Shown here: positions 1 to 64,000 of the stretch, piece by piece
Layout: each line of letters opens with the position of its first letter
Numbering within the stretch: the first letter of the stretch is position 1
NCBI GenBank assembly: GCA_002687935.1
Contig: NZBN01000002.1
Location: forward strand, 38,484 to 102,483
Direction: 5' to 3'
Length of the DNA stretch: 64,000 bases
Origin: Methanobacteriota archaeon
Lineage (GTDB): Archaea; Undinarchaeota; Undinarchaeia; Undinarchaeales; Undinarchaeaceae
Made by a program: the position numbers and the translations under genes
The notes under the pieces: generated by a model
Told to the model about the DNA's origin: nothing
Databases searched by the model: none
What the model saw: the letters and a program-made list of their open reading frames with translations, nothing else

Positions 1-2
1 AT

Positions 3-806
3 TTTGTCAAGGAAATTATAGGCACAAAAAAATGTGGACACTCAGGAACTTTGGACCCAGGTGTTACTGGCGTTTTTCCTGTTGGTGTCGGAAGTGGAAC
101 TAAAGCTCTCCATTCTCTTCTTATAGCAGGGAAGGAATATCTCACTCTTATGCGTTTGCACGAAGAAATTTCTGAAAGAAAACTAAAAAAAGTTCTCAAA
201 AGATTCACCACAAAACTATATCAGACTCCTCCCATAAAATCAAATGTCAAAAGAGTTCTCAGAGTCAGAGAAGTATATTATACTAAACTCATTGAGTCCG
301 AAGGAAAGGATGCACTGTTCACTGTTGGCTGTGAAGCCGGGACTTATATTCGGAGACTTTGTTATGACATTGGAGAAGTAACTGGTTCTGGCGCTCACAT
401 GCAGCAGTTGAGAAGAACTCGTGTGGCAAACTTTGACGAAACTACTCTTGTTACATTACAGCAATTAAAGGATGCATTTGTTTTCTGGAAAGAAGGGGAT
501 GAAAGTGAACTTAGAAAGACATTACTTCCTATTGAATCTGCATTATCCCATCTTCCAAAAGTGGTAATAAGTGATTTCGCAATTCCTTCAGTAACAACTG
601 GTGCACAGCTTGCCGTTCCTGGCATACTTAGTGTAGAGTCAGGTATATCTCCAGGGGAATTAGTGGCTGTTCTAAGTCAAAAAGGTGAGGGAGTTCTCTA
701 TGGTTCGGCTCTTGTTTCTTCTGAAGATATGATATCAATGAAAAAGGGGCTTGCAGTCAAGACAGAAAGAGTTCTTATGAATCCCTCAACATATTCAACA
801 AAATGA
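3..806 (+). CDS. cbf5: H/ACA pseudouridine synthase Cbf5 (TruB family, C-terminal PUA domain), 5'-truncated by window edge
   Basis: Frame is open from base 3 and reads KKCGHSGTLDPGVTG (catalytic Asp motif), also GTYIR and LRRTR motifs. Confidence 0.95.
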   Translation, partial: FVKEIIGTKKCGHSGTLDPGVTGVFPVGVGSGTKALHSLLIAGKEYLTLMRLHEEISERKLKKVLKRFTTKLYQTPPIKSNVKRVLRVREVYYTKLIESEGKDALFTVGCEAGTYIRRLCYDIGEVTGSGAHMQQLRRTRVANFDETTLVTLQQLKDAFVFWKEGDESELRKTLLPIESALSHLPKVVISDFAIPSVTTGAQLAVPGILSVESGISPGELVAVLSQKGEGVLYGSALVSSEDMISMKKGLAVKTERVLMNPSTYSTK

Positions 807-1483
807 GCACTGAAGAACAACAAGAGCATTATTACAAGGAAAAGACAAAGATTCCTCTTCATCTCGGAGAAGTTTCTGCTTTAATCAAAGGTACTGAACT
901 AAAGTTATTTTCTTCTCCCCCTGTATTTTCTTGGAGGCAAATTGACAAAGGCAGTCTTATTATGGCCGAGAATATGCTTATTCCTGAAGGGCAGGGAAAG
1001 CTTCTTGATATGGGCTGTGGTTATGGGGTTCTCGGTATTTTTGCAGCTCTTCAGAATCCTCTACTCGAGGTGCAGATGGTTGATTCAAGCGAGCGTGCTG
1101 TGTATCTGACAAAGAAAAACATTCGGAAATATGGTCTTGGTTCGCGTGTCACAGTTGTTCAGGGAAATTTGTTTGAAAAGCTTGAGGATAAAGATTTTGA
1201 TACTATTGTCTCAAATCCGCCTTATTCTGCTGGGAAGGATGTGGTTGAACGCTTGATTGCTGATTCTCCTGCTTATTTGGCTGAAGTGGGTACGCTTCAA
1301 ATTGTAGGCCGGCATTCCAAAGGCGGTAAAATGTATAGAGACTACATTAAAGAGGCATTTACTTATGAGTTTGAGTTTGGAAAACAGAGTGGATTTCGTA
1401 TATATCTTGGGAGTAAAAAAGATATACCTGAACTACGAGAGGATAAAGAGTCTATACTGGAGTCTTACTCCACGGACGAATAA
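803..1483 (+). CDS. Class I SAM-dependent methyltransferase, RsmC/MTS-like
   Basis: LLDMGCGYG motif I and IVSNPPY motif IV; ATGA overlap with cbf5 stop. Confidence 0.85.
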   Translation: MSTEEQQEHYYKEKTKIPLHLGEVSALIKGTELKLFSSPPVFSWRQIDKGSLIMAENMLIPEGQGKLLDMGCGYGVLGIFAALQNPLLEVQMVDSSERAVYLTKKNIRKYGLGSRVTVVQGNLFEKLEDKDFDTIVSNPPYSAGKDVVERLIADSPAYLAEVGTLQIVGRHSKGGKMYRDYIKEAFTYEFEFGKQSGFRIYLGSKKDIPELREDKESILESYSTDE

Positions 1484-1506
1484 AGTTCCGATAATGGACT
1501 AATACT

Positions 1507-1590
1507 GCCGAGGTCGCATAATCTGGTATTGCGCTACCCTGGAAAGGTAGTTTCCTTCGGGATGTGTGAGTTCAAATCTCACCCTCGGCG
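1507..1590 (+). tRNA. tRNA-Ser(GGA)
   Basis: Acceptor GCCGAGG/CCTCGGC, anticodon arm CTACC-CTGGAAA-GGTAG, long variable arm, T arm GTGAG-TTCAAAT-CTCAC, G discriminator, no encoded CCA. Confidence 0.95.
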
Positions 1591-1630
1591 CTTCGTTACT
1601 TTTTTTATATGGGGACGTACTAGTTATTTT

Positions 1631-1771
1631 ATGGCAAAAACAGATCCTGTAAAATTAACTTCTTCAATTTTAGAAGCAGTTGATATTGCTTCAGAAAATA
1701 ATAAAGCTCTTAATCCTGCTTATAGTGCAATTCCTTTCAATAAACTGTATTTATATACTGTAAGTCTATAG
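1631..1771 (+). CDS. Possible 46-aa ORF or gene remnant (MAKTDPVKLTSS...)
   Basis: ATG-started short ORF between tRNA-Ser and the nuclease gene; no recognisable motif. Confidence 0.25.
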   Translation: MAKTDPVKLTSSILEAVDIASENNKALNPAYSAIPFNKLYLYTVSL

Positions 1772-1821
1772 CAAATAGGTGGCATTGGCTAAATAGGTCT
1801 AAAATATTCCACAATTTCGTA

Positions 1822-2346
1822 ATGAGGCACCAGTGGGTACCCATTTACTTTATTCCACATTCGCGCAGTTTCTCGTCCAAGCGTGGCTTTGCCGAATCAC
1901 GACTTAGAAGGCGTCTTGAAAAACAGGGCTGGTCTGTCTGGAAAGGTCTCCTGGTTGGTGCTGTACGAATGCAAGATGATTATTCAACTGCAACGGAAAA
2001 GTATGAATTACTTTCTAAATTTTTAGAAAAACATAGTGCGGAGCTTCTGGAAAAACTCCAATATTATTGTTCTGTTCATTTTGGCTTTCCTGATTTTATC
2101 TGTAACAAAGGTAGGGAATGGAAATTTGTTGAATGTAAGTTGGGCTATGAGCCTCTCAGTGAAAAACAGAAAAAATGTATAATGGAGCTTCAGCTTCTAG
2201 GTCTTAATGTTGAGGTTCATAAACTAGTCAGTAGCCATACAGGAACTCAGTCTGCAATGGTAAATTTAAAAGGAACTGGTAAAATAATAACTCGAAAACA
2301 ACTAACTCTTAATGACAGGCTCTTTAGCAGGTGCCAAAACATATAA
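1822..2346 (+). CDS. VRR-NUC / PD-(D/E)XK nuclease-domain protein
   Basis: GFPDF...FVECK...LSEKQ matches the VRR-NUC G-x-PD...(F/L)VEVK...LS-x-x-Q signature. Confidence 0.75.
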   Translation: MRHQWVPIYFIPHSRSFSSKRGFAESRLRRRLEKQGWSVWKGLLVGAVRMQDDYSTATEKYELLSKFLEKHSAELLEKLQYYCSVHFGFPDFICNKGREWKFVECKLGYEPLSEKQKKCIMELQLLGLNVEVHKLVSSHTGTQSAMVNLKGTGKIITRKQLTLNDRLFSRCQNI

Positions 2347-2373
2347 AACATCCATCTCTAAATTTAGCTACTC

Positions 2374-2535
2374 ATGTTAAAAGAACTAAGGAAAAAATTA
2401 CAAAATCTTAGCAAGATAAAGAATTGTCCAGCATGCAGTTCTAAGGATATTACTTATGATTCTAAGGGTAAAGCACATCTCTGCAATGATTGTGGTGTAG
2501 ATATTCAGGCTACTATTTCTTCTAAAACTGAGTGA
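2374..2535 (+). CDS. 53-aa zinc-ribbon protein (not in ORF track)
   Basis: Translates MLKELRKKLQNLSKIKNCPACSSKDITYDSKGKAHLCNDCGVDIQATISSKTE; CPAC...CNDCG spacing like TFIIB-type ribbons. Confidence 0.6.
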   Translation: MLKELRKKLQNLSKIKNCPACSSKDITYDSKGKAHLCNDCGVDIQATISSKTE

Positions 2536-2558
2536 TTTTAGGTCCTTTCTATATAGAT

Positions 2559-2570
2559 AAAGTATATAAA
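2559..2570 (+). promoter_or_regulatory. Putative archaeal BRE/TATA box for the tandem RNA
   Basis: AAAG-TATATAAA; TATA starts 28 nt before the first repeat unit. Confidence 0.5.
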
Positions 2571-2590
2571 GTCCTATGTACTAGGAGATG

Positions 2591-2803
2591 TGCTAGGAGG
2601 TGAAGGCAGCGCAAACCTTCGGGGGTGCGCTTTGAAGTGTTTCGAAAGAAACATGGATGTTGCTGTAAAAAGCAGGTCTTCGCTTTATAGCTCCCATAAA
2701 ATGCTGGGAGGTGAAGGCAGTACAATTCTTCGGACTTGTACTCTGAAATATCTTGAAAGGGATATGGATGCTGCTGTAAAAAGCAAGTCTTCACAAAACA
2801 GCA
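2591..2803 (+). ncRNA. Candidate structured ncRNA: two tandem four-way-junction units
   Basis: Both units form the same five helices with UUCG and GAAA tetraloops; six compensatory double substitutions between copies; G-U pairs and loop types favour the + strand. Confidence 0.8.
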
Positions 2804-2812
2804 CTAAATTTT
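2591..2812 (+). repeat. Imperfect tandem duplication, period 111 nt, 2 copies
   Basis: GGAGGTGAAGGCAG, TGAA, GAAAG, ATGGATG, TGCTGTAAAAAGCA and GTCTTC recur at a 111-nt offset. Confidence 0.95.
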
Positions 2813-3547
2813 TGTTTGCTTAGCAACCTTTTCTGATTCTATTCTAGCCTTTTCACTATCTCCTAGATAGTAATGCTTTACAGGATTCAAATTATCATCT
2901 AGCTCATAAACAAGAGGAATTCCGGTTGGTATATTCAATTTCGTTATTTCCTCGTCTGATATCTTATCTAAATATTTTACAAGTGCCCTAAGGCTGTTTC
3001 CATGGGCGCATATTATCAATTTCTTACCTTCCTTTAATGATGGAGCAATTTTATCATTCCAATAAGGCAGTACTCTGTTAACAACATCTTCCAAACTTTC
3101 TGTGGCTGGCAGTTCACCCTTTTCAAGTTTTGCGTAAAGTTCGTCATTTTTTGGATGCCTCTCGTCATCACCACTTAAAGTCGGTGGTCTAATGTCGTAA
3201 CTTCTTCTCCACAGGAAGACTTTTTTCTCCCCCTCTTTCTCTGCAGTTTCTTTTTTGTTAAGTCCTTGGAGGGCCCCATAATGTCTTTCATTGAGTCGCC
3301 AGTTTTTGTATATAGGAATTTCTGAGAGTCTCATTTCTTTTAAAACTATATCAAGAGTTTCTGTTGAACGTTTTAGAACTGAAGTATATGCTTCGTCAAA
3401 AGTATAGTTTCCTTCTGTCAAAAGTTTGGCAGACTCCTCTGCTTCCATTTTTCCTTTCTCCGTCAGTCCAACATCTGTCCAGCCGGTAAACTTGTTTTCA
3501 AGGTTCCATACACTTTCTCCGTGCCTGAGAAGTACCAGCTTTATCAT
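2804..3547 (-). CDS. gpmA: 2,3-bisphosphoglycerate-dependent phosphoglycerate mutase
   Basis: [17 protein letters not shown] and AHGNSLR motifs. Confidence 0.95.
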
Positions 3548-3548
3548 A

Positions 3549-4235
3549 TTATATTTGGAAAAGGAGCCCTAGGTTGTAAGTCAAAGCAGTCGCGAATATG
3601 CCAATTGCTACCATTTCAAAACCTCCAACATACCATTTCTTCACTGTGAATTTGCTCTTCGTTGCCCCTCCTATGAAGAGTGCAATTGCTGTGAAAGTGA
3701 TTGCGTATGGAAGTGCCTGGGCTGAAAGTGCAAATATCATGAAAGGTATTACAGGTATAATTGCTCCCAAAACAAAGGCAAGGCCTGTGTATCCTGCTGC
3801 CTTCCCGGGATTTTTATCACTAACCTTTCCAAAACCGAGCTCTTCTTCCATCATTACTCTGAGCCATATTTCTTCATCAGATGTTATTACCTCAACAACT
3901 CTTTCTAAATCCTTCCCTTTGAATCCCTTCTTCGCATAAATGTCACGTATTTCCTGTCTCTCAACTTCAGGCATATCTAGTATTTCTTGTTTTTCTCGCT
4001 CAAGCTCCTTGTCATAAAGTTCAGAATTGGATTTAGTTGACAAGTAGTTGCTGGACATCATAGATATGGCTCCTGCTAGAACTTCAGCTATCCCTGCTAT
4101 CAGAACAATTTTACTCTGAGCGACTGCCCCTGCTACACCTGCAATAAGAGCTAGGTTTGAGACAAGTCCGTCGTTGAGCCCCAGTATAGCGTCTCCTATG
4201 TATTTCTTTTCGTCAATTAGATGGGCCTTTTCCAT
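3549..4235 (-). CDS. VIT1/CCC1 family Fe/Mn transporter
   Basis: [17 protein letters not shown]...YLS, Glu-rich cytoplasmic loop, 5 TM helices. Confidence 0.9.
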
Positions 4236-4288
4236 GCGAGAGCTTATTTAGGAATGGCATAAATATGTTTTGAACTATATAATCTAAA

Positions 4289-4987
4289 ATGATGCCAAAA
4301 ATATATAGTGCAAGTCTTAAGGAAGTGGAGAAGCTTTCTGATGACGTCAGTTATTTCACTTTTAATTTGGACTCATCTATGTCGTTTGAGCCCGGGCAGT
4401 TTGTAATGCTTGCGATGGAGATAGATGGTGAGAAGGTAAAACGTGCATATTCTATAGTAAGCAGTCCGGAATCTACAAAGGAGCTTGGCTTCTGTATCAA
4501 AGTTTTGAAAGACGGAAAACTTTCTCCTGCCCTAAACTCCATTAAAAAAGGTGATTTGGTGGAGATCCAGGGACCTTATGGTAAATTTTCTCTATCTGAA
4601 CCTAAACTTGATCAGCTTTTTATAGCTGCAGGAACTGGTGTGGCCCCCTTACTTCCTATGCTGAAATCTTATCTTGAAAATGAGTCTGGAAATGTAAGTC
4701 TGCTTTTTGGTTTCAGGCACGAAAACGACTTCCTTTTCAGAGAGGAGCTTGAGGCTCTTCTTTCAAAATATTCTAATTTTACACTGATCCCTGTGATGAG
4801 CCGTCCATCTGAGTCCTGGACTGGTCTGAAAGGACACGTTACAGTTTATGTTGCAGATAATGTGCATGATTCCAGCCGTACAATTGCGTACATCTGCGGT
4901 CGAAATGAAATGGTGCTCGATGTCAGAAAAGCCCTGATTGAGGCGGGTCTAAGTCCTGAGAGAATAAAAATTGATAATTGGGGATAA
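4289..4987 (+). CDS. Ferredoxin-NAD(P)+ reductase-family FAD/NAD(P) oxidoreductase
   Basis: RAYSIVS, GKLS, GPYG, AAGTGVAP and YICG motifs. Confidence 0.9.
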   Translation: MMPKIYSASLKEVEKLSDDVSYFTFNLDSSMSFEPGQFVMLAMEIDGEKVKRAYSIVSSPESTKELGFCIKVLKDGKLSPALNSIKKGDLVEIQGPYGKFSLSEPKLDQLFIAAGTGVAPLLPMLKSYLENESGNVSLLFGFRHENDFLFREELEALLSKYSNFTLIPVMSRPSESWTGLKGHVTVYVADNVHDSSRTIAYICGRNEMVLDVRKALIEAGLSPERIKIDNWG

Positions 4988-6406
4988 TTATCCCTTTAAA
5001 ACACCAAGTGGAACTAAACGCGCAACAATTTTTCCTATTCCAACTTCGTGCGATACTTTGACGACTTCGTCAATATCTTTATAGGCTCCAGGAGCTTCCT
5101 CTGAAACGCCTCTCCAGCTTGCAGACCTGACTAATATCCCTTTACTTTTCAAATCTTTCTGAACCTTTTCTCCTTTATACAATTTATTTGCCTGATGTCT
5201 GCTCATCAGACGTCCTGCTCCGTGTGCTGTGCTTCCGAATGTTTCCTTCATTCCGTCATCGGTTCCTACAAGAACATAGGAGGCAGTTCCCATGCTACCT
5301 GGTATCAGAATTGGTTGTCCGACATCTCTGTATATTTCAGGTATCTCTACATGTCCTGGACCAAAGGCTCTTGTTGCTCCCTTTCTGTGTACATAGACTT
5401 TTTTCATTTTGCCATCTATTTCATGCTCTTCAAGTTTTGCCATATTATGACATACATCGTACATAAGTTTCAAATCAGAATTCGGAAATACTTTTTTGAA
5501 TGAATTTCTTGCTTCATATGTCATAACTTGTCGGTTGCACCATCCAAAATTTGCAGCTGCACTCATGGCTTTGTAATAATCATTAGCTATATCAGTTCCA
5601 AGAGGTGCATATATCAATTCTTTATCCTCAAGATTTTTGAATATCTTTGCTTGTTCTGTTTCCATTCTTCTCAAATAATCTGTACAGACTTGGTGACCAA
5701 GACCTCTTGAGCCTGAGTGTATCATTACAACAACTTGTCCTGCCTCTCTTATTCCAAACTTTTCTGCCGTTTTTTTATCAAAAATTTCTTCAACAGCCTG
5801 AATTTCTATGAAATGGTTTCCTGCACCTAATGAGCCAACTTGCTTACATCCTCGTTTTTTCGCACGGTCTGAAACTTTAGAAGAATCAGCCTGTGGCATC
5901 TTTCCGTTTTCTTCACAACGTTCCTTGTCTTCTTCTGTTGCATAGCCCTTCTTAATTGCCCAGTCTATTCCAGTGTTCAAGACTTCCTCAAGTTCACTAG
6001 TTTCCAATTTTATTTTGGATTCAGAACCTACTCCGGTGTGTATGTTTTCATAAAGAACATTAAGTATCTCTCCCAATCTTTCGTTTACTTCATCTACAGT
6101 GAGATTGCTAGTTAATACCCGTACTCCACAGTTTATGTCATACCCAATTCCACCTGGGCTGATAATTCCATTTTCTGCGTCAAATGCGGCCACACCTCCT
6201 ATTGGAAAACCATAACCTTGGTGGGCATCGGGCATCATTATTGCGTGTTTGCAAATTCCAGGGAGTTTTGCCATATTAATTCCCTGTTCAAGTGCTCTGT
6301 CCTTTTCTATATCTGCCATCAACTTTTCTGAAGCAAATACTTTAAGGGGAACTTTCATGTCCCCTTTTTTTTCAAATACATAGATATTTTCTGATTCTTT
6401 TTTCAT
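4988..6406 (-). CDS. rtcB: RNA-splicing ligase RtcB
   Basis: MPDAHQGYG, DINCG, GNHF, IHSGSRG, HGAGR; start moved to the ATG overlapping the archease stop. Confidence 0.97.
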   Translation of the reverse strand: MKKESENIYVFEKKGDMKVPLKVFASEKLMADIEKDRALEQGINMAKLPGICKHAIMMPDAHQGYGFPIGGVAAFDAENGIISPGGIGYDINCGVRVLTSNLTVDEVNERLGEILNVLYENIHTGVGSESKIKLETSELEEVLNTGIDWAIKKGYATEEDKERCEENGKMPQADSSKVSDRAKKRGCKQVGSLGAGNHFIEIQAVEEIFDKKTAEKFGIREAGQVVVMIHSGSRGLGHQVCTDYLRRMETEQAKIFKNLEDKELIYAPLGTDIANDYYKAMSAAANFGWCNRQVMTYEARNSFKKVFPNSDLKLMYDVCHNMAKLEEHEIDGKMKKVYVHRKGATRAFGPGHVEIPEIYRDVGQPILIPGSMGTASYVLVGTDDGMKETFGSTAHGAGRLMSRHQANKLYKGEKVQKDLKSKGILVRSASWRGVSEEAPGAYKDIDEVVKVSHEVGIGKIVARLVPLGVLKG

Positions 6407-6840
6407 ATGTCTACAACTACCTGCACCATACACTTTTCTGGCATGTCTTCCACTAACATATCGCTATATGTCATCGATTTTATATTTCCCGAGACTTGGT
6501 ACTTTTTATTCCCTCTTTTGTAAATGTCTCCGCGTGCAAGAGCCTCCAGTGTATATCCTGCGTCTGCCTTTTCTATTTTAAGCTCCTTTATTTCATTAAG
6601 AAGGAAATTAGTGGTGTCTAATTGAAAAAGTAGTTCATCTAAATACTCATAAAGAACTTGGGACAGATCTTCTCCTTCTACTTCCACTCTTTTTTCAACA
6701 TTTGGCTCAATTTTTTCTGTGTCAGTTATAATTCCAAACATAGCAAGAGCTGCGTTTGAAAAAGCTTCTTCCATAGTCTTTCCAAATGCTCTGAATTTCG
6801 CGTCTGCTGTATGTTCAAGATATTCGTATTTTTTCATCAT
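6403..6840 (-). CDS. Archease (RtcB activator)
   Basis: YEYLEHTAD N-terminus, IKSMTY, C-terminal VVVDI; adjacent to rtcB. Confidence 0.95.
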   Translation of the reverse strand: MMKKYEYLEHTADAKFRAFGKTMEEAFSNAALAMFGIITDTEKIEPNVEKRVEVEGEDLSQVLYEYLDELLFQLDTTNFLLNEIKELKIEKADAGYTLEALARGDIYKRGNKKYQVSGNIKSMTYSDMLVEDMPEKCMVQVVVDI

Positions 6841-6858
6841 AAGACTTAGATTAAATAT

Positions 6859-7599
6859 CTAAATAAGTCCTCCGTAGCCTTTTTTCTCAATCTCATCTGC
6901 AAGTTCAGGACCGCCGGTTTTTACAAGTTTTCCATCCTTCATTATAATTATTCTGTCTGGTTTTACATATTCAAGAATTCTCTTGTAATGTGTTATCAAA
7001 AGTATAGCTCTTTCTGAATTTCTTATCTTGTTTATCCCTTCGGCTACTGCCTTTAGTGCGTCAATGTCAAGTCCTGAATCAGTTTCATCAAGTATTGCCA
7101 GATCTGGTTCAAGTACGGCCATCTGGAGAATTTCTGTGCGTTTTTTCTCCCCTCCTGAGAATCCCTCATTAATATATCGGGAAAGAAATTCTTCATCTAT
7201 TCCTAGTTCTTCAGCACTTTTCTTGAAACTCTCATAAGTTTTCAACAAATCAATTTTCTCATCTTTTCCCTGTCTTGCCTGAACTGCCGCTCTTAGAAAG
7301 TTTGCAACTGTGACTCCTGCAACTGCTGATGGATATTGGAAGGACATGAATATTCCTCTCCTTGCTCGTTTATCAGGTTCAAGCTCTTTCATACTCTCTC
7401 CTTTGAAAAGTATATCTCCTGATTCGATACGGTATTTTGGATTTCCCATTATAGTATTAGCCAGTGTACTCTTCCCCGAGCCATTTGGTCCCATGAGCGC
7501 AAGCACTTCCCCTTTCTTAATCTCTAAATTAAAGGAGTTAATTATTTCCTTTCCTTCTACACTTACACTTAGATTTTTAACATCAAGCAGATTTGTCAT
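6859..7599 (-). CDS. sufC: Fe-S assembly ABC ATPase SufC
   Basis: GPNGSGKST, FQYP, NEGFSGGEKKR, ILDETDSGLD. Confidence 0.95.
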   Translation of the reverse strand: MTNLLDVKNLSVSVEGKEIINSFNLEIKKGEVLALMGPNGSGKSTLANTIMGNPKYRIESGDILFKGESMKELEPDKRARRGIFMSFQYPSAVAGVTVANFLRAAVQARQGKDEKIDLLKTYESFKKSAEELGIDEEFLSRYINEGFSGGEKKRTEILQMAVLEPDLAILDETDSGLDIDALKAVAEGINKIRNSERAILLITHYKRILEYVKPDRIIIMKDGKLVKTGGPELADEIEKKGYGGLI

Positions 7600-7966
7600 T
7601 TTTTCCTCTTATTGCCGTTTGTATTGATTCTAGTGGCAGAAGAGCGCATTTCATTCTGACTGGACCTATTTCTATATTCAACATTTTTAAAATATCGTCC
7701 TTTCTAATTTTCATAATATCTTCAATGAATATTCCAAGTATTTTCTCTGAAAGCATTGATGCAGCAGCCTTACTTATTGCACAAGCTTCTCCAGTGAATC
7801 TGATTTCATCTAGTTTCTCTTTCTTCATCTTAAGTGTGAATCTTAAGGAGTCCCCGCAGGATAAATTTTCACCAAGATACTCTAGGTCGGGATTTTCAAG
7901 CTTACCATAGTTTCTGGGATTTCTATAATGCTCCATTATATTTTCCCTGTAAAGTGTATTTGTCAT
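7583..7966 (-). CDS. sufU: SufU/IscU-type scaffold or sulfur-transfer protein
   Basis: HYRNPRN, CGD, ACAIS, RMKCALL. Confidence 0.9.
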   Translation of the reverse strand: MTNTLYRENIMEHYRNPRNYGKLENPDLEYLGENLSCGDSLRFTLKMKKEKLDEIRFTGEACAISKAAASMLSEKILGIFIEDIMKIRKDDILKMLNIEIGPVRMKCALLPLESIQTAIRGKNDKSA

Positions 7967-9186
7967 GAAAAACTATTCTTCGCTCGTTTGAGGGCTTCTA
8001 TAAATGAGTCAACTTCCTCCATTGTATTGTAAATATAGAAGCTTGCCCGTGCGGTCGCTTCAATTCCCAGCATTTTCATCAGAGGCTGTGTGCAGTGGTG
8101 TCCTGCTCTTAATGCGATTCCCTCTTCATTCATCAAGGATGCTATATCATGGGCGTGGATTCCATCAAGAGTAAAAGAAACTATTCCAGTTCTTGATTCC
8201 TTAGGTGGACAATATATTTTTAATCCATCTAGTTTTTCCAGTTCATCTACAGCGTAATTCGCCAAGCGCATTTCATATGAATGTATTTCCGTCATCCCTA
8301 TCTTCTCAAGATAATCTATTGCTGCGGAAAATCCAATTGCCTGCGCAATTATAGGAGTTCCTGCCTCAAATTTCCATGGAAGTTCGTCCCAGACCGCCTT
8401 TTCATATGAAACTTCCTGTATCATACCCCCTCCTGTAATAAAGGGCTCCATTTCCTTCAAGTGCTCATGTTTCCCATATAACGCTCCTATTCCTGTCGGT
8501 CCGAGCATTTTGTGCCCAGAAAATGCAAAGAAGTCGCAGTCCAGCTCTTTAACATCAACTGGCATGTGAGGTGCGCTCTGTGCCCCATCTACATTTATCA
8601 AGGCAGAGTTTTCATGTGCAAGTTTTCCGAGTTTTTTTATATCGTTAAGTGTTCCGAGTGAGTTTGAAACATGTACAATTGAAACAATTTTTGTTTTATT
8701 TCCAATGAGCTCTTCAGCCTGCTCCATATCCAGAGTTAAGTCTTCATTCATCTCAATAAATTTCAAAGAAGCTCCTGTTTTTCTACATACTTCCTGCCAA
8801 GGAATTAAATTGCTATGGTGTTCCATCCGGCTCATCACAACTTCATCACCTTTCTCCAAATTATGCATTCCCCAGGACTTCGCGACTATATTTAGAGATT
8901 CGGTGGTATTTTTTGTGAATATGAGTTCCTCGATTGAGTTTCCTCCAATGAATTTGATAGCTTTGAGGTGGGCATTCTCATAGAGTTCTGAAGCTTCCTC
9001 ACTCAGAGTATGGACTCCTCTGTGAACGTTTGAATTACTTGTTTTGTAAAAATCGCTTATTGCATTTATAACACTGTTTGGTTTTTGTGTACTTGCTGCA
9101 TTGTCAAGGTACACTAGAGGCTTCCCATTAATTTTCCTTTGCAGTATCGGAAAATCTTCACGTATCTTACCGATATCAGGAGTCAT
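7963..9186 (-). CDS. sufS: Cysteine desulfurase, SufS (class II)
   Basis: YLDNAAST, FSGHKMLGPTG, RAGHHC. Confidence 0.95.
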   Translation of the reverse strand: MTPDIGKIREDFPILQRKINGKPLVYLDNAASTQKPNSVINAISDFYKTSNSNVHRGVHTLSEEASELYENAHLKAIKFIGGNSIEELIFTKNTTESLNIVAKSWGMHNLEKGDEVVMSRMEHHSNLIPWQEVCRKTGASLKFIEMNEDLTLDMEQAEELIGNKTKIVSIVHVSNSLGTLNDIKKLGKLAHENSALINVDGAQSAPHMPVDVKELDCDFFAFSGHKMLGPTGIGALYGKHEHLKEMEPFITGGGMIQEVSYEKAVWDELPWKFEAGTPIIAQAIGFSAAIDYLEKIGMTEIHSYEMRLANYAVDELEKLDGLKIYCPPKESRTGIVSFTLDGIHAHDIASLMNEEGIALRAGHHCTQPLMKMLGIEATARASFYIYNTMEEVDSFIEALKRAKNSFS

Positions 9187-10348
9187 TTATTTCTTCCACC
9201 TTCCCACCAATAAGCTTCCTAATATCTTTTGCGAACTCAGGCTCCATTTTTTGAACAAATGCGTCGAAAAAGCCTCCGACTTGCAGCTTTTTTGCTTCAT
9301 TTTTACTCAGACCTCTGGTCATAGAATAAAAAATGGCGTCTTCATCAAGTTGTCCTATTGATGTAGCGTGGCTACATCGGACATCATTGTTATCTATCTC
9401 CAAATAGGGTACTGCTGAAGCTTCAGCTTTTTCGCTCAAGAGTAGTGTTTCTTCTTCTTGAAATCCCTCTGAATTGCTGGCCCCTTCTCTTATTTTAATA
9501 AATCCTCTACTTACTGCCTTTGACTTCCCGTCTAGTGCTCCTATTACATGAAGCTTTGAATTTGTGTTTTTTCCAATGTGTTCAGAGTGCATATGGATGT
9601 CATATTTCTGGTCATTTCGTCCAAAGAACAACCCATATTGTGTTGTGCTCGCTCCACTTTCCTTTAGTTTTGAATTCAGAGTAGTTTTAGCAAATAAAGC
9701 TCCTAAATCACAAGTCATCCAATTGATATTTGAGTCTCTTTCTACATTTCCTTCAAAAGCAGATATAGACTTGCTCAGCTTTCCCAGATTTTGCATATTA
9801 CCATAATTTACTTCAGCGCCTTTCTTGGAGTATATTTGTACTTTCTCTGTTTTCAGTCCTGGGCCTCCAGTATTTCTTTTTATTATTGAGATTTTACTCA
9901 GTTCTTCGGCGAGGATAATTATGTGTTCTGCTCTAAATTCACTATTATTTGTACTTTCTATTCTCAGTACTTCATCATAATTCACTGAGCCCTCAGTTTT
10001 TATAAAAATTCCTTCACCCCAAAAAGCCTGGTGCAGAGCATCAGCTTTTGTTTCTGGTTTTTCTGTAAAAAGTTTGTCTTTGAGCCATTTCTCTTTTCTC
10101 GCAGCTTCAGCCAGTGTCATTGCAATCGAAGGACCTATTAGCACTGAGTTTATTTTTTTAGGATTTTTTTCACTTTCTGGAATTTTGAATCTGATATTGG
10201 AGTTCATTACTATATCTGGGCCATATTTGAATGATGGTTCAGGAACAGTTTCAAACATTTCAAGAGCCTCAAGTCTCCTTTTGAGAAGCCATTTTGGCTC
10301 TCCTGCGTTCTGGGAGTTTACTGAAATCTGCTCTATAATTGAATCCAT
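9176..10348 (-). CDS. sufD: Fe-S assembly protein SufD
   Basis: VPYLEIDNNDVRCSHATSIG and FYSMTRGL beta-helix core. Confidence 0.88.
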   Translation of the reverse strand: MDSIIEQISVNSQNAGEPKWLLKRRLEALEMFETVPEPSFKYGPDIVMNSNIRFKIPESEKNPKKINSVLIGPSIAMTLAEAARKEKWLKDKLFTEKPETKADALHQAFWGEGIFIKTEGSVNYDEVLRIESTNNSEFRAEHIIILAEELSKISIIKRNTGGPGLKTEKVQIYSKKGAEVNYGNMQNLGKLSKSISAFEGNVERDSNINWMTCDLGALFAKTTLNSKLKESGASTTQYGLFFGRNDQKYDIHMHSEHIGKNTNSKLHVIGALDGKSKAVSRGFIKIREGASNSEGFQEEETLLLSEKAEASAVPYLEIDNNDVRCSHATSIGQLDEDAIFYSMTRGLSKNEAKKLQVGGFFDAFVQKMEPEFAKDIRKLIGGKVEEINDS

Positions 10349-10349
10349 A

Positions 10350-11744
10350 CTATCCTATAGAATCCTCCATCTCCATCTCTATTAATCGGTTGAGTTCTAC
10401 AGCGTATTCAAGTGGAAGTTCCCTGACTATGGGTTCTATAAATCCTGAAACAATCATTTTCTTGGCTTCCTCTTCTGTCAGACCTCTTGACATAAGATAG
10501 AATATTTGCTCTGCGCTTATTTTTCCGACAGTCGCTTCGTGAGCTACATCTACCTTTTCTGTATCAACTTTCATGTAAGGATATGTGTTAGAAACTGAGC
10601 TGCCATCCATAAGGAGTGCATCACACTGGACGCTTGTTTTGCTTCCTTCAGCATTCTTCCCAATTTTTATGTGACCTCTGTAGGAAGATACTCCTCCGTC
10701 CTTACTGATACTTTTTGCTGTAATTGTTGATTTCGTGTTTGGTGCAAGATGATACATCTTACTTCCGGTATCTTGATTCTGATCTTCTCCTGAAAAGGCA
10801 ATTCCCAGGTAATCTGACTTGGCATTTTCTCCAATAAGCAGACTTGATGGATAAAGCATTGTAACACAACTACCCATATTCCCATTTACCCATTCTAAAA
10901 GTCCGTTCTTTTCTACAATTCCGCGTTTTGTGTTAAGATTGAAGGTGCTCTTGCTCCAATTTTCAACACTGCTGTATCTGCCTCTCGCCCCTTCTAATAT
11001 ATGTATCTCTACTCCGCCTGCGTGAAGTGAGAAATCATCATATCTTGGAGCTGAACATCCTTCAATATAATGAAAGCTTGAGTTCTTCTCAGCTATTATT
11101 AAAGTATGTTCAAATTGTCCCAGTTTTGCAGCATTCATTCTGAAATAAGCCTGTAATGGCATAGTTACTTTGACATTCTCAGGAACATAAAGAAAAGTCC
11201 CCCCACTCCATACCGCTCCATGGAGTGCCGCAAATTTATGAAGATTTGGCGGAATGCACTTTGTCATAAAATATTTTTTAACCAAGTCAGGGTGTGTTTG
11301 AACAGCCTCATCCATATCAAGAAAAATAACTCCTTGTTTCTCCCATTCCTCCTTGAGACTGTGATACACTACATCACTTTCATATTGGGCACCGACTCCA
11401 GCAAGAACTTTCTGTTCAGCTTCAGGAATTCCTAGCCTTTCAAATGTTTTTTTGATATCTTCAGGGACATCTTTCCAGTCCTTTGCGTTTTTTTCTGCAT
11501 CTGGGGAAGCGTAAAAACTGATTTTATCTAAGTCCAGTTTTTCAAGACTGGGTCCCCATTTAGGGTATTCTAGTTTATTGAATAATCCAAGAGATTTCAG
11601 GCGGTGTTCAAGCATCCATTCTGGTTCATTTTTCTCAGAAGAAATTTTTTTAACTACAGTTTCACTGATTCCAGGCTCAGCTTTAAAACGATGCCTCTCC
11701 GCATTCTTGTGTCCAAAAGTATCCCGATTTATATTTTTAGTCAT
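10350..11744 (-). CDS. sufB: Fe-S assembly protein SufB
   Basis: AQYESDVVY, QFEHTLII, YIEGCSAP, AHEATVGKI. Confidence 0.95.
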   Translation of the reverse strand: MTKNINRDTFGHKNAERHRFKAEPGISETVVKKISSEKNEPEWMLEHRLKSLGLFNKLEYPKWGPSLEKLDLDKISFYASPDAEKNAKDWKDVPEDIKKTFERLGIPEAEQKVLAGVGAQYESDVVYHSLKEEWEKQGVIFLDMDEAVQTHPDLVKKYFMTKCIPPNLHKFAALHGAVWSGGTFLYVPENVKVTMPLQAYFRMNAAKLGQFEHTLIIAEKNSSFHYIEGCSAPRYDDFSLHAGGVEIHILEGARGRYSSVENWSKSTFNLNTKRGIVEKNGLLEWVNGNMGSCVTMLYPSSLLIGENAKSDYLGIAFSGEDQNQDTGSKMYHLAPNTKSTITAKSISKDGGVSSYRGHIKIGKNAEGSKTSVQCDALLMDGSSVSNTYPYMKVDTEKVDVAHEATVGKISAEQIFYLMSRGLTEEEAKKMIVSGFIEPIVRELPLEYAVELNRLIEMEMEDSIG

Positions 11745-12133
11745 TTCACAATCTCTCTCTTTTCAGGGTCTAGGTGGCAGTCAGAACATATATTTTCAGC
11801 TTCAGGATCCCGTATTTTATGCAACTTGCATACAATATCCATCGTTTGCGGTAAATTTATGAGTCTCAGAAGTTCCTGCATAACACTGCTATCTACGTTT
11901 GAAATATTTCTTCCTGCCTTTTCTATTTCCTTCTGTGTTGCCTCAGCAAAACTTACTCGGTTTCCCCGCTTTAAATTTCTGTACTGAGAAATTGCACTAG
12001 GAGTAAGTCCCATTAAATTCGCTACATCCTTTTGTTTCATTTCCTGCGTTTCGATAAGCTGTATAGCGATTTCTCTCCTCAAAGCAGGCAATATATAATT
12101 TGCCTGTATGTCTTGTGGCAGTAATACTTTCAT
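11741..12133 (-). CDS. XRE-like HTH transcriptional regulator with Cys/His C-terminus
   Basis: MKQKDVANLMGLTPSAISQY helix-turn-helix; CKLH...CSDC tail; overlaps sufB start. Confidence 0.8.
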   Translation of the reverse strand: MKVLLPQDIQANYILPALRREIAIQLIETQEMKQKDVANLMGLTPSAISQYRNLKRGNRVSFAEATQKEIEKAGRNISNVDSSVMQELLRLINLPQTMDIVCKLHKIRDPEAENICSDCHLDPEKREIVK

Positions 12134-12175
12134 ATAATAATTAAGTTAACAGCCGTTAATAAAACTTATTATTCC

Positions 12176-12397
12176 CTAATCTTCCTGAGAAATAGCGTCA
12201 ACAGGGCAATACTCTATTGCATCCTCTATCTGGCCTTTTTTGTATTTTTTCTTTTTAATTACTTCTGCCTTTTCACCCTGTTCAGTCTGAACCATTTTAA
12301 AATCAGGATATTCAAAATTCACAGTCGGGCAAAGGCAACAACCTATACATTTTTCTTTATCTACGACTGGTTTTTTCTCAGTATATTCTTCACTCAT
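12176..12397 (-). CDS. Monocluster-type ferredoxin
   Basis: VDKEKCIGCCLC ... YCPVDAI. Confidence 0.85.
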   Translation of the reverse strand: MSEEYTEKKPVVDKEKCIGCCLCPTVNFEYPDFKMVQTEQGEKAEVIKKKKYKKGQIEDAIEYCPVDAISQED

Positions 12398-12434
12398 ACA
12401 GAATAAGTTCTGTAATTCCTTATAAGTTCTTGCA

Positions 12435-13127
12435 CTAAATCGGTGCAATCGACAATAGATAATTCAAGAAGTCAGAGAGTATGTAATTGTACAATATCCA
12501 ATTGAACATATATATCATGGCAATTTTTATCATAACTTCAGGTACCGGTCTTGCGGTTAAAACAAGTGTTAAAATTACGAAGAATACCATGTAAACTGTA
12601 AGGCTCAGGAAGTAGTAGAATCCAAGGTTTGAAAGAATTCCACGTGTTCCGACTAATTCAAAAATTACCATTACAACGAGTGACCAAATACTCAGATATA
12701 TCAACTGGGCTATAGCTACCTGACTGTCTTTAATCAAAGCGAAATCAATAAGCCTTGGCTTTGAATTTATCCTTATGATTATCGCAGTTGTTACAACAAT
12801 TATCGCGAGAACCAGCCAAAGATTGAAGTAAAGCATTAGTCCGAAGAGTATAATGTGCATAAAGGCTATGCCTATCCGGTTTAAAATGGACATTCGTGAT
12901 AAAAGGAAAATTACTGAAAGTAACAAAATAGCGTTTATTGCCTCGTTTTCCCCACCAACATTTGCAGTCCAGGCCAGCGTTATTAGTAAAGCAAGAAGAA
13001 AAACCATTATAATTGTTGCAATAAATTTTCCGGGGTTAGGACTTTTTGAAGAGTAGTTTCTCCCCCTTGTTACGGCATCCTTCATACCAAGTCCTCCTTC
13101 TAGTGTTGAGGCAAAATCTTTCCGCAT
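12435..13127 (-). CDS. Hypothetical multi-pass membrane protein (start may be 13085 after GGAGG)
   Basis: About six hydrophobic segments; no family recognised. Confidence 0.7.
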   Translation of the reverse strand: MRKDFASTLEGGLGMKDAVTRGRNYSSKSPNPGKFIATIIMVFLLALLITLAWTANVGGENEAINAILLLSVIFLLSRMSILNRIGIAFMHIILFGLMLYFNLWLVLAIIVVTTAIIIRINSKPRLIDFALIKDSQVAIAQLIYLSIWSLVVMVIFELVGTRGILSNLGFYYFLSLTVYMVFFVILTLVLTARPVPEVMIKIAMIYMFNWILYNYILSDFLNYLLSIAPI

Positions 13128-13147
13128 AGTCCACCACTGTTCTAGTA

Positions 13148-13606
13148 TTATTGCTTTGTCGTTTTATCTATCTTTGTATAGCCAAAATATAGTAAAGAAG
13201 CAAGGGCAAGTCCTATGAGAATCAGCCTGAGGTACTTATTCAGGAATCCCCAATATCTTAGTGTGGTGTAAATAAAGAGGAAAATTCCCCCGCTAAGAAT
13301 CCCTGAACCAACTGCGTCAAGACTCGTCAGTAGTATTCCTGCACTAATTGCAAGTATAGCAAATATTCCAAGAACTATGAAGGCCACTCTCGCATGTTTT
13401 TCATTTTCTATATTATAATCCTCTTCACAAGTTCTATAATCAGGATTGCTGTCAGGGTCAAAATTAAAGTCTCGAGTCTCATTCCTGTCCAAGAGGTCCC
13501 AGCAGGTATGTTCTGGACTTTCATAGAAAACTTCCATCCCATAGGCAAAGAATATAGTGAATACAAGACCGATACCGATAACGACGAAGAATTTTTTGAA
13601 TCCCAT
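13148..13606 (-). CDS. Hypothetical membrane protein
   Basis: N-terminal TM, loop with two Cys, three further TM helices. Confidence 0.7.
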   Translation of the reverse strand: MGFKKFFVVIGIGLVFTIFFAYGMEVFYESPEHTCWDLLDRNETRDFNFDPDSNPDYRTCEEDYNIENEKHARVAFIVLGIFAILAISAGILLTSLDAVGSGILSGGIFLFIYTTLRYWGFLNKYLRLILIGLALASLLYFGYTKIDKTTKQ

Positions 13607-13669
13607 GTTATACTCTAGTGGGAAATTTGTATATAAAGCTTTATTTACTTCAAGGTCAATTATCAAACT

Positions 13670-14569
13670 ATGTTCAGCATAACTTTTCTCGGAACAAGCT
13701 CAGGCACGCCTACCGTAGCGAGGGCGCATTCAGCAATCGCTCTCCAGCTGAATGGTGAGATAATCCTGTTTGACTGTGGAGAAGGGACACAAAGGCAGAT
13801 GATGAAGGCGAAAACATCTATGATGAAAGTCCGCAGAATTTTTATTACACACTGGCATGCTGACCATTCTCTTGGTCTTGGAGGTCTTATTCAGACAATG
13901 TCCTTGCTCGGAAGGACGGAAGCTCTTGAGATATATGGTCCCTGTGGAACGAAAAAATATATGAAAAGCCTTCTGGACGTTGGTCATTTTAATCCAAAAT
14001 ATCAGCTTCGCGTAAACGAGCTTAAGGATGGAGGAAAAGTTGAAGGAAAAGGATACAATGTCTTGGCAATAGACGCTAAACATTCTGTTCCTGCGCTAAG
14101 TTATCGCATGGATGAGCCCCAGAAGCCTGGAAAATTTGACAGGAAAAAGGCAGAGTCTTTTGGACTAAAACCACCTCAATTCGGTGAGCTTCAGCGCGGA
14201 AATACTCAAAAGGTTGGAAGAAAAACTATTAAGCCCTCATATGTCATGGGTCCGCTCAGAGAGGGCGCTTCTTTTGTTTATTCAGGGGACACAGCGTATA
14301 ATGAATCTCTTGTAAAATTGTCGAATAAGGCCACAGTCTTGGTCCACGAATCGAGTTTTGCCAATGATAAAAAAGACTTTGCCAAAGAAGTTATGCATTC
14401 AACAGCAGAGGATGCTGCGACTGTTGCAAAGAAGGCAGGAGTTAAAAATCTGGTTCTGACTCACATAAGTCCGCGTTATTTGGAAACAAAGACCCTTCTT
14501 AAGGAAGCCAGTAAAATTTTCAAAAATACTAGACTTGCAAAGGATTTCGACAAATTAGAATTTAAGTAG
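13670..14569 (+). CDS. rnz: Ribonuclease Z
   Basis: FLGTSSGTP, FDCGEGTQ, THWHADH, SGDT, HES, LTHISPRY. Confidence 0.95.
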   Translation: MFSITFLGTSSGTPTVARAHSAIALQLNGEIILFDCGEGTQRQMMKAKTSMMKVRRIFITHWHADHSLGLGGLIQTMSLLGRTEALEIYGPCGTKKYMKSLLDVGHFNPKYQLRVNELKDGGKVEGKGYNVLAIDAKHSVPALSYRMDEPQKPGKFDRKKAESFGLKPPQFGELQRGNTQKVGRKTIKPSYVMGPLREGASFVYSGDTAYNESLVKLSNKATVLVHESSFANDKKDFAKEVMHSTAEDAATVAKKAGVKNLVLTHISPRYLETKTLLKEASKIFKNTRLAKDFDKLEFK

Positions 14570-15403
14570 TTAACAGGCCGCCACTATTGTTGCAAATATT
14601 GACACGATGTAGGGTGCAGAATAAGCAAAAATAACTATGACTGGTATTGTCCAGGCTAAAATTGCTTTTACTGTGTCAAAACCCTGTGAAATTTTGCTTG
14701 CAAATGTCAGAGGGTAGAACCACAATATTCCTGCTAGTAAATATGCTATAAATATTACACATGCATTTGGTATTGCAGATACCATTGACATTAGAAATAC
14801 AATCGGTGCCATTGAAACTGCAATTAAATGAGATTGTTTTCGAAAGCTCTTCTTTCCTCCAATTGCCAGAGAGAAGAAATGCAGAATTGCGCTGAATGAA
14901 ATCCAGATAAGTATAGCTACAAGTGGGTTGACAAGAATATGTGTAAGTGAGTTCACAGCCCCTGCCTTTCCGAAAATCATGGAAATCCCAATTCCTGAGT
15001 TCAGTGGCTCACTTGACGCTCCTGTAAAAATTGTGATAATTACACTTATCAAACCTCCAATAATTCCTCCAAAAACACCGGCTATAGCGAGATGTGCGAT
15101 TGAATTTGGAAATTTTGCCAGCTTTTTCTGCTTTTCAAATATTGCAGAAGGAGATACGAAAACCCTTACCCATACTGTTAGATAATCAGAAATTCCAAAA
15201 TCCTTTTCTTTCAGGGGTTTTTTTATTGTCGCAACTGTCCCCCCTGGTGCCTGTACTGGCTTAGGTTTTTTAATTTCATCTATGGCTGTATCAATTTCTC
15301 TTACTTTGTGACCGAAGCTTACTAGGTGCTGCCTAATATTCTCCTCATCGTGACCTGAACTAATTTGCTTCTTTATATAATCTATCAATTCCTTTTTAGC
15401 CAT
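14570..15403 (-). CDS. YIP1-like membrane protein with N-terminal helical module
   Basis: P-x-x-x-F motif followed by 5 TM helices. Confidence 0.7.
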   Translation of the reverse strand: MAKKELIDYIKKQISSGHDEENIRQHLVSFGHKVREIDTAIDEIKKPKPVQAPGGTVATIKKPLKEKDFGISDYLTVWVRVFVSPSAIFEKQKKLAKFPNSIAHLAIAGVFGGIIGGLISVIITIFTGASSEPLNSGIGISMIFGKAGAVNSLTHILVNPLVAILIWISFSAILHFFSLAIGGKKSFRKQSHLIAVSMAPIVFLMSMVSAIPNACVIFIAYLLAGILWFYPLTFASKISQGFDTVKAILAWTIPVIVIFAYSAPYIVSIFATIVAAC

Positions 15404-15512
15404 ACTCTGCCTAAACTTTTCCCTTATATATCTCTTACTTCTGCTGTGTTCTGTAATGTTTTTATTTTATAATTGGTCAAATATTTAAACTCACTGCCAC
15501 AGAGCTTAGTTT

Positions 15513-16676
15513 ATGCAGGAAAATCCTTTTAGTGATTCCGTTCCGTCTCATCTTGCCATAGCGGCGACAGTTTATACAAGAGCTCTTTCAGACCTTGAAA
15601 AACTATCTGATACCAATAGGTCAAAGCTCTTCCTTGTGATTGGAGACTATGGAAATGGAAAGTCTCATGCGCTTGAAAAACTGAAGAATGATATAAATAT
15701 CCAAAAAAAGGACAAGCTTGCAGTTTATACTTCTGCGTTTGCTACGAAAAGCTTGAGACGAATTTATGAGCAGGTTTGTGCTGAACTAATTACAGGTAAA
15801 ATTGAAAAATTTGAAAAGGGGGTTGAAGCTCGTCTGGCAATGGTTTCCAAAGGAATTCCATCCAAGATAATTGAAATTTTCTATGAAGGAAACCACTTAA
15901 AAAATCTCGATGAAATTTCAGAAAGTCTCCCCTTTGGAAAAGTTGTAAATTCTTCTGCGGATGCAGTTGATTTCATCTGCGCAATAAGCCTTTTAGTTGG
16001 TCAGATGATTCTTCTTATAGATGATATTGAAGAAGCAAGTGTTCTTGAGAGAGCTGAACGCAAGGCATTTTTCGGACATATAAGGGCTCTTTATGACCAG
16101 TCAGTAAGAAAAGATTTGAATCTTAGTGTTATTTTGGCAATGACTTACAAAAAAGTTGAACTCCTCGAGGCAGATCGTCCTGATTTACTGGAGAGAACTG
16201 ACCATTTTATTGACTTCGTAAAGCCAAGTAAAAAAGAGTTTTTTGAGATGGTCAAACGGCGTCTTGAAGTAAGTGGTCTCGGTAATTATTCTTTTACAGA
16301 TGATGCACTTGAAACTACTTGGGAAAGTCTTCCTTCAATAAGGTCTATGTTTAATCTTCTTCGTGATAGTCTAGACAAGGCAGAAAAGGACGGTGTTGAA
16401 GAGATTAAATCTATAGTTATTCCTCAAAAGAAAAAATCTGAAATGGCAAGCGCCTTACAAAGGTCAGCCTACAAACCGGCAGACGATGAGATTGTTACAG
16501 TCCTACAAAAAAAGGATGGACTATACGTTGAGGAAATAGTGAGCAGAACTGAAATGAGTGCTTCTTGGATAAGACACAGACTTGCAGATTTGGTACGGGG
16601 AAATGTGCTTAGAAAGGAGCAGGAGGCGAGGAATAAGCCTGCCAAATACTATTTGGTTAAAGGTAAGAGCCGTTAA
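15513..16676 (+). CDS. P-loop ATPase (BrxD/DUF2791- or Cdc6-like AAA+) with C-terminal winged helix
   Basis: N-terminal NPF, Walker A GDYGNGKSH, Walker B LLIDDIEE, wHTH-like GLYVEEIVSRTEMSASWIRHRLADLV. Confidence 0.7.
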   Translation: MQENPFSDSVPSHLAIAATVYTRALSDLEKLSDTNRSKLFLVIGDYGNGKSHALEKLKNDINIQKKDKLAVYTSAFATKSLRRIYEQVCAELITGKIEKFEKGVEARLAMVSKGIPSKIIEIFYEGNHLKNLDEISESLPFGKVVNSSADAVDFICAISLLVGQMILLIDDIEEASVLERAERKAFFGHIRALYDQSVRKDLNLSVILAMTYKKVELLEADRPDLLERTDHFIDFVKPSKKEFFEMVKRRLEVSGLGNYSFTDDALETTWESLPSIRSMFNLLRDSLDKAEKDGVEEIKSIVIPQKKKSEMASALQRSAYKPADDEIVTVLQKKDGLYVEEIVSRTEMSASWIRHRLADLVRGNVLRKEQEARNKPAKYYLVKGKSR

Positions 16677-16681
16677 ATTAA

Positions 16682-17401
16682 ATGAGAATTGGAGTCAGAG
16701 TTTTTTCACTTTCAGTAGATGAAGAAGCCTATCTTTCTATAATCTATGGTCTGGAAAAAAACTATTCACTGATTGTAGACCCCAGGAAATTTGATACGCC
16801 ACTTAAGATAAATGCCCGTTTTAAAAACAAGGATGCTAAAATCAGATATATTGAACTCAACTCAAGTGGAATGGCTTATTTGGAATATAATGGTCTGAAA
16901 AAAAAGGCCGAAAAACATCTTGAAGACTTCAAAGTTCTTGTTTCTTCTATGCTTGGTGAAATCCAGGCAAAAGAAGAAGACTTTGAAATTGTTACTATGG
17001 AGCTTCTCTCTAGAAAAAAACCTCTTCTTCTTCCTCGAGACAAGGAAGAACTTCAAACATTCCGGCGTCTTGAAACAAAAAACGTTCTTTCACGGGCACA
17101 GCCAGTGAAATGTCCACGCTGTAGTCAGTCATTTCTGCTGTTGTATGAAAATCTAATCAAACCAGAAAAGCGAGTTCTCTGCTCCGACTGTATGTTTTGG
17201 TTTTCACCCAAAAAAGAGAAGGAAGTGTATGTCGTAAATGAGGAATATATGAAGGTTATGAGTGGCGTGTGGAATAAAGTTCAAAAAATAATAAATGCCA
17301 GTTGGAGGGAAGTTACAAGACACGGGCTTCCAATGATTGGTCGCGGGAGTGATGCCAATGAAAAAAAGTCTGAGAAAAAAACATCTATTAAAAAGAAGTG
17401 A
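16682..17401 (+). CDS. Hypothetical protein with zinc ribbon
   Basis: CPRC...CSDC; 5 nt downstream of the ATPase. Confidence 0.7.
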   Translation: MRIGVRVFSLSVDEEAYLSIIYGLEKNYSLIVDPRKFDTPLKINARFKNKDAKIRYIELNSSGMAYLEYNGLKKKAEKHLEDFKVLVSSMLGEIQAKEEDFEIVTMELLSRKKPLLLPRDKEELQTFRRLETKNVLSRAQPVKCPRCSQSFLLLYENLIKPEKRVLCSDCMFWFSPKKEKEVYVVNEEYMKVMSGVWNKVQKIINASWREVTRHGLPMIGRGSDANEKKSEKKTSIKKK

Positions 17402-17930
17402 AGTTCCACTTCCGTCAGTTCTTAAAAAAAGTGAAGTCATTGGAAAACGCTTGCTAGAACTTCCGGAATTTTCTAAAGCTTCAAAAATAATGCTTTATTC
17501 TTCAAAAGACTCCGAAGTTGATACTGCGTCTATCATTCGTTCTTGTATCCAATCTGAGAAGGAAGTATATCTCCCGAGGACTGATATAAAATCACGAAAA
17601 ATGGAGGCAGTTTTGATAAGTGAGTTCCCAGAGGATGTTGAAATTGCCTCATTCGGTCTTCTTGAACCAAAAAAAGACTTGAATGCTACTGAAAATCTCC
17701 GTGAAATAGATTTAGTCATAGTTCCGGGTGTAGCCTTCGACGAACGAGGAAACAGACTCGGGTATGGCTTCGGTTTTTATGATCGCTTTCTTACAGAGGT
17801 CAGAGCTCCAAAAATAGGTCTATCCTTTGAATCGCATGTTCTTGACTTAGTTCCTCAGGAATCACATGATGTCAGAGTAGATAAAATTGTTACTGAGCTT
17901 CGGATTATCGAATGTTCTAATTTTTCTTGA
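17352..17930 (+). CDS. 5-formyltetrahydrofolate cyclo-ligase
   Basis: YLPR, DLVIVPGVAFD...RLGYGFGFYDRFL, HDVRVD; GGAGTGA upstream of ATG. Confidence 0.93.
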   Translation: MPMKKSLRKKHLLKRSEVPLPSVLKKSEVIGKRLLELPEFSKASKIMLYSSKDSEVDTASIIRSCIQSEKEVYLPRTDIKSRKMEAVLISEFPEDVEIASFGLLEPKKDLNATENLREIDLVIVPGVAFDERGNRLGYGFGFYDRFLTEVRAPKIGLSFESHVLDLVPQESHDVRVDKIVTELRIIECSNFS

Positions 17931-17963
17931 AATTATATAAATGACGAGATACTACTCCGTTTT

Positions 17964-19208
17964 ATGGTCAATTTAGAGCCCTTAAAGAATAATGATCCTG
18001 ATTTGTATGAGCTTATTGTAAAGGAAACTGGAAGGCAGAATTGTGGTCTCGAGTTAATACCTTCTGAGAATTTCGTCAGCAAGGCGGTTCTTGAGGCGAT
18101 GGGCTCAGTTTTAACTAACAAATATGCAGAAGGATATCCTGGAAAGCGTTATTACGGTGGAAATCAGTACATTGACCAAATAGAACAGATTGCTATAGAT
18201 CGCGCGAAGAGTCTTTTTGGAGCAGAACACGCTAATGTTCAGCCTAATTCAGGCTCTCCTGCCAATATGGCTGTCTATTTCGCTCTTATGGAGGCAGGAG
18301 ACAAGCTTATGGGTCTTGAACTGTCTCAGGGAGGGCATTTGACGCACGGGAGTCCAGTTAATTTCTCTGGAAAATTGTATAATGCTACTTCATATAGCGT
18401 TGACAAGGAAACAGAGATAATTGATATGGATCTTGTAAGAAAGCAGGCAGAGAAGGAAAAGCCAAAAATTCTTTTGTCGAGCACAACTGCATATCCAAGG
18501 GAGCTGGATTTTACCGAATTTGCTGAAATTGCAAAAGACGTGGGGGCCCTATCGATGGCCGATATAGCACATATTGCTGGCTTGATAATTGGAAAGGTGC
18601 ATCAGGACCCATTTCCTTTCACGGATGTTGTAACGACTACAACTCACAAGACACTCCGTGGTCCAAGAAGTGGTCTTATACTTTGCAAGGAAGAATATGG
18701 GAAAGCCATCGATAAGGCTGTTTTTCCTGGTATGCAGGGAGGTCCGCACGAACATATAATTGCGGCAAAGGCTGTATGTTTCAAGGAAGCAGCAAGCCCA
18801 GAATTTTCTGAATATGCCGGACAGATAGTTAAAAACGCAAAAAGGCTGTCTGAGTCACTTATTGAATATGGCTTCAGACTTGTTACAGGTGGTACTGATA
18901 ACCACCTCCTGTTAATCGATATGACAAATAAAGGACTAAGTGGTAAAGAAGCTCAGAATTCCCTTGATGAAGCAGGAATAACAACTAACAGGAATACAAT
19001 TCCTTTTGAGCCACGCTCTCCCTTTGACCCATCAGGTTTGAGGCTTGGAACTCCTGCAATAACCAGTCGAGGTATGAAGGAATCTGAAATGGAGCAAGTT
19101 GCAAGATGGATAAACAAAGTTATAGAAAATCACAGTGATTCTTCTGTTAAAGAGAAAGTTAAAGAAGAAATAAAAGAATTCTGCCAAGACTTTCCATTGT
19201 ACCCTTAA
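17964..19208 (+). CDS. glyA: Serine hydroxymethyltransferase
   Basis: [38 protein letters not shown]. Confidence 0.97.
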
Positions 19209-19210
19209 CA

Positions 19211-20041
19211 ATGCCTGCACAAATTATAGACGGTCAAAAAATAGCCAAGGACAAGTATATAGCCTTACAACTTGCTGTAGCTAAACTTGACTTTCAACCA
19301 GGAATAGCAAGTCTAGTCACAGACGATAATTCTGCGTCAAAACTTTATGCTTCTAAAAGAGGAGAGATAGCCCAGAGTATTGGGATGTATTCTGAGCTTC
19401 ATAGCCTTGGGAAAAATGCCAAGGATGAGGAGATTGTAGAGATTATTTCAAGTCTTAACAAAAATACAAAAATACACGGAATAATAGTTCAGATGCCCCT
19501 TCCAAAAGGTGCAGATATTAGTCTTATTTTATCTTCTATAAATCCAAAAAAAGATGCGGATGCTATACATCCTTTAAATCTTGGGAACTTGTTTTTAGGA
19601 AGTCCATACGTGATTCCAGCCACGGCGAAGGCAATATTCGAATTGATAAATTCAACTGGCGCACAGATAGAATCTACAAATGTCACTGTAATAGGTAATG
19701 GTATTTCAGCAGGAAGGCCTTCTGCTGCCCTTCTTCAAAATGCAGGAGCTACAGTTACAGTATGTAATTCTAAAACAAAAAATCTAAAGAGCCATACTAT
19801 TGATGCAGACATAATTATTGCTTCAACAGGAAAGGAAAAAATACTCACTGCAGATATGGTAAAAGAAGGGGCGATTGTCATTGATGCAGGAGTAAGCATA
19901 ATTAAGGGAAAAATTATAGGGGATGTTGACTTCGGAACGGTGTCTAAAAAAGCAGCTTACATCACACAAGTTCCAGGAGGAGTCGGTCCTGTAACTTCTG
20001 CAAGCCTTCTGGAAAATGTATTCTCTCTTGCTACAATATAA
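19211..20041 (+). CDS. folD: Methylenetetrahydrofolate dehydrogenase/cyclohydrolase
   Basis: HGIIVQMPLP, KDAD, GDVDF, QVPGGVGPVT. Confidence 0.93.
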   Translation: MPAQIIDGQKIAKDKYIALQLAVAKLDFQPGIASLVTDDNSASKLYASKRGEIAQSIGMYSELHSLGKNAKDEEIVEIISSLNKNTKIHGIIVQMPLPKGADISLILSSINPKKDADAIHPLNLGNLFLGSPYVIPATAKAIFELINSTGAQIESTNVTVIGNGISAGRPSAALLQNAGATVTVCNSKTKNLKSHTIDADIIIASTGKEKILTADMVKEGAIVIDAGVSIIKGKIIGDVDFGTVSKKAAYITQVPGGVGPVTSASLLENVFSLATI

Positions 20042-20890
20042 TTAGCGTGGAACAATGTGAACAAAGGCTTCTTCTATTCCTTCTAGAGCTTCAATATCGT
20101 CCCTTACTTCTTCCTGTATTTTATGAACAAGGGTTACTGTGTCCTTCTCATCTACATAAATTTCAATTTCAACATGAACTTGGTTTCCAACATAGTGAGG
20201 TCTTACTGCCCCAATTCCAATAACTCCTCTTACTTCTTTTGCAGTTTTTCTTATAGCATTCACCATCTCAGGATCAGGCGTTCCCCCCATTAAATAATTC
20301 ATATTTTCACTGGCTATTCTGTAGCCTGCCCACAAAATAAAGAGTGCAACCATGCCTGCCGCAATGCTGTCAGCCAGAGGGAAATATTTTACTCCAATTA
20401 CTCCTATTAGTGCAACGGCAGAAGAAATTGAATCATACCTTCCATCAATTGCAATCGCCTTAATAGATGGACTTCTTAGTTGTTTGGAAACTTTTGTGTG
20501 GTATATTGACATAAGGGCTTTAACAATAACGCTCATTGCCAGAACTCCTATTGCCAACCAGCTAAAGAGTACTTCAGTTGGATTTATGACTCTTGAAATA
20601 GCTGCCGTTATAATTTCATATGCTGCAACTCCTGCAAAAAGTGCTACTATCAGTCCAGCAACAGGCTCTGCCCTAGTATAACCATACATATGTTTTGGGT
20701 CTGCTTTCTTTCTGGATATTCTGAAAGAGATTGCTACCGCAAAAGAAGTTAATATGTCTGTTAGTGAGTTAATTGCATCAGATATTACAGCAAGACTACC
20801 CGTATAAATCCCAACTGTAAGTTTTATGATAAATAACGCAGTGTTTACTACAACTCCAATTGTGGTTGCAATACTTCCAGACCTTTCCAT
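20042..20890 (-). CDS. Cation diffusion facilitator (FieF-like)
   Basis: SDAINSLTD, HMYGYTRAE, C-terminal dimerisation domain ending VHIVP. Confidence 0.9.
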   Translation of the reverse strand: MERSGSIATTIGVVVNTALFIIKLTVGIYTGSLAVISDAINSLTDILTSFAVAISFRISRKKADPKHMYGYTRAEPVAGLIVALFAGVAAYEIITAAISRVINPTEVLFSWLAIGVLAMSVIVKALMSIYHTKVSKQLRSPSIKAIAIDGRYDSISSAVALIGVIGVKYFPLADSIAAGMVALFILWAGYRIASENMNYLMGGTPDPEMVNAIRKTAKEVRGVIGIGAVRPHYVGNQVHVEIEIYVDEKDTVTLVHKIQEEVRDDIEALEGIEEAFVHIVPR

Positions 20891-20974
20891 GAACTGACTT
20901 AGATATTGTGAAGGGCTTAATTAACTTTCCCTTCCTCCCCAAACCTTATAAAAACAAAATCTTTAGAGGGGACT

Positions 20975-22138
20975 ATGATTGATCTCTTAGTGAGTGTTAT
21001 AATTTTGCTCTTTCTGGCGAGACTTGGTGGTGCTCTTGCAGAAATCCTGGGCCTGAGTGCAATAGTCGGTGAGATTTTTGCAGGTATTGCGGTAGGTCCA
21101 ACACTCTTTCCACAATTTACTACATATTTTACAGAGTCAGTTCTTCTTGAAGGTCTGGCAGATATTGGTATTATTTTGCTCATTTTTCTTGTGGGCTTGA
21201 AAATAAATCTCAAGGCATTTGAAAAATTCCTTAGAGCTGGTGCAGTCATAGCTATGTTTGGGGCATTCATACCCTTCTTTGCAGGAACCTATCTTGGCTT
21301 TGCATATTTTGCATGGAATCCTGTGCAATCATTATTCTTAGGGGGTATAATGATGGCATCAAGTATGGCAATTGCAGGACGAATGTTATATGATTCCAAG
21401 CTTCTACATAAAAGAGTCGGAAATCTGGCTATCGATGCTGTCCTTGTTGGAGAACTTCTGTCCCTTTTGATGCTTATCTTCCTTGTCCAACTTGCAGGAA
21501 ACTCAGCTTTCAGCATTCAGAGTCTTCTAAAGTCAACAATTTACGTCGCAATATTTTTCACTACAGTAATTCTTCTTGCAAGTTATATTAGTAAATATAT
21601 AGAAATTCTTGGACGCTTCCTTAATCTGCGTGTCAAGGAAGGACTTCTCTCAATGGTAATTATACTTGTGTTTACTTTATCATTAATTGCAGAAGCGATT
21701 GGCATTTCTATGGTGATAGGGGCATTTCTGGCAGGACTTATTCTGCATGAAAGGCACTTGAAAAAAATAGAACATGAAGTATACAGTATGGCATATGGTC
21801 TCTTTATACCTCTCTTCTTCGCTCTACTGGGCATATATGTGAATATATTTGAAATGATTTCCCTGTGGCCATTTTTGCTTAGTATTTTTGCCGTAGCACT
21901 TACTTCCCGTTTGTTTGGGGCATATTTTGGGGCAAGGATTTCAGGAATGAGTAGCAGAAACTCCTTTATTGTCTCTCTTGTAATGACGCCTCGTGCAGAG
22001 GTCGCATTTATAATAGCAAGTGTTGCACTTCTTAATGGAGTTTACAGTGTTTCTGATTATTCTGCTGTGATTGGGGCTCTGATTCTTGGAATAGTTGTTG
22101 TACCTCCCGTGTTTAGGAGAGTTGTCAACGCAAAATGA
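20975..22138 (+). CDS. Cation:proton antiporter (CPA2)
   Basis: IVGEIFAGIAVGP, FIPLFF, TPRAEVAFIIA; about 12 TM helices. Confidence 0.88.
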   Translation: MIDLLVSVIILLFLARLGGALAEILGLSAIVGEIFAGIAVGPTLFPQFTTYFTESVLLEGLADIGIILLIFLVGLKINLKAFEKFLRAGAVIAMFGAFIPFFAGTYLGFAYFAWNPVQSLFLGGIMMASSMAIAGRMLYDSKLLHKRVGNLAIDAVLVGELLSLLMLIFLVQLAGNSAFSIQSLLKSTIYVAIFFTTVILLASYISKYIEILGRFLNLRVKEGLLSMVIILVFTLSLIAEAIGISMVIGAFLAGLILHERHLKKIEHEVYSMAYGLFIPLFFALLGIYVNIFEMISLWPFLLSIFAVALTSRLFGAYFGARISGMSSRNSFIVSLVMTPRAEVAFIIASVALLNGVYSVSDYSAVIGALILGIVVVPPVFRRVVNAK

Positions 22139-23070
22139 CCCTGCCTTTTCCATATCAGAGTGCAGGAATTTTTATTATATCTCTCGCAATTTTGCTGAAG
22201 GGCGCTGACATATTTACAAATAGGTCAGTACATGTTGCAAGACAGGTCGGAATTTCTGAGTTCGCAATAGGTCTTACACTTGTTGCCTTTTCAACTTCTT
22301 TACCTGAGCTTGCCATCTCTATGACTGCTGCTCTGACAGGTTCAGATGGTATAGCTATAGGCAATATAATCGGTTCTAATATAGCAAATATTGGCCTCAT
22401 AGTGGGCCTTGCATCCCTTTTCATGCCCTTTGTTCTTAAGAAAGAGGATTTTAAACAGGCATTATTTATGATAGCTGTACTTTTCATCGGTTCAATTTTC
22501 ATGTATAATGGATTAACAAGAATAGAGGGTTTTGCATTGGTTTCAATCCTCGTAGCTTACATAATAAATACACTCAGACAGGGGAAAGTAGGCACAGCAA
22601 AATCTTCTAAAGCTCAGTCTCTAGCTTCAAATTTACTCTTTGCTTTCGCAGGAGCTGGCGCAGTCCTTGTTGGAGGAAAGTTTGTTGTTGATTCTGCAGT
22701 AGTACTTGCCAAATGGGCAGGAATATCTGAAGTTCTTATCGGAATCACTGTAATTGCAATAGGAACTTCTCTTCCTGAACTTGTCACATCCATTATTGCA
22801 GCAAAGAATAACATGCCAAGTATGGCTCTTGGTAACATAATAGGGAGCAATATCTTCAATATTGCCGCAGTTCTTGGACTAACTTCTTTAATATCTCCTA
22901 TAGCAGTATCTTTTGATGTTTTCCTCTTCGATATCCCTGCAATGATACTTTTTTCAATACTTTTGGCTTCCTTTATGTATTTCGGAGAAAATCGCATAAG
23001 TAAGCGGAGCGGAGTATATCTCTTACTACTTTATGTGGCATACCTTTGTGCGCACGTATTTTTCTTTTGA
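22135..23070 (+). CDS. Ca2+/Na+ antiporter (CaCA, YrbG-like)
   Basis: Two alpha repeats STSLPE...GNIIGSNIAN and GTSLPE...GNIIGSNIFN. Confidence 0.93.
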   Translation: MTLPFPYQSAGIFIISLAILLKGADIFTNRSVHVARQVGISEFAIGLTLVAFSTSLPELAISMTAALTGSDGIAIGNIIGSNIANIGLIVGLASLFMPFVLKKEDFKQALFMIAVLFIGSIFMYNGLTRIEGFALVSILVAYIINTLRQGKVGTAKSSKAQSLASNLLFAFAGAGAVLVGGKFVVDSAVVLAKWAGISEVLIGITVIAIGTSLPELVTSIIAAKNNMPSMALGNIIGSNIFNIAAVLGLTSLISPIAVSFDVFLFDIPAMILFSILLASFMYFGENRISKRSGVYLLLLYVAYLCAHVFFF

Positions 23071-23118
23071 CAGAAAAGCCTTAAATATAAGAACCATTAA
23101 CTCAGTGTATTCTTTCAT

Positions 23119-23559
23119 ATGACAACAAGTGCAGTAATCGCAACACGGCTAAAACCAGGAGATTTATTTCTCCTTGACGGACAGGGAGATGATATTTTTA
23201 AAGTAAAAAAATTAAGCACCTCATCACCAGGAAAGCACGGTCACGCCAAAGTACGTATAATGTATGTAAATTTCTTCACAGGTTCTGGTGGAGAAGTAAC
23301 TTACAGCGGTCACAAAGAGATGGACAAGCCAGTTATTGAAAAGGAAAGGTCTCAGGTAATATCAATTACTCCTGGAAAGACTTCTAATGACCCGAATGTT
23401 CCTGACGTCCCTGCTGAACTTCAGCTTATGAATCTTGAGAGCTTTGAGACATATGAACTCCCTTGCCCAGATGGAATTTCAGAAGCCGACCTTGCAGTTG
23501 GCAGTGAAGTAGAAGTCCGCAAATTTGAGAGCAAGAAGTGGATTGAAAAGCTCATCTAA
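23119..23559 (+). CDS. eif5a: Translation factor aIF5A
   Basis: SSPGKHGHAK hypusination loop. Confidence 0.93.
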   Translation: MTTSAVIATRLKPGDLFLLDGQGDDIFKVKKLSTSSPGKHGHAKVRIMYVNFFTGSGGEVTYSGHKEMDKPVIEKERSQVISITPGKTSNDPNVPDVPAELQLMNLESFETYELPCPDGISEADLAVGSEVEVRKFESKKWIEKLI

Positions 23560-23564
23560 TTGCG

Positions 23565-24446
23565 ATGGATTTTTATCTAAATAATTTTTGCAGGTTATCA
23601 GAGGCAAGAAACTCTGTTAAAGAAAGTAGGGCAATTTTTCTTGGAGTACCTTATGATTGGTCTACTATAGACAGACCTGGTTCAAGATATGGGCCTTTAC
23701 ATATAAGAAAATCATTTGAACAATTTCTGGGCTATGATTCTACAAGTGGAAAAGATTTGTATGAAAGCCTTCTACCGTGTGATCTTGGTGATATTGCAGT
23801 AGTTCCGGGTGATTATACAGAAACTCAGAAGAGGACGGAGGAAACACTTGAAAAAATTCTTTCAGAAAATAGTACTGCATTTATTATTGGCCTGGGGGGT
23901 GAACATTCAGTTACACACTCTTTTTTAAAAACTCTAAAAAAAGTCCACAAAGATATGCTAGTTGTGAGTTTTGATGCACATCCTGACCTTAAAGAGGATT
24001 ATATGGGTAACAAGGAAACGAATGTAACCTATCTTCGACGAGCTTGTGATTTCATAGACCCCTCCGCAATTTCTCTTGTCGGAATTCGTGATGCAGACCG
24101 TGATGAGATAGATTATGCGAAAAAGAACAAGATCTCTATCCTTCATACAAAGAATATAAAAGAAGACCTAGAAGCCTCCCTTTCCTCCTTCAAAAAGGCA
24201 ATAAATGGGAAGAAAGTTTATGTTACAATAGATATCGATGTTTTAGATACAGCCATTGCACCAGGAACTTCAAGCCCCTCTCCAGGTGGTTTGAACATGG
24301 CTGAAATGAAGGCATTTCTGGATATATGTATTCCACAAGCTGTCGGTATGGACGTAGTGGAAGTTTCTCCTCCCTTTGATACAGGGGAAATCACCAGTTT
24401 TACAGCTGCGAAACTTATTTATTACGCTCTGAGTTTAAAGGCTTAG
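23565..24446 (+). CDS. speB: Agmatinase (ureohydrolase family)
   Basis: GGEHS, FDAHPD, TIDIDVLD, PGGL, DVVEVSP. Confidence 0.9.
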   Translation: MDFYLNNFCRLSEARNSVKESRAIFLGVPYDWSTIDRPGSRYGPLHIRKSFEQFLGYDSTSGKDLYESLLPCDLGDIAVVPGDYTETQKRTEETLEKILSENSTAFIIGLGGEHSVTHSFLKTLKKVHKDMLVVSFDAHPDLKEDYMGNKETNVTYLRRACDFIDPSAISLVGIRDADRDEIDYAKKNKISILHTKNIKEDLEASLSSFKKAINGKKVYVTIDIDVLDTAIAPGTSSPSPGGLNMAEMKAFLDICIPQAVGMDVVEVSPPFDTGEITSFTAAKLIYYALSLKA

Positions 24447-24447
24447 C

Positions 24448-24594
24448 ATGGCAGTAGAAACATCCCTTCTCTTGCTGGTAGTTCTTGTAGTCATCGGCTT
24501 TATAATATATAGGATGGTCAGGGGAATTTGGACTATTCTTTTATGGGTTTTCATAGGCGGGGGTATACTGTTCGTCGTATATTACTTGCTGTAA
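24448..24594 (+). CDS. 48-aa two-helix membrane microprotein (not in ORF track)
   Basis: MAVETSLLLLVVLVVIGFIIYRMVRGIWTILLWVFIGGGILFVVYYLL; 1 nt after speB stop; TAATG overlap with next gene. Confidence 0.75.
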   Translation: MAVETSLLLLVVLVVIGFIIYRMVRGIWTILLWVFIGGGILFVVYYLL

Positions 24595-25349
24595 TGGTAC
24601 TTGAATCATTATTTACTGTGGAAGAGGCTGAAAAAGAACCTTCAAACCTTTTTCTTCTTGGAATAGTCATCTCTACAGTGGCACTTTGGCTCTCTTTTTA
24701 CATATTCCCCCAAGGAGCAAGTACATGGATGCTTTTCATAATAACATTGGCAGTTGTACCCCTTATGCACAAGGCCTTCATGATAGAGGAAGCAAAGGGC
24801 ATAATACCTAGCAGGAAACTCCTAAGAGGACATTTCCCAATTATAAAAATGTATATTTACTTGTTTTTAGGAATTTTTGTATCACTTGTGTTTTGGTATC
24901 TCTTCCTGCCAACTCATTTGTTGGAAATAATTTTTTCTGTTCAAATGAATGTAGCCAGTACCATTCTAAGCGACGGCTCAATTCTGATGATGAGCTTGAA
25001 GGTTCTTGGACTCTTTATGTTGTTAACTTTCCTCTATGGAGCTGGAGGAATTCTTATACTTGCATGGGATGCAGCTCTCAGCTCTGTAATTGTAGGTAAT
25101 CTCTTAAAACACATATTTCTGGGAACTTATTCTTCTGGAATGCTTGCAATTTTGCTCCCCTCTTTGTTTGAAATTATTGGCTACTCTTTAGCTGCAATAG
25201 CGGCAGGAATACTCTCCGTTGCATTTTACAAAGGTCATTTAAGAGGAAAATTCGCAAAATATATACTGATTGATTTTGCAGTTCTGACTTTACTCGCATT
25301 AATTATGGTGTCTATTGGTGCTCTCGTCGCACAAGGAGTTGTTGTTTAA
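24594..25349 (+). CDS. SpoIIM-like membrane protein, copy 1
   Basis: GAGGILILAWDA and FEIIGYSLAAIAAG motifs. Confidence 0.7.
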   Translation: MVLESLFTVEEAEKEPSNLFLLGIVISTVALWLSFYIFPQGASTWMLFIITLAVVPLMHKAFMIEEAKGIIPSRKLLRGHFPIIKMYIYLFLGIFVSLVFWYLFLPTHLLEIIFSVQMNVASTILSDGSILMMSLKVLGLFMLLTFLYGAGGILILAWDAALSSVIVGNLLKHIFLGTYSSGMLAILLPSLFEIIGYSLAAIAAGILSVAFYKGHLRGKFAKYILIDFAVLTLLALIMVSIGALVAQGVVV

Positions 25350-26282
25350 ATGGTTCTTGAAATGATAATGAAGGCTGAATATGCAGAAAGAAGTCCTGTG
25401 AGGACCCTCTTACTGGGTTTTGGCGTATCCTCAATTGCTTTGTGGATTGCCTATTTTGCCACCCTCTGGCTCCCATCATACATCTTCCCTGAACATGCGA
25501 ATTCCTGGTTCTTATTCCTTACAGCTGTTGCACTAATACCCTTCCTTAATAAAGTATACCTAATTGAAGAAGGCAAGGCTGAAAGAATTTCTGAAAAAAG
25601 CATATTCAAACGCCACGAGGATTTACTTTTCATCTATATCTTCCTCTTCCTTGGGATGATACTGTCATTTTCATTCTGGTTTACTATACTCCCTTTGAAA
25701 ATTTCACAGATAGTATTCTCAGGGCAAGTTGCAGAAATTTATAGAATACAGGGTTTGAAAACGAACCTCTCAGGAGCTCTTTTGGCAACAAGTGCAGGTG
25801 CAATCACAGGCAATATGTTGGCAAAGATAACAGGCTACGCAAGTTCACGGACCGCTTTTTTGAAACTTGTAGTATTCAATAATATGAGGCTTCTGCTCCT
25901 TTTCATGGTATTTTCCTTCGTATTTGGAGCCGGGGCAATTCTTCTACTTACCTGGAACGCTGCAGTTGTCGGAGTTGCGATGGGATTCATAATCAGAGAC
26001 AGTATAATTGTATCAAGTAGCGTTCTTCTAAAAAGTGCCTTTTACCTGAAAGAGCTTCCCTTTAGTTTTATGTCCTTCTTCCTTCACGGAATTTTTGAAA
26101 TAGTGGGATATTTCGCAGGTGCAGTATCTGGAGGAATTTTTTCAGTTGCAATACTCAGAGGTATGCACAAAACTAAACATTTCAAAACAATATTGAAGGA
26201 TGTCTTATTTTTCCTCCTTTTGGCAATTGCATTTATTGTTATTGGTGCCGTCTTGGAGGTTTATGTGACGCCACTGCTCTGA
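25350..26282 (+). CDS. SpoIIM-like membrane protein, copy 2
   Basis: FNN, GAGAILLLTWNA, HGIFEIVGYFAGAVSGG. Confidence 0.78.
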   Translation: MVLEMIMKAEYAERSPVRTLLLGFGVSSIALWIAYFATLWLPSYIFPEHANSWFLFLTAVALIPFLNKVYLIEEGKAERISEKSIFKRHEDLLFIYIFLFLGMILSFSFWFTILPLKISQIVFSGQVAEIYRIQGLKTNLSGALLATSAGAITGNMLAKITGYASSRTAFLKLVVFNNMRLLLLFMVFSFVFGAGAILLLTWNAAVVGVAMGFIIRDSIIVSSSVLLKSAFYLKELPFSFMSFFLHGIFEIVGYFAGAVSGGIFSVAILRGMHKTKHFKTILKDVLFFLLLAIAFIVIGAVLEVYVTPLL

Positions 26283-26767
26283 TGACAAGCTATATTTTAG
26301 ATGCCTCTGCAATACAAAGTGGCTTTGAAGCTCTTGGCTTTTCTGAAGAATTGTTTTCAACACCAGATGTTATTGAAGAAGTCCGCAACAAACTTATTGC
26401 ATATAATTTGAACCTGGCAATTTCTCTAGATAAAATAAAATTAGAAAACCCCTCAGAAGAGTATGTAAATCACGTCTCTGAAAGGGCAAGAGCCAGTGGA
26501 GACCGCCTGTCAGATAATGATGTGGGGTTAATTGCACTTGCTCTCAAGAAGAAAGCAAAGGGACGCGTCCGTATAGTTACAGATGATTACGGAATTCAAA
26601 ATCTTTCCTCTCTCTTAGGTATAGAATTCACTCCAATTGGTGCAGAGGGTATAAAAGAAGTGATAGAATGGGTCTACTATTGCCCTGCCTGCTTCAAAAA
26701 ACACAGTCCTCAGGTAGATATTTGTGAGGTTTGTGGGACAAAAATAAAGAGAAAAAAGCGTATCTAA
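26282..26767 (+). CDS. nob1: Nob1 PIN-domain endonuclease with zinc ribbon
   Basis: YILDASA, LSDND, TDDYGIQN, CPAC...CEVCG. Confidence 0.9.
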   Translation: MTSYILDASAIQSGFEALGFSEELFSTPDVIEEVRNKLIAYNLNLAISLDKIKLENPSEEYVNHVSERARASGDRLSDNDVGLIALALKKKAKGRVRIVTDDYGIQNLSSLLGIEFTPIGAEGIKEVIEWVYYCPACFKKHSPQVDICEVCGTKIKRKKRI

Positions 26768-27840
26768 ACTCTCTTAAACAAGTCCTCAAGAATGTGTCTT
26801 TTCTCTACATAGAGCATTACTATTGCCTGCGCGAGTCCCAAAACGAGAGGGCCGAGAATTATTCCCTTGAAGCCCATTACAAAGGGTCCGCCAAAGAAAC
26901 CAAGCAATATCAGCAGAGGGTGGATATCTGCATCTCTCCTCACAAGTTTTGGCCTTATGTAGAAATCAGGAACTATGGTTAGTATTAAAGAGCCGTATAT
27001 TAAAATTAGAATTCCTGCCATAGTTCCTCCGGGTAGAAGCGCCATATACCATAGCCCCATTGGAACATACATCAGCCACGGACCTATCAGAGGCAGGAAG
27101 GACACAACAAACATCATTCCTACAAGGAAACCAAGAGTTATCAGAGGTGGTCTTAAAATAACCCAGAAACCAACAGCGGCCAGACCTGCAATAATTACAG
27201 ATGTAAGAAGATGCCCTATGAACAGTCCATAGAAGATTTTGTCAACAGTTGACATAAGTTCATGGAGAAATTTCTCTCTTGTTGGGACGTGCTTCTTTAT
27301 GAGTTCCATCAGTCTTGGACCCTCATATAGGAAGTAGAAAGTTGCCACAAAGAATAGTGCAAGGCTTATAGAAGTCTCAAGGAACCAAGTAGGTTGTGTT
27401 ACCTGTGTCCACAGAGCATCAGTTGCTGAGGTGATAAGCCTCCCCAACTCTGAACCTAGGCGTTCACTTACAACGCCGAAGCCTGCCGAATCCAGACCGC
27501 TTTTCAGACCTTCAGTAAAACTTCCAGATTGAATCATACCGAAGTTTTCAATCAGCCACTGAAGAATAACATTCAGACTATATACCATAATATAAATTAC
27601 AGGAAGTGCTACCAGGAGAACTGAAGTGAGACAGGCGCTAAGATATTTTTTACCTGCTTTCCGATTGCCTCCACTAAGATAACCCGCCAGTGGATAGATT
27701 ATATAGGCCATTGCAAAGCTAACGAGAAGAAGGCCTATAAAATTCCACATAACTAAAGCTGCGCCACCAATTATTGATAGGAGTATAAAAATACCAACAA
27801 ATCTCCATTTATGAGCTGCCATAAACATCAATAAGTACAT
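26764..27840 (-). CDS. AI-2E family (UPF0118) transporter
   Basis: SFLPLIGP, YIRPKL...IHPLLILLGFFGG...GIILGP. Confidence 0.9.
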   Translation of the reverse strand: MYLLMFMAAHKWRFVGIFILLSIIGGAALVMWNFIGLLLVSFAMAYIIYPLAGYLSGGNRKAGKKYLSACLTSVLLVALPVIYIMVYSLNVILQWLIENFGMIQSGSFTEGLKSGLDSAGFGVVSERLGSELGRLITSATDALWTQVTQPTWFLETSISLALFFVATFYFLYEGPRLMELIKKHVPTREKFLHELMSTVDKIFYGLFIGHLLTSVIIAGLAAVGFWVILRPPLITLGFLVGMMFVVSFLPLIGPWLMYVPMGLWYMALLPGGTMAGILILIYGSLILTIVPDFYIRPKLVRRDADIHPLLILLGFFGGPFVMGFKGIILGPLVLGLAQAIVMLYVEKRHILEDLFKRV

Positions 27841-27865
27841 ATATTTAAAAGCCTTGTTATTTCCT

Positions 27866-28876
27866 ATGCGAAAAGAAAAAACACTTTTTAGTGCTAAAGT
27901 TATAATTCCCTTAGTATTAATTATAGTACTTGCAGTCTTTATTTTCTGGAATTTCTACACACCGGAAATGCAAAGGAACGAGCTTGTACTTAAAATGACA
28001 GCAAATATTTCATATTCAAATACAATCCCAATATTAAGTGAAGGAGATTCTGCACTTCCTTCAAATCTTTCAGTTGTGACTTATAACATTCCCTCTGATT
28101 TTCCGACACAAGAAGTCCTTGCAATAGGAATAAGTGAAACCTATTCTTTGCAGACAGATAAATTTGGAAACGTTTATAAAAAACTGATATTTCAGGAGCC
28201 GATGATTGGTGACAATTCCTATAGTTTGTGGGCAGTGGTGGAAGTTTTACCAATAGAGTTTGAAATAAATCCTTCCTCTATTGGGGATATTGAAGGAGTT
28301 CTTCCGGAATATCGAGAAGCGAGTGCAATGATACAAAGTGATTCTCCCTCTATACTCCTGCTTGCAGAAGAAATAACAAAAGGCTCCGAAACAGAGTTTG
28401 ATGAAGCAATTGATATCACTCACTGGGTTTACAATAATATAAGCTATGATAGTGCATACATAAACATAACAAAGGATGCTTTGTGGACATATGAAAATCG
28501 AGTAGGTGTCTGTACTGAATATTCTCACTTAACTATAGCTCTTATGAGAGCAAGAGGAATTCCTGCCAGAATAGCTTACGGAGCGGCTCCATATGATTAT
28601 CCAGCTGGATGGCTTGCGCATACCTGGGTAGAAGCCTACTTCAATGGAACATGGTATCCGTTCGACCCAACTTGGGACTTAGCAGGACAACTAGATGCAA
28701 CGCATATAAAAATGGCCTCCTTACCAGATCAGTCCTATGTTTTCATAAATGTAAGTTTAAGTGGAATAGATATTGACCTTGGAAGTCTTGAGCAGTCAAA
28801 ACTTCAGGTTGAAATTATTAATTCAGAAGAAGAAAGCCCAAAACTTGACTGGGAAATATTAAGAAAATTAGCCTGA
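27866..28876 (+). CDS. Membrane-anchored transglutaminase-like protein
   Basis: GVCTEYS...GIPAR...HTWVEAY...FDPT Cys-His-Asp triad; N-terminal TM. Confidence 0.88.
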   Translation: MRKEKTLFSAKVIIPLVLIIVLAVFIFWNFYTPEMQRNELVLKMTANISYSNTIPILSEGDSALPSNLSVVTYNIPSDFPTQEVLAIGISETYSLQTDKFGNVYKKLIFQEPMIGDNSYSLWAVVEVLPIEFEINPSSIGDIEGVLPEYREASAMIQSDSPSILLLAEEITKGSETEFDEAIDITHWVYNNISYDSAYINITKDALWTYENRVGVCTEYSHLTIALMRARGIPARIAYGAAPYDYPAGWLAHTWVEAYFNGTWYPFDPTWDLAGQLDATHIKMASLPDQSYVFINVSLSGIDIDLGSLEQSKLQVEIINSEEESPKLDWEILRKLA

Positions 28877-30070
28877 TTATTTAGGTCTATATCTCAAAAA
28901 GGCTCCAATACCTGTACCCATACTGTAGAATTGAATGCCGAGCTGAGTTGAAGTTCCGATTATTTCCACTGAACTACCCATTGTATTTGCAAGCTCTGTC
29001 AGCTCATCAGCAATATCTATATTCTCCGCTTCAGGTTCCAGAGCCATTTCACATCGACTGCAACTTTTTATATCAACATATTCCTTTCCACATTGCTCGC
29101 ATACATATATTGATACTGGTTTGTCCAGTTTTTCAGAGATTAAGAGAGTTTCAACAGCACCTTGCTGCAGAAGGTCTTTTACATGGAGGTAGCCAATTGT
29201 TGCCAGACCTTTCTTTTTGGAAAGTTCTTCAAAATACTTTTCAAGTAATTTGTTCTCCTGAATTATTTCAGATTCTGCAATTATATCATCTGACTTGTGT
29301 AGCATTTCATCAATTCCGGACTTTCCTGTATAACCTGTGTCTACAATCCCGAGAATTTTTTTGACAAGTTCCGGACGAAGATGCCCTGCATCAAGGAAAT
29401 CATTCTTTGTAGGACCGGGACCGCCGAGTACAATTCCCTTAAGATTTTCTATATTTCCGAATTCTTTATTTGCCGCTTCAGATACTTTTTTGTAGAAATC
29501 CTGTGCCATCCCTTCAATTACGCGCTCAAACCTCTGTGCAGACTGACCCCCTGCTCTGAATTTTCCGGGAACAAGAGAATCGAGAGAAGCTAGTATTTCA
29601 ATCCTCTTACCTTTGAGGGTCCCTATATCTGCATCCCGTCTGTCTACGAGAATTATTCCATAAGTATCATGGTGCTCCAGTAGGTCAAGCAGAGGCTCTA
29701 AAACAAATGTTTTTGAGCACCTGTAGAGGTTGATACTAAGTTTTTCAGGCGGGATTATTGTTTCAATAAGATAGTCTGTCTGACCTTCACCTTCTGCCAC
29801 ATTCCCACAGAAAATTGCAAGACCATTTTCTGGGGTTTTTTTGAACAACCTTAATTCACCAATTATTTTCTCAAGAGAATTTGTGACGTGTTTTTTTGTT
29901 GCCTTGGATTTAATATTAGAGGCAGTTCCTATTTCGTCTGAAAGAAGACCGACAGTCTTGTTTAGGTCATAACCTGCAGAAATATAAACTGTAATGAACT
30001 CAGTATGCCGTCCCCTGAGTGCACCGAGATGCTTCAGCTTCTTTTTCATTTCAAATTCTTCATGTGCCAT
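28877..30070 (-). CDS. prf1: Peptide chain release factor aRF1
   Basis: NIKS and GGQS motifs; TAATG coupling to valS stop. Confidence 0.97.
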   Translation of the reverse strand: MAHEEFEMKKKLKHLGALRGRHTEFITVYISAGYDLNKTVGLLSDEIGTASNIKSKATKKHVTNSLEKIIGELRLFKKTPENGLAIFCGNVAEGEGQTDYLIETIIPPEKLSINLYRCSKTFVLEPLLDLLEHHDTYGIILVDRRDADIGTLKGKRIEILASLDSLVPGKFRAGGQSAQRFERVIEGMAQDFYKKVSEAANKEFGNIENLKGIVLGGPGPTKNDFLDAGHLRPELVKKILGIVDTGYTGKSGIDEMLHKSDDIIAESEIIQENKLLEKYFEELSKKKGLATIGYLHVKDLLQQGAVETLLISEKLDKPVSIYVCEQCGKEYVDIKSCSRCEMALEPEAENIDIADELTELANTMGSSVEIIGTSTQLGIQFYSMGTGIGAFLRYRPK

Positions 30071-32478
30071 TATTCTATCCACACCTCTATTTCTTCGCCG
30101 ACAATTATAGGTTCTCCCTTGCCTTTACCTGCTTCAACAGAATCTGCACGGGCTGCTCCCTTCAAATCCAAAAGAATGGGCTCCAAAAGCTTCTTGTCGC
30201 AATCAACTATAACCTTACCTATCTCTTTCCCTAAAGATAATCCTTTCCCTTGTTTATACTGTCTGACCGCAGAAACTATGGAAACTAATAAATCCCCGGA
30301 TGCTTCAGCTTCTTCATCTATCAAAGACTTGTCAAATTCAGGCCAGCTTTCAAGATGAATACTGTTCACATCACTTGTTTTGAAAAAAAGCTGATACAAT
30401 TCTTCTGTTATATAGGGCATGAAGGGCGCCATTATCTTTATGCACTGTATAGAAGCTTCATATAGAGCATGTTGAGCCCCACTACGTTCGTCCTTACCAT
30501 ATTTATCAGGATTATACAGTCGGTCCTTAGCAATTTCAAGGTAGTTATCACAAAATGTACCAAGATAGAATGCCTCAGCAGCGCTCTTTACCTTTGAATA
30601 CGAATATTTATCAAAGGATTCTGTAGATTCTTTTACAAGCCTTGCGAGCTTGGAAAGTAGCCATTTATCAAGAACTCTGGATGCTTTTCTCCTTCCCTTA
30701 TAATCTTCGAGATGCATATTGGCAAACTTCGTGGCATTCCACAGCTTATTTACAAATTTTACTCCGGTAACTAAATCCTTTTCTTGGAAAGGCATATCAT
30801 CCCCGAGTTTTGAACCAGCAGCCCAGAAACGAAGAGCATCTGAACTATATTTTTCTATCATATCCTGTGGTCGAACAACATTGCCGCGTGATTTACTCAT
30901 TTTTCTTCCACGTGGATCGAGAGCCCAACCAGATATTGTAACATCCTTCCAAGGGATACTGTTTTCATGGAAATGGCTTTTTACGACTGTATTGAAGAGC
31001 CAAAATGCAATGATGTCATGAGCCTGTGGCCTCAAATCCATAGGAAATAGCTTGTCTTTCAAATCCGGATGGAGCTCTATTGCAAGCTGAGGAGTCAGGG
31101 AAGAAGTTGCCCAGGTATCCAAAGTATCCTTTTCTGCTATGAAATCCTTACTTCCACATTTGCAGGATTTCTTTGGACTATCATTTAGTGGGTCTACAGG
31201 GAGGTCTTTTTCATCAGGGAGTAAAACTTCTTCACATTCAGAGCAGTACCAGACAGGAATGGGAACACCAAAATAGCGCTGTCGTGATATGCACCAGTCC
31301 CACTGAAGACCACCAACCCAATTATCATAGCGATTTTTCATAAATTCAGGGTTCCAATTAAGCTGAGTTCCTATCTCAAGAAACTTATCCTTCAAGTGCA
31401 GATATTTTATGAACCACTGTACAGAATTTATTATTTCAATAGAAGTGCCGCAGCGTTCGTGTGTATTTACAGCATGTTCTATCTCTTTTTGATTCTTGAG
31501 TAGATATTCTTTCTTCAAATCTGAAAGTATTTCTTTTCTTGCCTCATCTATACCCATTCCGGCATATTTCCCGGCGACTTCGGTCATTTTTCCATCCTTT
31601 CCAATCGATTCCACGAGCTCAAGATTGTGAGCAAGATACCACTCTATGTCAGTAAGGTCTCCGAAAGTGCAACACATTACAATTCCTGTTCCCTTTTCAG
31701 GGTCAACACGGCTATCTTCACGGATTTCAACTTCCTGACCAAAGAGAGGGACTTTTACCTTCCTTCCAATAAGCTTCTTTGATTTCTTGTCATCAGGATG
31801 AATAAAAATAGAAACGCAGGAAGGAAGAAGTTCAGGTCTTGTTGTAGATATTATTAAATCTGAACCATCATCTAATTTGAAAACAATATCATTGAAGGTG
31901 CTTTTAAGATTTTTATCCTCCATTTCAACCTGGGAAACCGCCATTGTACATTTTGGACACCAAGTTACTGGAGCTTCCTTTCTATATTCATGACCTGCTT
32001 TATACAAATCAATAAAAGATTTTTGAGAGATTCTTCTGGAATGTTCATCAATTGTTGAGTAAAATAGAGACCAGTCACAACTGACTCCGATATTTTTCCA
32101 GTCCCGGATATATTTTGGTCTTAAATCTTCCAGAACCTCCAAACATAGTTTGATAAATTTCTCCCTCCCGAGTTTTTCTGCTTTAACTCCTTTTATTTTC
32201 TCAACAAGCAGATTCGTTGCAATTCCATTATCATCAGTTCCAAAGGGATAAAATAAATTGTAGCCCCTCATCCTCTTATATCTGGCAATGAAATCCATCT
32301 GAGAGTAGGAAAATGCGTGACCGATATGCATTTCTCCTGAAACGGTAGGAGGGGGAGTATCTATCGAAAAAATTGGCTTTTTACTTTTAGGATCAAATTT
32401 GTAAATTCCCTCTGAGTCCCAGAACTCCTGCAGCCTTACCTCGGCTTCTTTTGGGTCGTATATTTTTTTCTCTGTCAT
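30070..32478 (-). CDS. valS: Valine--tRNA ligase (archaeal type)
   Basis: DTPPPTVSGEMHIGH, WCISRQR, KMSKS. Confidence 0.97.
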   Translation of the reverse strand: MTEKKIYDPKEAEVRLQEFWDSEGIYKFDPKSKKPIFSIDTPPPTVSGEMHIGHAFSYSQMDFIARYKRMRGYNLFYPFGTDDNGIATNLLVEKIKGVKAEKLGREKFIKLCLEVLEDLRPKYIRDWKNIGVSCDWSLFYSTIDEHSRRISQKSFIDLYKAGHEYRKEAPVTWCPKCTMAVSQVEMEDKNLKSTFNDIVFKLDDGSDLIISTTRPELLPSCVSIFIHPDDKKSKKLIGRKVKVPLFGQEVEIREDSRVDPEKGTGIVMCCTFGDLTDIEWYLAHNLELVESIGKDGKMTEVAGKYAGMGIDEARKEILSDLKKEYLLKNQKEIEHAVNTHERCGTSIEIINSVQWFIKYLHLKDKFLEIGTQLNWNPEFMKNRYDNWVGGLQWDWCISRQRYFGVPIPVWYCSECEEVLLPDEKDLPVDPLNDSPKKSCKCGSKDFIAEKDTLDTWATSSLTPQLAIELHPDLKDKLFPMDLRPQAHDIIAFWLFNTVVKSHFHENSIPWKDVTISGWALDPRGRKMSKSRGNVVRPQDMIEKYSSDALRFWAAGSKLGDDMPFQEKDLVTGVKFVNKLWNATKFANMHLEDYKGRRKASRVLDKWLLSKLARLVKESTESFDKYSYSKVKSAAEAFYLGTFCDNYLEIAKDRLYNPDKYGKDERSGAQHALYEASIQCIKIMAPFMPYITEELYQLFFKTSDVNSIHLESWPEFDKSLIDEEAEASGDLLVSIVSAVRQYKQGKGLSLGKEIGKVIVDCDKKLLEPILLDLKGAARADSVEAGKGKGEPIIVGEEIEVWIE

Positions 32479-32518
32479 CCTGAAACAAATAGAGAATATG
32501 ATATAAAAACTTAGCCGG

Positions 32519-33349
32519 TCAGAGTCCAGTTATTTTTATTGGTTTTGGACTGTCGAAAGTTTTTAGAGTGGACTGGTCATGGTCTTTCATCGATATAACC
32601 ATCCCATCTTCAGCCGCTATTGTCCTCACACCAGTAGTGTCATTTACTCTTTTAGCTTCACCAATAGGACCTACTTTTAGAATTCTGAGTCCGAAATAGC
32701 TCATTATAGCCAGTTTTGGCTTCACAGCCTCAACTAGTTTGATTATATCATCAGAACAAAGGTGATAAGGTATCCTCTCATGTCCGGGACGAGTTGCATT
32801 CATGATTAAAACATCTGTACCCTTGAACTGCTCAGAAAGTCCGTCGAAAAATGAAGTATCAGAAGTGTAAGAGATTGTTCCACATTTTGCCTTCATTTTA
32901 AATCCTATTGTAGTAGAGTCTTTATGTTCTGTTCCTGTAAAAAGAAAATCTACACCGTTCACGACGGCAATATCCTCTCTTGCCATATTAAGACATTCAA
33001 AAACCTGTTTTTTATGAAAATCAGAAACAATTGGTCCATTTTCCTCAACTTTCTCAAAAACTGAGCGAGAACCAATTACTGAGCCTCTTTTTTCTGTAAG
33101 ACCTCGGGACATTGCCTCTATTGCAACATTTGTTTCTGTAGAATGGTCCACATGAGCGTGACTTACAAATATTGCGTCGACTTTCTGTGGGTCCTGACCA
33201 TACTGTTTTGACCTTGCAAGATAACCAGGTCCAGGATCAACAGCAAGATTCATTTCCTCAAGATTTAGCCTGAATCCGCCAGTAGCACGCTTCTGAGTTA
33301 TGGTTGACCAGCGACCACCACCTGTTCCAAGAAAGGCAATCTCATTCAT
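32519..33349 (-). CDS. Metallo-beta-lactamase fold hydrolase
   Basis: FLGTGGGR, DPGPG, SHAHVDH, SDT. Confidence 0.85.
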   Translation of the reverse strand: MNEIAFLGTGGGRWSTITQKRATGGFRLNLEEMNLAVDPGPGYLARSKQYGQDPQKVDAIFVSHAHVDHSTETNVAIEAMSRGLTEKRGSVIGSRSVFEKVEENGPIVSDFHKKQVFECLNMAREDIAVVNGVDFLFTGTEHKDSTTIGFKMKAKCGTISYTSDTSFFDGLSEQFKGTDVLIMNATRPGHERIPYHLCSDDIIKLVEAVKPKLAIMSYFGLRILKVGPIGEAKRVNDTTGVRTIAAEDGMVISMKDHDQSTLKTFDSPKPIKITGL

Positions 33350-33450
33350 ACAAAAGCTTGTTGATGCGGCTTTATTAGACTTTGGATATATGACTTTGTT
33401 TATGAAGAACGGGTATTGTGGAGACCACGAACTTAATTTCGCAGAGTAAT

Positions 33451-34227
33451 TTAGAGCTTATCCAGAACAAGACTGTGTAGCTGGGCATTTGCACTTACAA
33501 GAAGATTTGAAGTATTTACCTGTAAATTCTCGAAATCGAAGTCTTTGTTTTCAAAGTCACTTACAGAACAGCCAGCCTGCCTGCAAATGTATATACAGGC
33601 AGAAACATCAATAAGCCGGGGAGTTCCTGCATGCATAAGAAAGTCAAAACTTCCATCAGCAACTTTACAAAATTCCAGTGCGAGTGAGCCATAAGTTCTG
33701 TAATTTTTTGTAGACATACAGATTTTTGAGACTTTGTCACGTTCTGCTTGAGAGGAGTCTGGAGCTCTATGAAGGAGGGAAGCCTTTAGTTCTGTAGAGC
33801 TGTTTCCTTTGATTTTATTACCATTTTTAAAGGCACCTTTTTCAGAAGCAAAAAAGGTATCACCACTGACTACATTGTAAACATATCCTGCAAGCGGTTT
33901 GAAGTCCAGGTCAAGAATTCCCAGTGATACAGAAAAGTAGCCGACACCTTTCTTAAAGTTGAAAGAACCGTCAAGCGGATCAATTACGGCATAGTACTCT
34001 GGCTCATCTATTTCAATACGACCCTGCTCTTCAGTAAATATGGAAAATTTACCTACTGAATTAAAGGATTCTATAATACTTTTTTCAGCTTCAATATCTG
34101 CAAGCATTGCCATATCTCCGCCTGCACCCAGCATTATCTCTTTCCTTCCTTCCTCAGTAAGGTAGTAGGACTTCAGTACTTCGCCCGCCTTTTCACCAAT
34201 TTCAGATAATGTTTTTTCCCAGTTCAT
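33451..34227 (-). CDS. suhB: Inositol monophosphatase / FBPase family
   Basis: TEE, IDPLDGSFNF, RTYGSLAL, IDVSA. Confidence 0.88.
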   Translation of the reverse strand: MNWEKTLSEIGEKAGEVLKSYYLTEEGRKEIMLGAGGDMAMLADIEAEKSIIESFNSVGKFSIFTEEQGRIEIDEPEYYAVIDPLDGSFNFKKGVGYFSVSLGILDLDFKPLAGYVYNVVSGDTFFASEKGAFKNGNKIKGNSSTELKASLLHRAPDSSQAERDKVSKICMSTKNYRTYGSLALEFCKVADGSFDFLMHAGTPRLIDVSACIYICRQAGCSVSDFENKDFDFENLQVNTSNLLVSANAQLHSLVLDKL

Positions 34228-35876
34228 TTTTTGTTAGTCTTTCTTGGGTTCTTTTTTTCTTCGTATTCAATATCATCCAGCAACTCTTTGATATGGTTTT
34301 CCTTCCAGCCATATGATTTTAAGTGTTCTGAGATGTATTGCTTGTCGTGGCCCTGTTTGATTGCAGTCTTGACATAATTTTTCATTTTATTATGAGTTTT
34401 TCGTTTCAAGGACTTTCCAATAAGTCTTAGGAGAGTTCTACGATATCGTCTGGCTTCCTCATCATTAAGGATAATATAAGTGATGTATGAACCAGCAAGT
34501 ATCAGTAGAGCAAGACCAAGTGTCCAAGCAATGCTAGGATATTCATCAGAAAGCAGGAACTCATCAAAGTCCATATCAGACTCATTGATAAATGGAATAT
34601 CCCCACTTATAGCAGGTGGTTTTTCTGTTTCAGATATGAAATCAGGTGCAAATATGAGGAGTGATCTAGAAGAAGGAGCATATGTAGCTCCCGCCGCATT
34701 CGTGCATTTCACAGTCCAAGATAAAGCACCAGGAGAAACCACAACATTGGAAAATTTATTTGACTGGTTTGTGAAAAATATAGTAGAAGTTTCTCTTGCA
34801 ACACCGTCAATTAATAAAGTACAGGCATTGAGTTCTCCGGCATAAGATAAATCATAAACAAAACTTACATTTGATGTAATAAGCTCACTTAGATGGGCCG
34901 GAGACTTTAGGCTTATCGAAAGGTGGGTAGTCAGAGGAACAAAATCTACTGTTAAATTCATCGCCCCTTTAGACCTTGCGCTGTACCCTCCTGAATTAAG
35001 ACATTTAACATACCATGTAAGATTTCCTCTTTTAAGGACTGAATTAATTGAATTATTGGAATTTGTCTGAATGTCTGTTGACTGATTATCGAAACTGTCA
35101 TTGATATGGAGAGAACAGCCAACGACAGGATATATGCTTGAAACATAATACTTAAATTCAATATCATTGTACGAGAGTACTGAATTATTTTCAGGCGACA
35201 GTGCAGTGACATTTATTTGACCTGGCTCTGCCTCTGAGATGTGACCCATGTGTCCAGACCACTCTGTATAATTGTTGCGGTCCGTGCAACTGACATTCCA
35301 AATCCAGTCACCTTCTGCAAGATAAAATTGGAAAGATAATTTAGAGTTGTTCTGAACACTTGTGGATTTTGAAGTGTATTCTCCCTCACCGACTTCTATT
35401 CTACATTCTCTTAGACCAGACTCTAAGTCATAGGGAACGAATGAAAATGTTGAAAGACCACTCATATTATCACTTGTCTGATTAAAATTTCCTATAACCG
35501 GTTTACTTACATCTTCCGCCACAGTAAGGGTTCTTGGGTCGCTGGAGTTTCCTCGGTTAGTATATGTGTCCATGCACTCAACTTTCCAAGTATAAGTACC
35601 GTTTGTAATATTGACATCACGAAAATAATTAGCTGTATTGTTGTTTATATTCTGATTTATTTTTGCCACAGAAGTATTGAGCCAAAGCTTGCACCACAAT
35701 ATTTCAGAAGCATCGATTGGTTTGAATGTGAAATTAACATACTCAAAATAAGAAGTATAACCCTGAGAGGGGGAAGATACACTTATTTCAGGACTATTGC
35801 TTTCAGCTGCATACGCAGAAGTCGTAAAGATGAGTAGAGCCAACAAGCACCAGAATATAAGTCCTCTTATTTTCAT
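34224..35876 (-). CDS. Cell-surface protein with four Ig-like repeats, TM anchor and cytoplasmic tail
   Basis: Signal peptide; repeated WKVECMD/WNVSCTD/WYVKCLN/WTVKCTN; many N-x-S/T sequons; TM near C-terminus. Confidence 0.8.
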   Translation of the reverse strand: MKIRGLIFWCLLALLIFTTSAYAAESNSPEISVSSPSQGYTSYFEYVNFTFKPIDASEILWCKLWLNTSVAKINQNINNNTANYFRDVNITNGTYTWKVECMDTYTNRGNSSDPRTLTVAEDVSKPVIGNFNQTSDNMSGLSTFSFVPYDLESGLRECRIEVGEGEYTSKSTSVQNNSKLSFQFYLAEGDWIWNVSCTDRNNYTEWSGHMGHISEAEPGQINVTALSPENNSVLSYNDIEFKYYVSSIYPVVGCSLHINDSFDNQSTDIQTNSNNSINSVLKRGNLTWYVKCLNSGGYSARSKGAMNLTVDFVPLTTHLSISLKSPAHLSELITSNVSFVYDLSYAGELNACTLLIDGVARETSTIFFTNQSNKFSNVVVSPGALSWTVKCTNAAGATYAPSSRSLLIFAPDFISETEKPPAISGDIPFINESDMDFDEFLLSDEYPSIAWTLGLALLILAGSYITYIILNDEEARRYRRTLLRLIGKSLKRKTHNKMKNYVKTAIKQGHDKQYISEHLKSYGWKENHIKELLDDIEYEEKKNPRKTNKK

Positions 35877-35951
35877 AATGCGTTTAAAGCGACCGTCGTT
35901 AAAAGCATTTCTGTCTAATCAAAACTTTTAAATGCAGACGAATACACAATA

Positions 35952-36701
35952 GTGGCTATGAAGGTAACGGCAAGAAGTAGTGCGTACTTAATATTACTAG
36001 GTTTCTTTTTATTGAGTGCGGGAATGCTTGCCTCTGAAACTGAGCTTAGCACGAAACTTACAGGAAAGGTAGTTGGAGCTCCTGACTGTATTTCTACTCT
36101 GAAAATGACAGCAGGTCATGCTGAAATTTCTATTGCTCCAGGAGACTCCACAGAAACAAGACTTACAATCGATGATGTCCAGTGCGGAGCATCATATATA
36201 CGACTTGAAGTGGAGGATTTGCCTTCTGAATATTATACTTTTGCGCCGTCTTATCTGAGGACTCTTACTCCAGGCGATGTAGGAAGATTCATAATTTATC
36301 TAGATATACCTCTTGATGCGGAATACAAGGCATACACTGCAACTTACAAGCTTTATACAAGTGAAGGTCGCTATACCGGACCTGAGTTTACACTCTCTAT
36401 AGAAGATATAGAAAAACCACAACTTAGCGCAAGAACTGAGTTCATTTCAGAAGGAAGTACACAGGAAGAAGAGGATGATACACAGTTCTGGTGGCTAATT
36501 ATGCTAGGCTCTGTAATATTTGTAGCCGCAATTCATGCATCAGAGTATTTCGAAAATAAACTTCACGAAAACGAACCAAAGAGAAAAAGCCGAACAAGTG
36601 GAAAAACCACACTTAGATCTCTTGTAAAAAAAGAGAGGGCAAAGGAAGAAAAAGACGTGAAAAGAGTAGAAAGAGCCCTAAAAAAGAGGAAGAAGAAATA
36701 A
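35952..36701 (+). CDS. Single-pass surface protein with Ig-like domain and basic tail
   Basis: N-terminal hydrophobic segment, beta-rich domain, TM (FWWLIMLGSVIFVAAI), Lys/Arg-rich C-terminus. Confidence 0.7.
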   Translation: MAMKVTARSSAYLILLGFFLLSAGMLASETELSTKLTGKVVGAPDCISTLKMTAGHAEISIAPGDSTETRLTIDDVQCGASYIRLEVEDLPSEYYTFAPSYLRTLTPGDVGRFIIYLDIPLDAEYKAYTATYKLYTSEGRYTGPEFTLSIEDIEKPQLSARTEFISEGSTQEEEDDTQFWWLIMLGSVIFVAAIHASEYFENKLHENEPKRKSRTSGKTTLRSLVKKERAKEEKDVKRVERALKKRKKK

Positions 36702-36745
36702 ACAAAAGCTTTTTAAACAAGTTGAATGAAAGATGGTAATCTATT

Positions 36746-37093
36746 ATGAAGGACAGCTTTGCTACAGCAGTTACAGAGGAACTGCAGAGGGCAGGAAGGG
36801 GAAAGGACGCAAAGTTCTTAGGAAACATATCTAGACTCATGTCTAAGCCTAGAAAAAACCTTGCGAGTGTAAACCTTGCAAAGCTTGACAGAATTACAAA
36901 GAAGGGAGAAGTCGTAGTAGTTCCAGGGAAACTATTGGGGACCGGCTTACTCGCTCATAAACTAGAAATATATTCATTTGGAGCATCCAAAGCGGCTGTG
37001 GAAGGTGTGGAAAAGGCAGGGGGAAGTATTTCCCCTATACTTGAGCTTGTAAAGAAGCATCCAAAGGGAACAGGAGTTCGTATAATAAAATGA
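36746..37093 (+). CDS. rpl18e: 50S ribosomal protein L18e (eL18)
   Basis: VNLAKL...VVVPGKLLGTG...KAGG; position before L13. Confidence 0.92.
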   Translation: MKDSFATAVTEELQRAGRGKDAKFLGNISRLMSKPRKNLASVNLAKLDRITKKGEVVVVPGKLLGTGLLAHKLEIYSFGASKAAVEGVEKAGGSISPILELVKKHPKGTGVRIIK

Positions 37094-37512
37094 CAATTAT
37101 AGATGGAAAGAATTTGAAGCTTGGACGTCTTGCAAGCAATGTTGCCAAGAGAGCTTTGGAAGGGGAAGAAATTATCATAATAAATTCAGAGAAATGTGTT
37201 GTAACTGGAAATAAAAAGAGTGTAATTAAAGACAAGAGAGAAATGAGGCAAATTGGTACAAGATATAAGGGACCTTTCCTCCCAAAGAGAGCAGATAGAA
37301 TAGTTAAGAGAGCAATACGAGGTATGCTACCTTACAAAAGAAAACGAGGGAGAGAGGCTATGGCAAGAATTAGAACTCACATTGGCATTCCTGAAGAATT
37401 TGTAGAGCAGGCAAAAAATGCTGAGACTGTGGAAGAGGCCGACCTTGGAGTTGTACTAAAGAAAAACTACATAACTATTGAAAGACTTTCAAGAGAGGAA
37501 GGCTACGAATGA
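37090..37512 (+). CDS. rpl13: 50S ribosomal protein L13
   Basis: IIDGKNLKLGRLAS, KGPFLPKRADRIVKRAIRGMLPYK. Confidence 0.96.
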   Translation: MTIIDGKNLKLGRLASNVAKRALEGEEIIIINSEKCVVTGNKKSVIKDKREMRQIGTRYKGPFLPKRADRIVKRAIRGMLPYKRKRGREAMARIRTHIGIPEEFVEQAKNAETVEEADLGVVLKKNYITIERLSREEGYE

Positions 37513-37928
37513 TGGCAAAAAAAACTGGAAAGGACACAATATCAACTGGAAAGAAAAAAACAGCAACCGCAAGAGCAAGTTTCAAGGAAGGAAAGGGAGA
37601 AGTAAGAATAAATTCACACCCACTTGAACAGTGGGGTTCAGATTATGAAAGAGGGATTATAATGGAACCTTTGCAGATAGCTCAAAGTTATATTTCAAAT
37701 TGTGACATAAGCGTAAATGTAATCGGAGGCGGGAGAATGGGCCAGGCAGTGGCCACACGAACAGCTATTGCAAGAGGAATTTACAAATGGTCAAAGAATA
37801 ATGAAAAGTTAAGACAGGCTTTTCTTGAATATGACAACAAATTACTTGCAGGAGATTCAAGACTAAAGGAGGCATGTAAACCGGGCCGTTCAAAAGCACG
37901 CGCACGGAGACAGAAGTCTTACAGGTAA
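37509..37928 (+). CDS. rps9: 30S ribosomal protein S9
   Basis: [28 protein letters not shown]. Confidence 0.97.
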
Positions 37929-37932
37929 TACT

Positions 37933-38127
37933 ATGATTATACCAGTTCGATGTTTCACATGTGGAAAGGCAATTGCCGCTGAGTATGAGGAATACAAAAA
38001 ACGAGTGGAAGCTGGAGAGAAGCCACAGGAAGTAATGGATGCTCTTAAACTCAGCAGATACTGCTGCAGAAGAATGCTTGTTTCACAAGTTGACCTTATA
38101 GATGAAGTTGCTCAGTTCAAATACTGA
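37933..38127 (+). CDS. rpoN: RNA polymerase subunit N (Rpo10)
   Basis: [12 protein letters not shown]...RYCCRRML. Confidence 0.98.
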
Positions 38128-39573
38128 TTAGTAACTTTTAGCGAAATATGCTCTATATTGAGACTTTTTAGCACATAGAACGCATTTACCGCTTCCATTC
38201 CCTTTATTGAAAGGTATACAACGGACGGTCGCAGTTGTTTCTTCTTGTATCCTTATCTCACAGTCTTCAGAGCCACACCATTGTGCTATAATGAAACCTC
38301 GAGAACTGTCCATCACTTTTTTGAACTCAGTATAGGACTTTACTTCGTGTGTATTATCCTTGAGGAATTTCCGTGCCGAGGAAAGCATATCCTTCTGCAT
38401 TTTTTCAAGTTCATCAGACGCAAATTTATTGAGTTCTGAAATCTTCACAAAAGTTTTTTTGCCTGTATCTCTGCGGACGACGACAGCCTGTTTCTTTTCG
38501 ACATCTTTGGGACCAATTTCTATTCGAAGTGGAACACCTACAAGCTCCCATTCATTGAATTTCCAGCCTGCTGAATAATTCTCACGGTCATCGAAATGAA
38601 CTACAATATCTTTTGAAAGTTTCTCTGCAATTTTCCTGGACGCGTCTAGAACCTTCTTCTTTGAATCCTCAAATAATATGGGAACTACAACTGCCTTTGT
38701 TTCGGCAATTTTGGGAGGAAGAACCAGACCTTTATCGTCTCCGTGTACCATAATGAGGGCACCGATAAGCCTTGTACTAACACCCCAGGAGGTCTGCCAG
38801 GCGAACTTTTTTTTCTCATCCTTATCTATAAATTTGATTTTGAAGGCCTTAGAGAAATTCTGACCAAGATTATGGGAAGTCCCCATTTGAAGTGCCTTCC
38901 CATCTGGCATAAGACCTTCAATAGTTGTAGTAGTAAGTGCACCGGCAAAGCGTTCTCTGTCAGTTTTGACTCCCTGAATAACAGGTATAGCGAGAAGAGA
39001 TTCACATAGGTCTTTGTAAGTATCAAGCTGCTGTCTTACTTCAATATCTGCATCTTCTCTTGTTGCGTGAACGGTATGACCTTCCTGCCAGAGAAATTCC
39101 CTAGTTCTAAGGAAAAGTTTTGTCATTTTCGTCTCATATCTGAATACAGAGCACCAGACATTGAGAAGCAGTGGAAGTTCACGCCAGCTCTTAATCCATT
39201 TTGAATAGGAATCGTACATTATCGTCTCTGACGTAGGTCGAAGCGCTAGGCGCTCTTCAACTTCATTTTCACCCTCATGACTTATCCAGAAAGCTTCTGG
39301 AGCAAAGCCCTCGATATGTTGAGCCTCCTTGGTCAAGAAACTCTCAGGAATAAGAGCAGGAAAATATGAATTTTTATGGCCGGTTTCTTTAAAACGGGCA
39401 TCAAGATAAGCCTGAATTTTTTCCCATATATTATATCCATTCGGTCTTATTGCCATAAAACCCTTAATTGCCGTGAAATCCGCCAACTCAGCTTTCAGAA
39501 CAAGTTGGTTGTACCACTCACCAAAGTCATCGTCCTTCTTGACTGTTATACCTGCTGTCTGCTCTTCTGCCAT
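38128..39573 (-). CDS. proS: Proline--tRNA ligase (archaeal/eukaryotic type)
   Basis: LRPTSET, FLRTREFLWQEGHT, QMGTSHNLGQNF, SWGVSTR, C-terminal AKSY. Confidence 0.97.
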   Translation of the reverse strand: MAEEQTAGITVKKDDDFGEWYNQLVLKAELADFTAIKGFMAIRPNGYNIWEKIQAYLDARFKETGHKNSYFPALIPESFLTKEAQHIEGFAPEAFWISHEGENEVEERLALRPTSETIMYDSYSKWIKSWRELPLLLNVWCSVFRYETKMTKLFLRTREFLWQEGHTVHATREDADIEVRQQLDTYKDLCESLLAIPVIQGVKTDRERFAGALTTTTIEGLMPDGKALQMGTSHNLGQNFSKAFKIKFIDKDEKKKFAWQTSWGVSTRLIGALIMVHGDDKGLVLPPKIAETKAVVVPILFEDSKKKVLDASRKIAEKLSKDIVVHFDDRENYSAGWKFNEWELVGVPLRIEIGPKDVEKKQAVVVRRDTGKKTFVKISELNKFASDELEKMQKDMLSSARKFLKDNTHEVKSYTEFKKVMDSSRGFIIAQWCGSEDCEIRIQEETTATVRCIPFNKGNGSGKCVLCAKKSQYRAYFAKSY

Positions 39574-39624
39574 GCTTTTCCTAAAGCCTTGTTCTTTAAT
39601 AAGTTTAGTGGAATGTATTAGTAA

Positions 39625-39698
39625 TGGGGCTGGGGAGATTTGAACTCCCGGCCACGTGACCCCCAGCCACGCATCATACCAAGCTAGACCACAGCCCC
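39625..39698 (-). tRNA. tRNA-Pro(GGG)
   Basis: Reverse complement GGGGCTG...CAGCCCCA, anticodon arm CGTGG-CTGGGGG-TCACG, T loop TTCAAAT. Confidence 0.95.
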
Positions 39699-39755
39699 CT
39701 TAGGGGCTTTTAATGAATCGTAACAGATATAAGCACTTCTCCCCCCTATAGAAAT

Positions 39756-40328
39756 ATGGCGAGAAAGAAGATTGACCTTGGAGAGCATTTTTCCAGGCAT
39801 CTACATGACATCCTTCTATATCCGAAGGCCGCAATCAGGAGAATACTCAAAGAAGATAGTAACATAATGGGGCTATGGATTCCAGCCTTTGTAGTAGTAG
39901 GAGCTGCCATACTGACCTCACTCGGAAGCGCAATCTGGAGCATCATCATAACTGATTCAGCACTCATCGGACTGATGGAGGTGGCAAAGTTCTACCTGAG
40001 CTTCGTCGTTCTTCCATTCTGGTACCTGAGTTTGTGGATTGTCTGGGCGCTTGCAATACATTTTATGGCATCAGTGTTCACTGGCAAGGACATAACAAAC
40101 TGGGATGTTTTCTATAGAACTATGAAGATAGTAGGAATTGCTTGGGCACCGCTTTTCCTTAACATACTACCATTCTTCATAAGAATAACATGGTTCTGGT
40201 GGATTTATCTGGTCTTCTGGGGGGTAAAATACAACTATCACGCTTCCAAAAAGATTTCCTTCCTTGTTGTATTGCCGGCACTATTTATTGAAGTACTAAA
40301 ACTTTACACTTTATTAGGCGCATTATAG
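39756..40328 (+). CDS. YIP1-like membrane protein
   Basis: ILLYPKAAI N-terminal motif plus 5 hydrophobic helices. Confidence 0.65.
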   Translation: MARKKIDLGEHFSRHLHDILLYPKAAIRRILKEDSNIMGLWIPAFVVVGAAILTSLGSAIWSIIITDSALIGLMEVAKFYLSFVVLPFWYLSLWIVWALAIHFMASVFTGKDITNWDVFYRTMKIVGIAWAPLFLNILPFFIRITWFWWIYLVFWGVKYNYHASKKISFLVVLPALFIEVLKLYTLLGAL

Positions 40329-40368
40329 ACAGGTTATTTAACCTGTTTTGAAATTATAATTAACTAAG

Positions 40369-40452
40369 GCGGGGATTCCAGAGCGGTCAAATGGGCAGGA
40401 TTTAAGCTCCTGTGGCTTAGTGCCTTCGCGGGTTCGAATCCCTCTCCCCGCA
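40369..40452 (+). tRNA. tRNA-Leu(TAA)
   Basis: Acceptor GCGGGGA/TCCCCGC, anticodon arm CAGGA-TTTAAGC-TCCTG, long variable arm; one C-T mismatch in T stem. Confidence 0.93.
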
Positions 40453-40629
40453 TAGCTACCATTGGTTCATTGCCCAACTTCTCCTTATATATGCCCTTTT
40501 TCTTCAGGAGAAACTATGAAAGGAAAAAATATGTCTGCCACAAATCCAGCACCTCTTCATAATAAATCTATAAGACCTTACAATATTTAAGTTAGTAACT
40601 TACTCAAGAAAAAACGGAAAGGAATATTT

Positions 40630-40892
40630 TCAAAGTTCGTCGATTTTGGCAGCCATTATAAAAACATTTACGCTGAGACCACCAATAGCATGAGTCCAGA
40701 AGGAGATAGTGACTTTACCCCAGGTAAACTCTATATTCGGGTGATGTCCCTGCTCAGAACAAATTGATTGAGCGCTTCTATAGTTTCCCAACCTTCTACT
40801 CGCTCAAGATTCTTTTGCAAATCCCCACCCTTCAAAGGGGGAACTCCGCCTTCACAAGGTTTGCACTTCATTTTTGTAAGCTCATATCCCAT
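40630..40892 (-). pseudogene. phhB: Pterin-4a-carbinolamine dehydratase (PhhB/PCD), internally deleted and frameshifted
   Basis: Frame 1 MGYELTKMKCKPCEGGVPPL...EGWETIE; other frame EQGHHPNIEFTWGKVTISFWTHAIGGLSVNVFIMAAKIDEL; central FxF segment absent. Confidence 0.8.
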
Positions 40893-40923
40893 AGAGGGGG
40901 GTTAAAGCTGCGAAATATAAAAG

Positions 40924-43536
40924 CTATTTGGTCAAGTGCATCACAAGATAGGTCAGGGGAGTCACAACAAGGAGTCCAATAGCTATCTGAATCCACGCAG
41001 CAAGGTCCAAGGGAATTATTCCGAAGAACTGTGCCAAGGGAGTGTAGATTATAGTGAGTTGTAGAGCAAGTGATGTAAGAACAGCAGCGACGAGCCAGTG
41101 ATTACTGAATAGCCTATGACCAAATACATTTCTTAGAATTTCAAGTCGAGCAAATTCATAGGCTACAATAGCTGTGAATGCAATAGTCCTTGCCCTCGTA
41201 ATATCTGGCAGATTAATATAATATAGGGTCAAGATAGTAAGACCGAGAACCAGACCGCTGGAAACCACACGAGTCAGAAGCTTTGCATTAACAATTGACT
41301 TGGACCTATCCCGGGGAGCTTTCAGCATGATTCCTGCTGTCGCTCTGTCGACACCCAAGGCAAGAGCAGGAAGCCCGTCGGTGAGAAGATTTATCCACAA
41401 GAGCATAACTGCCGTGAGAGGAAGTCCCAAACCAAGCATTGAAGCCAGGAAAACCACTGTGACTTCCCCGACATTTTCAGACAAAAGGAAGGTTACAAAC
41501 TTTCGTATGTTATCATAGATTCTTCTGCCCTCTTCTATGGCATTTCCAATAGTTGCAAAATTGTCGTCAAGAAGTATCATATCGCTTGCTTCTTTTGAAA
41601 CATCAGTTCCCCGGATTCCCATGGCAATTCCGACATCAGACTCCTTCAGAGCCGGAGAATCATTTACGCCGTCTCCAGTCATCGCAACAAGATGGCCTTC
41701 TGATTTAAGAAGATTCAGTATTCTGAATTTATGAAGAGGGTCAACACGAGCAAAAATACTAATTGTCTTAAGTTTTTCAAGAAGAAACTCGTCACTCATA
41801 TTCTCTAAATCTTTTCCTTCAACAGCTCCAGAGGAGGGTAGGTTTAACTCCTCTGCGACTGCAAGCGCAGTTCCTTTGCTATCCCCAGTCATCATAATAA
41901 CGCGGATTCCTGCACTTCTAACTTTCATTATAGCACCTTTTACCTCTGCACGAGGAGGGTCTATCATACCCTGCAAACCAAGGAAGGTAAGTCCTTCCTC
42001 TGCCTTGGAATTAAAGGACATGTCTTTATACGCAAAGGCAAGAACACGGAGAGCATTTCCTGAAAACTCAGACTCAGCTTCCAATATTCGCTTTTTTAAA
42101 TCCTTTGTAAGATTTACAACTTTTCCATTCTCATAGGTCTTTGTACATTTGTCAAGAACTACACTTAGTGCCCCTTTTGCAAAAGCTATTTTTTTACCAC
42201 GGTGCCCATGTACCGTAGTCATCATTTTTCTTTCAGAAGTAAATGGAATCTCGTGGACTCTTTTGTATTCACGTTCTGCATTTACTTTGTTAATACCTCC
42301 TTTCATTGCACTAACTATGAGAGCAACTTCAGTAGGGTCTCCGAGAAAACTGCGTTTTTCATCTTCATGAGAAAACTCTGCATTGTTACAGAGAATACCC
42401 GAGAGAAGGAGTTTTTCAACTGTAGAAGGCTTAACGGGATTTCCTTTATGTGTAAAATCACCAGTAGACTCATAACCAGCCCCGGAAATTGTATAGATTT
42501 TACCTCCTTGATAGAGCTTTCTTACAGTCATTCTGTTTTCAGTGAGTGTTCCAGTTTTGTCAGTACAAATAACATCAACTGAACCCAATTCCTCAGTAAC
42601 AGGGAGCTTCCTGATGAGAGCATTTCTCTTGACCATTCTGTTCGCACCCATAGCAAGAGAAAGAGTAACTACTGCAGGAAGACCCTCAGGTATTGCCGCA
42701 ACTGCAAGACTTACCGCAAGAAGGAAGGTTTCAATAGGACTTGCAGAATAGATGAAAAATTGAGAAAGACCGACAATGAAGGCAACAGTTATTACCATAA
42801 GACCTATTTTCTTACCGATGTTATCCAATTCTATTTGAAAACGAGTCCGAGGAGTCTCAATTTCCTGAAGTTTGTAGGCAATCTTACCTATTTCTGTGTC
42901 CATTCCTGTAGAAACGGCAACAGCAAGACCTTTTCCTCTGACCACATTTGTGTGCATGAAGCACATATTCTTCCTGTCCGCAATTGAAACGGCTTTAGCA
43001 ATAGCTTTTACAATTTTTGAAACAGTCCCACTTTCACCAGTAAGAGAAGACTCGTCGAGACCAATGCTGATATTTTCAATGAGCCTGCTGTCAGCAGGAA
43101 CTGACTCTCCTTCTTCAAGAACGAGGATATCCCCTGGAACTACTTCAGATGAAGGAATTAGGGTCTGCCGTCCGTCCCTAAGAACTTTAGTCTTTGCTTT
43201 GGCAAGATTTCGAAGTGCCTCTATGCTTTTTTCAGCTCTGTAATCCTGTATAAAGCCAAAAACACCATTCAAAGCTACAATCATAAAAATAAGAATGCTG
43301 TCAACAGTCTCTCCTACGAAGAAAGCAATAGAGGCTGCAGCAAGAAGGACCAGGACCAGAAAATTTGAAAATTGATGAAGGAAGATTGAAATAGGAGATA
43401 TTTTTTTAAGCTCTACAATTTCATTAAGTCCGTATTTCTCCAGCCTTTCCTTTGCATCCTCTGAAGAAAGACCAGTCTCTGAACTCTTCAAATTGGAAAT
43501 AACTTCCTTTGGCTGCAACTCAGAGAGATTGACCAT
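40924..43536 (-). CDS. P-type ATPase, type IIA (Ca2+/Mn2+ transporting)
   Basis: [35 protein letters not shown]. Confidence 0.95.
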
Positions 43537-43571
43537 TGCTAATAATATCAAATCCTAGTATTTAACTTTCA

Positions 43572-43943
43572 TTATACTTTAAGGACAAGACATTCTGTAA
43601 TTATATCGTGCAGACCTTGTTTTTTCTTTGTAAAGGCTATCATAAAAAAGCCAATGCCAAGAATAAGTCCGGACAGTATTTTCCCAAAATGCCTTCCAGT
43701 TGCTCGGAGGAAGCTTATTCTGCGCCCCTTCAAATCAGTTACTTTCAAGCCAAGAAGCATTTTACCGAGAGTTGCCTGGTATTCTGAACTCTCCATATAT
43801 GCGTAATAGAGCCATATATAGATAAGTGGGGGCACAAAAGGTAGAAGAGATATTAAAATAACAAAAGGAATAAATAAAATAAATCCGTCAAGAATCCATG
43901 CAAAAAATCTAAGCCAGAACCCTGCATATTTTCTTCTTACCAT
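43572..43943 (-). CDS. RDD family protein
   Basis: YAGFWLRFFAWILD, QATLGK, KQGLHD. Confidence 0.9.
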   Translation of the reverse strand: MVRRKYAGFWLRFFAWILDGFILFIPFVILISLLPFVPPLIYIWLYYAYMESSEYQATLGKMLLGLKVTDLKGRRISFLRATGRHFGKILSGLILGIGFFMIAFTKKKQGLHDIITECLVLKV

Positions 43944-44050
43944 ATATTTGATTGAACTAGTACGATATAATAGCTTTTCCAATCTAGCATAAAGTTAATA
44001 AACCCAAAGCTACAGATAATGTCTCTATCGTTATATTGGAGGACTAAAAT

Positions 44051-44353
44051 ATGCAATACGTATATGGAGCACTTCTTCTGCACTCTGCAGGAAAGCCAGT
44101 GGATGAAGCATCCTTGAAAAAGGTTGTCGAAGCATCAGGAACAGCAACTGACGAAGCGCAGGTAAAGGCGCTTGTTGCAAGTCTTGACGGCGTCGACATA
44201 GAACAGGCAATAAAGGAAGCCGCAATCCCAGTAGCTGCACCAGCAGCTGCAAGCCCAGAAGAGGGCGGAGGAGCAAAGGAAGAAAAGTCTGCAGAAGATG
44301 AGGCAAAGGAAGAAGAAGCCGCATCTGCAGGTCTAAGCGCTCTATTTGGTTAA
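44051..44353 (+). CDS. rpl12: 50S ribosomal stalk protein L12 (aP1)
   Basis: MQYVYGALLLH; Ala/Glu hinge; C-terminal GLSALFG. Confidence 0.97.
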   Translation: MQYVYGALLLHSAGKPVDEASLKKVVEASGTATDEAQVKALVASLDGVDIEQAIKEAAIPVAAPAAASPEEGGGAKEEKSAEDEAKEEEAASAGLSALFG

Positions 44354-44354
44354 A

Positions 44355-44672
44355 ATGGGAGGCCTTGAAGCTCTTACCACAGAAGTGAAGAATCATTTTG
44401 CGAGCGGGGGCGCACTTTCATATATTTCCAGAAAAGGAGGAGTCCACATATTATTCAAAGACCGTGAGGATTCTCCAATGTATTTCGCATATATTTGTCC
44501 GGACTGCGGGCATGAAGAGGCAGGAGAATCGGATGAGTTCAAAAAACCATATACAATAAAATGTTCAGAATGTGGAGTTATAGTATACAAACAAGAAAAG
44601 GTCAAGAAAGGTGGCGGAAGAAAGAAGGAGGAGCCAGTAGAAGCAGTTGAAAAAAAGGCTTTCAGAGCCTAG
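44355..44672 (+). CDS. Small zinc-ribbon protein
   Basis: CPDCG...CSECG, basic tail; 1 nt after rpl12. Confidence 0.7.
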   Translation: MGGLEALTTEVKNHFASGGALSYISRKGGVHILFKDREDSPMYFAYICPDCGHEEAGESDEFKKPYTIKCSECGVIVYKQEKVKKGGGRKKEEPVEAVEKKAFRA

Positions 44673-44680
44673 TTATATAA

Positions 44681-45394
44681 TTAAAATACCAAGACAGGCA
44701 TCATCATTACAAGAACCAGCAGCGCGAGGACTATAAGGAGTCCTTTTCTGGCTTCAATGTAATTTAAACCAAAGGCCATCAAGGAACCGCCAAGAAGTCC
44801 ACCGATATGTGCACTGTGAGAAATTCCACCAGATACATTTCCTGAGAGGAAGAGTGGAATTGTTGCAACTGTATAAAGAACCGCAGCAAGAGCTATAGGA
44901 AGTGGAATTAGAAAGGGCATAGGACTAATTTTGAAAGGACGCATTAAAGTCAGATATGCCATCAGACCAAAGATTGCACCACTTGCACCGACAACCGACG
45001 CACGGGGAGTAGAAGTAAGTATGAAAAAACCTCCTGCGATAACACCTGAAGCAAGATAAACAAAAATCATCTGACCAGCTCCAAATTCTCGTTCAACATG
45101 ATAACCGAAGAAAAGAAGGGCTACAGAATTTAAGAAGAGATGAGCAAAATTGGCATGTAAAAACATGTATGTAACAAGTGCATAACCTGCATTTTTGGAA
45201 ATGGCAGTACCAGAGAGCATATAATCATAGAGAAGACGTGGGTCAGTAAGAGAAATATAGCTAAATATTGCAATATTCAGAATAACCAGCCATGCAACTT
45301 TCTTACGCTCCTTAAAAGAAAGTACTATGACAACAAAAAGATATGCAAGCCCAATCAGAAGCAAGAGACTTGTAAGAAGCTCAGCATATACCAT
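44681..45394 (-). CDS. Rhomboid intramembrane serine protease
   Basis: FLHANFAHLFLN, GASGAIFG, AHIGG. Confidence 0.93.
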   Translation of the reverse strand: MVYAELLTSLLLLIGLAYLFVVIVLSFKERKKVAWLVILNIAIFSYISLTDPRLLYDYMLSGTAISKNAGYALVTYMFLHANFAHLFLNSVALLFFGYHVEREFGAGQMIFVYLASGVIAGGFFILTSTPRASVVGASGAIFGLMAYLTLMRPFKISPMPFLIPLPIALAAVLYTVATIPLFLSGNVSGGISHSAHIGGLLGGSLMAFGLNYIEARKGLLIVLALLVLVMMMPVLVF

Positions 45395-45471
45395 ATAATC
45401 TGTAGAAAAGGCCAAGTTATAAACTTGATGCTCCCTGCTCATATTTATAGTCCTCTCTCTTATTGAAAAAT

Positions 45472-46710
45472 ATGAGAGTTGCGATAATATCTGACCTACA
45501 TTTTGGATTTGCGAATACTTCAGAAAGAGAGGAAGATTCATTTATACAGGGGAGCGAAGCAATTGAACTGGCGCTTGAAGGTGGGGCAGATTTAATATTA
45601 ATAGCTGGTGATGTTTTTGACTCACGAATACCAACACAAGATGTACTCGCAAAGGCTATGGAAATATTCCAGGAGCCTCTGCACGCAAAGAGTTCAGACA
45701 TTAAAATTCTTGACTCAATTAATAAAAAACGAGGAGAAATAGCACAGGCACCTTTCAAGGGAGTTCCAGTCATAGCAATTCATGGAACACATGAAAGACG
45801 AGGTAGGGGATTAACAAATCCATTGCATGTGAGTGAAAAGGCAGGACTTATTGTACATCTTCACTGTCAGACAATAGTTCTTGAGCTAAATGGAGAAAAA
45901 CTTGCAGTGCATGGATTTTCAGGAGTCCCCGAAAGATACGCAAAGGACGTTTTAGAGGAGTGGAACCCAAAAGCGATAGAAGGAGCAACAAATATAATGC
46001 TTCTACACCAGAACATTGATGAATTTCTTTACACCGGTACAGATTTTAAATCCCTTGAATTGGCAGATATGCCAAAAGATTTTGATTTAATTGTGAACGG
46101 ACATATACACTGGTCGTGCCAGGCTGAGCTTAAACAGGGAGGAAAATTCCTGATACCCGGCTCAACAATCAGAACACAGCTTACAAAACAAGAGTCAGAG
46201 ATTGAAAAGGGAATTTATTTTTTTGAGAACGGAGAACTTGAATTCAAAAAACTTGAAAGTCCGAGAGACTTCCATTATAAAACTATAGAAACAGAAGAAG
46301 GAACACCTAGCAGCATAGTTTCCGATATAGAATCTGTTTTAAAGGAAATACCAAAGAAAGATAAAAGACCACTTGTTAAAATAATATTGAAAGGGAGCCT
46401 GAAAAAAGGTTACTCAAAGACAGATATATTCATAACAGAACTTGGGGAAAAATTTAAAGGAGACCTGATCTTAAGAATCGCAAAGAATCAGTTGGAATCT
46501 AAGTCTGTTTTGGACAGAACAGAGCTGCTTTCCAAGAATGTGGGAAGGGCTCTATCCATAGAAGAACGGGGACAGGAACTCTTGAAAATGCACCTTGAAG
46601 GAGTAAATTTTGTCTTTGGGATAGCTCAAGACGAGCTTCTTGGAATACTATCCGAAGACAGTAAAGAAATAGCACTAAAGAAAATAAAAGAGGCAATAAA
46701 AATTGGCTAA
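45472..46710 (+). CDS. mre11: DNA double-strand break repair nuclease Mre11
   Basis: SDLHFG, AGDVFD, IHGTHE, LHQ, NGHIH, PGS. Confidence 0.9.
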   Translation: MRVAIISDLHFGFANTSEREEDSFIQGSEAIELALEGGADLILIAGDVFDSRIPTQDVLAKAMEIFQEPLHAKSSDIKILDSINKKRGEIAQAPFKGVPVIAIHGTHERRGRGLTNPLHVSEKAGLIVHLHCQTIVLELNGEKLAVHGFSGVPERYAKDVLEEWNPKAIEGATNIMLLHQNIDEFLYTGTDFKSLELADMPKDFDLIVNGHIHWSCQAELKQGGKFLIPGSTIRTQLTKQESEIEKGIYFFENGELEFKKLESPRDFHYKTIETEEGTPSSIVSDIESVLKEIPKKDKRPLVKIILKGSLKKGYSKTDIFITELGEKFKGDLILRIAKNQLESKSVLDRTELLSKNVGRALSIEERGQELLKMHLEGVNFVFGIAQDELLGILSEDSKEIALKKIKEAIKIG

Positions 46711-47965
46711 AAAGAAACTTGAATTTGTGGACCTGGTATTTTTCGGAATAGGTGCTATTGTAGGAACTGGAATTTTTGTCATACCATCTCTTGCAGCCAG
46801 TCTTGCTGATTCGGCATCTTTCTGGGTCTGGCTTGAATTGGGAATGTTGACAATATTCATGGCACTTTGTTTTGCAGAATTTTCAAGTGTATACCCCAGA
46901 GCAGGAGGACTACACCAGTTTGTGAATGAAACATTCGGGCGCTTTGCAGGATTTATGTCAGGATGGATTGCCTGGCTGATAAGCTGGTTCACAATATCCT
47001 CTCTTGCAGTAGCTTTCAGTTATTATATCAGCTACTTCATCCCACTTAGTGATGCCATGATACCGATGGTTGCAATAGGTATTCTGATCCTTACTACCAT
47101 AATTAATATGAGAGGAATGCACTGGGGTCTCACAACACAATACATATTGACCTCAGCATCGATACTTGTTCTCTGGTTTTTTGTGACATGGGGAGTATAT
47201 TGGATAGATGTTTCAAACTATGTACCAAAAACGACGATAACAATTACATCAATGTTTGCTGCTGCTGTGTTCGTTATAGAACCCTTCATAGGCTGGGAAA
47301 CAATTACTTTCTTTGCCAGTGATTCTGAAAATCCAACAAGAGATGTTCCAAGAGCCATAATATATTCTAGTGTTTTTGTAACCATACTTTATTCCGCAGT
47401 CATTTTCGTAACTCTTGGACTGCTCACTTCAGGACAACTTAGTGAATCTATATCTCCTCTGGCAGATGCAGCCAATGTATTCCTGAACCCATGGGGAGGA
47501 TGGATTGTTGGACTTGGAGCAGTTGCAATACTTCTTGGATGCATAAACAGCTGGATTGTCAGCACAGGAAGGCTTCCGGCTTCACTGGCTCACGAAGGAT
47601 ATTTCCCGACGTTCCTTGGAAAAATTAACAAGAAAACCGGAGTCCCCACGCGAGGACTTCTTTCTCAGCTATTCTTCGCCTCAATTGCAGTTTATTTCGC
47701 AGGATTTGAAGCACTAATATATGTTCTTGTCTCTCTGGCTATGATGCTATATTTGATATTATTCATCGCAATACCCTTCCACAGACGTCTTGGCAAGGAA
47801 ATTCCATTTAAAATACCTTTGAACCCACTAGTCCCGATTATATCAATAATTGTTTCATTGTTTGTACTGGTTAATGTCGAAAGACTTTACCTGATGATAG
47901 CACTAGGTCTGGTATTAGTTGGAGTTTTTGTATATTTCACAAGCCTTAAATTCATAAAGAGATAA
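46703..47965 (+). CDS. APC family amino acid permease
   Basis: GAIVGTGIF, YPRAGG, FIGWE...SENPTRDVPRAI; about 12 TM helices. Confidence 0.92.
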   Translation: MAKKKLEFVDLVFFGIGAIVGTGIFVIPSLAASLADSASFWVWLELGMLTIFMALCFAEFSSVYPRAGGLHQFVNETFGRFAGFMSGWIAWLISWFTISSLAVAFSYYISYFIPLSDAMIPMVAIGILILTTIINMRGMHWGLTTQYILTSASILVLWFFVTWGVYWIDVSNYVPKTTITITSMFAAAVFVIEPFIGWETITFFASDSENPTRDVPRAIIYSSVFVTILYSAVIFVTLGLLTSGQLSESISPLADAANVFLNPWGGWIVGLGAVAILLGCINSWIVSTGRLPASLAHEGYFPTFLGKINKKTGVPTRGLLSQLFFASIAVYFAGFEALIYVLVSLAMMLYLILFIAIPFHRRLGKEIPFKIPLNPLVPIISIIVSLFVLVNVERLYLMIALGLVLVGVFVYFTSLKFIKR

Positions 47966-47983
47966 GCTCTTAAGGGGGGAGTA

Positions 47984-50422
47984 TTGATAAGTGAAGTAAA
48001 AATTAAAAATTGGAAGTCTCACAAAGACTCTAGCTTTGAATTTTCAGACGGAGTGAACGCCATAATAGGGATAATGGGCAGTGGAAAAAGCTCTGTAATG
48101 GATGCAATATGCTTTGCATTCTTTGGAACTTATCCTGCTCTCAACCAGAGAAAACTCAAGATTGATGACCTTATTCGCAATAAGCCAAAGCAGGAAATAA
48201 GTTCAGAGCTCTATGTGAAATTCTTAGTTGGAAATGACGAGTATTCTGTCCTGAGACTATTAGAGAGGGGTAAAGGAACCACGAACTCCCGGCTTGAGAA
48301 AAATGGAGAGAGAATAGAGGGACCCAACGCACAAAGAGTGACTGAATATATAGAAAAGATTCTCAAAATAAACTATGAACTCTTTGTAAGAGCAGTATAT
48401 TCTGAACAGAACCAGATAGATTATTTCCTCAGCATTCCAAAAGGCAAGAGGAAGGACAAGATAGACCACCTTCTGGGAATGGATAAGTTTGAACATGCAC
48501 GGAAAAATTTGTCTTCAGTTTCATCGAGTCTTCTTCTTGAAGCCAGAAGCAAAAAGGAAGGTGCAAGCTCGATTTTTGATGTTATGGATGTAGATACCCT
48601 TGAAAGACTTGGAAAGGATGTGCAAAGAAGTGATGCGGAAATTGCAGAACTTGAGAAAGAACTTGAAACGGTCAAGCAGAAGGCTGTAGAAGCAGAGAGG
48701 AAAGTCCAGGAACTCGAAGAAAACCAGAAGCTTGCGAGCGAGATTTCCTCAAAGATTGAAAGACTCAGTGGAAAAGAAGAAACACTCAAAAAAGAACTTG
48801 GAGAATCCATAAATGAAAGGTCACGTGAGGAAATAGAAGAGGCACTTGAGGAAAACCAGGGAAAAATGAAGGCCTTAGCTGAGATTAAGCTAAGTGTGGA
48901 AAAGCTCTTACTTGAAAAAGCCGGACTCTCAGCAACAGTGGATATCTTGAATAGCGAATTGCGATTGATTAAAAACGAGATAAAGGAAACTCCAATTTCT
49001 GTAGAATCGCTTGAAGAACTAAAAAGCCTCGGAACTGCAGCATTTAAACGCACAGAAGAAGAGAGTAATCTTAAGGAAAGTGTTTCTGTGCTTGTGCAGG
49101 AATTTTCAGAAATGCGGAAGATTGAGGAGGTGCAGGAACTTCTTTCAGAACTTGAAAAGCAGGAGAATAAATTAAGAGTTGAAACCGATTATGCCAGACA
49201 TTTTCTTGAAAATGTAGAAGAAAGCGACAACTGTCCCCTCTGTAAAGCAGAAATTTCAGAAAAGACTAAAGAAGGTATAGAGACGGAACACAGTACAAAA
49301 CTGGGAAATTTTGAGAACAGTCTTTCAAAAATTAAAGAGGAGCACAGGCAGCTTACACTTGAATTTGATGTGCTTTCAAAAAAGAAAAACGAACTTGAGA
49401 AATTAAAGGCAATGCGAGAAGAAATTGAGGAAGCTAAAGAATCTAAACTAAAAATTCTTGAAATACATTTCATAAAAAAGAAGGATTTAGAAAGAGCAAT
49501 TGGAAAAACTGATTTGACTCTTGGTGAGCTTGAAAACAACTTGAAAGCTTCCCGAAAGAGTCTTGAGAAAAATGGAGCTGAGAAAATTGAAGAGGAAATC
49601 AAAATACTTGAAACAGCTCTGAAAAATATTAATTTGATAGAAGAGCTGAGGGAAATTTCAGCTGAAATTATCAAACTGAACGAAGAACTTAGAAAGCTCG
49701 GATTCAGTAGAGAAATCTACAAACTTGCACGAGAAGAGAGGCAGAAGCTCTTTATTACTGTTGAAAGGCTTTCTGCTTCGGCTGGAGCTATGAAGCAGGT
49801 TCTTTTGCAGAAAAAGATACAGATAGAAAGTCTTGAGAAGAAGAAGAACCTGCAGAAAGACCAGCTAACGGAAGCGGAAAAACTTGCAGAAATTACAGAT
49901 GCACTTGAGCTCTACAAAATTGCCCTCAAAAAAACCCAAGAATCACTCAGAAAAGAGTTTATTATAGTTGTAAACGATGTAATGGACGATATATGGGGAA
50001 CAATATACCCTTACCATGATATAAGTGGGGCAAGACTCTTTATTGAAGACGGGGATTACGTACTTCAGGTAAAAACTAGCACAGGATGGACAGAGGTAGA
50101 GGGTAAAATATCAGGAGGGGAACGCTCTGTTGCAATACTTGCTCTGAGAATAGCCTTTTCTCTCGCCCTTGCGCCGACGCTCAGCTGGCTGATTCTCGAC
50201 GAACCAACACATAATTTGGACACAAACGCAACGAATGAGCTTGCTACAGCTCTGAGAGAAAGACTGCCGAAACTTATAGACCAAATTTTCCTTATAACGC
50301 ACGAAGAAAGTCTTGAAAGCGCTGTGACAACATATCTTTATAAACTTGAACGAGATAAGAATGTAGATAGCGCCACAGAAGTTACTATGGCTACATCACC
50401 GGTGGAAAATGGGAATCACTGA
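47984..50422 (+). CDS. rad50: DNA repair ATPase Rad50
   Basis: GIMGSGKSS, zinc hook CPLC, coiled coils, ISGGER, LILDEPT. Confidence 0.93.
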   Translation: MISEVKIKNWKSHKDSSFEFSDGVNAIIGIMGSGKSSVMDAICFAFFGTYPALNQRKLKIDDLIRNKPKQEISSELYVKFLVGNDEYSVLRLLERGKGTTNSRLEKNGERIEGPNAQRVTEYIEKILKINYELFVRAVYSEQNQIDYFLSIPKGKRKDKIDHLLGMDKFEHARKNLSSVSSSLLLEARSKKEGASSIFDVMDVDTLERLGKDVQRSDAEIAELEKELETVKQKAVEAERKVQELEENQKLASEISSKIERLSGKEETLKKELGESINERSREEIEEALEENQGKMKALAEIKLSVEKLLLEKAGLSATVDILNSELRLIKNEIKETPISVESLEELKSLGTAAFKRTEEESNLKESVSVLVQEFSEMRKIEEVQELLSELEKQENKLRVETDYARHFLENVEESDNCPLCKAEISEKTKEGIETEHSTKLGNFENSLSKIKEEHRQLTLEFDVLSKKKNELEKLKAMREEIEEAKESKLKILEIHFIKKKDLERAIGKTDLTLGELENNLKASRKSLEKNGAEKIEEEIKILETALKNINLIEELREISAEIIKLNEELRKLGFSREIYKLAREERQKLFITVERLSASAGAMKQVLLQKKIQIESLEKKKNLQKDQLTEAEKLAEITDALELYKIALKKTQESLRKEFIIVVNDVMDDIWGTIYPYHDISGARLFIEDGDYVLQVKTSTGWTEVEGKISGGERSVAILALRIAFSLALAPTLSWLILDEPTHNLDTNATNELATALRERLPKLIDQIFLITHEESLESAVTTYLYKLERDKNVDSATEVTMATSPVENGNH

Positions 50423-51212
50423 ATTCATACAAACATATTTCATAAATCCTCTTACTGTCAATCCTGACGGTCCGTATAATATTTACAATACAATAACTTA
50501 TGGAATACTTCTTGCAGTCGCTGTGTATTACTTGTACGGATTCTTGAATAATATGAAAATGGAATTTGACGGACGCTTTTTTATTGCTACAATTCCTTTT
50601 ATAGCACTGGCGGCCGTTCTTCGGGTTCTGAGAGATGGAAATATACTTGAGAGTGTCTGGCTTGTGAGTCCGTTGATATATGTTTCAGTGTTTATAATGA
50701 CAGTAATTCCTCTTGTAGGCTCCTTCCTTGTAGAAAGGAAAAATCCGCGCTTAAAGTATCACGTTGTAACTTTCACACTAGGAGTGGGACTGGTCTTCGT
50801 CTTCGGAAGTCTGCTTTCCGTTGTTAATGTATTAGGAGCGGCAAAAATATTTGGTCTTGGTCTCGCGGCTTCAGGGTTTATTTTCCTTGGCTCTACTCTC
50901 TTGAAAAGTGAGTTCTTCAGCAAAATAAATCTGGGTATACTCTACGCAGCTATGTTTGACGCCGCATCAACATACATTGGAGTAGCTCAATATGGCTACT
51001 TCGAGAAGCACGTTCTTCCAAACCTCCTCTTTGAAATCTTTGGACCATGGGCAATGTTCCCTCTAAAGCTAATTGTACTTGGAGCAATTCTATACATACT
51101 TGATAAATATGAAGATGACAAAAATTTCAACAACTTCATAAAATTCGCAATACTTGTACTGACACTGGCTCCCGCTTTCAGAAACACTCTAAGACTTTTA
51201 GTCGGAGTATGA
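50409..51212 (+). CDS. DUF63-like archaeal membrane protein
   Basis: YNIYNTITYG, MFDAASTYIG...YFEKHVLP, LAPAFRNTLR. Confidence 0.8.
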   Translation: MGITEFIQTYFINPLTVNPDGPYNIYNTITYGILLAVAVYYLYGFLNNMKMEFDGRFFIATIPFIALAAVLRVLRDGNILESVWLVSPLIYVSVFIMTVIPLVGSFLVERKNPRLKYHVVTFTLGVGLVFVFGSLLSVVNVLGAAKIFGLGLAASGFIFLGSTLLKSEFFSKINLGILYAAMFDAASTYIGVAQYGYFEKHVLPNLLFEIFGPWAMFPLKLIVLGAILYILDKYEDDKNFNNFIKFAILVLTLAPAFRNTLRLLVGV

Positions 51213-51234
51213 AAATTCAATAAATTGAACTGAA

Positions 51235-52893
51235 TTACATCATTGAACGTATATCTTCACGCTTTTTCTTTCCCTGACAGCCAGCGCAGACCTTGTCAGA
51301 AGAAAATGTCTTCTTAGTACTGCACTTTTTGCAGAGTTCAGAGTTTGTATCGAGCCACTCTGCAATATGTGGAAATTTAACAGGAAGAGCAAAATTAAAG
51401 GAGCCTGTTGAAACAAAAACACCCTCTCCTTTTTCATAATATGGTATTTTGTCAACTAACTCACCCATATAAGGAGTTGTCTCAGTAAGTGCTCTGGCGT
51501 CCTTTGGAATTAACTGAAGAGTTATTTTATTATGTATCTGCTTGAGAACCCGCTGATCTATACCGCTTGGATCCTGTTCAACAACGATGGTGAACACTTT
51601 GAATTTCCTTCCTTCCTTTGCTATCTTTGCAATTGTATTTCCTTTTGAAGACTCTTCCTGAGAGAGGTAGTTGTGAGCTTCTTCTATTAAAACACCGGCC
51701 GGTTTGTAACTTTCCCAAGCCTTCCTGTCACTCAGTGAGGCTTTTTTATATGCATTGAAAAGTTTGTATGAAAATAGCGAACTCAGCAACTTGGTTGTGT
51801 CATCTGAAATTCTGCTAACATCAAGAACATACCAGCGCCCTTTTGTTGTACCTTCAATAACATCTTCAATAAGTGGATAATATTCCTCCAGCCAGACATC
51901 ACTGTCTTCACGTATTATTCCCCGGACTCGGCGCTTAACAGCACCTATAATTGCATCTCCTTTGGACTGTTGACCATAATCAGGAAGTGCCCGCATCAAG
52001 AGAGAAGTGTCACAATTTAGAATCATATCAATCCAGTTCTTTGCCTTTTCCAGAATTTCCTTCTGTGCTAGAACCTCATCTTCCGAGCCTGAAGGACCAT
52101 TAAGATTTAAATTCCGGTGAAGCTTCCAGCAAGCCCACATAAAGGGAATTTGAGTTTCAGAGGCGAAATCCTTTACTTCGCACAAATCAGTAGGAGTCAA
52201 GATATTAAGAGGAATGTGAAGTGCTTTTTCATTTTCATCACTTGAATCAGGAGACATAGTCAGGTGCACAATACGGGTGTCATTAGGTGTATTGAAAGCC
52301 TTCAAATCACGATAGTACTCCCCATGGGGGTCTATAACGATTCCCCCGGCAAAAGGCGAGTTTCCATCTCCCTTAAGTGTCACTCCGAGAAGGATTTTAG
52401 TCGAATTTGTTTTTCCGGAATTAGTCCATCCGCTGACAAGCCAGTGGGTTACATATGCATCTTTCTCAAAACCAACTTTTGTCTCCAGTTTCTGGCTTCC
52501 TGAGCGGACGTGGGCAAAGTCGAGTTTTGGCAACTGAAGAATATCAAAATCACTTTCCTCAAGTTCGTAAATTCCGCTACCGTGCCTTGGAATGGTCTTA
52601 TAGCCAACTATCTTGGAATTTCCCTCTTTTCTGTATTCAAGAAGAACAGAAGCTTGCCCATAGAGAAGAAATCTTTCACCGAAATCGAAGTCGAAACCTG
52701 CAGGAGAATACCGTGAGCCGACATCTGGCTCAAGAGGTTGTTCTGAAAGACTTGTTACAAAAATATAGAAAATTTTATCTCCGCTAACAACCTTGTAAAA
52801 ACCTTCCTCTTCAACAAAATTCTCACGCTCGACGAAGAAGTACAGCCTTCTCTTTGCCCCGTCAAAATAGTCAACAGATCCGACTTTTTCCAT
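51235..52893 (-). CDS. herA: HerA helicase (FtsK/HerA ATPase)
   Basis: GWTNSGKT, IVIDPHGEY, IEEAHNYL, IAKEGRKF, Q-x-P-S motif; paired with nurA. Confidence 0.88.
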   Translation of the reverse strand: MEKVGSVDYFDGAKRRLYFFVERENFVEEEGFYKVVSGDKIFYIFVTSLSEQPLEPDVGSRYSPAGFDFDFGERFLLYGQASVLLEYRKEGNSKIVGYKTIPRHGSGIYELEESDFDILQLPKLDFAHVRSGSQKLETKVGFEKDAYVTHWLVSGWTNSGKTNSTKILLGVTLKGDGNSPFAGGIVIDPHGEYYRDLKAFNTPNDTRIVHLTMSPDSSDENEKALHIPLNILTPTDLCEVKDFASETQIPFMWACWKLHRNLNLNGPSGSEDEVLAQKEILEKAKNWIDMILNCDTSLLMRALPDYGQQSKGDAIIGAVKRRVRGIIREDSDVWLEEYYPLIEDVIEGTTKGRWYVLDVSRISDDTTKLLSSLFSYKLFNAYKKASLSDRKAWESYKPAGVLIEEAHNYLSQEESSKGNTIAKIAKEGRKFKVFTIVVEQDPSGIDQRVLKQIHNKITLQLIPKDARALTETTPYMGELVDKIPYYEKGEGVFVSTGSFNFALPVKFPHIAEWLDTNSELCKKCSTKKTFSSDKVCAGCQGKKKREDIRSMM

Positions 52894-52926
52894 TATAATC
52901 GCTATACTAAAGGGATTTATAAATAA

Positions 52927-53889
52927 TTAGCTCTGGTCCCGCATTTTGTCATACCACTCGGCGTGGTGTAGATCCTCTTTTAGCCTCTCATATGCGTTTG
53001 TATTGCCTTCTCTGAGTTCCTTTTTGATAAAACGCCTTAATTTGTCCTTTGTACCGCGGCGCATAACAGCATCGCTGTGCACCGCACCAAGAGGATAAGG
53101 ATAGGCACCATATTTTGAGTCCAATGCGCAGATTCCCACTTTTCGCATGCAATCTACAACATTATTTTCAGAAAAGTCATTAGGAAAGTCCAGCCTGAAT
53201 ACAACAGAATTCTTTCTGAAAGTGCCGAAGGAGATTTGAGAAGGAGCTCTTTCAGGATAATTTCTTACAATAGGATAGGTGAACCAAGGTACTGAATCCT
53301 TTTCGTATTCCTTTGCCTTCTTTGCCATGAAGGACTGCGCAGAATATCCGCCAATCGTGTGAAAAGTCCTCTTTGAGACAGCCATTGTATTTCTGTGTTT
53401 ATCGAGTATAGGAAGCGTTTCTCTTTCTATACTTCCGTCGATTAAGAGTAAGTCGCTTTCATCAATTAAGTCCAGTTTTCCAAGAATAAACTCAGTTTCC
53501 TTTGTTTTCAGAAGGGAGCCGTTCTCAAAGTCCTTGTAGGATTCAAAACCTTCAGAAGGATTGTTGGAGAGCAGAAAAAGGCCGTGTTGAAGGTCTTTGT
53601 TTATCTCTACAGTTGTGCAGGTCTTTTCTTCCAAGTTAACTTGAAACTGCCTGAAGGCAAGTTTGTAATAAGCGAAACCGATAGTGGGGGTTTCATAAAT
53701 CATAAGAGAGCCGCCGTCGAAAGCGGCCAGTTTGAAGTCCTTCGGGGCTTCGTAGGGCTCGTAGGCGCTGAAAAGCTCAGGACTTACAGGATTCAGGTCA
53801 TATTTGGAGATTCCCTGGCCTGACTGCATAATAGAGCTGTCCATATCCGAACTCTTTGCAAAATCCAGACTCTTTATTAGATCTTTCAT
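52927..53889 (-). CDS. nurA: NurA nuclease
   Basis: AFDGG, LIDGS, AVSK, YPYPLGAVH. Confidence 0.85.
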   Translation of the reverse strand: MKDLIKSLDFAKSSDMDSSIMQSGQGISKYDLNPVSPELFSAYEPYEAPKDFKLAAFDGGSLMIYETPTIGFAYYKLAFRQFQVNLEEKTCTTVEINKDLQHGLFLLSNNPSEGFESYKDFENGSLLKTKETEFILGKLDLIDESDLLLIDGSIERETLPILDKHRNTMAVSKRTFHTIGGYSAQSFMAKKAKEYEKDSVPWFTYPIVRNYPERAPSQISFGTFRKNSVVFRLDFPNDFSENNVVDCMRKVGICALDSKYGAYPYPLGAVHSDAVMRRGTKDKLRRFIKKELREGNTNAYERLKEDLHHAEWYDKMRDQS

Positions 53890-53933
53890 AAAATGTCTTA
53901 GACTAGATTAAATAAATAAGTCTCTATGGTCTT

Positions 53934-55091
53934 CTATTTAAATAATAGTCCTCTCCAGCCTTTAGGTCTTGGAGGAGCTACCGGAGCCGGCTCTTCAGGC
54001 TTAGAAAGCTCGTGCATCTCATTGACGAACTTAGCCATAATAAGTGCCAATATTTTATGATGAACTGCATAAACTCGCCATGGTTCGAATACCAACCTTA
54101 CAAATTCCTTTATTTTTGGTGAGAGTTCATCTATCTCATCATCTTCAAATTCATTAATAACCTGATTCCTCTTCCTTCCAGGTCTCTTTGTTGCATTTTG
54201 AACAAGTGAAGTTATTGTATCTGCATCATGATCTTTTATAGTATCCCATACTCTGTTAACAGTGGCTAAGTAAGTATCTACATCAGTAATAACATCCTTA
54301 GTTGGCTGAATCATGTCAGATATTACACCCTCTACCTTGCTGAAGTTCTCCCTATCCTGAGCTGTTCTGAAAGACCTTTCATTTGAGGCAATGTTGTGAT
54401 ACCAGTGATGTAGATGAGCCCCAACCGTATCCACAGTTGTTATCCTATCTCCCCCTCTTGGAACCCGTCCAGCTGTAGTTTCAACAAAATTTCCTATATC
54501 CTCTGCATGTGCCTGGTTGAAAACTGCCCACAAATATGCGTGTAAAGCACGTGTAAATCTTTTGACTTTTTCAATATCTTCTTGTTTTCCACGTGTTTTT
54601 CTAAGCTTAAATTGAAGGTCTTTGTTATCTGACAATTTATTGTAAATTTCCTGAACTAAATTCAACATACGTACTTCTTCATACATTTCCGGATCATAAA
54701 TCGGAGGCTCTTCATTAGTTACATCCTCTTTGATGAAAGGCCAGATATGATCTTTGAAAGCACGCGTCAACTCTATCTTATTCCAAAGAGCATTCGGAAC
54801 TTTTGCAATTGCTTTTGAATGGTATAAAGCAAGTGCCCAGGTATTGTCAAAACTGAGTTTCCAGTTCTCATTCACTTCATTAAAATCCTTTTCACTGAAC
54901 CAGTCGATAATCTGCTCTTCATCTTGGCCAGACACATTGGTATATTCAAGGTCTCCAAGTCCATCTACTTTTCCTGCAACAGCTTCAAATAAAGGAGTCT
55001 TAGAGTCGCTTTTACTTAACTTGTCAAATTTTCGCGTCAAGTTATTTTCTATTTTTACTCTTGCATCACGAGAAACTCTTGTATCAGCCAT
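53934..55091 (-). CDS. Hypothetical protein, paralog A of an unrecognised domain
   Basis: 385-aa ORF similar over its length to the C-terminal part of the adjacent ORF. Confidence 0.8.
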   Translation of the reverse strand: MADTRVSRDARVKIENNLTRKFDKLSKSDSKTPLFEAVAGKVDGLGDLEYTNVSGQDEEQIIDWFSEKDFNEVNENWKLSFDNTWALALYHSKAIAKVPNALWNKIELTRAFKDHIWPFIKEDVTNEEPPIYDPEMYEEVRMLNLVQEIYNKLSDNKDLQFKLRKTRGKQEDIEKVKRFTRALHAYLWAVFNQAHAEDIGNFVETTAGRVPRGGDRITTVDTVGAHLHHWYHNIASNERSFRTAQDRENFSKVEGVISDMIQPTKDVITDVDTYLATVNRVWDTIKDHDADTITSLVQNATKRPGRKRNQVINEFEDDEIDELSPKIKEFVRLVFEPWRVYAVHHKILALIMAKFVNEMHELSKPEEPAPVAPPRPKGWRGLLFK

Positions 55092-55125
55092 AGTAGTTTT
55101 TTATGAGGAATATAGTATTTAAATA

Positions 55126-56733
55126 TTATGCACCTTCACGCGAGAGCACAGACATATGCATCATGAACTTAATCATCAGAACTGCAAGAATTTTTTCATA
55201 AGCGACAAGCTCTATCCAGCGCCTGAACAAAACATTGGAAAAATTGTGAACATCCTTAACAAGTACATCGAGCTCTTCGTCCGTAAACATATAGTCTATT
55301 TCATTACCCGTTCTTCCAGGTCGAGAGCTTGCATCTTTTATTATTTGTTTAATGGTTTCATCATCGTGCTCGGCGACCACTTTAGCAAGATTTAGTACAA
55401 CTCTTGAATACTTGTCAACATCAGTTTTTACTGATGACAGATCAGAAGACTGGTCAGATATTGTTCCTCTGACTCTAGAAAAGTTTTTCAAACTCAGAGC
55501 ATTCCTGAATGCTCTTTCATTTGCATCGATTGTATGATACCAGCGATGTAGATGAGCTCCAATTGTATCTACAGTAGTTATTCTGTCTCCTCGCGGAACC
55601 CGTCCATGTGTCGCCTCTACAAAATCTCCAATATCCTGTGCGTGTGCTCGTATGAAAACATCCCAGAGGTAAGATTGGAGAGCGTGTGTGAATTTTGGAT
55701 AAAAGACACTCGGTTTATTATTAAAAATGTCTTTTTTAGTCTTAATTTTATCATAAGTCCCACGCACCTCATGCTTGTTATAGACTTTTAGCATTTGCTC
55801 TATGTTTTTAATATCGACAGCTTCTGGTTCATATATTGGTTTCTTCTTATTAAGCACATCCTCTTTGATGAAGGGCCAGATGTTATCTTTGAAAGCCCGA
55901 GTAAGTTCTATTTTATCCCATAAATCATCAGGTACTTTTGCAATCGCTTTAGAATAATATAGAGAAAACGCCCACAAATAAGGAAATTCCCTAGTCTTAG
56001 TGAAGCCTCTGACACTTGACCTCGCACGTCTTGCCTTCCTTCCAATCTGCCAAGCCTCATCAATTTCTTCAAAGTCTTTTTCAATAAAATGTAGAGAGAT
56101 ATCCTGATCGTCTTTATTAAAAACATTCCTATAGTTGAGATAAAGTTTTTCATCTGAATTATCACAAGAACCCCTGACGAGTTCAAACAAAGGATTTTTA
56201 TTTTGCCCATTTAAGGAATTCCATTTTACATTTACATAATTCTCAACTTTTACAAGATTATCATAATCAAGAAAGGCTGCATCATACCTGACAGCTCCTC
56301 TTTCTGCTGGAACCTCAGGTATTGCATCAGCTGGAACAGGAACCTCGTCATCTTCTCCAGCATCGTCATCTTCTCCAGCAAGGGGGATTTCAGGTGCTCC
56401 TCCAGGATCTCTGCGCCTTGCACGCCACCTTCCAATTCCACCAAGTCCCTTTTTCCCTAAAAGTAAAAGTAAAAGTACTGCAGCAATAAGCAAAATAATG
56501 CCCATTCCTCCGCCAGCCCCTCCAGCTCCGCCTCCGCCAGCGCCGGCAGAAACTCCTCCGCCTCCGCCGCCACCGGAGCTTATGGAGCCTATACCTGCGC
56601 CTATAGCAGAATAAATACCAATATCAAAGCCTTTATCCACTGCGAAAATTAGACCGCCAACAACAAGAACTATTATAGTTACCTTGATTCCAAGTTTAAT
56701 CCTCTTTTTTGCATCTTCTGCAGCGGAACTCAT
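55126..56733 (-). CDS. Hypothetical membrane-anchored protein, paralog B (TM - Gly-rich loop - TM - acidic linker - shared domain)
   Basis: Two hydrophobic helices flanking SSGGGGGGGVSAGAGGGGAGGAGGG; then the shared domain. Confidence 0.8.
   Translation of the reverse strand: MSSAAEDAKKRIKLGIKVTIIVLVVGGLIFAVDKGFDIGIYSAIGAGIGSISSGGGGGGGVSAGAGGGGAGGAGGGMGIILLIAAVLLLLLLGKKGLGGIGRWRARRRDPGGAPEIPLAGEDDDAGEDDEVPVPADAIPEVPAERGAVRYDAAFLDYDNLVKVENYVNVKWNSLNGQNKNPLFELVRGSCDNSDEKLYLNYRNVFNKDDQDISLHFIEKDFEEIDEAWQIGRKARRARSSVRGFTKTREFPYLWAFSLYYSKAIAKVPDDLWDKIELTRAFKDNIWPFIKEDVLNKKKPIYEPEAVDIKNIEQMLKVYNKHEVRGTYDKIKTKKDIFNNKPSVFYPKFTHALQSYLWDVFIRAHAQDIGDFVEATHGRVPRGDRITTVDTIGAHLHRWYHTIDANERAFRNALSLKNFSRVRGTISDQSSDLSSVKTDVDKYSRVVLNLAKVVAEHDDETIKQIIKDASSRPGRTGNEIDYMFTDEELDVLVKDVHNFSNVLFRRWIELVAYEKILAVLMIKFMMHMSVLSREGA
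56345..56380. repeat. Perfect 18-bp tandem duplication in acidic linker
   Basis: TCGTCATCTTCTCCAGCA x2, encoding AGEDDD/AGEDDE on the - strand. Confidence 0.95.
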
Positions 56734-56811
56734 GAAAACTATGTGGAAACTCTTTTATTTATAATTGGCGAATTAACAATATATAAAAGGAACAGCAAGG
56801 AGTGTTAAAAG

Positions 56812-59091
56812 ATGACAGAACGCTATTTACTTACTTGTGCGCTTCCATACGCGAACGGGCCTCTGCACGTGGGCCACATTAGGTCCACTTATCTCCCTGG
56901 AGACGTATACGCGCGCTACCTTCGACTTAGAGGAAAGGAATCACTATTTATCTGCTCTACAGACGAGCACGGAACACCAATAACGGTCAGCGCGGAAAAG
57001 GAGGGAATAAGCCCGATTAAGATTGCCGAAAAGTACCACAAGATAATAAAGGGAAATTTTGAGGGATTAAATATAAAATTTGACCATTTTTCAAGGACCA
57101 GTAGCCCAACAAACATTAAGAAGGCACAGGAATTCTTCACGGAAGCGGAGAAACGCGGACATATTTACACAAAAGAAGTTGACCAGTACTACTGCGAGCA
57201 CTGCTCAAGATTTCTTCCGGACCGCTATGTTGAAGGAGAATGCCCCGACTGCGGCGCAGAGGGCGCAAGAGGAGACCACTGTGAAAAATGTGCACAAGCT
57301 CTGAGCGAACTTGTCAAGCCAAGATGTATGATATGTAGCAGCAGGCCCGAAATGAAGAAGACTGAGCACTGGTTTTTCAAGCTTACTTCATTCAAGGGCG
57401 AGCTTTCTAAATTCTTAGACAGTGACGAGCTTCCGGACAATGTAAAAAACTATGCAGTAACATGGCTGGAAAAGTTGGAAGATTGGTGTATTACAAGAGA
57501 TATGAACTGGGGAGTTCCTGTACCTGTAAAGAACAACAAAGGAAAGGTCCTCTACGTCTGGTGGGATGCCCCTATCGGCTACATTTCAGCCACAGAAGAG
57601 TGGGGAAAGAAGACAGGGAATGACTGGGAGAAATACTGGACAGACTCAAAAATTGTCCACTTCATTGGAAAGGATATAATATACCATCACGCGCTTTTCT
57701 GGCCGGCGATGCTCAAAGCACACGGAAAATATTCACTGCCATGGACAATACCGGCAGGAGAATACCTAAGCCTTGAAGGTAAGAAAATGTCAACTTCAAG
57801 AAACTGGGTTATATGGATAGATGACTTTCTCAAGGACTATCCCGCAGACTATCTAAGATATTATCTTACTATAAATTCACCGCTGGACAGCGATATGGAC
57901 TTTTCCTGGGATGACTTCCAGGCAAGAATAAACAATGAACTTTCTGATGTTATTGGAAATTTTGTTCACAGAGTTCTCACATTCATAGAAAAATTCTACG
58001 ATGGAAAAGTTCCTGAACAAGCTGAATTAGATGACACAGGCCAGGCAATTATTGAAAAAATACAGAAAACACCAGACAATGCAGCGAAGCATATAGAGAA
58101 ATTCAAGTTTATGGACTCTCTGAAGGAAGTTCTTGCCCTTGCTGCGGCAGGAAATCAGTACCTAAATGAAAAGGCCCCTTGGAAAAACAAGGAAGACGGA
58201 ACTCCTCTAAATCTCTGCGCTTCCGTCGTAAATTCACTTGCAATACAGCTCAGCCCCTTTATGCCTGAAACAGCTCAAAAGATATGGGAACAGTTGGGAA
58301 GAGAAGGACTTGTTGAAGAGCAGGGCTGGGAAAACGCAAAAGACTTACTGGAAGCAGGTCACAGTATTGGAAAGCCGGCGCCTTTGATAGAAAAGGTGGA
58401 AATAGAGGAGAAAGAAGCTGAATTCTCAGGCAAAACAGTTGTTGTAGATAAAGAAATTAAAAAAACAATCGACAGCAAAGAACTTTCAGTGGCTCTTGCG
58501 GAAGTGACTGGTATAAATGTAAAGAGGCGGAGCCGACCTCTTGAAAGAGAAAAGAAGGAAGTTCTCGGAAAGGTGGAGAAAGGTAGAGAAAAGACTATGG
58601 ACTCATACCGCTACCTTCTTGAAGAAAGAGACAGAGGAAGTGAGGGACTTTCATCTGAGAATCTTATTGACTTTGTTAAAGAATCAAAAATGCTTCCGAA
58701 CATAAACACAGTTACAGATATTTACAATATGGAGGCTTTCAAAACAGGACTAATAATGGGAGTCTATGATGCAGAAAGAATTTTGGGCAATGTCAGATTA
58801 AAAGTCACAGACGGAACGGAAAAATTCACACCAATAGGAAGTTCGCGTCCCGCTAAAATAGAGAAGAACGAGTACGTTCTCGCAGATGAGGACGACAATG
58901 TGATAACTCGCTGGCTTACGAAGGAAAACGAGAGAGTGAAGGTTAGTCTGTACACAAGAAATGTAATTGTATGCGTCCAGGGAAATAAAGACCTCCCTCA
59001 AAAAGATATTGAAAAAACCCTTGAAAAAGTCTGCAAGAAGATTGTAGAAGTTGCCGGCGGACGCTACAAAATATTATATCCTAATCAATAA
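56812..59091 (+). CDS. metG: Methionine--tRNA ligase with C-terminal B3/4 domain
   Basis: LPYANGPLHVGH, TDEHG, zinc knuckles, WCITRD, KMSTS; C-terminal ~220 aa has SENL...LPNINTVTDIYN...GVYDAE...EKFTPIG...EYVLADE. Confidence 0.93.
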   Translation: MTERYLLTCALPYANGPLHVGHIRSTYLPGDVYARYLRLRGKESLFICSTDEHGTPITVSAEKEGISPIKIAEKYHKIIKGNFEGLNIKFDHFSRTSSPTNIKKAQEFFTEAEKRGHIYTKEVDQYYCEHCSRFLPDRYVEGECPDCGAEGARGDHCEKCAQALSELVKPRCMICSSRPEMKKTEHWFFKLTSFKGELSKFLDSDELPDNVKNYAVTWLEKLEDWCITRDMNWGVPVPVKNNKGKVLYVWWDAPIGYISATEEWGKKTGNDWEKYWTDSKIVHFIGKDIIYHHALFWPAMLKAHGKYSLPWTIPAGEYLSLEGKKMSTSRNWVIWIDDFLKDYPADYLRYYLTINSPLDSDMDFSWDDFQARINNELSDVIGNFVHRVLTFIEKFYDGKVPEQAELDDTGQAIIEKIQKTPDNAAKHIEKFKFMDSLKEVLALAAAGNQYLNEKAPWKNKEDGTPLNLCASVVNSLAIQLSPFMPETAQKIWEQLGREGLVEEQGWENAKDLLEAGHSIGKPAPLIEKVEIEEKEAEFSGKTVVVDKEIKKTIDSKELSVALAEVTGINVKRRSRPLEREKKEVLGKVEKGREKTMDSYRYLLEERDRGSEGLSSENLIDFVKESKMLPNINTVTDIYNMEAFKTGLIMGVYDAERILGNVRLKVTDGTEKFTPIGSSRPAKIEKNEYVLADEDDNVITRWLTKENERVKVSLYTRNVIVCVQGNKDLPQKDIEKTLEKVCKKIVEVAGGRYKILYPNQ

Positions 59092-59875
59092 CCTGCGGTA
59101 TCATTTTCAAAATGTCTGATGCTATAAAACTATAGCCAAATTGCCTGTAGCACTCATCACCAGCTCTGCCATTTACATATGCCGCATATTGAGCAGCATC
59201 ATAACTTGAAAGACCCTGTGCAAGGAAACCAGCAACGATTCCTGCAAGAACATCACCTGTGCCGCCAACAGTCATTCCGGCATTTCCGCTTTTGTTAAGG
59301 TAAGTCTTTTTTCCGTCAGAGACTATATCACGCGGGGCCTTCAATAAAACGACGCACTTGTTTTCCTTTGCAAAATTAGTAACATTAAGTTTTGTGGCGT
59401 TCTTTCCTGACAGCATCTCAAATTCAAGACGATGGGGAGTAAGAACGACTTCCTTGCCTTTGAGAATAGAAAGGTCATCAAAAATTGCTCTGAGTCCGTC
59501 GGCATCTATAACCAGTGGCTTGTCAACTTCAAGTATAAACTCCTTAGCAGCGGCAAGAGACCTCTCATCGCGACCCAGACCAGGACCAATTACAACGCTA
59601 TTAGCTTTCCTGACAAACTTTTCAAGCTCCTCAACATGCCTGTGCTCAAAAATATTCCCATGTAAAGGCAGTGTAATAAAATCAGGAAGCCAGTTAGCGC
59701 ATACATCTGCAGCCCGATAAGGAGCAGCAATATAAACTATGTCCACTCCGCTACGGAAGGCAGCTTCTCCTGTAAGAGATGGAGCACCAGTATATCGTTC
59801 AGAACCGCCAACTACAAGAACACGTCCATTACTTCCCTTGTGCGAATCTGAATGTCTTTCCAATGAAATCTTCAT
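59081..59875 (-). CDS. nnrD: ADP/ATP-dependent NAD(P)H-hydrate dehydratase
   Basis: HKGSNGRVLVVGGS, IGPGLG, IDADGL, LTPHRLEF, GGTGDVLAG. Confidence 0.93.
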   Translation of the reverse strand: MKISLERHSDSHKGSNGRVLVVGGSERYTGAPSLTGEAAFRSGVDIVYIAAPYRAADVCANWLPDFITLPLHGNIFEHRHVEELEKFVRKANSVVIGPGLGRDERSLAAAKEFILEVDKPLVIDADGLRAIFDDLSILKGKEVVLTPHRLEFEMLSGKNATKLNVTNFAKENKCVVLLKAPRDIVSDGKKTYLNKSGNAGMTVGGTGDVLAGIVAGFLAQGLSSYDAAQYAAYVNGRAGDECYRQFGYSFIASDILKMIPQVID

Positions 59876-59927
59876 ATTAATCTGGATATAGAATTGGACT
59901 TTATAAAGTTTGAGAAAAAAATTGTAG

Positions 59928-60002
59928 TGGGCCCGGCCGGATTTGAACCGGCGACCTTCCGATTATCAGTCGAACGCTCTAGCCAGACTAAGCCACGGGC
60001 CC
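59928..60002 (-). tRNA. tRNA-Ile(GAT)
   Basis: Reverse complement GGGCCCG...CGGGCCCA, anticodon arm TTCGA-CTGATAA-TCGGA. Confidence 0.95.
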
Positions 60003-60086
60003 AGAATTAGTGTTAAGGTACTTAGGAGTCTTATATATTTTTGCTGAGTGAATAAATATATAATTAGATTGGAACAAGTGACTTGC

Positions 60087-61256
60087 ATGATATCAGGGAA
60101 ATATCACTTCACATCAGAATCAGTTACGGAGGGGCATCCGGACAAGCTTTGCGACCAGATTTCAGACGGCGTTTTAGATGCAATTCTTGAGAAGGATTCA
60201 GAAGCAAGAGTGGCTGTTGAAACGATAGCAACGACAGGACTTGTAGTAGTTGCAGGAGAAGTCACTACAAAAGCATATGTAGACATTCAGAATGTTGTAA
60301 GAAAGGTCATAAAAGAGGCAGGCTACGACAAGCTTGGGGAAAGTGGCTTCAACTACGACGATTGCTCGGTTCTGGTTTCACTACACGAGCAAAGTCCAGA
60401 CATATCTCAAGGAGTTACTGCGAACGAAGAAGGAAGTAAAGAACAGGGAGCTGGGGACCAGGGATTAATGTTCGGATATGCAACAAATGAAACCGAAGAA
60501 TTAATGCCACTTCCAATAATACTTTCCCATAAACTCACCAAGAAAATGGCAGAGCTACGAAAAAACGGAGAAATAGAATGGATGAGAACAGATGGAAAGG
60601 CACAAGTTACTATAGAGTATGAAAATGGAAAGGCTCTAAGAGCAGATACAATTGTTGTCTCAACACAGCATTCTAGTGAGGTAGAGTATGCGCAAATAGT
60701 TGAGGAAATTAAAGAAAAGGTTATACAGCCAGTCTGTGGAAAGTGGGTGGATGAAAAAACAAACTATCACATAAATCCGACAGGAGCCTTCATAAAAGGA
60801 GGTCCAGGGGCAGATACAGGACTTACAGGAAGAAAAATTATTGTCGACACATATGGAGGAGTTGGAAGCCATGGAGGAGGATGCTTCTCAGGGAAAGACC
60901 CTTCAAAAGTCGACAGAAGCGCCTCATATATGGCAAGGCATGTGGCAAAGAATATTGTTGCCGCCGGGTTCGCAGATAAGTGTGAAATTCAGATTGCCTA
61001 CGCAATAGGAGTTTCAGAGCCAGTTTCTGTATATATTGATACTTTTGGAACAGGAAAATATACTGAAGCCGAAATAAAAGAGGCAGTTCTAAAGGTTTTT
61101 GATCTGAAACCCGGAGCAATAATAGATTACCTAAATTTGAAAAGACCAATATACAGAAAAACGGCAGCTTATGGACATTTTGGCAGAGAGGAAGCTGAAT
61201 TTACATGGGAGAAAACCGGCAGAGTTGAAGATTTGAAGAAAGCTATCGGCGCCTAG
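60087..61256 (+). CDS. metK: S-adenosylmethionine synthetase, bacterial/eukaryotic type
   Basis: [30 protein letters not shown]...[22 protein letters not shown]. Confidence 0.97.
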
Positions 61257-63114
61257 GTTTTGAGAGAAGTATTCTTTTTTGATTAGTGTAACTCAATATT
61301 GCAAAAAATACGACAAGTGCCCCAATTGCAAGAGGTAGTAATGTGTCTGAAGCCCAGGGCTCAGTCGAAGGTTCATCTGGAAAAGTAGATACCGTATTTT
61401 TCAACGCAGCGTGAGCTTCCGAAAGCCTGAGATAAAACATTGCATCCTCCAGCAAGTTTATGCTCTGAACTTTCTGAGACCTTTCAAGAAGGAAAAGGGC
61501 ATAGTCACGATATAACTCAGACCAGACTGAATCTTCTGTTTCCAGTGAAGAAAGCTCATCACCCAGGAAAAGAATTAGGTCTTCCAAACCACGGAGATTC
61601 ATTTCCTGCTGACTGTACATTTTTGTACTTGCAGCCATTGAATCCACATATGAAGCAACAAACCAGCTCTTGTTCAAATTCTCTTCTGCAAGGGAAACAT
61701 ACCAGAAAGGCCCGTACTCAGAAACATCATAGAATTGGCTTGCAAGTGAACTTGTGTTTACCAGACTTTCTACTGCAAGCTCACTAAATGTAGATGCATC
61801 AAAGCGTTCTCCTGATGCTTTGTCAACAGAAATATCATAAAAATTATCTGCAATCTCGAGCCAGCCTTCTGTAATTGCAAGAGTCCTGAATATTTCTTCC
61901 TCATCCTCTCCTTGAGAATAGAACTGCATTTCAGCCTGTGTCAGCCTCTGTTCTGCTGCGACAGCCCATTCATAGGAAACGCGGTCCGACGCATAGTGAT
62001 TAAGATTTTCCAAATCTATTTTTACAGCATCCAGTTTCCTTCCGACATCCGATATCCTGCTTCCAAGATAACTTAGACTGGAATCAACATCAAGAGAAGT
62101 GTATTTTATGAGATCTAGTGCAATGCGTGCATTTATGACGGATCTGAATGCATGGTTTGCGGCCCCGTATAAAACATTACTAGTGTATGCATTTTTTGAA
62201 ATTGAAAGCTCACTTATCGCTGAATCTATGTGAGAGATAACAACAGAGGACTGTGCACTGCTTAGATTGGTACTCACAAGACGACCCTCTACATCCTTGA
62301 TAAGTTCTGCTGCCTCACGGATAGTTTCATCTGCAAGACCTTTGAGAGGTTTGCTTGTTTCGCTAATATTGAGTTCTCCAAGAACAATACCAAGGTCTCC
62401 GCCAAAATCTACAGCAGTGGAGGGAAGTTTTCCATTAAGCATAATATCAATAACATCACTTATTGTGCGAACTGGCAAAATCTCTATACCAAAACTTTCC
62501 TCTCCATACTCAATTAAATTTAAGTAAATTGTTTCAGTGCGCATAATTGTCCAGCCAGGAGAGGGATGCTCTTCAACCTCAACAATAACAGGGATGAATT
62601 CCTGCTCACTTGGAATAAGAAATATTGTGTGCCCTGAATTTGCAGAAGCCTCAATTTTAGAAGGAAGACTTCCAACAGGACCGACGCTTCCGTCAGGCTC
62701 AATAGTTCCTGAAATTCCTACATCATCCCTCATCTCAGTTCCTGACATTGCGGAAATTATCGCTGTCGTAATTGCGGCACCCGCACTTGGACCGTCGATG
62801 CTTGAGGCATTTACTCTGAAAGTGACTATAATATCTTTATCAGAATGATCTATTCCAGTATACTTGCTGGCTATGTCTGCAGCAATTTTTTCTGAGTTTT
62901 GAGTCTGCAGACCAACAAAGGGTTCAGTATTCAGCAAAACTCTCCCTCTACCAGGAATTACCTCAATCTCTATTTCAGTAAGGACACCAAATCCATCAGG
63001 AGTGACAGCAGGAGCCATTATGCTAACAATATTTTCTGAGTCAGACACAACAGACGGCGCCATAATTATGAATATTATAAGTGTTATCGGCAGTAATCTC
63101 ATACGCATTTCCAT
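61243..63114 (-). CDS. Secreted, membrane-anchored S16 (Lon-protease-domain) peptidase lacking AAA+ module
   Basis: Signal peptide; DGPSAGAAI (Ser) and GPVGSLPSK (Lys); helical region; C-terminal TM. Confidence 0.85.
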
Positions 63115-63151
63115 GCTCGCTATAACTCTTGGAAATATAAATAGTTTTGAG

Positions 63152-63868
63152 CTAGTTTTTGGAAGCTCTAAAAACACTCAAGAAACAAAAGCTTTGGAGC
63201 CATCTTCCAAACAGACTGTTTTCCAGCCTGTGCAACCAGAGAGATGCCTTCGGAGAAGCAAGAGTCCAAAGAGAGATTAAAGGGAAGGTAGGAAATATTC
63301 CTTTAGAGTCCTCAACAGAAAGTTCCTCGGCTATTAAATTTTTCCACTCTTTGTAGGTTCTTTCCCCTATGTGGTGCTCAGGAGATGCAGTTCTTGAAAA
63401 GCCACCAAGAAGAAAGACAAAGCGCCCGGCAATGTGTCCTATATTTGGAAGTGATATTATAGCAGTACCACCTTTTTTAAGAACTCTTTTTATTTCTGAA
63501 ACTGCCTTTTTCTGTCCGTTGTAATCAATATGTTCGAGAACGTCCAGACAAAGGATGACGTCAAAACTATTTGCCTTGAATGGCATATCCAAGATGCTAC
63601 CTCTCTTCACTAATTTGCTTTTGTAATTTAAATCCAGACCACTTATGTCAATGCCACTTTTTGAAAGCTCATCAACAAGGACTCCTTCACCGCAGCCGAC
63701 ATCAAGGAACTTACTTCCTTTTTTATTAAGATTTTTGCAGAGTTTTTTGACATATCTTTGTTTTTCTATAAAAATTGGATAGTAGAGCCACTTCTTATTC
63801 GGGTTTCGGTGATAGTCCCCTCTTGTTGAGTACTCACCAAAACCAATTGCATCTTTTGCCTTAGGCAT
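63152..63868 (-). CDS. Class I SAM-dependent methyltransferase
   Basis: FLDVGCGEG, PFKANSFDVILCLDVLEHI. Confidence 0.9.
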   Translation of the reverse strand: MPKAKDAIGFGEYSTRGDYHRNPNKKWLYYPIFIEKQRYVKKLCKNLNKKGSKFLDVGCGEGVLVDELSKSGIDISGLDLNYKSKLVKRGSILDMPFKANSFDVILCLDVLEHIDYNGQKKAVSEIKRVLKKGGTAIISLPNIGHIAGRFVFLLGGFSRTASPEHHIGERTYKEWKNLIAEELSVEDSKGIFPTFPLISLWTLASPKASLWLHRLENSLFGRWLQSFCFLSVFRASKN

Positions 63869-63910
63869 AACTGAATATCTTCAGTGTTGTGCTATAAAAA
63901 GATATTGAAA

Positions 63911-63994
63911 TGCGAGGGACAGGATTCGAACCTGCGTACCCACTAAGGGACTAGGCCCTCAACCTAGCACGTTTGACCACTCCGCCACCCTCGC
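63911..63994 (-). tRNA. tRNA-Leu(GAG)
   Basis: Reverse complement GCGAGGG...CCCTCGCA, anticodon arm CTAGG-TTGAGGG-CCTAG, long variable arm. Confidence 0.95.
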
Positions 63995-64000
63995 ATAACT

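What the first reader, a model, noticed from the sequence alone, without database searches (positions are those of the whole stretch)
2591..2803. Tandem four-way-junction RNA with six compensatory base-pair changes and its own promoter
Seen in sequence: two units 111 nt apart fold identically. P0 is GCUA/UAGC in unit 1 and UGCUG/CAGCA in unit 2. P1 GAAGGC/GUCUUC is invariant. P2 is capped by cUUCGg, P3 by GAAA, and P4 is UGCU-GUAAAA-AGCA. Double substitutions that keep pairing: 2595/2688 A-U to G-C; 2610/2629, 2616/2623 C-G to U-A; 2611/2628, 2639/2652 G-C to A-U; 2641/2650 U-A to C-G. The junction strands UGAA and GGAUG and the capping loops are conserved. A TATATAAA box starts 28 nt upstream and a U-rich tract follows. 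There is no downstream + strand gene (unit 2 ends against the convergent gpmA stop), so a 5'-leader riboswitch is unlikely. Established: cUUCGg and GNRA loops stabilise structured RNAs, and GAA/GGA strands flanking a helix resemble the tandem G-A pairs of kink-turn Kt-7. Inference: an independently transcribed, possibly L7Ae-bound ncRNA (ribozyme, ligand-binding or antitoxin-like). I could not match it from memory to any tRNA, rRNA, SRP, RNase P, riboswitch or ribozyme consensus.
Basis: partly seen in the sequence, partly recalled or inferred. Interest (0 to 1): 0.9.

Follow-up and report, generated by a model that had tools for sequence, protein, structure and literature searches.

The report
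Tandem four-armed RNA gene, Undinarchaeota
A tiny marine archaeon (Undinarchaeota) has a gene, with its own promoter, for an abundant folded RNA that codes for no protein; it consists of two diverged copies of a ~105-nt four-armed module, matches no catalogued RNA family, occurs only in this archaeal order, and has no known function.

Summary

It is a real RNA gene:
- A covariance model finds single-copy homologues in three other families of the same order (Undinarchaeales). On 8 sequences 91% of cells pair, and 23 of 38 pairs change on both sides.
- Every copy has a BRE/TATA box about 25 nt upstream.
- No reading frame is conserved.
- Metatranscriptome contigs cover exactly 2592-2805 at depth 138 and 52, with no cover of the flanks.

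Rfam 15 has no match for any lineage, and 5S, SRP and RNase P RNAs lie elsewhere in the genome. Gene context is not conserved, so it is neither a leader nor an antitoxin.

GAA and GGA strands flank P3. They form a Kt-7-like tandem G.A motif set in the junction (k-junction-like).

Function is unknown. My best guess is a trans-acting, self-folding scaffold that binds a protein or a ligand.

Copy number varies: two units here, three in one metagenome contig. One RNA contig closes unit 2 on itself, which is unexplained.

This scan noted a look-alike before on other DNA (e1-4526861).

The parts
2556..2570 (+). Archaeal promoter: purine-rich BRE-like GATAAAG followed by the TATA box TATATAAA (2563-2570)
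   Evidence: Read. The TATA centre lies about 25 nt before the first base of the RNA-library contig (2592). All five other lineages have an A-rich/TATA element at the same distance.
2592..2695 (+). Unit 1 of the RNA. Terminal helix 2592-2607 / 2676-2691. P2 2608-2617 / 2622-2631, with loop UUCG at 2618-2621. J2/3 UUGAA 2632-2636. P3 2637-2643 / 2648-2654, with loop GAAA. J3/4 GGAUG 2655-2659. P4 2660-2664 / 2671-2675, with loop GUAAAA at 2665-2670.
   Evidence: Pair check; CM hits; covariation; column table.
2696..2701 (+). Linker AUAAAA between the two units
   Evidence: RNA contigs of X16 and X17 run through it without a break, so some dimeric transcript exists.
2702..2805 (+). Unit 2 of the RNA. 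Terminal helix 2702-2718 / 2787-2803, with a GGAG/AAAA internal loop. P2 2719-2728 / 2733-2742, with loop UUCG. J2/3 CUGAA 2743-2747. P3 2748-2754 / 2759-2765, with loop GAAA. J3/4 GGAUG 2766-2770. P4 2771-2775 / 2782-2786, with loop GUAAAA at 2776-2781. 3' tail CU 2804-2805.
   Evidence: RNA contigs end at 2805 in two studies.
2809..2813 (+). U5 run just past the mapped 3' end, a likely archaeal oligo-U termination signal
   Evidence: U-rich sequence follows AGCACU in most homologues, e.g. U7 in G005.
2804..3547 (-). Convergent histidine-phosphatase / phosphoglycerate-mutase-like gene. It is a neighbour only, not part of the RNA; its stop codon overlaps the RNA's 3' end by 2 nt.
   Evidence: ORF list; Pfam His_Phos_1 at E = 1.1e-34. 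It is not a neighbour of the RNA in other families.

Best explanation
This is the gene of a new, stand-alone, highly expressed structured non-coding RNA family of the order Undinarchaeales (DPANN archaea). One module is about 105 nt. It has a terminal helix of about 17 bp that opens into a four-way junction carrying P2 (10 bp, capped by UUCG or GNRA), P3 (7 bp, capped by GAAA) and P4 (5 bp, conserved GUAAAA loop). It is transcribed from its own BRE/TATA promoter and ends at ...AGCACU before a U-run. In this genus the module was duplicated before the two species split. Both copies have been kept folded by compensatory changes, and they are co-transcribed as a 214-nt dimer (2592-2805).

Inferred mechanism: the strands GAA (J2/3) and GGA (J3/4) form G.A, A.G and A.G pairs that prolong P3 into the junction, exactly as in the non-canonical stem of kink-turn Kt-7. 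P2 takes the place of the C helix, and P4 (with P1) branches from the non-bulged strand. The result is a k-junction-like kink that packs P3 against P2 and makes a rigid, self-folding particle. The particle then acts in trans. Its conserved exposed parts (the P4 loop, the junction purines and the ACU tail) would bind a partner, most likely a protein. The tandem copies would raise the number of binding sites per transcript.

Shown here: the fold, conservation, promoter, expression and lack of any known family. Inferred: the kink and the trans-acting scaffold role. My odds: real new ncRNA family about 0.9; k-turn/k-junction-type architecture about 0.5; protein-binding scaffold as the function about 0.3.
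For: - Fold and compensatory changes between the units. Stability z = -5.8.
- Homologues: CM hits at E = 1e-17 to 1e-28 in 6 of 13 genomes of the order, covering 4 of its 5 families. There are none in the 4 other genomes of the phylum, none in about 134 other archaea, and none in 18 genomes of two other small-genome phyla.
- Covariation on 8 sequences that are 46-94% identical: 91.1% of cells pair, against 37-48% when the partners are slid. 23 of 38 pairs change on both sides. 0 of 500 shuffles reach any of the five measures.
- A BRE/TATA box sits at a fixed distance in all lineages, and the conserved end is AGCACU plus U-rich sequence.
- Expression: RNA-library contigs of 216 nt cover exactly 2592-2805 at depth 138 (X16) and 52 (X17). 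There is no cover at all of 2100-2591 or 2806-3300. Two further studies hold parts of it. The same runs and studies also hold this organism's SRP RNA.
- No frame is open across the homologues. No Rfam family matches, even at E up to 5-10, for six lineages.
- The GAA/GGA motif is conserved in G000, G001, G004 and G005. The definition of k-junctions comes from PMC10573300 and PMC4005666.
Against: - Nothing tested here contradicts the existence of the RNA. The function rests on inference only.
- The loop between P2 and G1b is 1-2 nt as drawn, not the canonical 3.
- The G.A pairs degenerate to A.A in G009 and G006.
- No conserved neighbouring protein gene points to a partner.
- The RNA was not found in family f2, which includes a 98%-complete genome. 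It is therefore dispensable there, or has diverged beyond detection.
- RNA contigs cannot give strand or true ends, and an RNA library can carry DNA (caveat printed).
Confidence: 0.6

Rival explanations
1. Canonical L7Ae-bound k-turn RNP. The GAA/GGA motif would be an ordinary k-turn that recruits L7Ae, and perhaps further proteins, as in C/D and H/ACA sRNPs or archaeal RNase P.
For: The NC-stem sequence (G.A, A.G, A.G) is identical to that of H. marismortui Kt-7 (own knowledge; motif seen). An L7Ae gene is present in the genome (G000 C8:1430-1702, E = 9e-27).
Against: The motif lies in a four-way junction with helices branching from the non-bulged strand. Published k-junctions (Arabidopsis TPP, DUF-3268) are not folded by A. 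fulgidus L7Ae, because the extra helix blocks its binding face (PMC10573300). The bulge is 1-2 nt rather than 3. The C, D and ACA boxes are not present in the expected positions.
Confidence: 0.15
2. Trans-acting or orphan ligand- or ion-sensing aptamer. The conserved purines at the multi-helix junction would form a binding pocket, and the tandem copies would bind cooperatively, as tandem glycine aptamers do.
For: Conservation is concentrated at the junction strands. The compact multi-stem fold of about 105 nt is typical of aptamers. In two genomes the RNA lies next to the 5' end of a P-type cation ATPase gene.
Against: There is no expression platform. There is no conserved downstream gene, and orientation to neighbours varies. 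The ATPase orthologue lies elsewhere in G000, G005 and G009, and in G004 it has its own TATA box after the RNA. No riboswitch family in Rfam matches.
Confidence: 0.12
3. Self-processing or circularised RNA. The units would be released from the array and joined into 110-nt circles, either by a new ribozyme activity or by the archaeal splicing endonuclease with the RtcB ligase.
For: In RNA run X20 the only contig is a closed 110-nt cycle of unit 2 (joint 2805 to 2696) with no unit 1. The units are arrayed head to tail. Circular stable RNAs are common in archaea (own knowledge). An RtcB gene lies 2.2 kb away.
Against: The same joint exists in a metagenome contig that carries the flanking genes (L031: unit 1, unit 2, unit 2), so a three-unit DNA allele explains it. 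X16 and X17 show an unbroken linear dimer. Most lineages have a single copy. No known ribozyme family matches. I saw no bulge-helix-bulge motif at the unit borders. RtcB is a universal archaeal gene.
Confidence: 0.08
4. Part of a mobile islet or a nuclease-RNA (type III toxin-antitoxin-like) module, together with the upstream VRR-NUC nuclease and the 53-aa zinc-ribbon gene.
For: The genes share one strand and lie downstream of a tRNA gene. Type III antitoxins are tandem RNA repeats (own knowledge).
Against: Homologues in G004, G005, G006 and G009 are single units. Their neighbours are entirely different (metallophosphoesterase, P-type ATPases, primase large subunit, histidine kinase) and include no nuclease or zinc ribbon. 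The RNA has its own promoter. It follows the protein genes rather than preceding them.
Confidence: 0.03
5. A small protein gene: the 77-aa + strand frame 2590-2823 with an internal 37-residue repeat.
For: The frame is open in G000 and G001, and the 111-nt period is a multiple of three.
Against: That frame carries 2 stops in each of G004, G005, G006 and G009, and no frame is open in all. Between the units, 15 codons changed non-synonymously and 7 synonymously, while the base pairs are kept. There is no Pfam hit. The transcript starts at 2592, after the GTG.
Confidence: 0.02

Closest known systems
k-junctions (Arabidopsis and E. coli TPP riboswitch junctions; DUF-3268 RNA, PDB 8ITS) and kink-turn Kt-7
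   Same: There are tandem G.A / A.G pairs followed by A.G at the end of one helix (P3, the NC helix), with the sequence GAA/GGA as in Kt-7. A further helix branches from the non-bulged strand right after A1n. The expected role is purely architectural and metal-ion dependent.
   Different: Here two helices (P4 and the terminal helix) are inserted, which gives a four-way rather than a three-way junction. The bulge is 1-2 nt. The purine pairs degenerate in two lineages. No 3D or folding data exist. The rest of the RNA has no relation to TPP riboswitches or to DUF-3268.
Orphan structured ncRNA classes found by comparative genomics and marine metatranscriptomics (e.g. IMES-1 to -4, the 104 motifs of PMC2864571, the 224 motifs of Weinberg et al. 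2017)
   Same: It is a promoter-to-terminator unit with strong covariation, high abundance in marine RNA libraries, a narrow lineage range and no known function.
   Different: It is archaeal (DPANN) rather than bacterial. It is not in Rfam 15. It is arranged as a diverged tandem dimer or trimer in one genus.
tRNA cloverleaf and tRNA-like elements
   Same: It has a four-arm topology with the 5' and 3' ends paired. The last arm (P4: 5 bp, 6-7-nt loop) joins the 3' strand of the terminal helix with no linker. There is a 5-nt strand before it, and a short 3' overhang (ACU).
   Different: The terminal helix is 17 bp. P2 and P3 are capped by tetraloops, so there is no anticodon loop. No D- or T-loop consensus is present. 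The Rfam tRNA model does not match, even at E = 10.
Type III antitoxin arrays (ToxI) and protein-sponge RNAs (CsrB/RsmZ)
   Same: Structured units are repeated head to tail in one transcript, and copy number varies between strains.
   Different: The family is single-copy in most lineages. Units are about 105 nt four-way junctions, not 36-nt pseudoknots or GGA hairpins. No toxin gene or Csr-type partner gene is linked.

Membership tests
Any Rfam 15 family (tRNA, 5S, SRP, RNase P, riboswitches, ribozymes, C/D and H/ACA sRNAs, archaeal sRNAs) | A covariance-model match at or near the family's gathering score | tested here: not met
   There was no hit in the region at gathering score. At E up to 10 only noise appeared (CsrC 11.5 bits, a human lncRNA). 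There was nothing on the homologues of four other lineages at E up to 5.
5S rRNA / SRP RNA / RNase P RNA (a reduced form) | The genome otherwise lacks that essential RNA | tested here: not met
   All three are found elsewhere in the genome above the cut-off: 5S on C4 (83 bits), SRP on C10 (141.5 bits), RNase P on C7 (146 bits).
k-turn / k-junction | Tandem sheared G.A and A.G pairs adjoining the NC helix (G1b.A1n, A2b.G2n) | tested here: inconclusive
   The sequence is compatible in G000 and G001 (both units), G004 and G005 (GAA opposite GGA). It is degenerate in G009 and G006 (A opposite A). Pair geometry cannot be tested by sequence.
k-turn / k-junction | A three-nucleotide bulge (L1-L3) between the C helix and G1b | tested here: not met
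   With the covarying P2 pairs 24-47 and 25-46 formed, only 1-2 nt remain: UU or CU in this genus, and G or U elsewhere.
k-junction | An additional helix on the non-bulged strand between A1n and the C helix | tested here: met
   P4 begins 1-2 nt after A1n, and the terminal helix follows. Both are supported by covariation. The definition comes from PMC10573300.
L7Ae-binding RNA | Binding of L7Ae to the G.A motif | not testable with these tools
   An L7Ae gene is present. The literature says k-junctions are not folded by L7Ae.
Box C/D or H/ACA guide sRNA | C (RUGAUGA) and D (CUGA) boxes at the termini, or an ACA box 3 nt from the 3' end with a pseudouridylation pocket | tested here: not met
   The termini form a 17-bp Watson-Crick helix. 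The 3' end is AGCACU or AACACU. There is no pocket. CUGA occurs only in unit 2 of G000.
Riboswitch / cis-regulatory leader | A conserved position in the 5' UTR of a conserved downstream gene, with an expression platform | tested here: not met
   The downstream gene is convergent in G000, G001, G005 and G006, and neighbours differ in every family. The RNA contig ends at 2805.
Type III toxin-antitoxin antitoxin RNA | A repeat array directly upstream of an endoribonuclease toxin gene, with this arrangement conserved | tested here: not met
   Four lineages have single copies, and no toxin-like gene is linked.
Y RNA | A Ro/Rsr (TROVE) protein encoded in the genome | tested here: not met
   No TROVE match in the genome, which is 86.6% complete, so absence is not proven.
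Protein-coding gene | An open frame conserved among homologues | tested here: not met
   No frame is free of stops in all eight sequences.

The most novel reading that the evidence does not exclude
The module would be a new functional RNA class in its own right, such as a new ribozyme or sensor. Unit-length copies would be excised from the array and circularised into 110-nt circles, making it one of the most abundant non-ribosomal RNAs of Undinarchaeales. It would be a chromosomal, viroid-sized circular RNA with a k-junction-based four-way fold.
Probability: 0.1. Interest if true: 0.85.

Novelty: categorically new. Interest (0 to 1): 0.66.

Why it matters
Undinarchaeota are uncultivated marine DPANN archaea with genomes of about 0.65 Mb. 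Almost every retained element in such genomes is expected to matter. This is a lineage-specific RNA that is folded, kept under compensatory selection in duplicate, and abundant enough to assemble from metatranscriptomes in which the neighbouring genes on either side did not. It is a good candidate for an unknown RNP or RNA-based function in these symbionts. It adds an archaeal family to the short list of orphan structured RNAs. It may also extend the k-junction principle from three-way to four-way junctions. The family is small and well defined (about 105 nt, with clear ends), so it can be studied directly by in vitro folding, crystallography or cryo-EM, and binding assays, even though no culture exists.

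Tried and rejected
- Rfam at gathering and permissive thresholds, on the window and on four homologous loci: nothing relevant.
- A reduced 5S, SRP or RNase P RNA: rejected, because all three are found elsewhere in the genome.
- Y RNA: no TROVE protein.
- A link to P-type ATPase genes, which are adjacent in G004 and G006: rejected. The orthologue is elsewhere in G000 (about 40 kb away), G005 and G009.
- A conserved neighbouring small protein: none. The zinc-ribbon, the 138-aa and the 177-aa neighbours are unrelated.
- Weak CM hits, all judged chance. This covers G026 (L012, E = 0.06 per genome among 100 genomes), G007, G003, G010 and G013 (E = 0.1 to 5). The fold is not reproduced, folding z-scores are poor, and one hit lies inside a probable ORF.
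- Pattern scans found only the same Undinarchaeota loci plus chance matches. They covered metagenome contigs (50 loci), genome contigs (26) and viral contigs (2), and were filtered with the CM. The two viral contigs are the same records as two CM-negative metagenome loci.
- The Shine-Dalgarno-like GGAGGUGA in the 5' strand is genus-specific and is part of the terminal helix in other families, so I give it no meaning.
- Literature searches for an Undinarchaeota or DPANN structured RNA, or an archaeal four-way-junction L7Ae RNA, found no description of it.
- The absence from G002 (same genus) is an assembly break: its contig ends inside the VRR-NUC gene about 300 nt upstream.

Full report
**Observation.** The stretch 2591-2803 was read. 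Two units lie 111 nt apart. All helices exist in both, and the six double substitutions are at exactly the coordinates given. The 231-nt region folds at -81.5 kcal/mol, against -57.6 +/- 4.1 for dinucleotide shuffles (z = -5.8). The TATATAAA box (2563-2570), the U-run (2809-2813) and the convergent histidine-phosphatase gene (2804-3547, minus strand) are as described.

**Is it a known RNA?** Rfam 15 gives no match in the region at gathering score and only noise at E up to 10. The homologous loci of four other lineages also give nothing. The genome is 667 kb in 11 contigs and 86.6% complete. It carries 5S, SRP and RNase P RNAs elsewhere, all above their cut-offs. No TROVE/Ro protein is present.

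**Homologues.** A covariance model built from the two units found three things:
- the same tandem pair in a second species of the genus;
- single copies in three other families of the order;
- only a non-significant hit outside the order.

A second model built from seven sequences added one more genome. The final tally:
- 6 of 13 genomes of the order, covering 4 of its 5 families;
- 0 of 4 other genomes of the phylum;
- 0 of about 134 other archaea;
- 0 of 18 genomes in two other small-genome archaeal phyla.

Record titles of the pattern-scan hits name the organisms as Candidatus Undinarchaeota / Undinarchaeales. Weak hits in the remaining family and elsewhere do not reproduce the fold. The negative genome of the same genus has a contig end about 300 nt upstream of the expected site. 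Most negative genomes are 75-84% complete, so these absences are soft. The one exception is a 98%-complete genome of family f2.

**Structure.** The eight sequences are 46-94% identical. On them, 91.1% of cells form standard pairs, against 37-48% when the 3' partners are slid. 23 of 38 pairs show changes on both sides. No shuffle out of 500 reaches the observed value on any of the five measures.

The column table shows:
- P2 is capped by UUCG in this genus and by GCAA or GUAA elsewhere, so that loop is only a cap.
- P3 is capped by GAAA in 7 of 8 sequences.
- The P4 loop is GUAAAA in 6 of 8.
- J1/2 and J4/1 are 0 nt.
- J2/3 reads N-G-A-A-N and J3/4 reads G-G-A-N-N.

Read antiparallel, these two strands give G.A, A.G and A.G pairs that prolong P3. 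In this genus a U.U pair and a Y-G pair follow as well. This is the non-canonical stem of Kt-7 (own knowledge). P2 is the candidate C helix, and P4 plus the terminal helix branch from the non-bulged strand. That arrangement is the definition of a k-junction (PMC10573300 abstract), extended here to four helices.

Two features speak against a textbook k-turn. The bulge is 1-2 nt, and the purine pairs degenerate in G009 and G006. The same paper reports that A. fulgidus L7Ae does not fold k-junctions, because the extra helix blocks its binding face.

**It is a gene with its own promoter.** All six lineages have an A-rich BRE-like element plus a TATA box centred about 25 nt before the first paired base. 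All end in AGCACU (AACACU in one) followed by U-rich sequence. Neighbouring genes differ in every family: metallophosphoesterase, P-type ATPases, primase large subunit, histidine kinase and an Lrp-like regulator. Orientation to them also varies. The ATPase adjacency seen twice is not kept in the other genomes.

**It is not coding.** The 77-aa frame is open only in this genus. It has two stops in each of the other four lineages, and no frame is open in all. Between the units, 15 codons differ non-synonymously and 7 synonymously, while base pairing is kept.

**Expression.** Twenty public runs hold the stretch, five of them RNA libraries. Four RNA runs from three studies were laid on 2100-3300:
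- X16 and X17 each have one 216-nt contig covering exactly 2592-2805 at 100% identity. Word depths are 138 and 52.
- X18 holds 2604-2769.
- X20 holds unit 2.
- None of the four has any cover of the 490 nt upstream or the 495 nt downstream. DNA runs do hold the flanks.

The 5' end fits a start about 25 nt after the TATA centre. The 3' end is the conserved ...CACU. The contig crosses the linker, so dimeric transcripts exist. The organism's SRP RNA is held in the same runs and studies. The new RNA therefore shows up in these libraries alongside this classic stable RNA. One caveat stands: contigs give neither strand nor true molecule ends, and an RNA library can contain DNA.

**Copy number.** The unit 1 and unit 2 orthologues are 93-94% identical between the two species. 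Units 1 and 2 within a genome are 74-77% identical. The duplication therefore predates the species split, and both copies stayed folded. A metagenome contig with the same flanks carries unit 1, unit 2 and unit 2 (L031). In RNA run X20 the only contig is 140 nt and reads [2775-2805][2696-2804]. That is a closed 110-nt cycle of unit 2, with no unit 1 present. The three-unit allele explains the joint but not the missing unit 1. A circular or unit-length RNA cannot be excluded, and this needs raw reads.

**Mechanism.** I commit to a stand-alone, trans-acting, self-folding RNA particle. Its shape is set by a k-junction-like purine motif. Its conserved exposed elements (the P4 loop, the junction purines and the short 3' tail) bind a partner, most likely a protein. 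The tandem copies multiply the binding sites. The existence of the family is near certain (about 0.9). The architecture is plausible (about 0.5). The scaffold function is a best guess (about 0.3). The rivals, with their odds, are given in the Rival explanations section. They are a canonical L7Ae RNP, a ligand-sensing aptamer, a self-processing or circular RNA, a nuclease-RNA module, and a small protein.

**Novelty.** No catalogued family matches, and none of the papers I could search describes it. It is built from known modules (tetraloops, G.A pairs), but as an RNA class it is new. I reached the k-junction reading before seeing that note, and I do not count it as independent evidence.

Noticed in passing
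L031:323-659 (minus strand of that locus; metagenome contig Ga0187827_10093343): This is the same locus with three units (unit 1, unit 2 and an identical second unit 2) between the same flanking genes. The array therefore varies in copy number between populations.
   Followed up: partly
window 2696-2805 (RNA run X20): The only contig is 140 nt, which equals a 110-nt closed cycle of unit 2 plus 30 nt of overlap. It is 100% identical at depth 24, and unit 1 is not present. It could be a circular or unit-length RNA or a longer unit-2 array.
   Followed up: partly
window 2596-2603 and 2707-2714: GGAGGUGA, a perfect Shine-Dalgarno-like octamer, lies in the 5' strand of the terminal helix of both units. 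In unit 2 its GGAG faces AAAA in an internal loop. It is specific to this genus, and other families have different sequence at this position.
   Followed up: partly
window 2374-2535 (+): A 53-aa CxxC...CxxC zinc-ribbon ORF (weak TFIIB zinc-ribbon match, E = 1.7e-5, below the Pfam cut-off) lies directly upstream of the RNA promoter. No homologue lies next to the RNA in other families.
   Followed up: partly
L019:1-3115 (G006) and L010:1692-3116 (G004): The RNA lies at the 5' end of a type II P-type cation ATPase gene in two families. In G006 it is antisense, between two tandem ATPase genes. The adjacency is not kept in G000, G005 or G009.
   Followed up: yes
A4 columns 31/40 (window 2615/2624 and 2726/2735): There is a non-Watson-Crick position in P2, three pairs below the loop, in 6 of 8 sequences (A.G, U.C, A.C ...). 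It could be the docking site for the conserved GAAA loop of P3 if the junction kinks.
   Followed up: no
L012:1501-1605 (G026, a 1.7-Mb archaeon of another phylum): A 16-nt stretch, UGCUGUAAAAAGCAAG, is identical to P4 of unit 2 inside a weak CM hit (18 bits). It is not significant given the number of genomes searched.
   Followed up: partly
window 42145-43533 (-): A P-type cation ATPase gene, the orthologue of the genes that neighbour the RNA in G004 and G006, lies about 40 kb from the RNA in this genome.
   Followed up: no

What the first reader, a model, noticed from the sequence alone, without database searches (positions are those of the whole stretch)
58429..59091. MetRS fused to a B3/4 editing-type domain instead of the usual C-terminal OB-fold
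Seen: after a complete class Ia MetRS core the frame continues about 220 aa with SYR...SENL...LPNINTVTDIYN...GVYD...EKFTPIG...EYVLADE...RW...RVKV. This matches the pattern of B3/4 domains, not the Trbp111-like OB dimerisation domain. Established: B3/4 is the Tyr-tRNA(Phe) editing domain of PheRS-beta, and a standalone B3/4 protein (CtdA) deacylates canavanyl-tRNA(Arg). Canonical MetRS has no separate editing domain and clears homocysteine in its synthetic site. Inference: a MetRS with acquired post-transfer editing (e.g. norleucine, ethionine or homocysteine), or a trans-editing factor tethered to MetRS. I do not recall this architecture being described.
Basis: partly seen in the sequence, partly recalled or inferred. 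Interest (0 to 1): 0.8.

Follow-up and report, generated by a model that had tools for sequence, protein, structure and literature searches.

The report
MetRS with tethered CtdA-type proofreading domain
The enzyme that loads methionine onto tRNA in this tiny marine archaeon ends in a complete copy of a tRNA-proofreading protein whose pocket differs from the known arginine-mimic version, which suggests an undescribed clean-up step for methionine tRNA; the domain was even kept when the enzyme's catalytic core was replaced in a relative.

Summary
Confirmed. Window 56812-59091(+) encodes a 759-aa MetRS of an Undinarchaeota genome. Residues ~545-759 form a complete CtdA-type B3/4 domain (Pfam E 7e-16; model pLDDT 94; Z 21.9 to CtdA over 208 residues). 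It is not an artefact: 8 of 17 genomes of the phylum have it, and dN/dS is 0.08-0.16. CtdA's essential Y104, N105 and G116 are kept; its acidic pocket floor (E118, E191) becomes Tyr/His and Gln in nearly all MetRS-fused domains, while LysRS-fused ones, even in the same genomes, keep an acid at E191 (16/16). So the pocket tracks the partner synthetase. The order's domains form one clade, yet one family carries a distant one-knuckle MetRS core at the same locus (AU p 2e-58): the core was swapped and the domain kept. Best reading (~0.6): a tethered deacylase clearing a neutral methionine mimic from tRNA-Met; activity and substrate are untested. It does not simply replace the OB fold, since both can coexist. 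I found no paper describing it, but this scan reported the fusion before in at least five other genomes; my searches of those notes found no mention of the core swap.

The parts
56812..59091 (+). metG: MetRS with appended CtdA-type B3/4 domain, 759 aa
56824..57978 (+). class Ia catalytic domain (aa 5-389) with HIGH-like and KMSKS-like motifs and a two-knuckle, 8-Cys CP domain
58009..58419 (+). anticodon-binding helical domain (aa 400-536), including Trp457
58420..58443 (+). short, faster-evolving charged linker (aa 537-544; the 501-556 stretch has dN/dS 0.17-0.34)
58444..59088 (+). complete CtdA-fold B3/4 domain (aa 545-759), MetRS-linked clade
58717..58728 (+). D636-x-Y638-N639, equal to CtdA D102, Y104, N105 (ester-proximal; Y104 and N105 essential in CtdA)
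58759..58767 (+). G650-V651-Y652, equal to CtdA G116, G117, E118 (pocket-floor acid replaced by Tyr)
58903..58926 (+). I698 to E705, aligning with CtdA C166 to Q173; R168 and W169 kept, R172 is Lys, Q173 is Glu
58972..58980 (+). C721 and Q723, equal to CtdA I189 and E191; Q723 begins the QGN signature of MetRS-linked domains
59081..59875 (-). context: nnrD (NAD(P)H-hydrate dehydratase), convergent, overlapping the metG stop; marks the conserved locus in Undinarchaeota
60048..61256 (+). context: bacterial-type MetK (SAM synthetase), also near metG in family f4 and G004

Best explanation
The protein is a working MetRS with a tethered aminoacyl-tRNA deacylase of the CtdA fold. MetRS charges tRNA-Met and occasionally attaches a neutral, unbranched methionine mimic. 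My best guess is a polar or oxidised one: methionine sulfoxide or sulfoximine type, S-nitroso-homocysteine or escaped homocysteine, or a homoserine ether. The flexibly linked domain captures the aminoacylated CCA end, in cis or on released tRNA, and hydrolyses the ester using the Tyr-Asn and Gly site shared with CtdA. The Tyr/Gln floor and nearby Cys accept the mimic and largely spare Met. Shown: architecture, fold, conserved residues, selection, partner-specific pocket, retention across core swaps. Inferred: hydrolysis, tRNA-Met as the target, and the identity of the mimic.
For: Complete CtdA fold. In 63 MetRS-fused rows (some redundant) Y104 is kept in 62, N105 in 63 and G116 in 59; these are essential in CtdA (PMC12449066; bioRxiv 2024.11.30.626143). 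The E191 position is Gln in 54/63 MetRS fusions but Asp/Glu in 16/16 LysRS fusions; the E118 position is His/Tyr in 62/63. Four genomes carry both a MetRS fusion and a LysRS-I fusion with different pockets: G075 (L094/L121), G080 (L099/L123), G131 (L098/L120), G046 (L103/L122). All 40 sampled MetRS-linked domains form one clade (96/94) although they sit on at least three core lineages. A split form lies 31 bp after a metG (L075). dN/dS is 0.08-0.16 against 0.04-0.07 for the core. PheRS-beta is present with its own B3/4 region, so the domain is not a stand-in for it. Precedent: AlfB deacylates hydroxymethionyl-tRNA-Met in trans (PMC13149037).
Against: No activity data. CtdA's E118 and E191, each essential for canavanine editing, and C166 are not conserved, and several basic rim residues (K86, R87, R90, R167) are lost. 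Close relatives (f2, f5, f6) live with a bare 530-aa MetRS and no such domain was found in them, so it is dispensable. Of about 11 free-standing members of the clade whose context I could read, only one was beside metG; two were beside glutamine synthetase/GOGAT genes and one beside leuS. MetRS already clears homocysteine before transfer (PMC7373986). The hit set came from MetRS-derived profiles, which favours the clade pattern.
Confidence: 0.6

Rival explanations
1. A non-catalytic tRNA-binding or dimerising appendage that does the job of the Trbp111/EMAP OB fold, like the B3/4-related domains of TilS or LRRC47.
For: It sits where the OB fold normally sits. No PF01588 match was found in G000, G001 or G002 (75-87% complete). 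TilS-C and LRRC47 share the fold. Canavanine-binding residues are lost.
Against: B3/4 and tRNA_bind coexist in one MetRS (P0032, P0050) and in one genome (G004, G011, G014). The most conserved columns are the pocket and ester-proximal residues. The pocket floor changes with the partner synthetase. The domain is not strongly basic (41 K+R against 37 D+E).
Confidence: 0.15
2. A trans-editing deacylase for another aminoacyl-tRNA (for example a Gln-, Leu- or Ile-like error) that is fused to MetRS only for co-expression.
For: Most free-standing clade members are not beside metG; two lie beside GS/GOGAT clusters, one beside leuS and two with YbaK/ProX editing domains. CtdA itself acts in trans (PMC10018355).
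Against: Every synthetase fusion I saw with the His/Tyr + QGN pocket is to MetRS, on three or more core lineages, while LysRS, TyrRS, ProRS and PheRS fusions use other pockets. Random hitch-hiking would not pick MetRS so consistently.
Confidence: 0.13
3. The domain removes Met itself from non-Met tRNAs that MetRS mischarges, above all tRNA-Ile(UAU), which these TiaS-less archaea use for AUA.
For: G000 has no TiaS or TilS match and has an intron-containing tRNA-Ile(UAU); AUA is its commonest Ile codon. All archaeal fusions I could place are in phyla where TiaS was almost never found (1/17, 1/101, 0/201). In a broad sample of 351 archaea the 5 clear fusions were G000 and four genomes of G037's phylum.
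Against: Most TiaS-less genomes lack the domain (about 17/101 and 8/201 fusions), so TiaS loss does not predict it. A free-standing clade member occurs in a bacterium that has TilS (L159/G650). The lineage overlap is confounded by kinship.
Confidence: 0.1
4. Assembly chimera or chance read-through of two adjacent genes.
Against: The intact fusion is in independent genomes of four families and in 16 protein clusters, with purifying selection across the junction.
Confidence: 0.01

Closest known systems
CtdA, canavanyl-tRNA(Arg) deacylase (CtdA-1 clade; PDB 9f7e, 9mkl; PMC10018355, PMC12449066)
   Same: Whole fold including the CtdA-specific helical insert (Z 21.9, 208 aligned); Y104, N105, G116, R168 and W169 kept; Q173 is Glu, a tolerated change (C. 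perfringens).
   Different: Fused to MetRS rather than free-standing; E118 is Tyr, E191 is Gln, C166 is Ile/Thr, I189 is Cys; only 15-20% identity; a separate clade from CtdA-1 and from the archaeal free-standing (probable CtdA-2) proteins.
PheRS-beta B3/4 editing domain (Tyr/m-Tyr-tRNA-Phe)
   Same: B3/4 core fold and the shared Asn; a cis-editing module on a synthetase.
   Different: CtdA-type insert instead of PheRS inserts (about 166 aligned, Z 17.5 or less); Gly where PheRS has His265, Glu where it has Gly318; attached to a class I enzyme; the genome keeps its own PheRS-beta domain.
Archaeal/bacterial MetRS with C-terminal Trbp111/EMAP OB domain (NF001100 metG)
   Same: Core, Zn knuckles and anticodon domain pass the equivalog cut-off (673.9 against 587).
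   Different: No OB domain; a 215-aa deacylase-fold domain follows. Studied MetRSs edit only in the synthetic site (PMC7373986).
AlfB, AlaX-family deacylase of (2S,3R)-hydroxymethionyl-tRNA-Met (PMC13149037)
   Same: Functional precedent for post-transfer clearing of a Met analogue from tRNA-Met.
   Different: Unrelated fold, free-standing, and part of a biosynthetic cluster.

Membership tests
MetRS (class Ia) | Rossmann core with HIGH/KMSKS motifs, CP Zn knuckles and anticodon domain; metG equivalog above cut-off | tested here: met
MetRS (class Ia) | Met-tRNA-Met synthesis | not testable with these tools
   the only full MetRS match in G000, so presumably the working enzyme
B3/4 (PF03483) superfamily | Pfam B3_4 above gathering score and B3/4 fold | tested here: met
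   58.8 bits against 29.3
CtdA-type B3/4 proteins (COG3382-like) | CtdA-specific helical insert, without the PheRS inserts | tested here: met
   208 of 215 residues align to 9f7e against about 166 to PheRS-beta
CtdA-1 canavanyl-tRNA deacylases | Ester-proximal Y104/N105 and G116 | tested here: met
   Y638, N639, G650
CtdA-1 canavanyl-tRNA deacylases | Acidic pocket floor E118 and E191, and C166 | tested here: not met
   Y652, Q723, I698/T699; sequence alignment only, register at C166 uncertain by one residue
CtdA-1 canavanyl-tRNA deacylases | Free-standing protein within the CtdA-1 clade | tested here: not met
   fused; separate from the CRRW-motif clade
CtdA-2 (archaeal, uncharacterised) | Grouping with archaeal free-standing CtdA-2 | tested here: inconclusive
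Aminoacyl-tRNA deacylases | Hydrolysis of a mischarged tRNA | not testable with these tools
   needs an assay
Trbp111/EMAP OB appendage | PF01588 OB fold at the C-terminus | tested here: not met

The most novel reading that the evidence does not exclude
MetRS-linked B3/4 domains are a third, uncharacterised CtdA-fold family that gives MetRS true post-transfer proofreading against a natural methionine mimic (or against Met on the wrong tRNA). The module is valuable enough to be kept while the synthetase core beneath it is exchanged, and parallel B3/4 families with other pockets serve LysRS and other 'non-editing' synthetases in the same cells.
Probability: 0.55. Interest if true: 0.8.

Novelty: new variant of a known kind. 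Interest (0 to 1): 0.64.

Why it matters
MetRS is a textbook synthetase without a separate editing domain, which is why analogues enter proteins at Met codons. A natural editing domain would change that picture, point to a methionine mimic that small host-dependent archaea meet, and assign a function to an uncharacterised branch of the CtdA family. The link between pocket and partner synthetase (Tyr/His+Gln with MetRS, acid with LysRS) lets substrates be predicted. Sister genomes with and without the domain (cores 59-66% identical to this one) give a ready comparison, and the domain could be a tool for cleaner recombinant protein production.

Tried and rejected
PheRS compensation: PheRS-beta is present, split over contig ends C2 and C7, with its B3/4 region; the single own-genome Pfam hit was a first-look miss. 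TiaS co-occurrence: uninformative, because TiaS was nearly absent from all three phyla searched, and a TilS-bearing bacterium has the clade. Homocysteine supply: SAH hydrolase is in 16/17 genomes, fused or not, so it does not discriminate. Homodimer prediction gave no answer and is not used as evidence. The full-length single-sequence fold failed (pLDDT 35), so the geometry of the tether is unknown. No Met/SAM riboswitch or T-box at gathering score near 12 loci of free-standing members. The glutamine-synthetase adjacency seen twice did not recur in two relatives. A single clade of fused two-knuckle cores was not rejected (p 0.105), so loss against gain in f2 and f5 is not settled. The promoter/terminator scan showed nothing usable. 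Literature searches and in-text searches of the CtdA papers found no MetRS-B3/4 fusion; the search tool cannot take the '/' in 'B3/4' and subscription journals are missing, so this is not proof of absence.

Full report
Observation. Window 56812-59091(+) is one 759-aa frame. Pfam places the MetRS catalytic domain at 5-389, the anticodon domain at 400-536 and B3_4 at 613-724 (E 6.6e-16, above cut-off), with no tRNA_bind hit. The NCBIfam metG equivalog passes (673.9 against 587). The genome (667 kb, 86.6% complete) is Undinarchaeota: its nearest relatives are named Undinarchaeales or Undinarchaeota. The intact fusion is in both congeners (one split by a contig end), all three genomes of family f4, f3 (G004) and f7 (G014): 8 of 17 genomes of the phylum counting this one. 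It is also in 16 database clusters with the same Pfam set. It is not an artefact. Nei-Gojobori dN/dS is 0.08-0.16 for the domain, 0.04-0.07 for the core and 0.17-0.34 for the linker region; dS is near saturation in the f4 pairs, so those values are rough.

What the domain is. A model of residues 545-759 from a 16-row alignment has pLDDT 93.6. Foldseek and VIA both rank CtdA first (9f7e: Z 21.9, rmsd 2.7, 208 aligned); PheRS-beta domains align over about 166 residues only. So this is a whole standalone-type protein appended to MetRS, including the CtdA insert. By the sequence alignment to 9f7e, Y638, N639 and G650 equal Y104, N105 and G116, and R700/W701 equal R168/W169. Y104, N105 and G116 are needed for CtdA activity (bioRxiv 2024.11.30.626143; PMC12449066). 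E705 equals Q173, where Glu is tolerated. The deep acids E118 and E191, thought to bind the guanidinium, are Y652 and Q723; C166 aligns with I698 (or T699), and I189 with C721. It therefore fails membership of the canavanine-specific CtdA-1 group but is built like it.

The pocket follows the partner. A profile search of 1.84 billion representatives and three genome surveys gave fused and free-standing relatives. In trees, all 40 sampled MetRS-linked domains form one clade (96/94) apart from CtdA-1-like, LysRS-fused and archaeal free-standing proteins. Among 63 MetRS-fused rows (some redundant), the E118 position is His or Tyr in 62 and the E191 position is Gln in 54. Among 16 LysRS-fused rows the E191 position is always Asp or Glu (partners, with four fragments assigned by tree position). 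Four genomes hold both kinds, with different pockets. An acidic floor with lysine's enzyme and a neutral polar floor with methionine's is what an amino-acid pocket matched to the partner would look like; a plain tRNA-binding appendage would not need it. This step is inference, kin are not independent, and the hits came from MetRS-derived profiles. One free-standing member lies 31 bp after a metG, but most free-standing members I could place do not.

The domain outlasts its core. Within the order, the domains form one clade that includes G004 (95/88). The cores do not: G004, P0012, G014 and P0014 have a one-knuckle core in a distant clade (100, branch 0.87), while this genome, f4, f5 and f2 share a two-knuckle clade (100). 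An AU test rejects core monophyly (p 2.4e-58, LG+G4, quick tree, G038 left out as misframed). Identity to this protein is 34-39% for those cores but 47-53% for their B3/4 domains. All sit at the same locus near nnrD. A third core lineage (Nanoarchaeia L073, P0016) carries a sister domain. So the synthetase core was exchanged in place at least once with the tail kept; the direction is unresolved without a root. Families f5 and f2 end at about 530 aa with no tail. A fused protein (P0010) is sister to the f5 cores (100), which suggests loss, though the formal test was not significant (p 0.105).

How it most likely works. MetRS charges tRNA-Met; the tethered domain binds the aminoacyl-CCA end and hydrolyses it when the side chain is a neutral Met mimic, by the water-assisted route proposed for B3/4 domains (PMC12449066). 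The polar floor argues for a polar or oxidised mimic over norleucine; that is a guess. I put this at 0.6. Studied MetRSs edit only in the synthetic site (PMC7373986), but AlfB shows that Met-analogue-tRNA-Met deacylation exists in nature (PMC13149037). Rivals are a non-catalytic tRNA-binding appendage (0.15; weakened because B3/4 and OB domains coexist), a trans factor for another tRNA (0.13), and clearing Met from tRNA-Ile(UAU) (0.10). The last arose because this genome has no TiaS or TilS match and has tRNA-Ile(UAU). But TiaS loss is near-universal in the three phyla searched while the fusion is a minority trait, and a TilS-bearing bacterium has the clade.

Distribution and novelty. The fusion is patchy in DPANN: 8/17 Undinarchaeota, 17/101 in G037's phylum, 8/201 Nanobdellota, and 5 clear cases in a broad sample of 351 archaea, none outside those lineages. 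The CtdA papers do not mention MetRS fusions, and my searches found no description, within the limits of the library. Earlier agents of this scan reported the same architecture in other genomes and read it the same way; those notes are not independent evidence. A word search for the core swap in those notes returned nothing. Verdict: real, selected, apparently unpublished, a new variant of known parts, function untested. Interest 0.64.

Noticed in passing
G000:C4:27882-27985(-): Intron-containing tRNA-Ile(UAU). TiaS (PF08489) was found in only 1/17 Undinarchaeota, 1/101 of G037's phylum and 0/201 Nanobdellota genomes; AUA is the commonest Ile codon here.
   Followed up: partly
G000:C5:14011-14085: tRNA with a body resembling a bacterial initiator tRNA but a GAU anticodon, at the end of a 14-kb contig whose ORFs look phage-like by eye; possibly a phage contig binned with the genome.
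   Followed up: no
L113-L115, L117, L118, L120-L123 (G037's phylum): Class I LysRS fused to a B3/4 domain with a canonical CtdA-1-like pocket, often in genomes that also have the MetRS fusion.
   Followed up: partly
L188:1486-3621, L183, L189, P0132, P0105, P0155: Further B3/4 fusions: N-terminal to ProRS (L188), N-terminal to TyrRS (P0132), C-terminal to class II LysRS, and apparently a second copy at the end of PheRS-beta (L183, L189; judged by eye), each with its own pocket.
   Followed up: no
L151/L152 (P0059, P0055), L156, L078, L170: Free-standing MetRS-clade B3/4 genes beside glutamine synthetase/GOGAT clusters (twice), a YbaK/ProX plus GNAT pair, a peptide deformylase fragment and leuS; possible hints at the substrate.
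   Followed up: partly
P0119, P0120: Proteins with a MetRS-like anticodon domain and a MetRS-clade B3/4 domain but no Pfam catalytic-domain hit: possibly a tRNA-Met-targeted deacylase built on a degenerate MetRS.
   Followed up: no
G003:C29 (L089): A second, one-knuckle MetRS (474-aa frame) on a 4.9-kb contig in a genome that also has the two-knuckle enzyme; a possible snapshot of core replacement, or contamination.
   Followed up: no
window 60048-61256: Bacterial/eukaryotic-type MetK (TIGR01034, 572.9 bits) rather than the archaeal type, near metG in several Undinarchaeales; SAH hydrolase is in 16/17 genomes.
   Followed up: partly
window 53934-56733 (-): Two paralogous-looking ORFs (385 and 535 aa) without a significant Pfam hit, upstream of a 320-aa ORF (NurA-like by eye) and a HerA/DUF87 ATPase; the slot just upstream of metG holds variable membrane-anchored-looking proteins in relatives.
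   Followed up: no
G000:C2:172689-173315 and C7:147630-148370: PheRS-beta is split across the ends of contigs C2 and C7, so these contigs probably join.
   Followed up: partly
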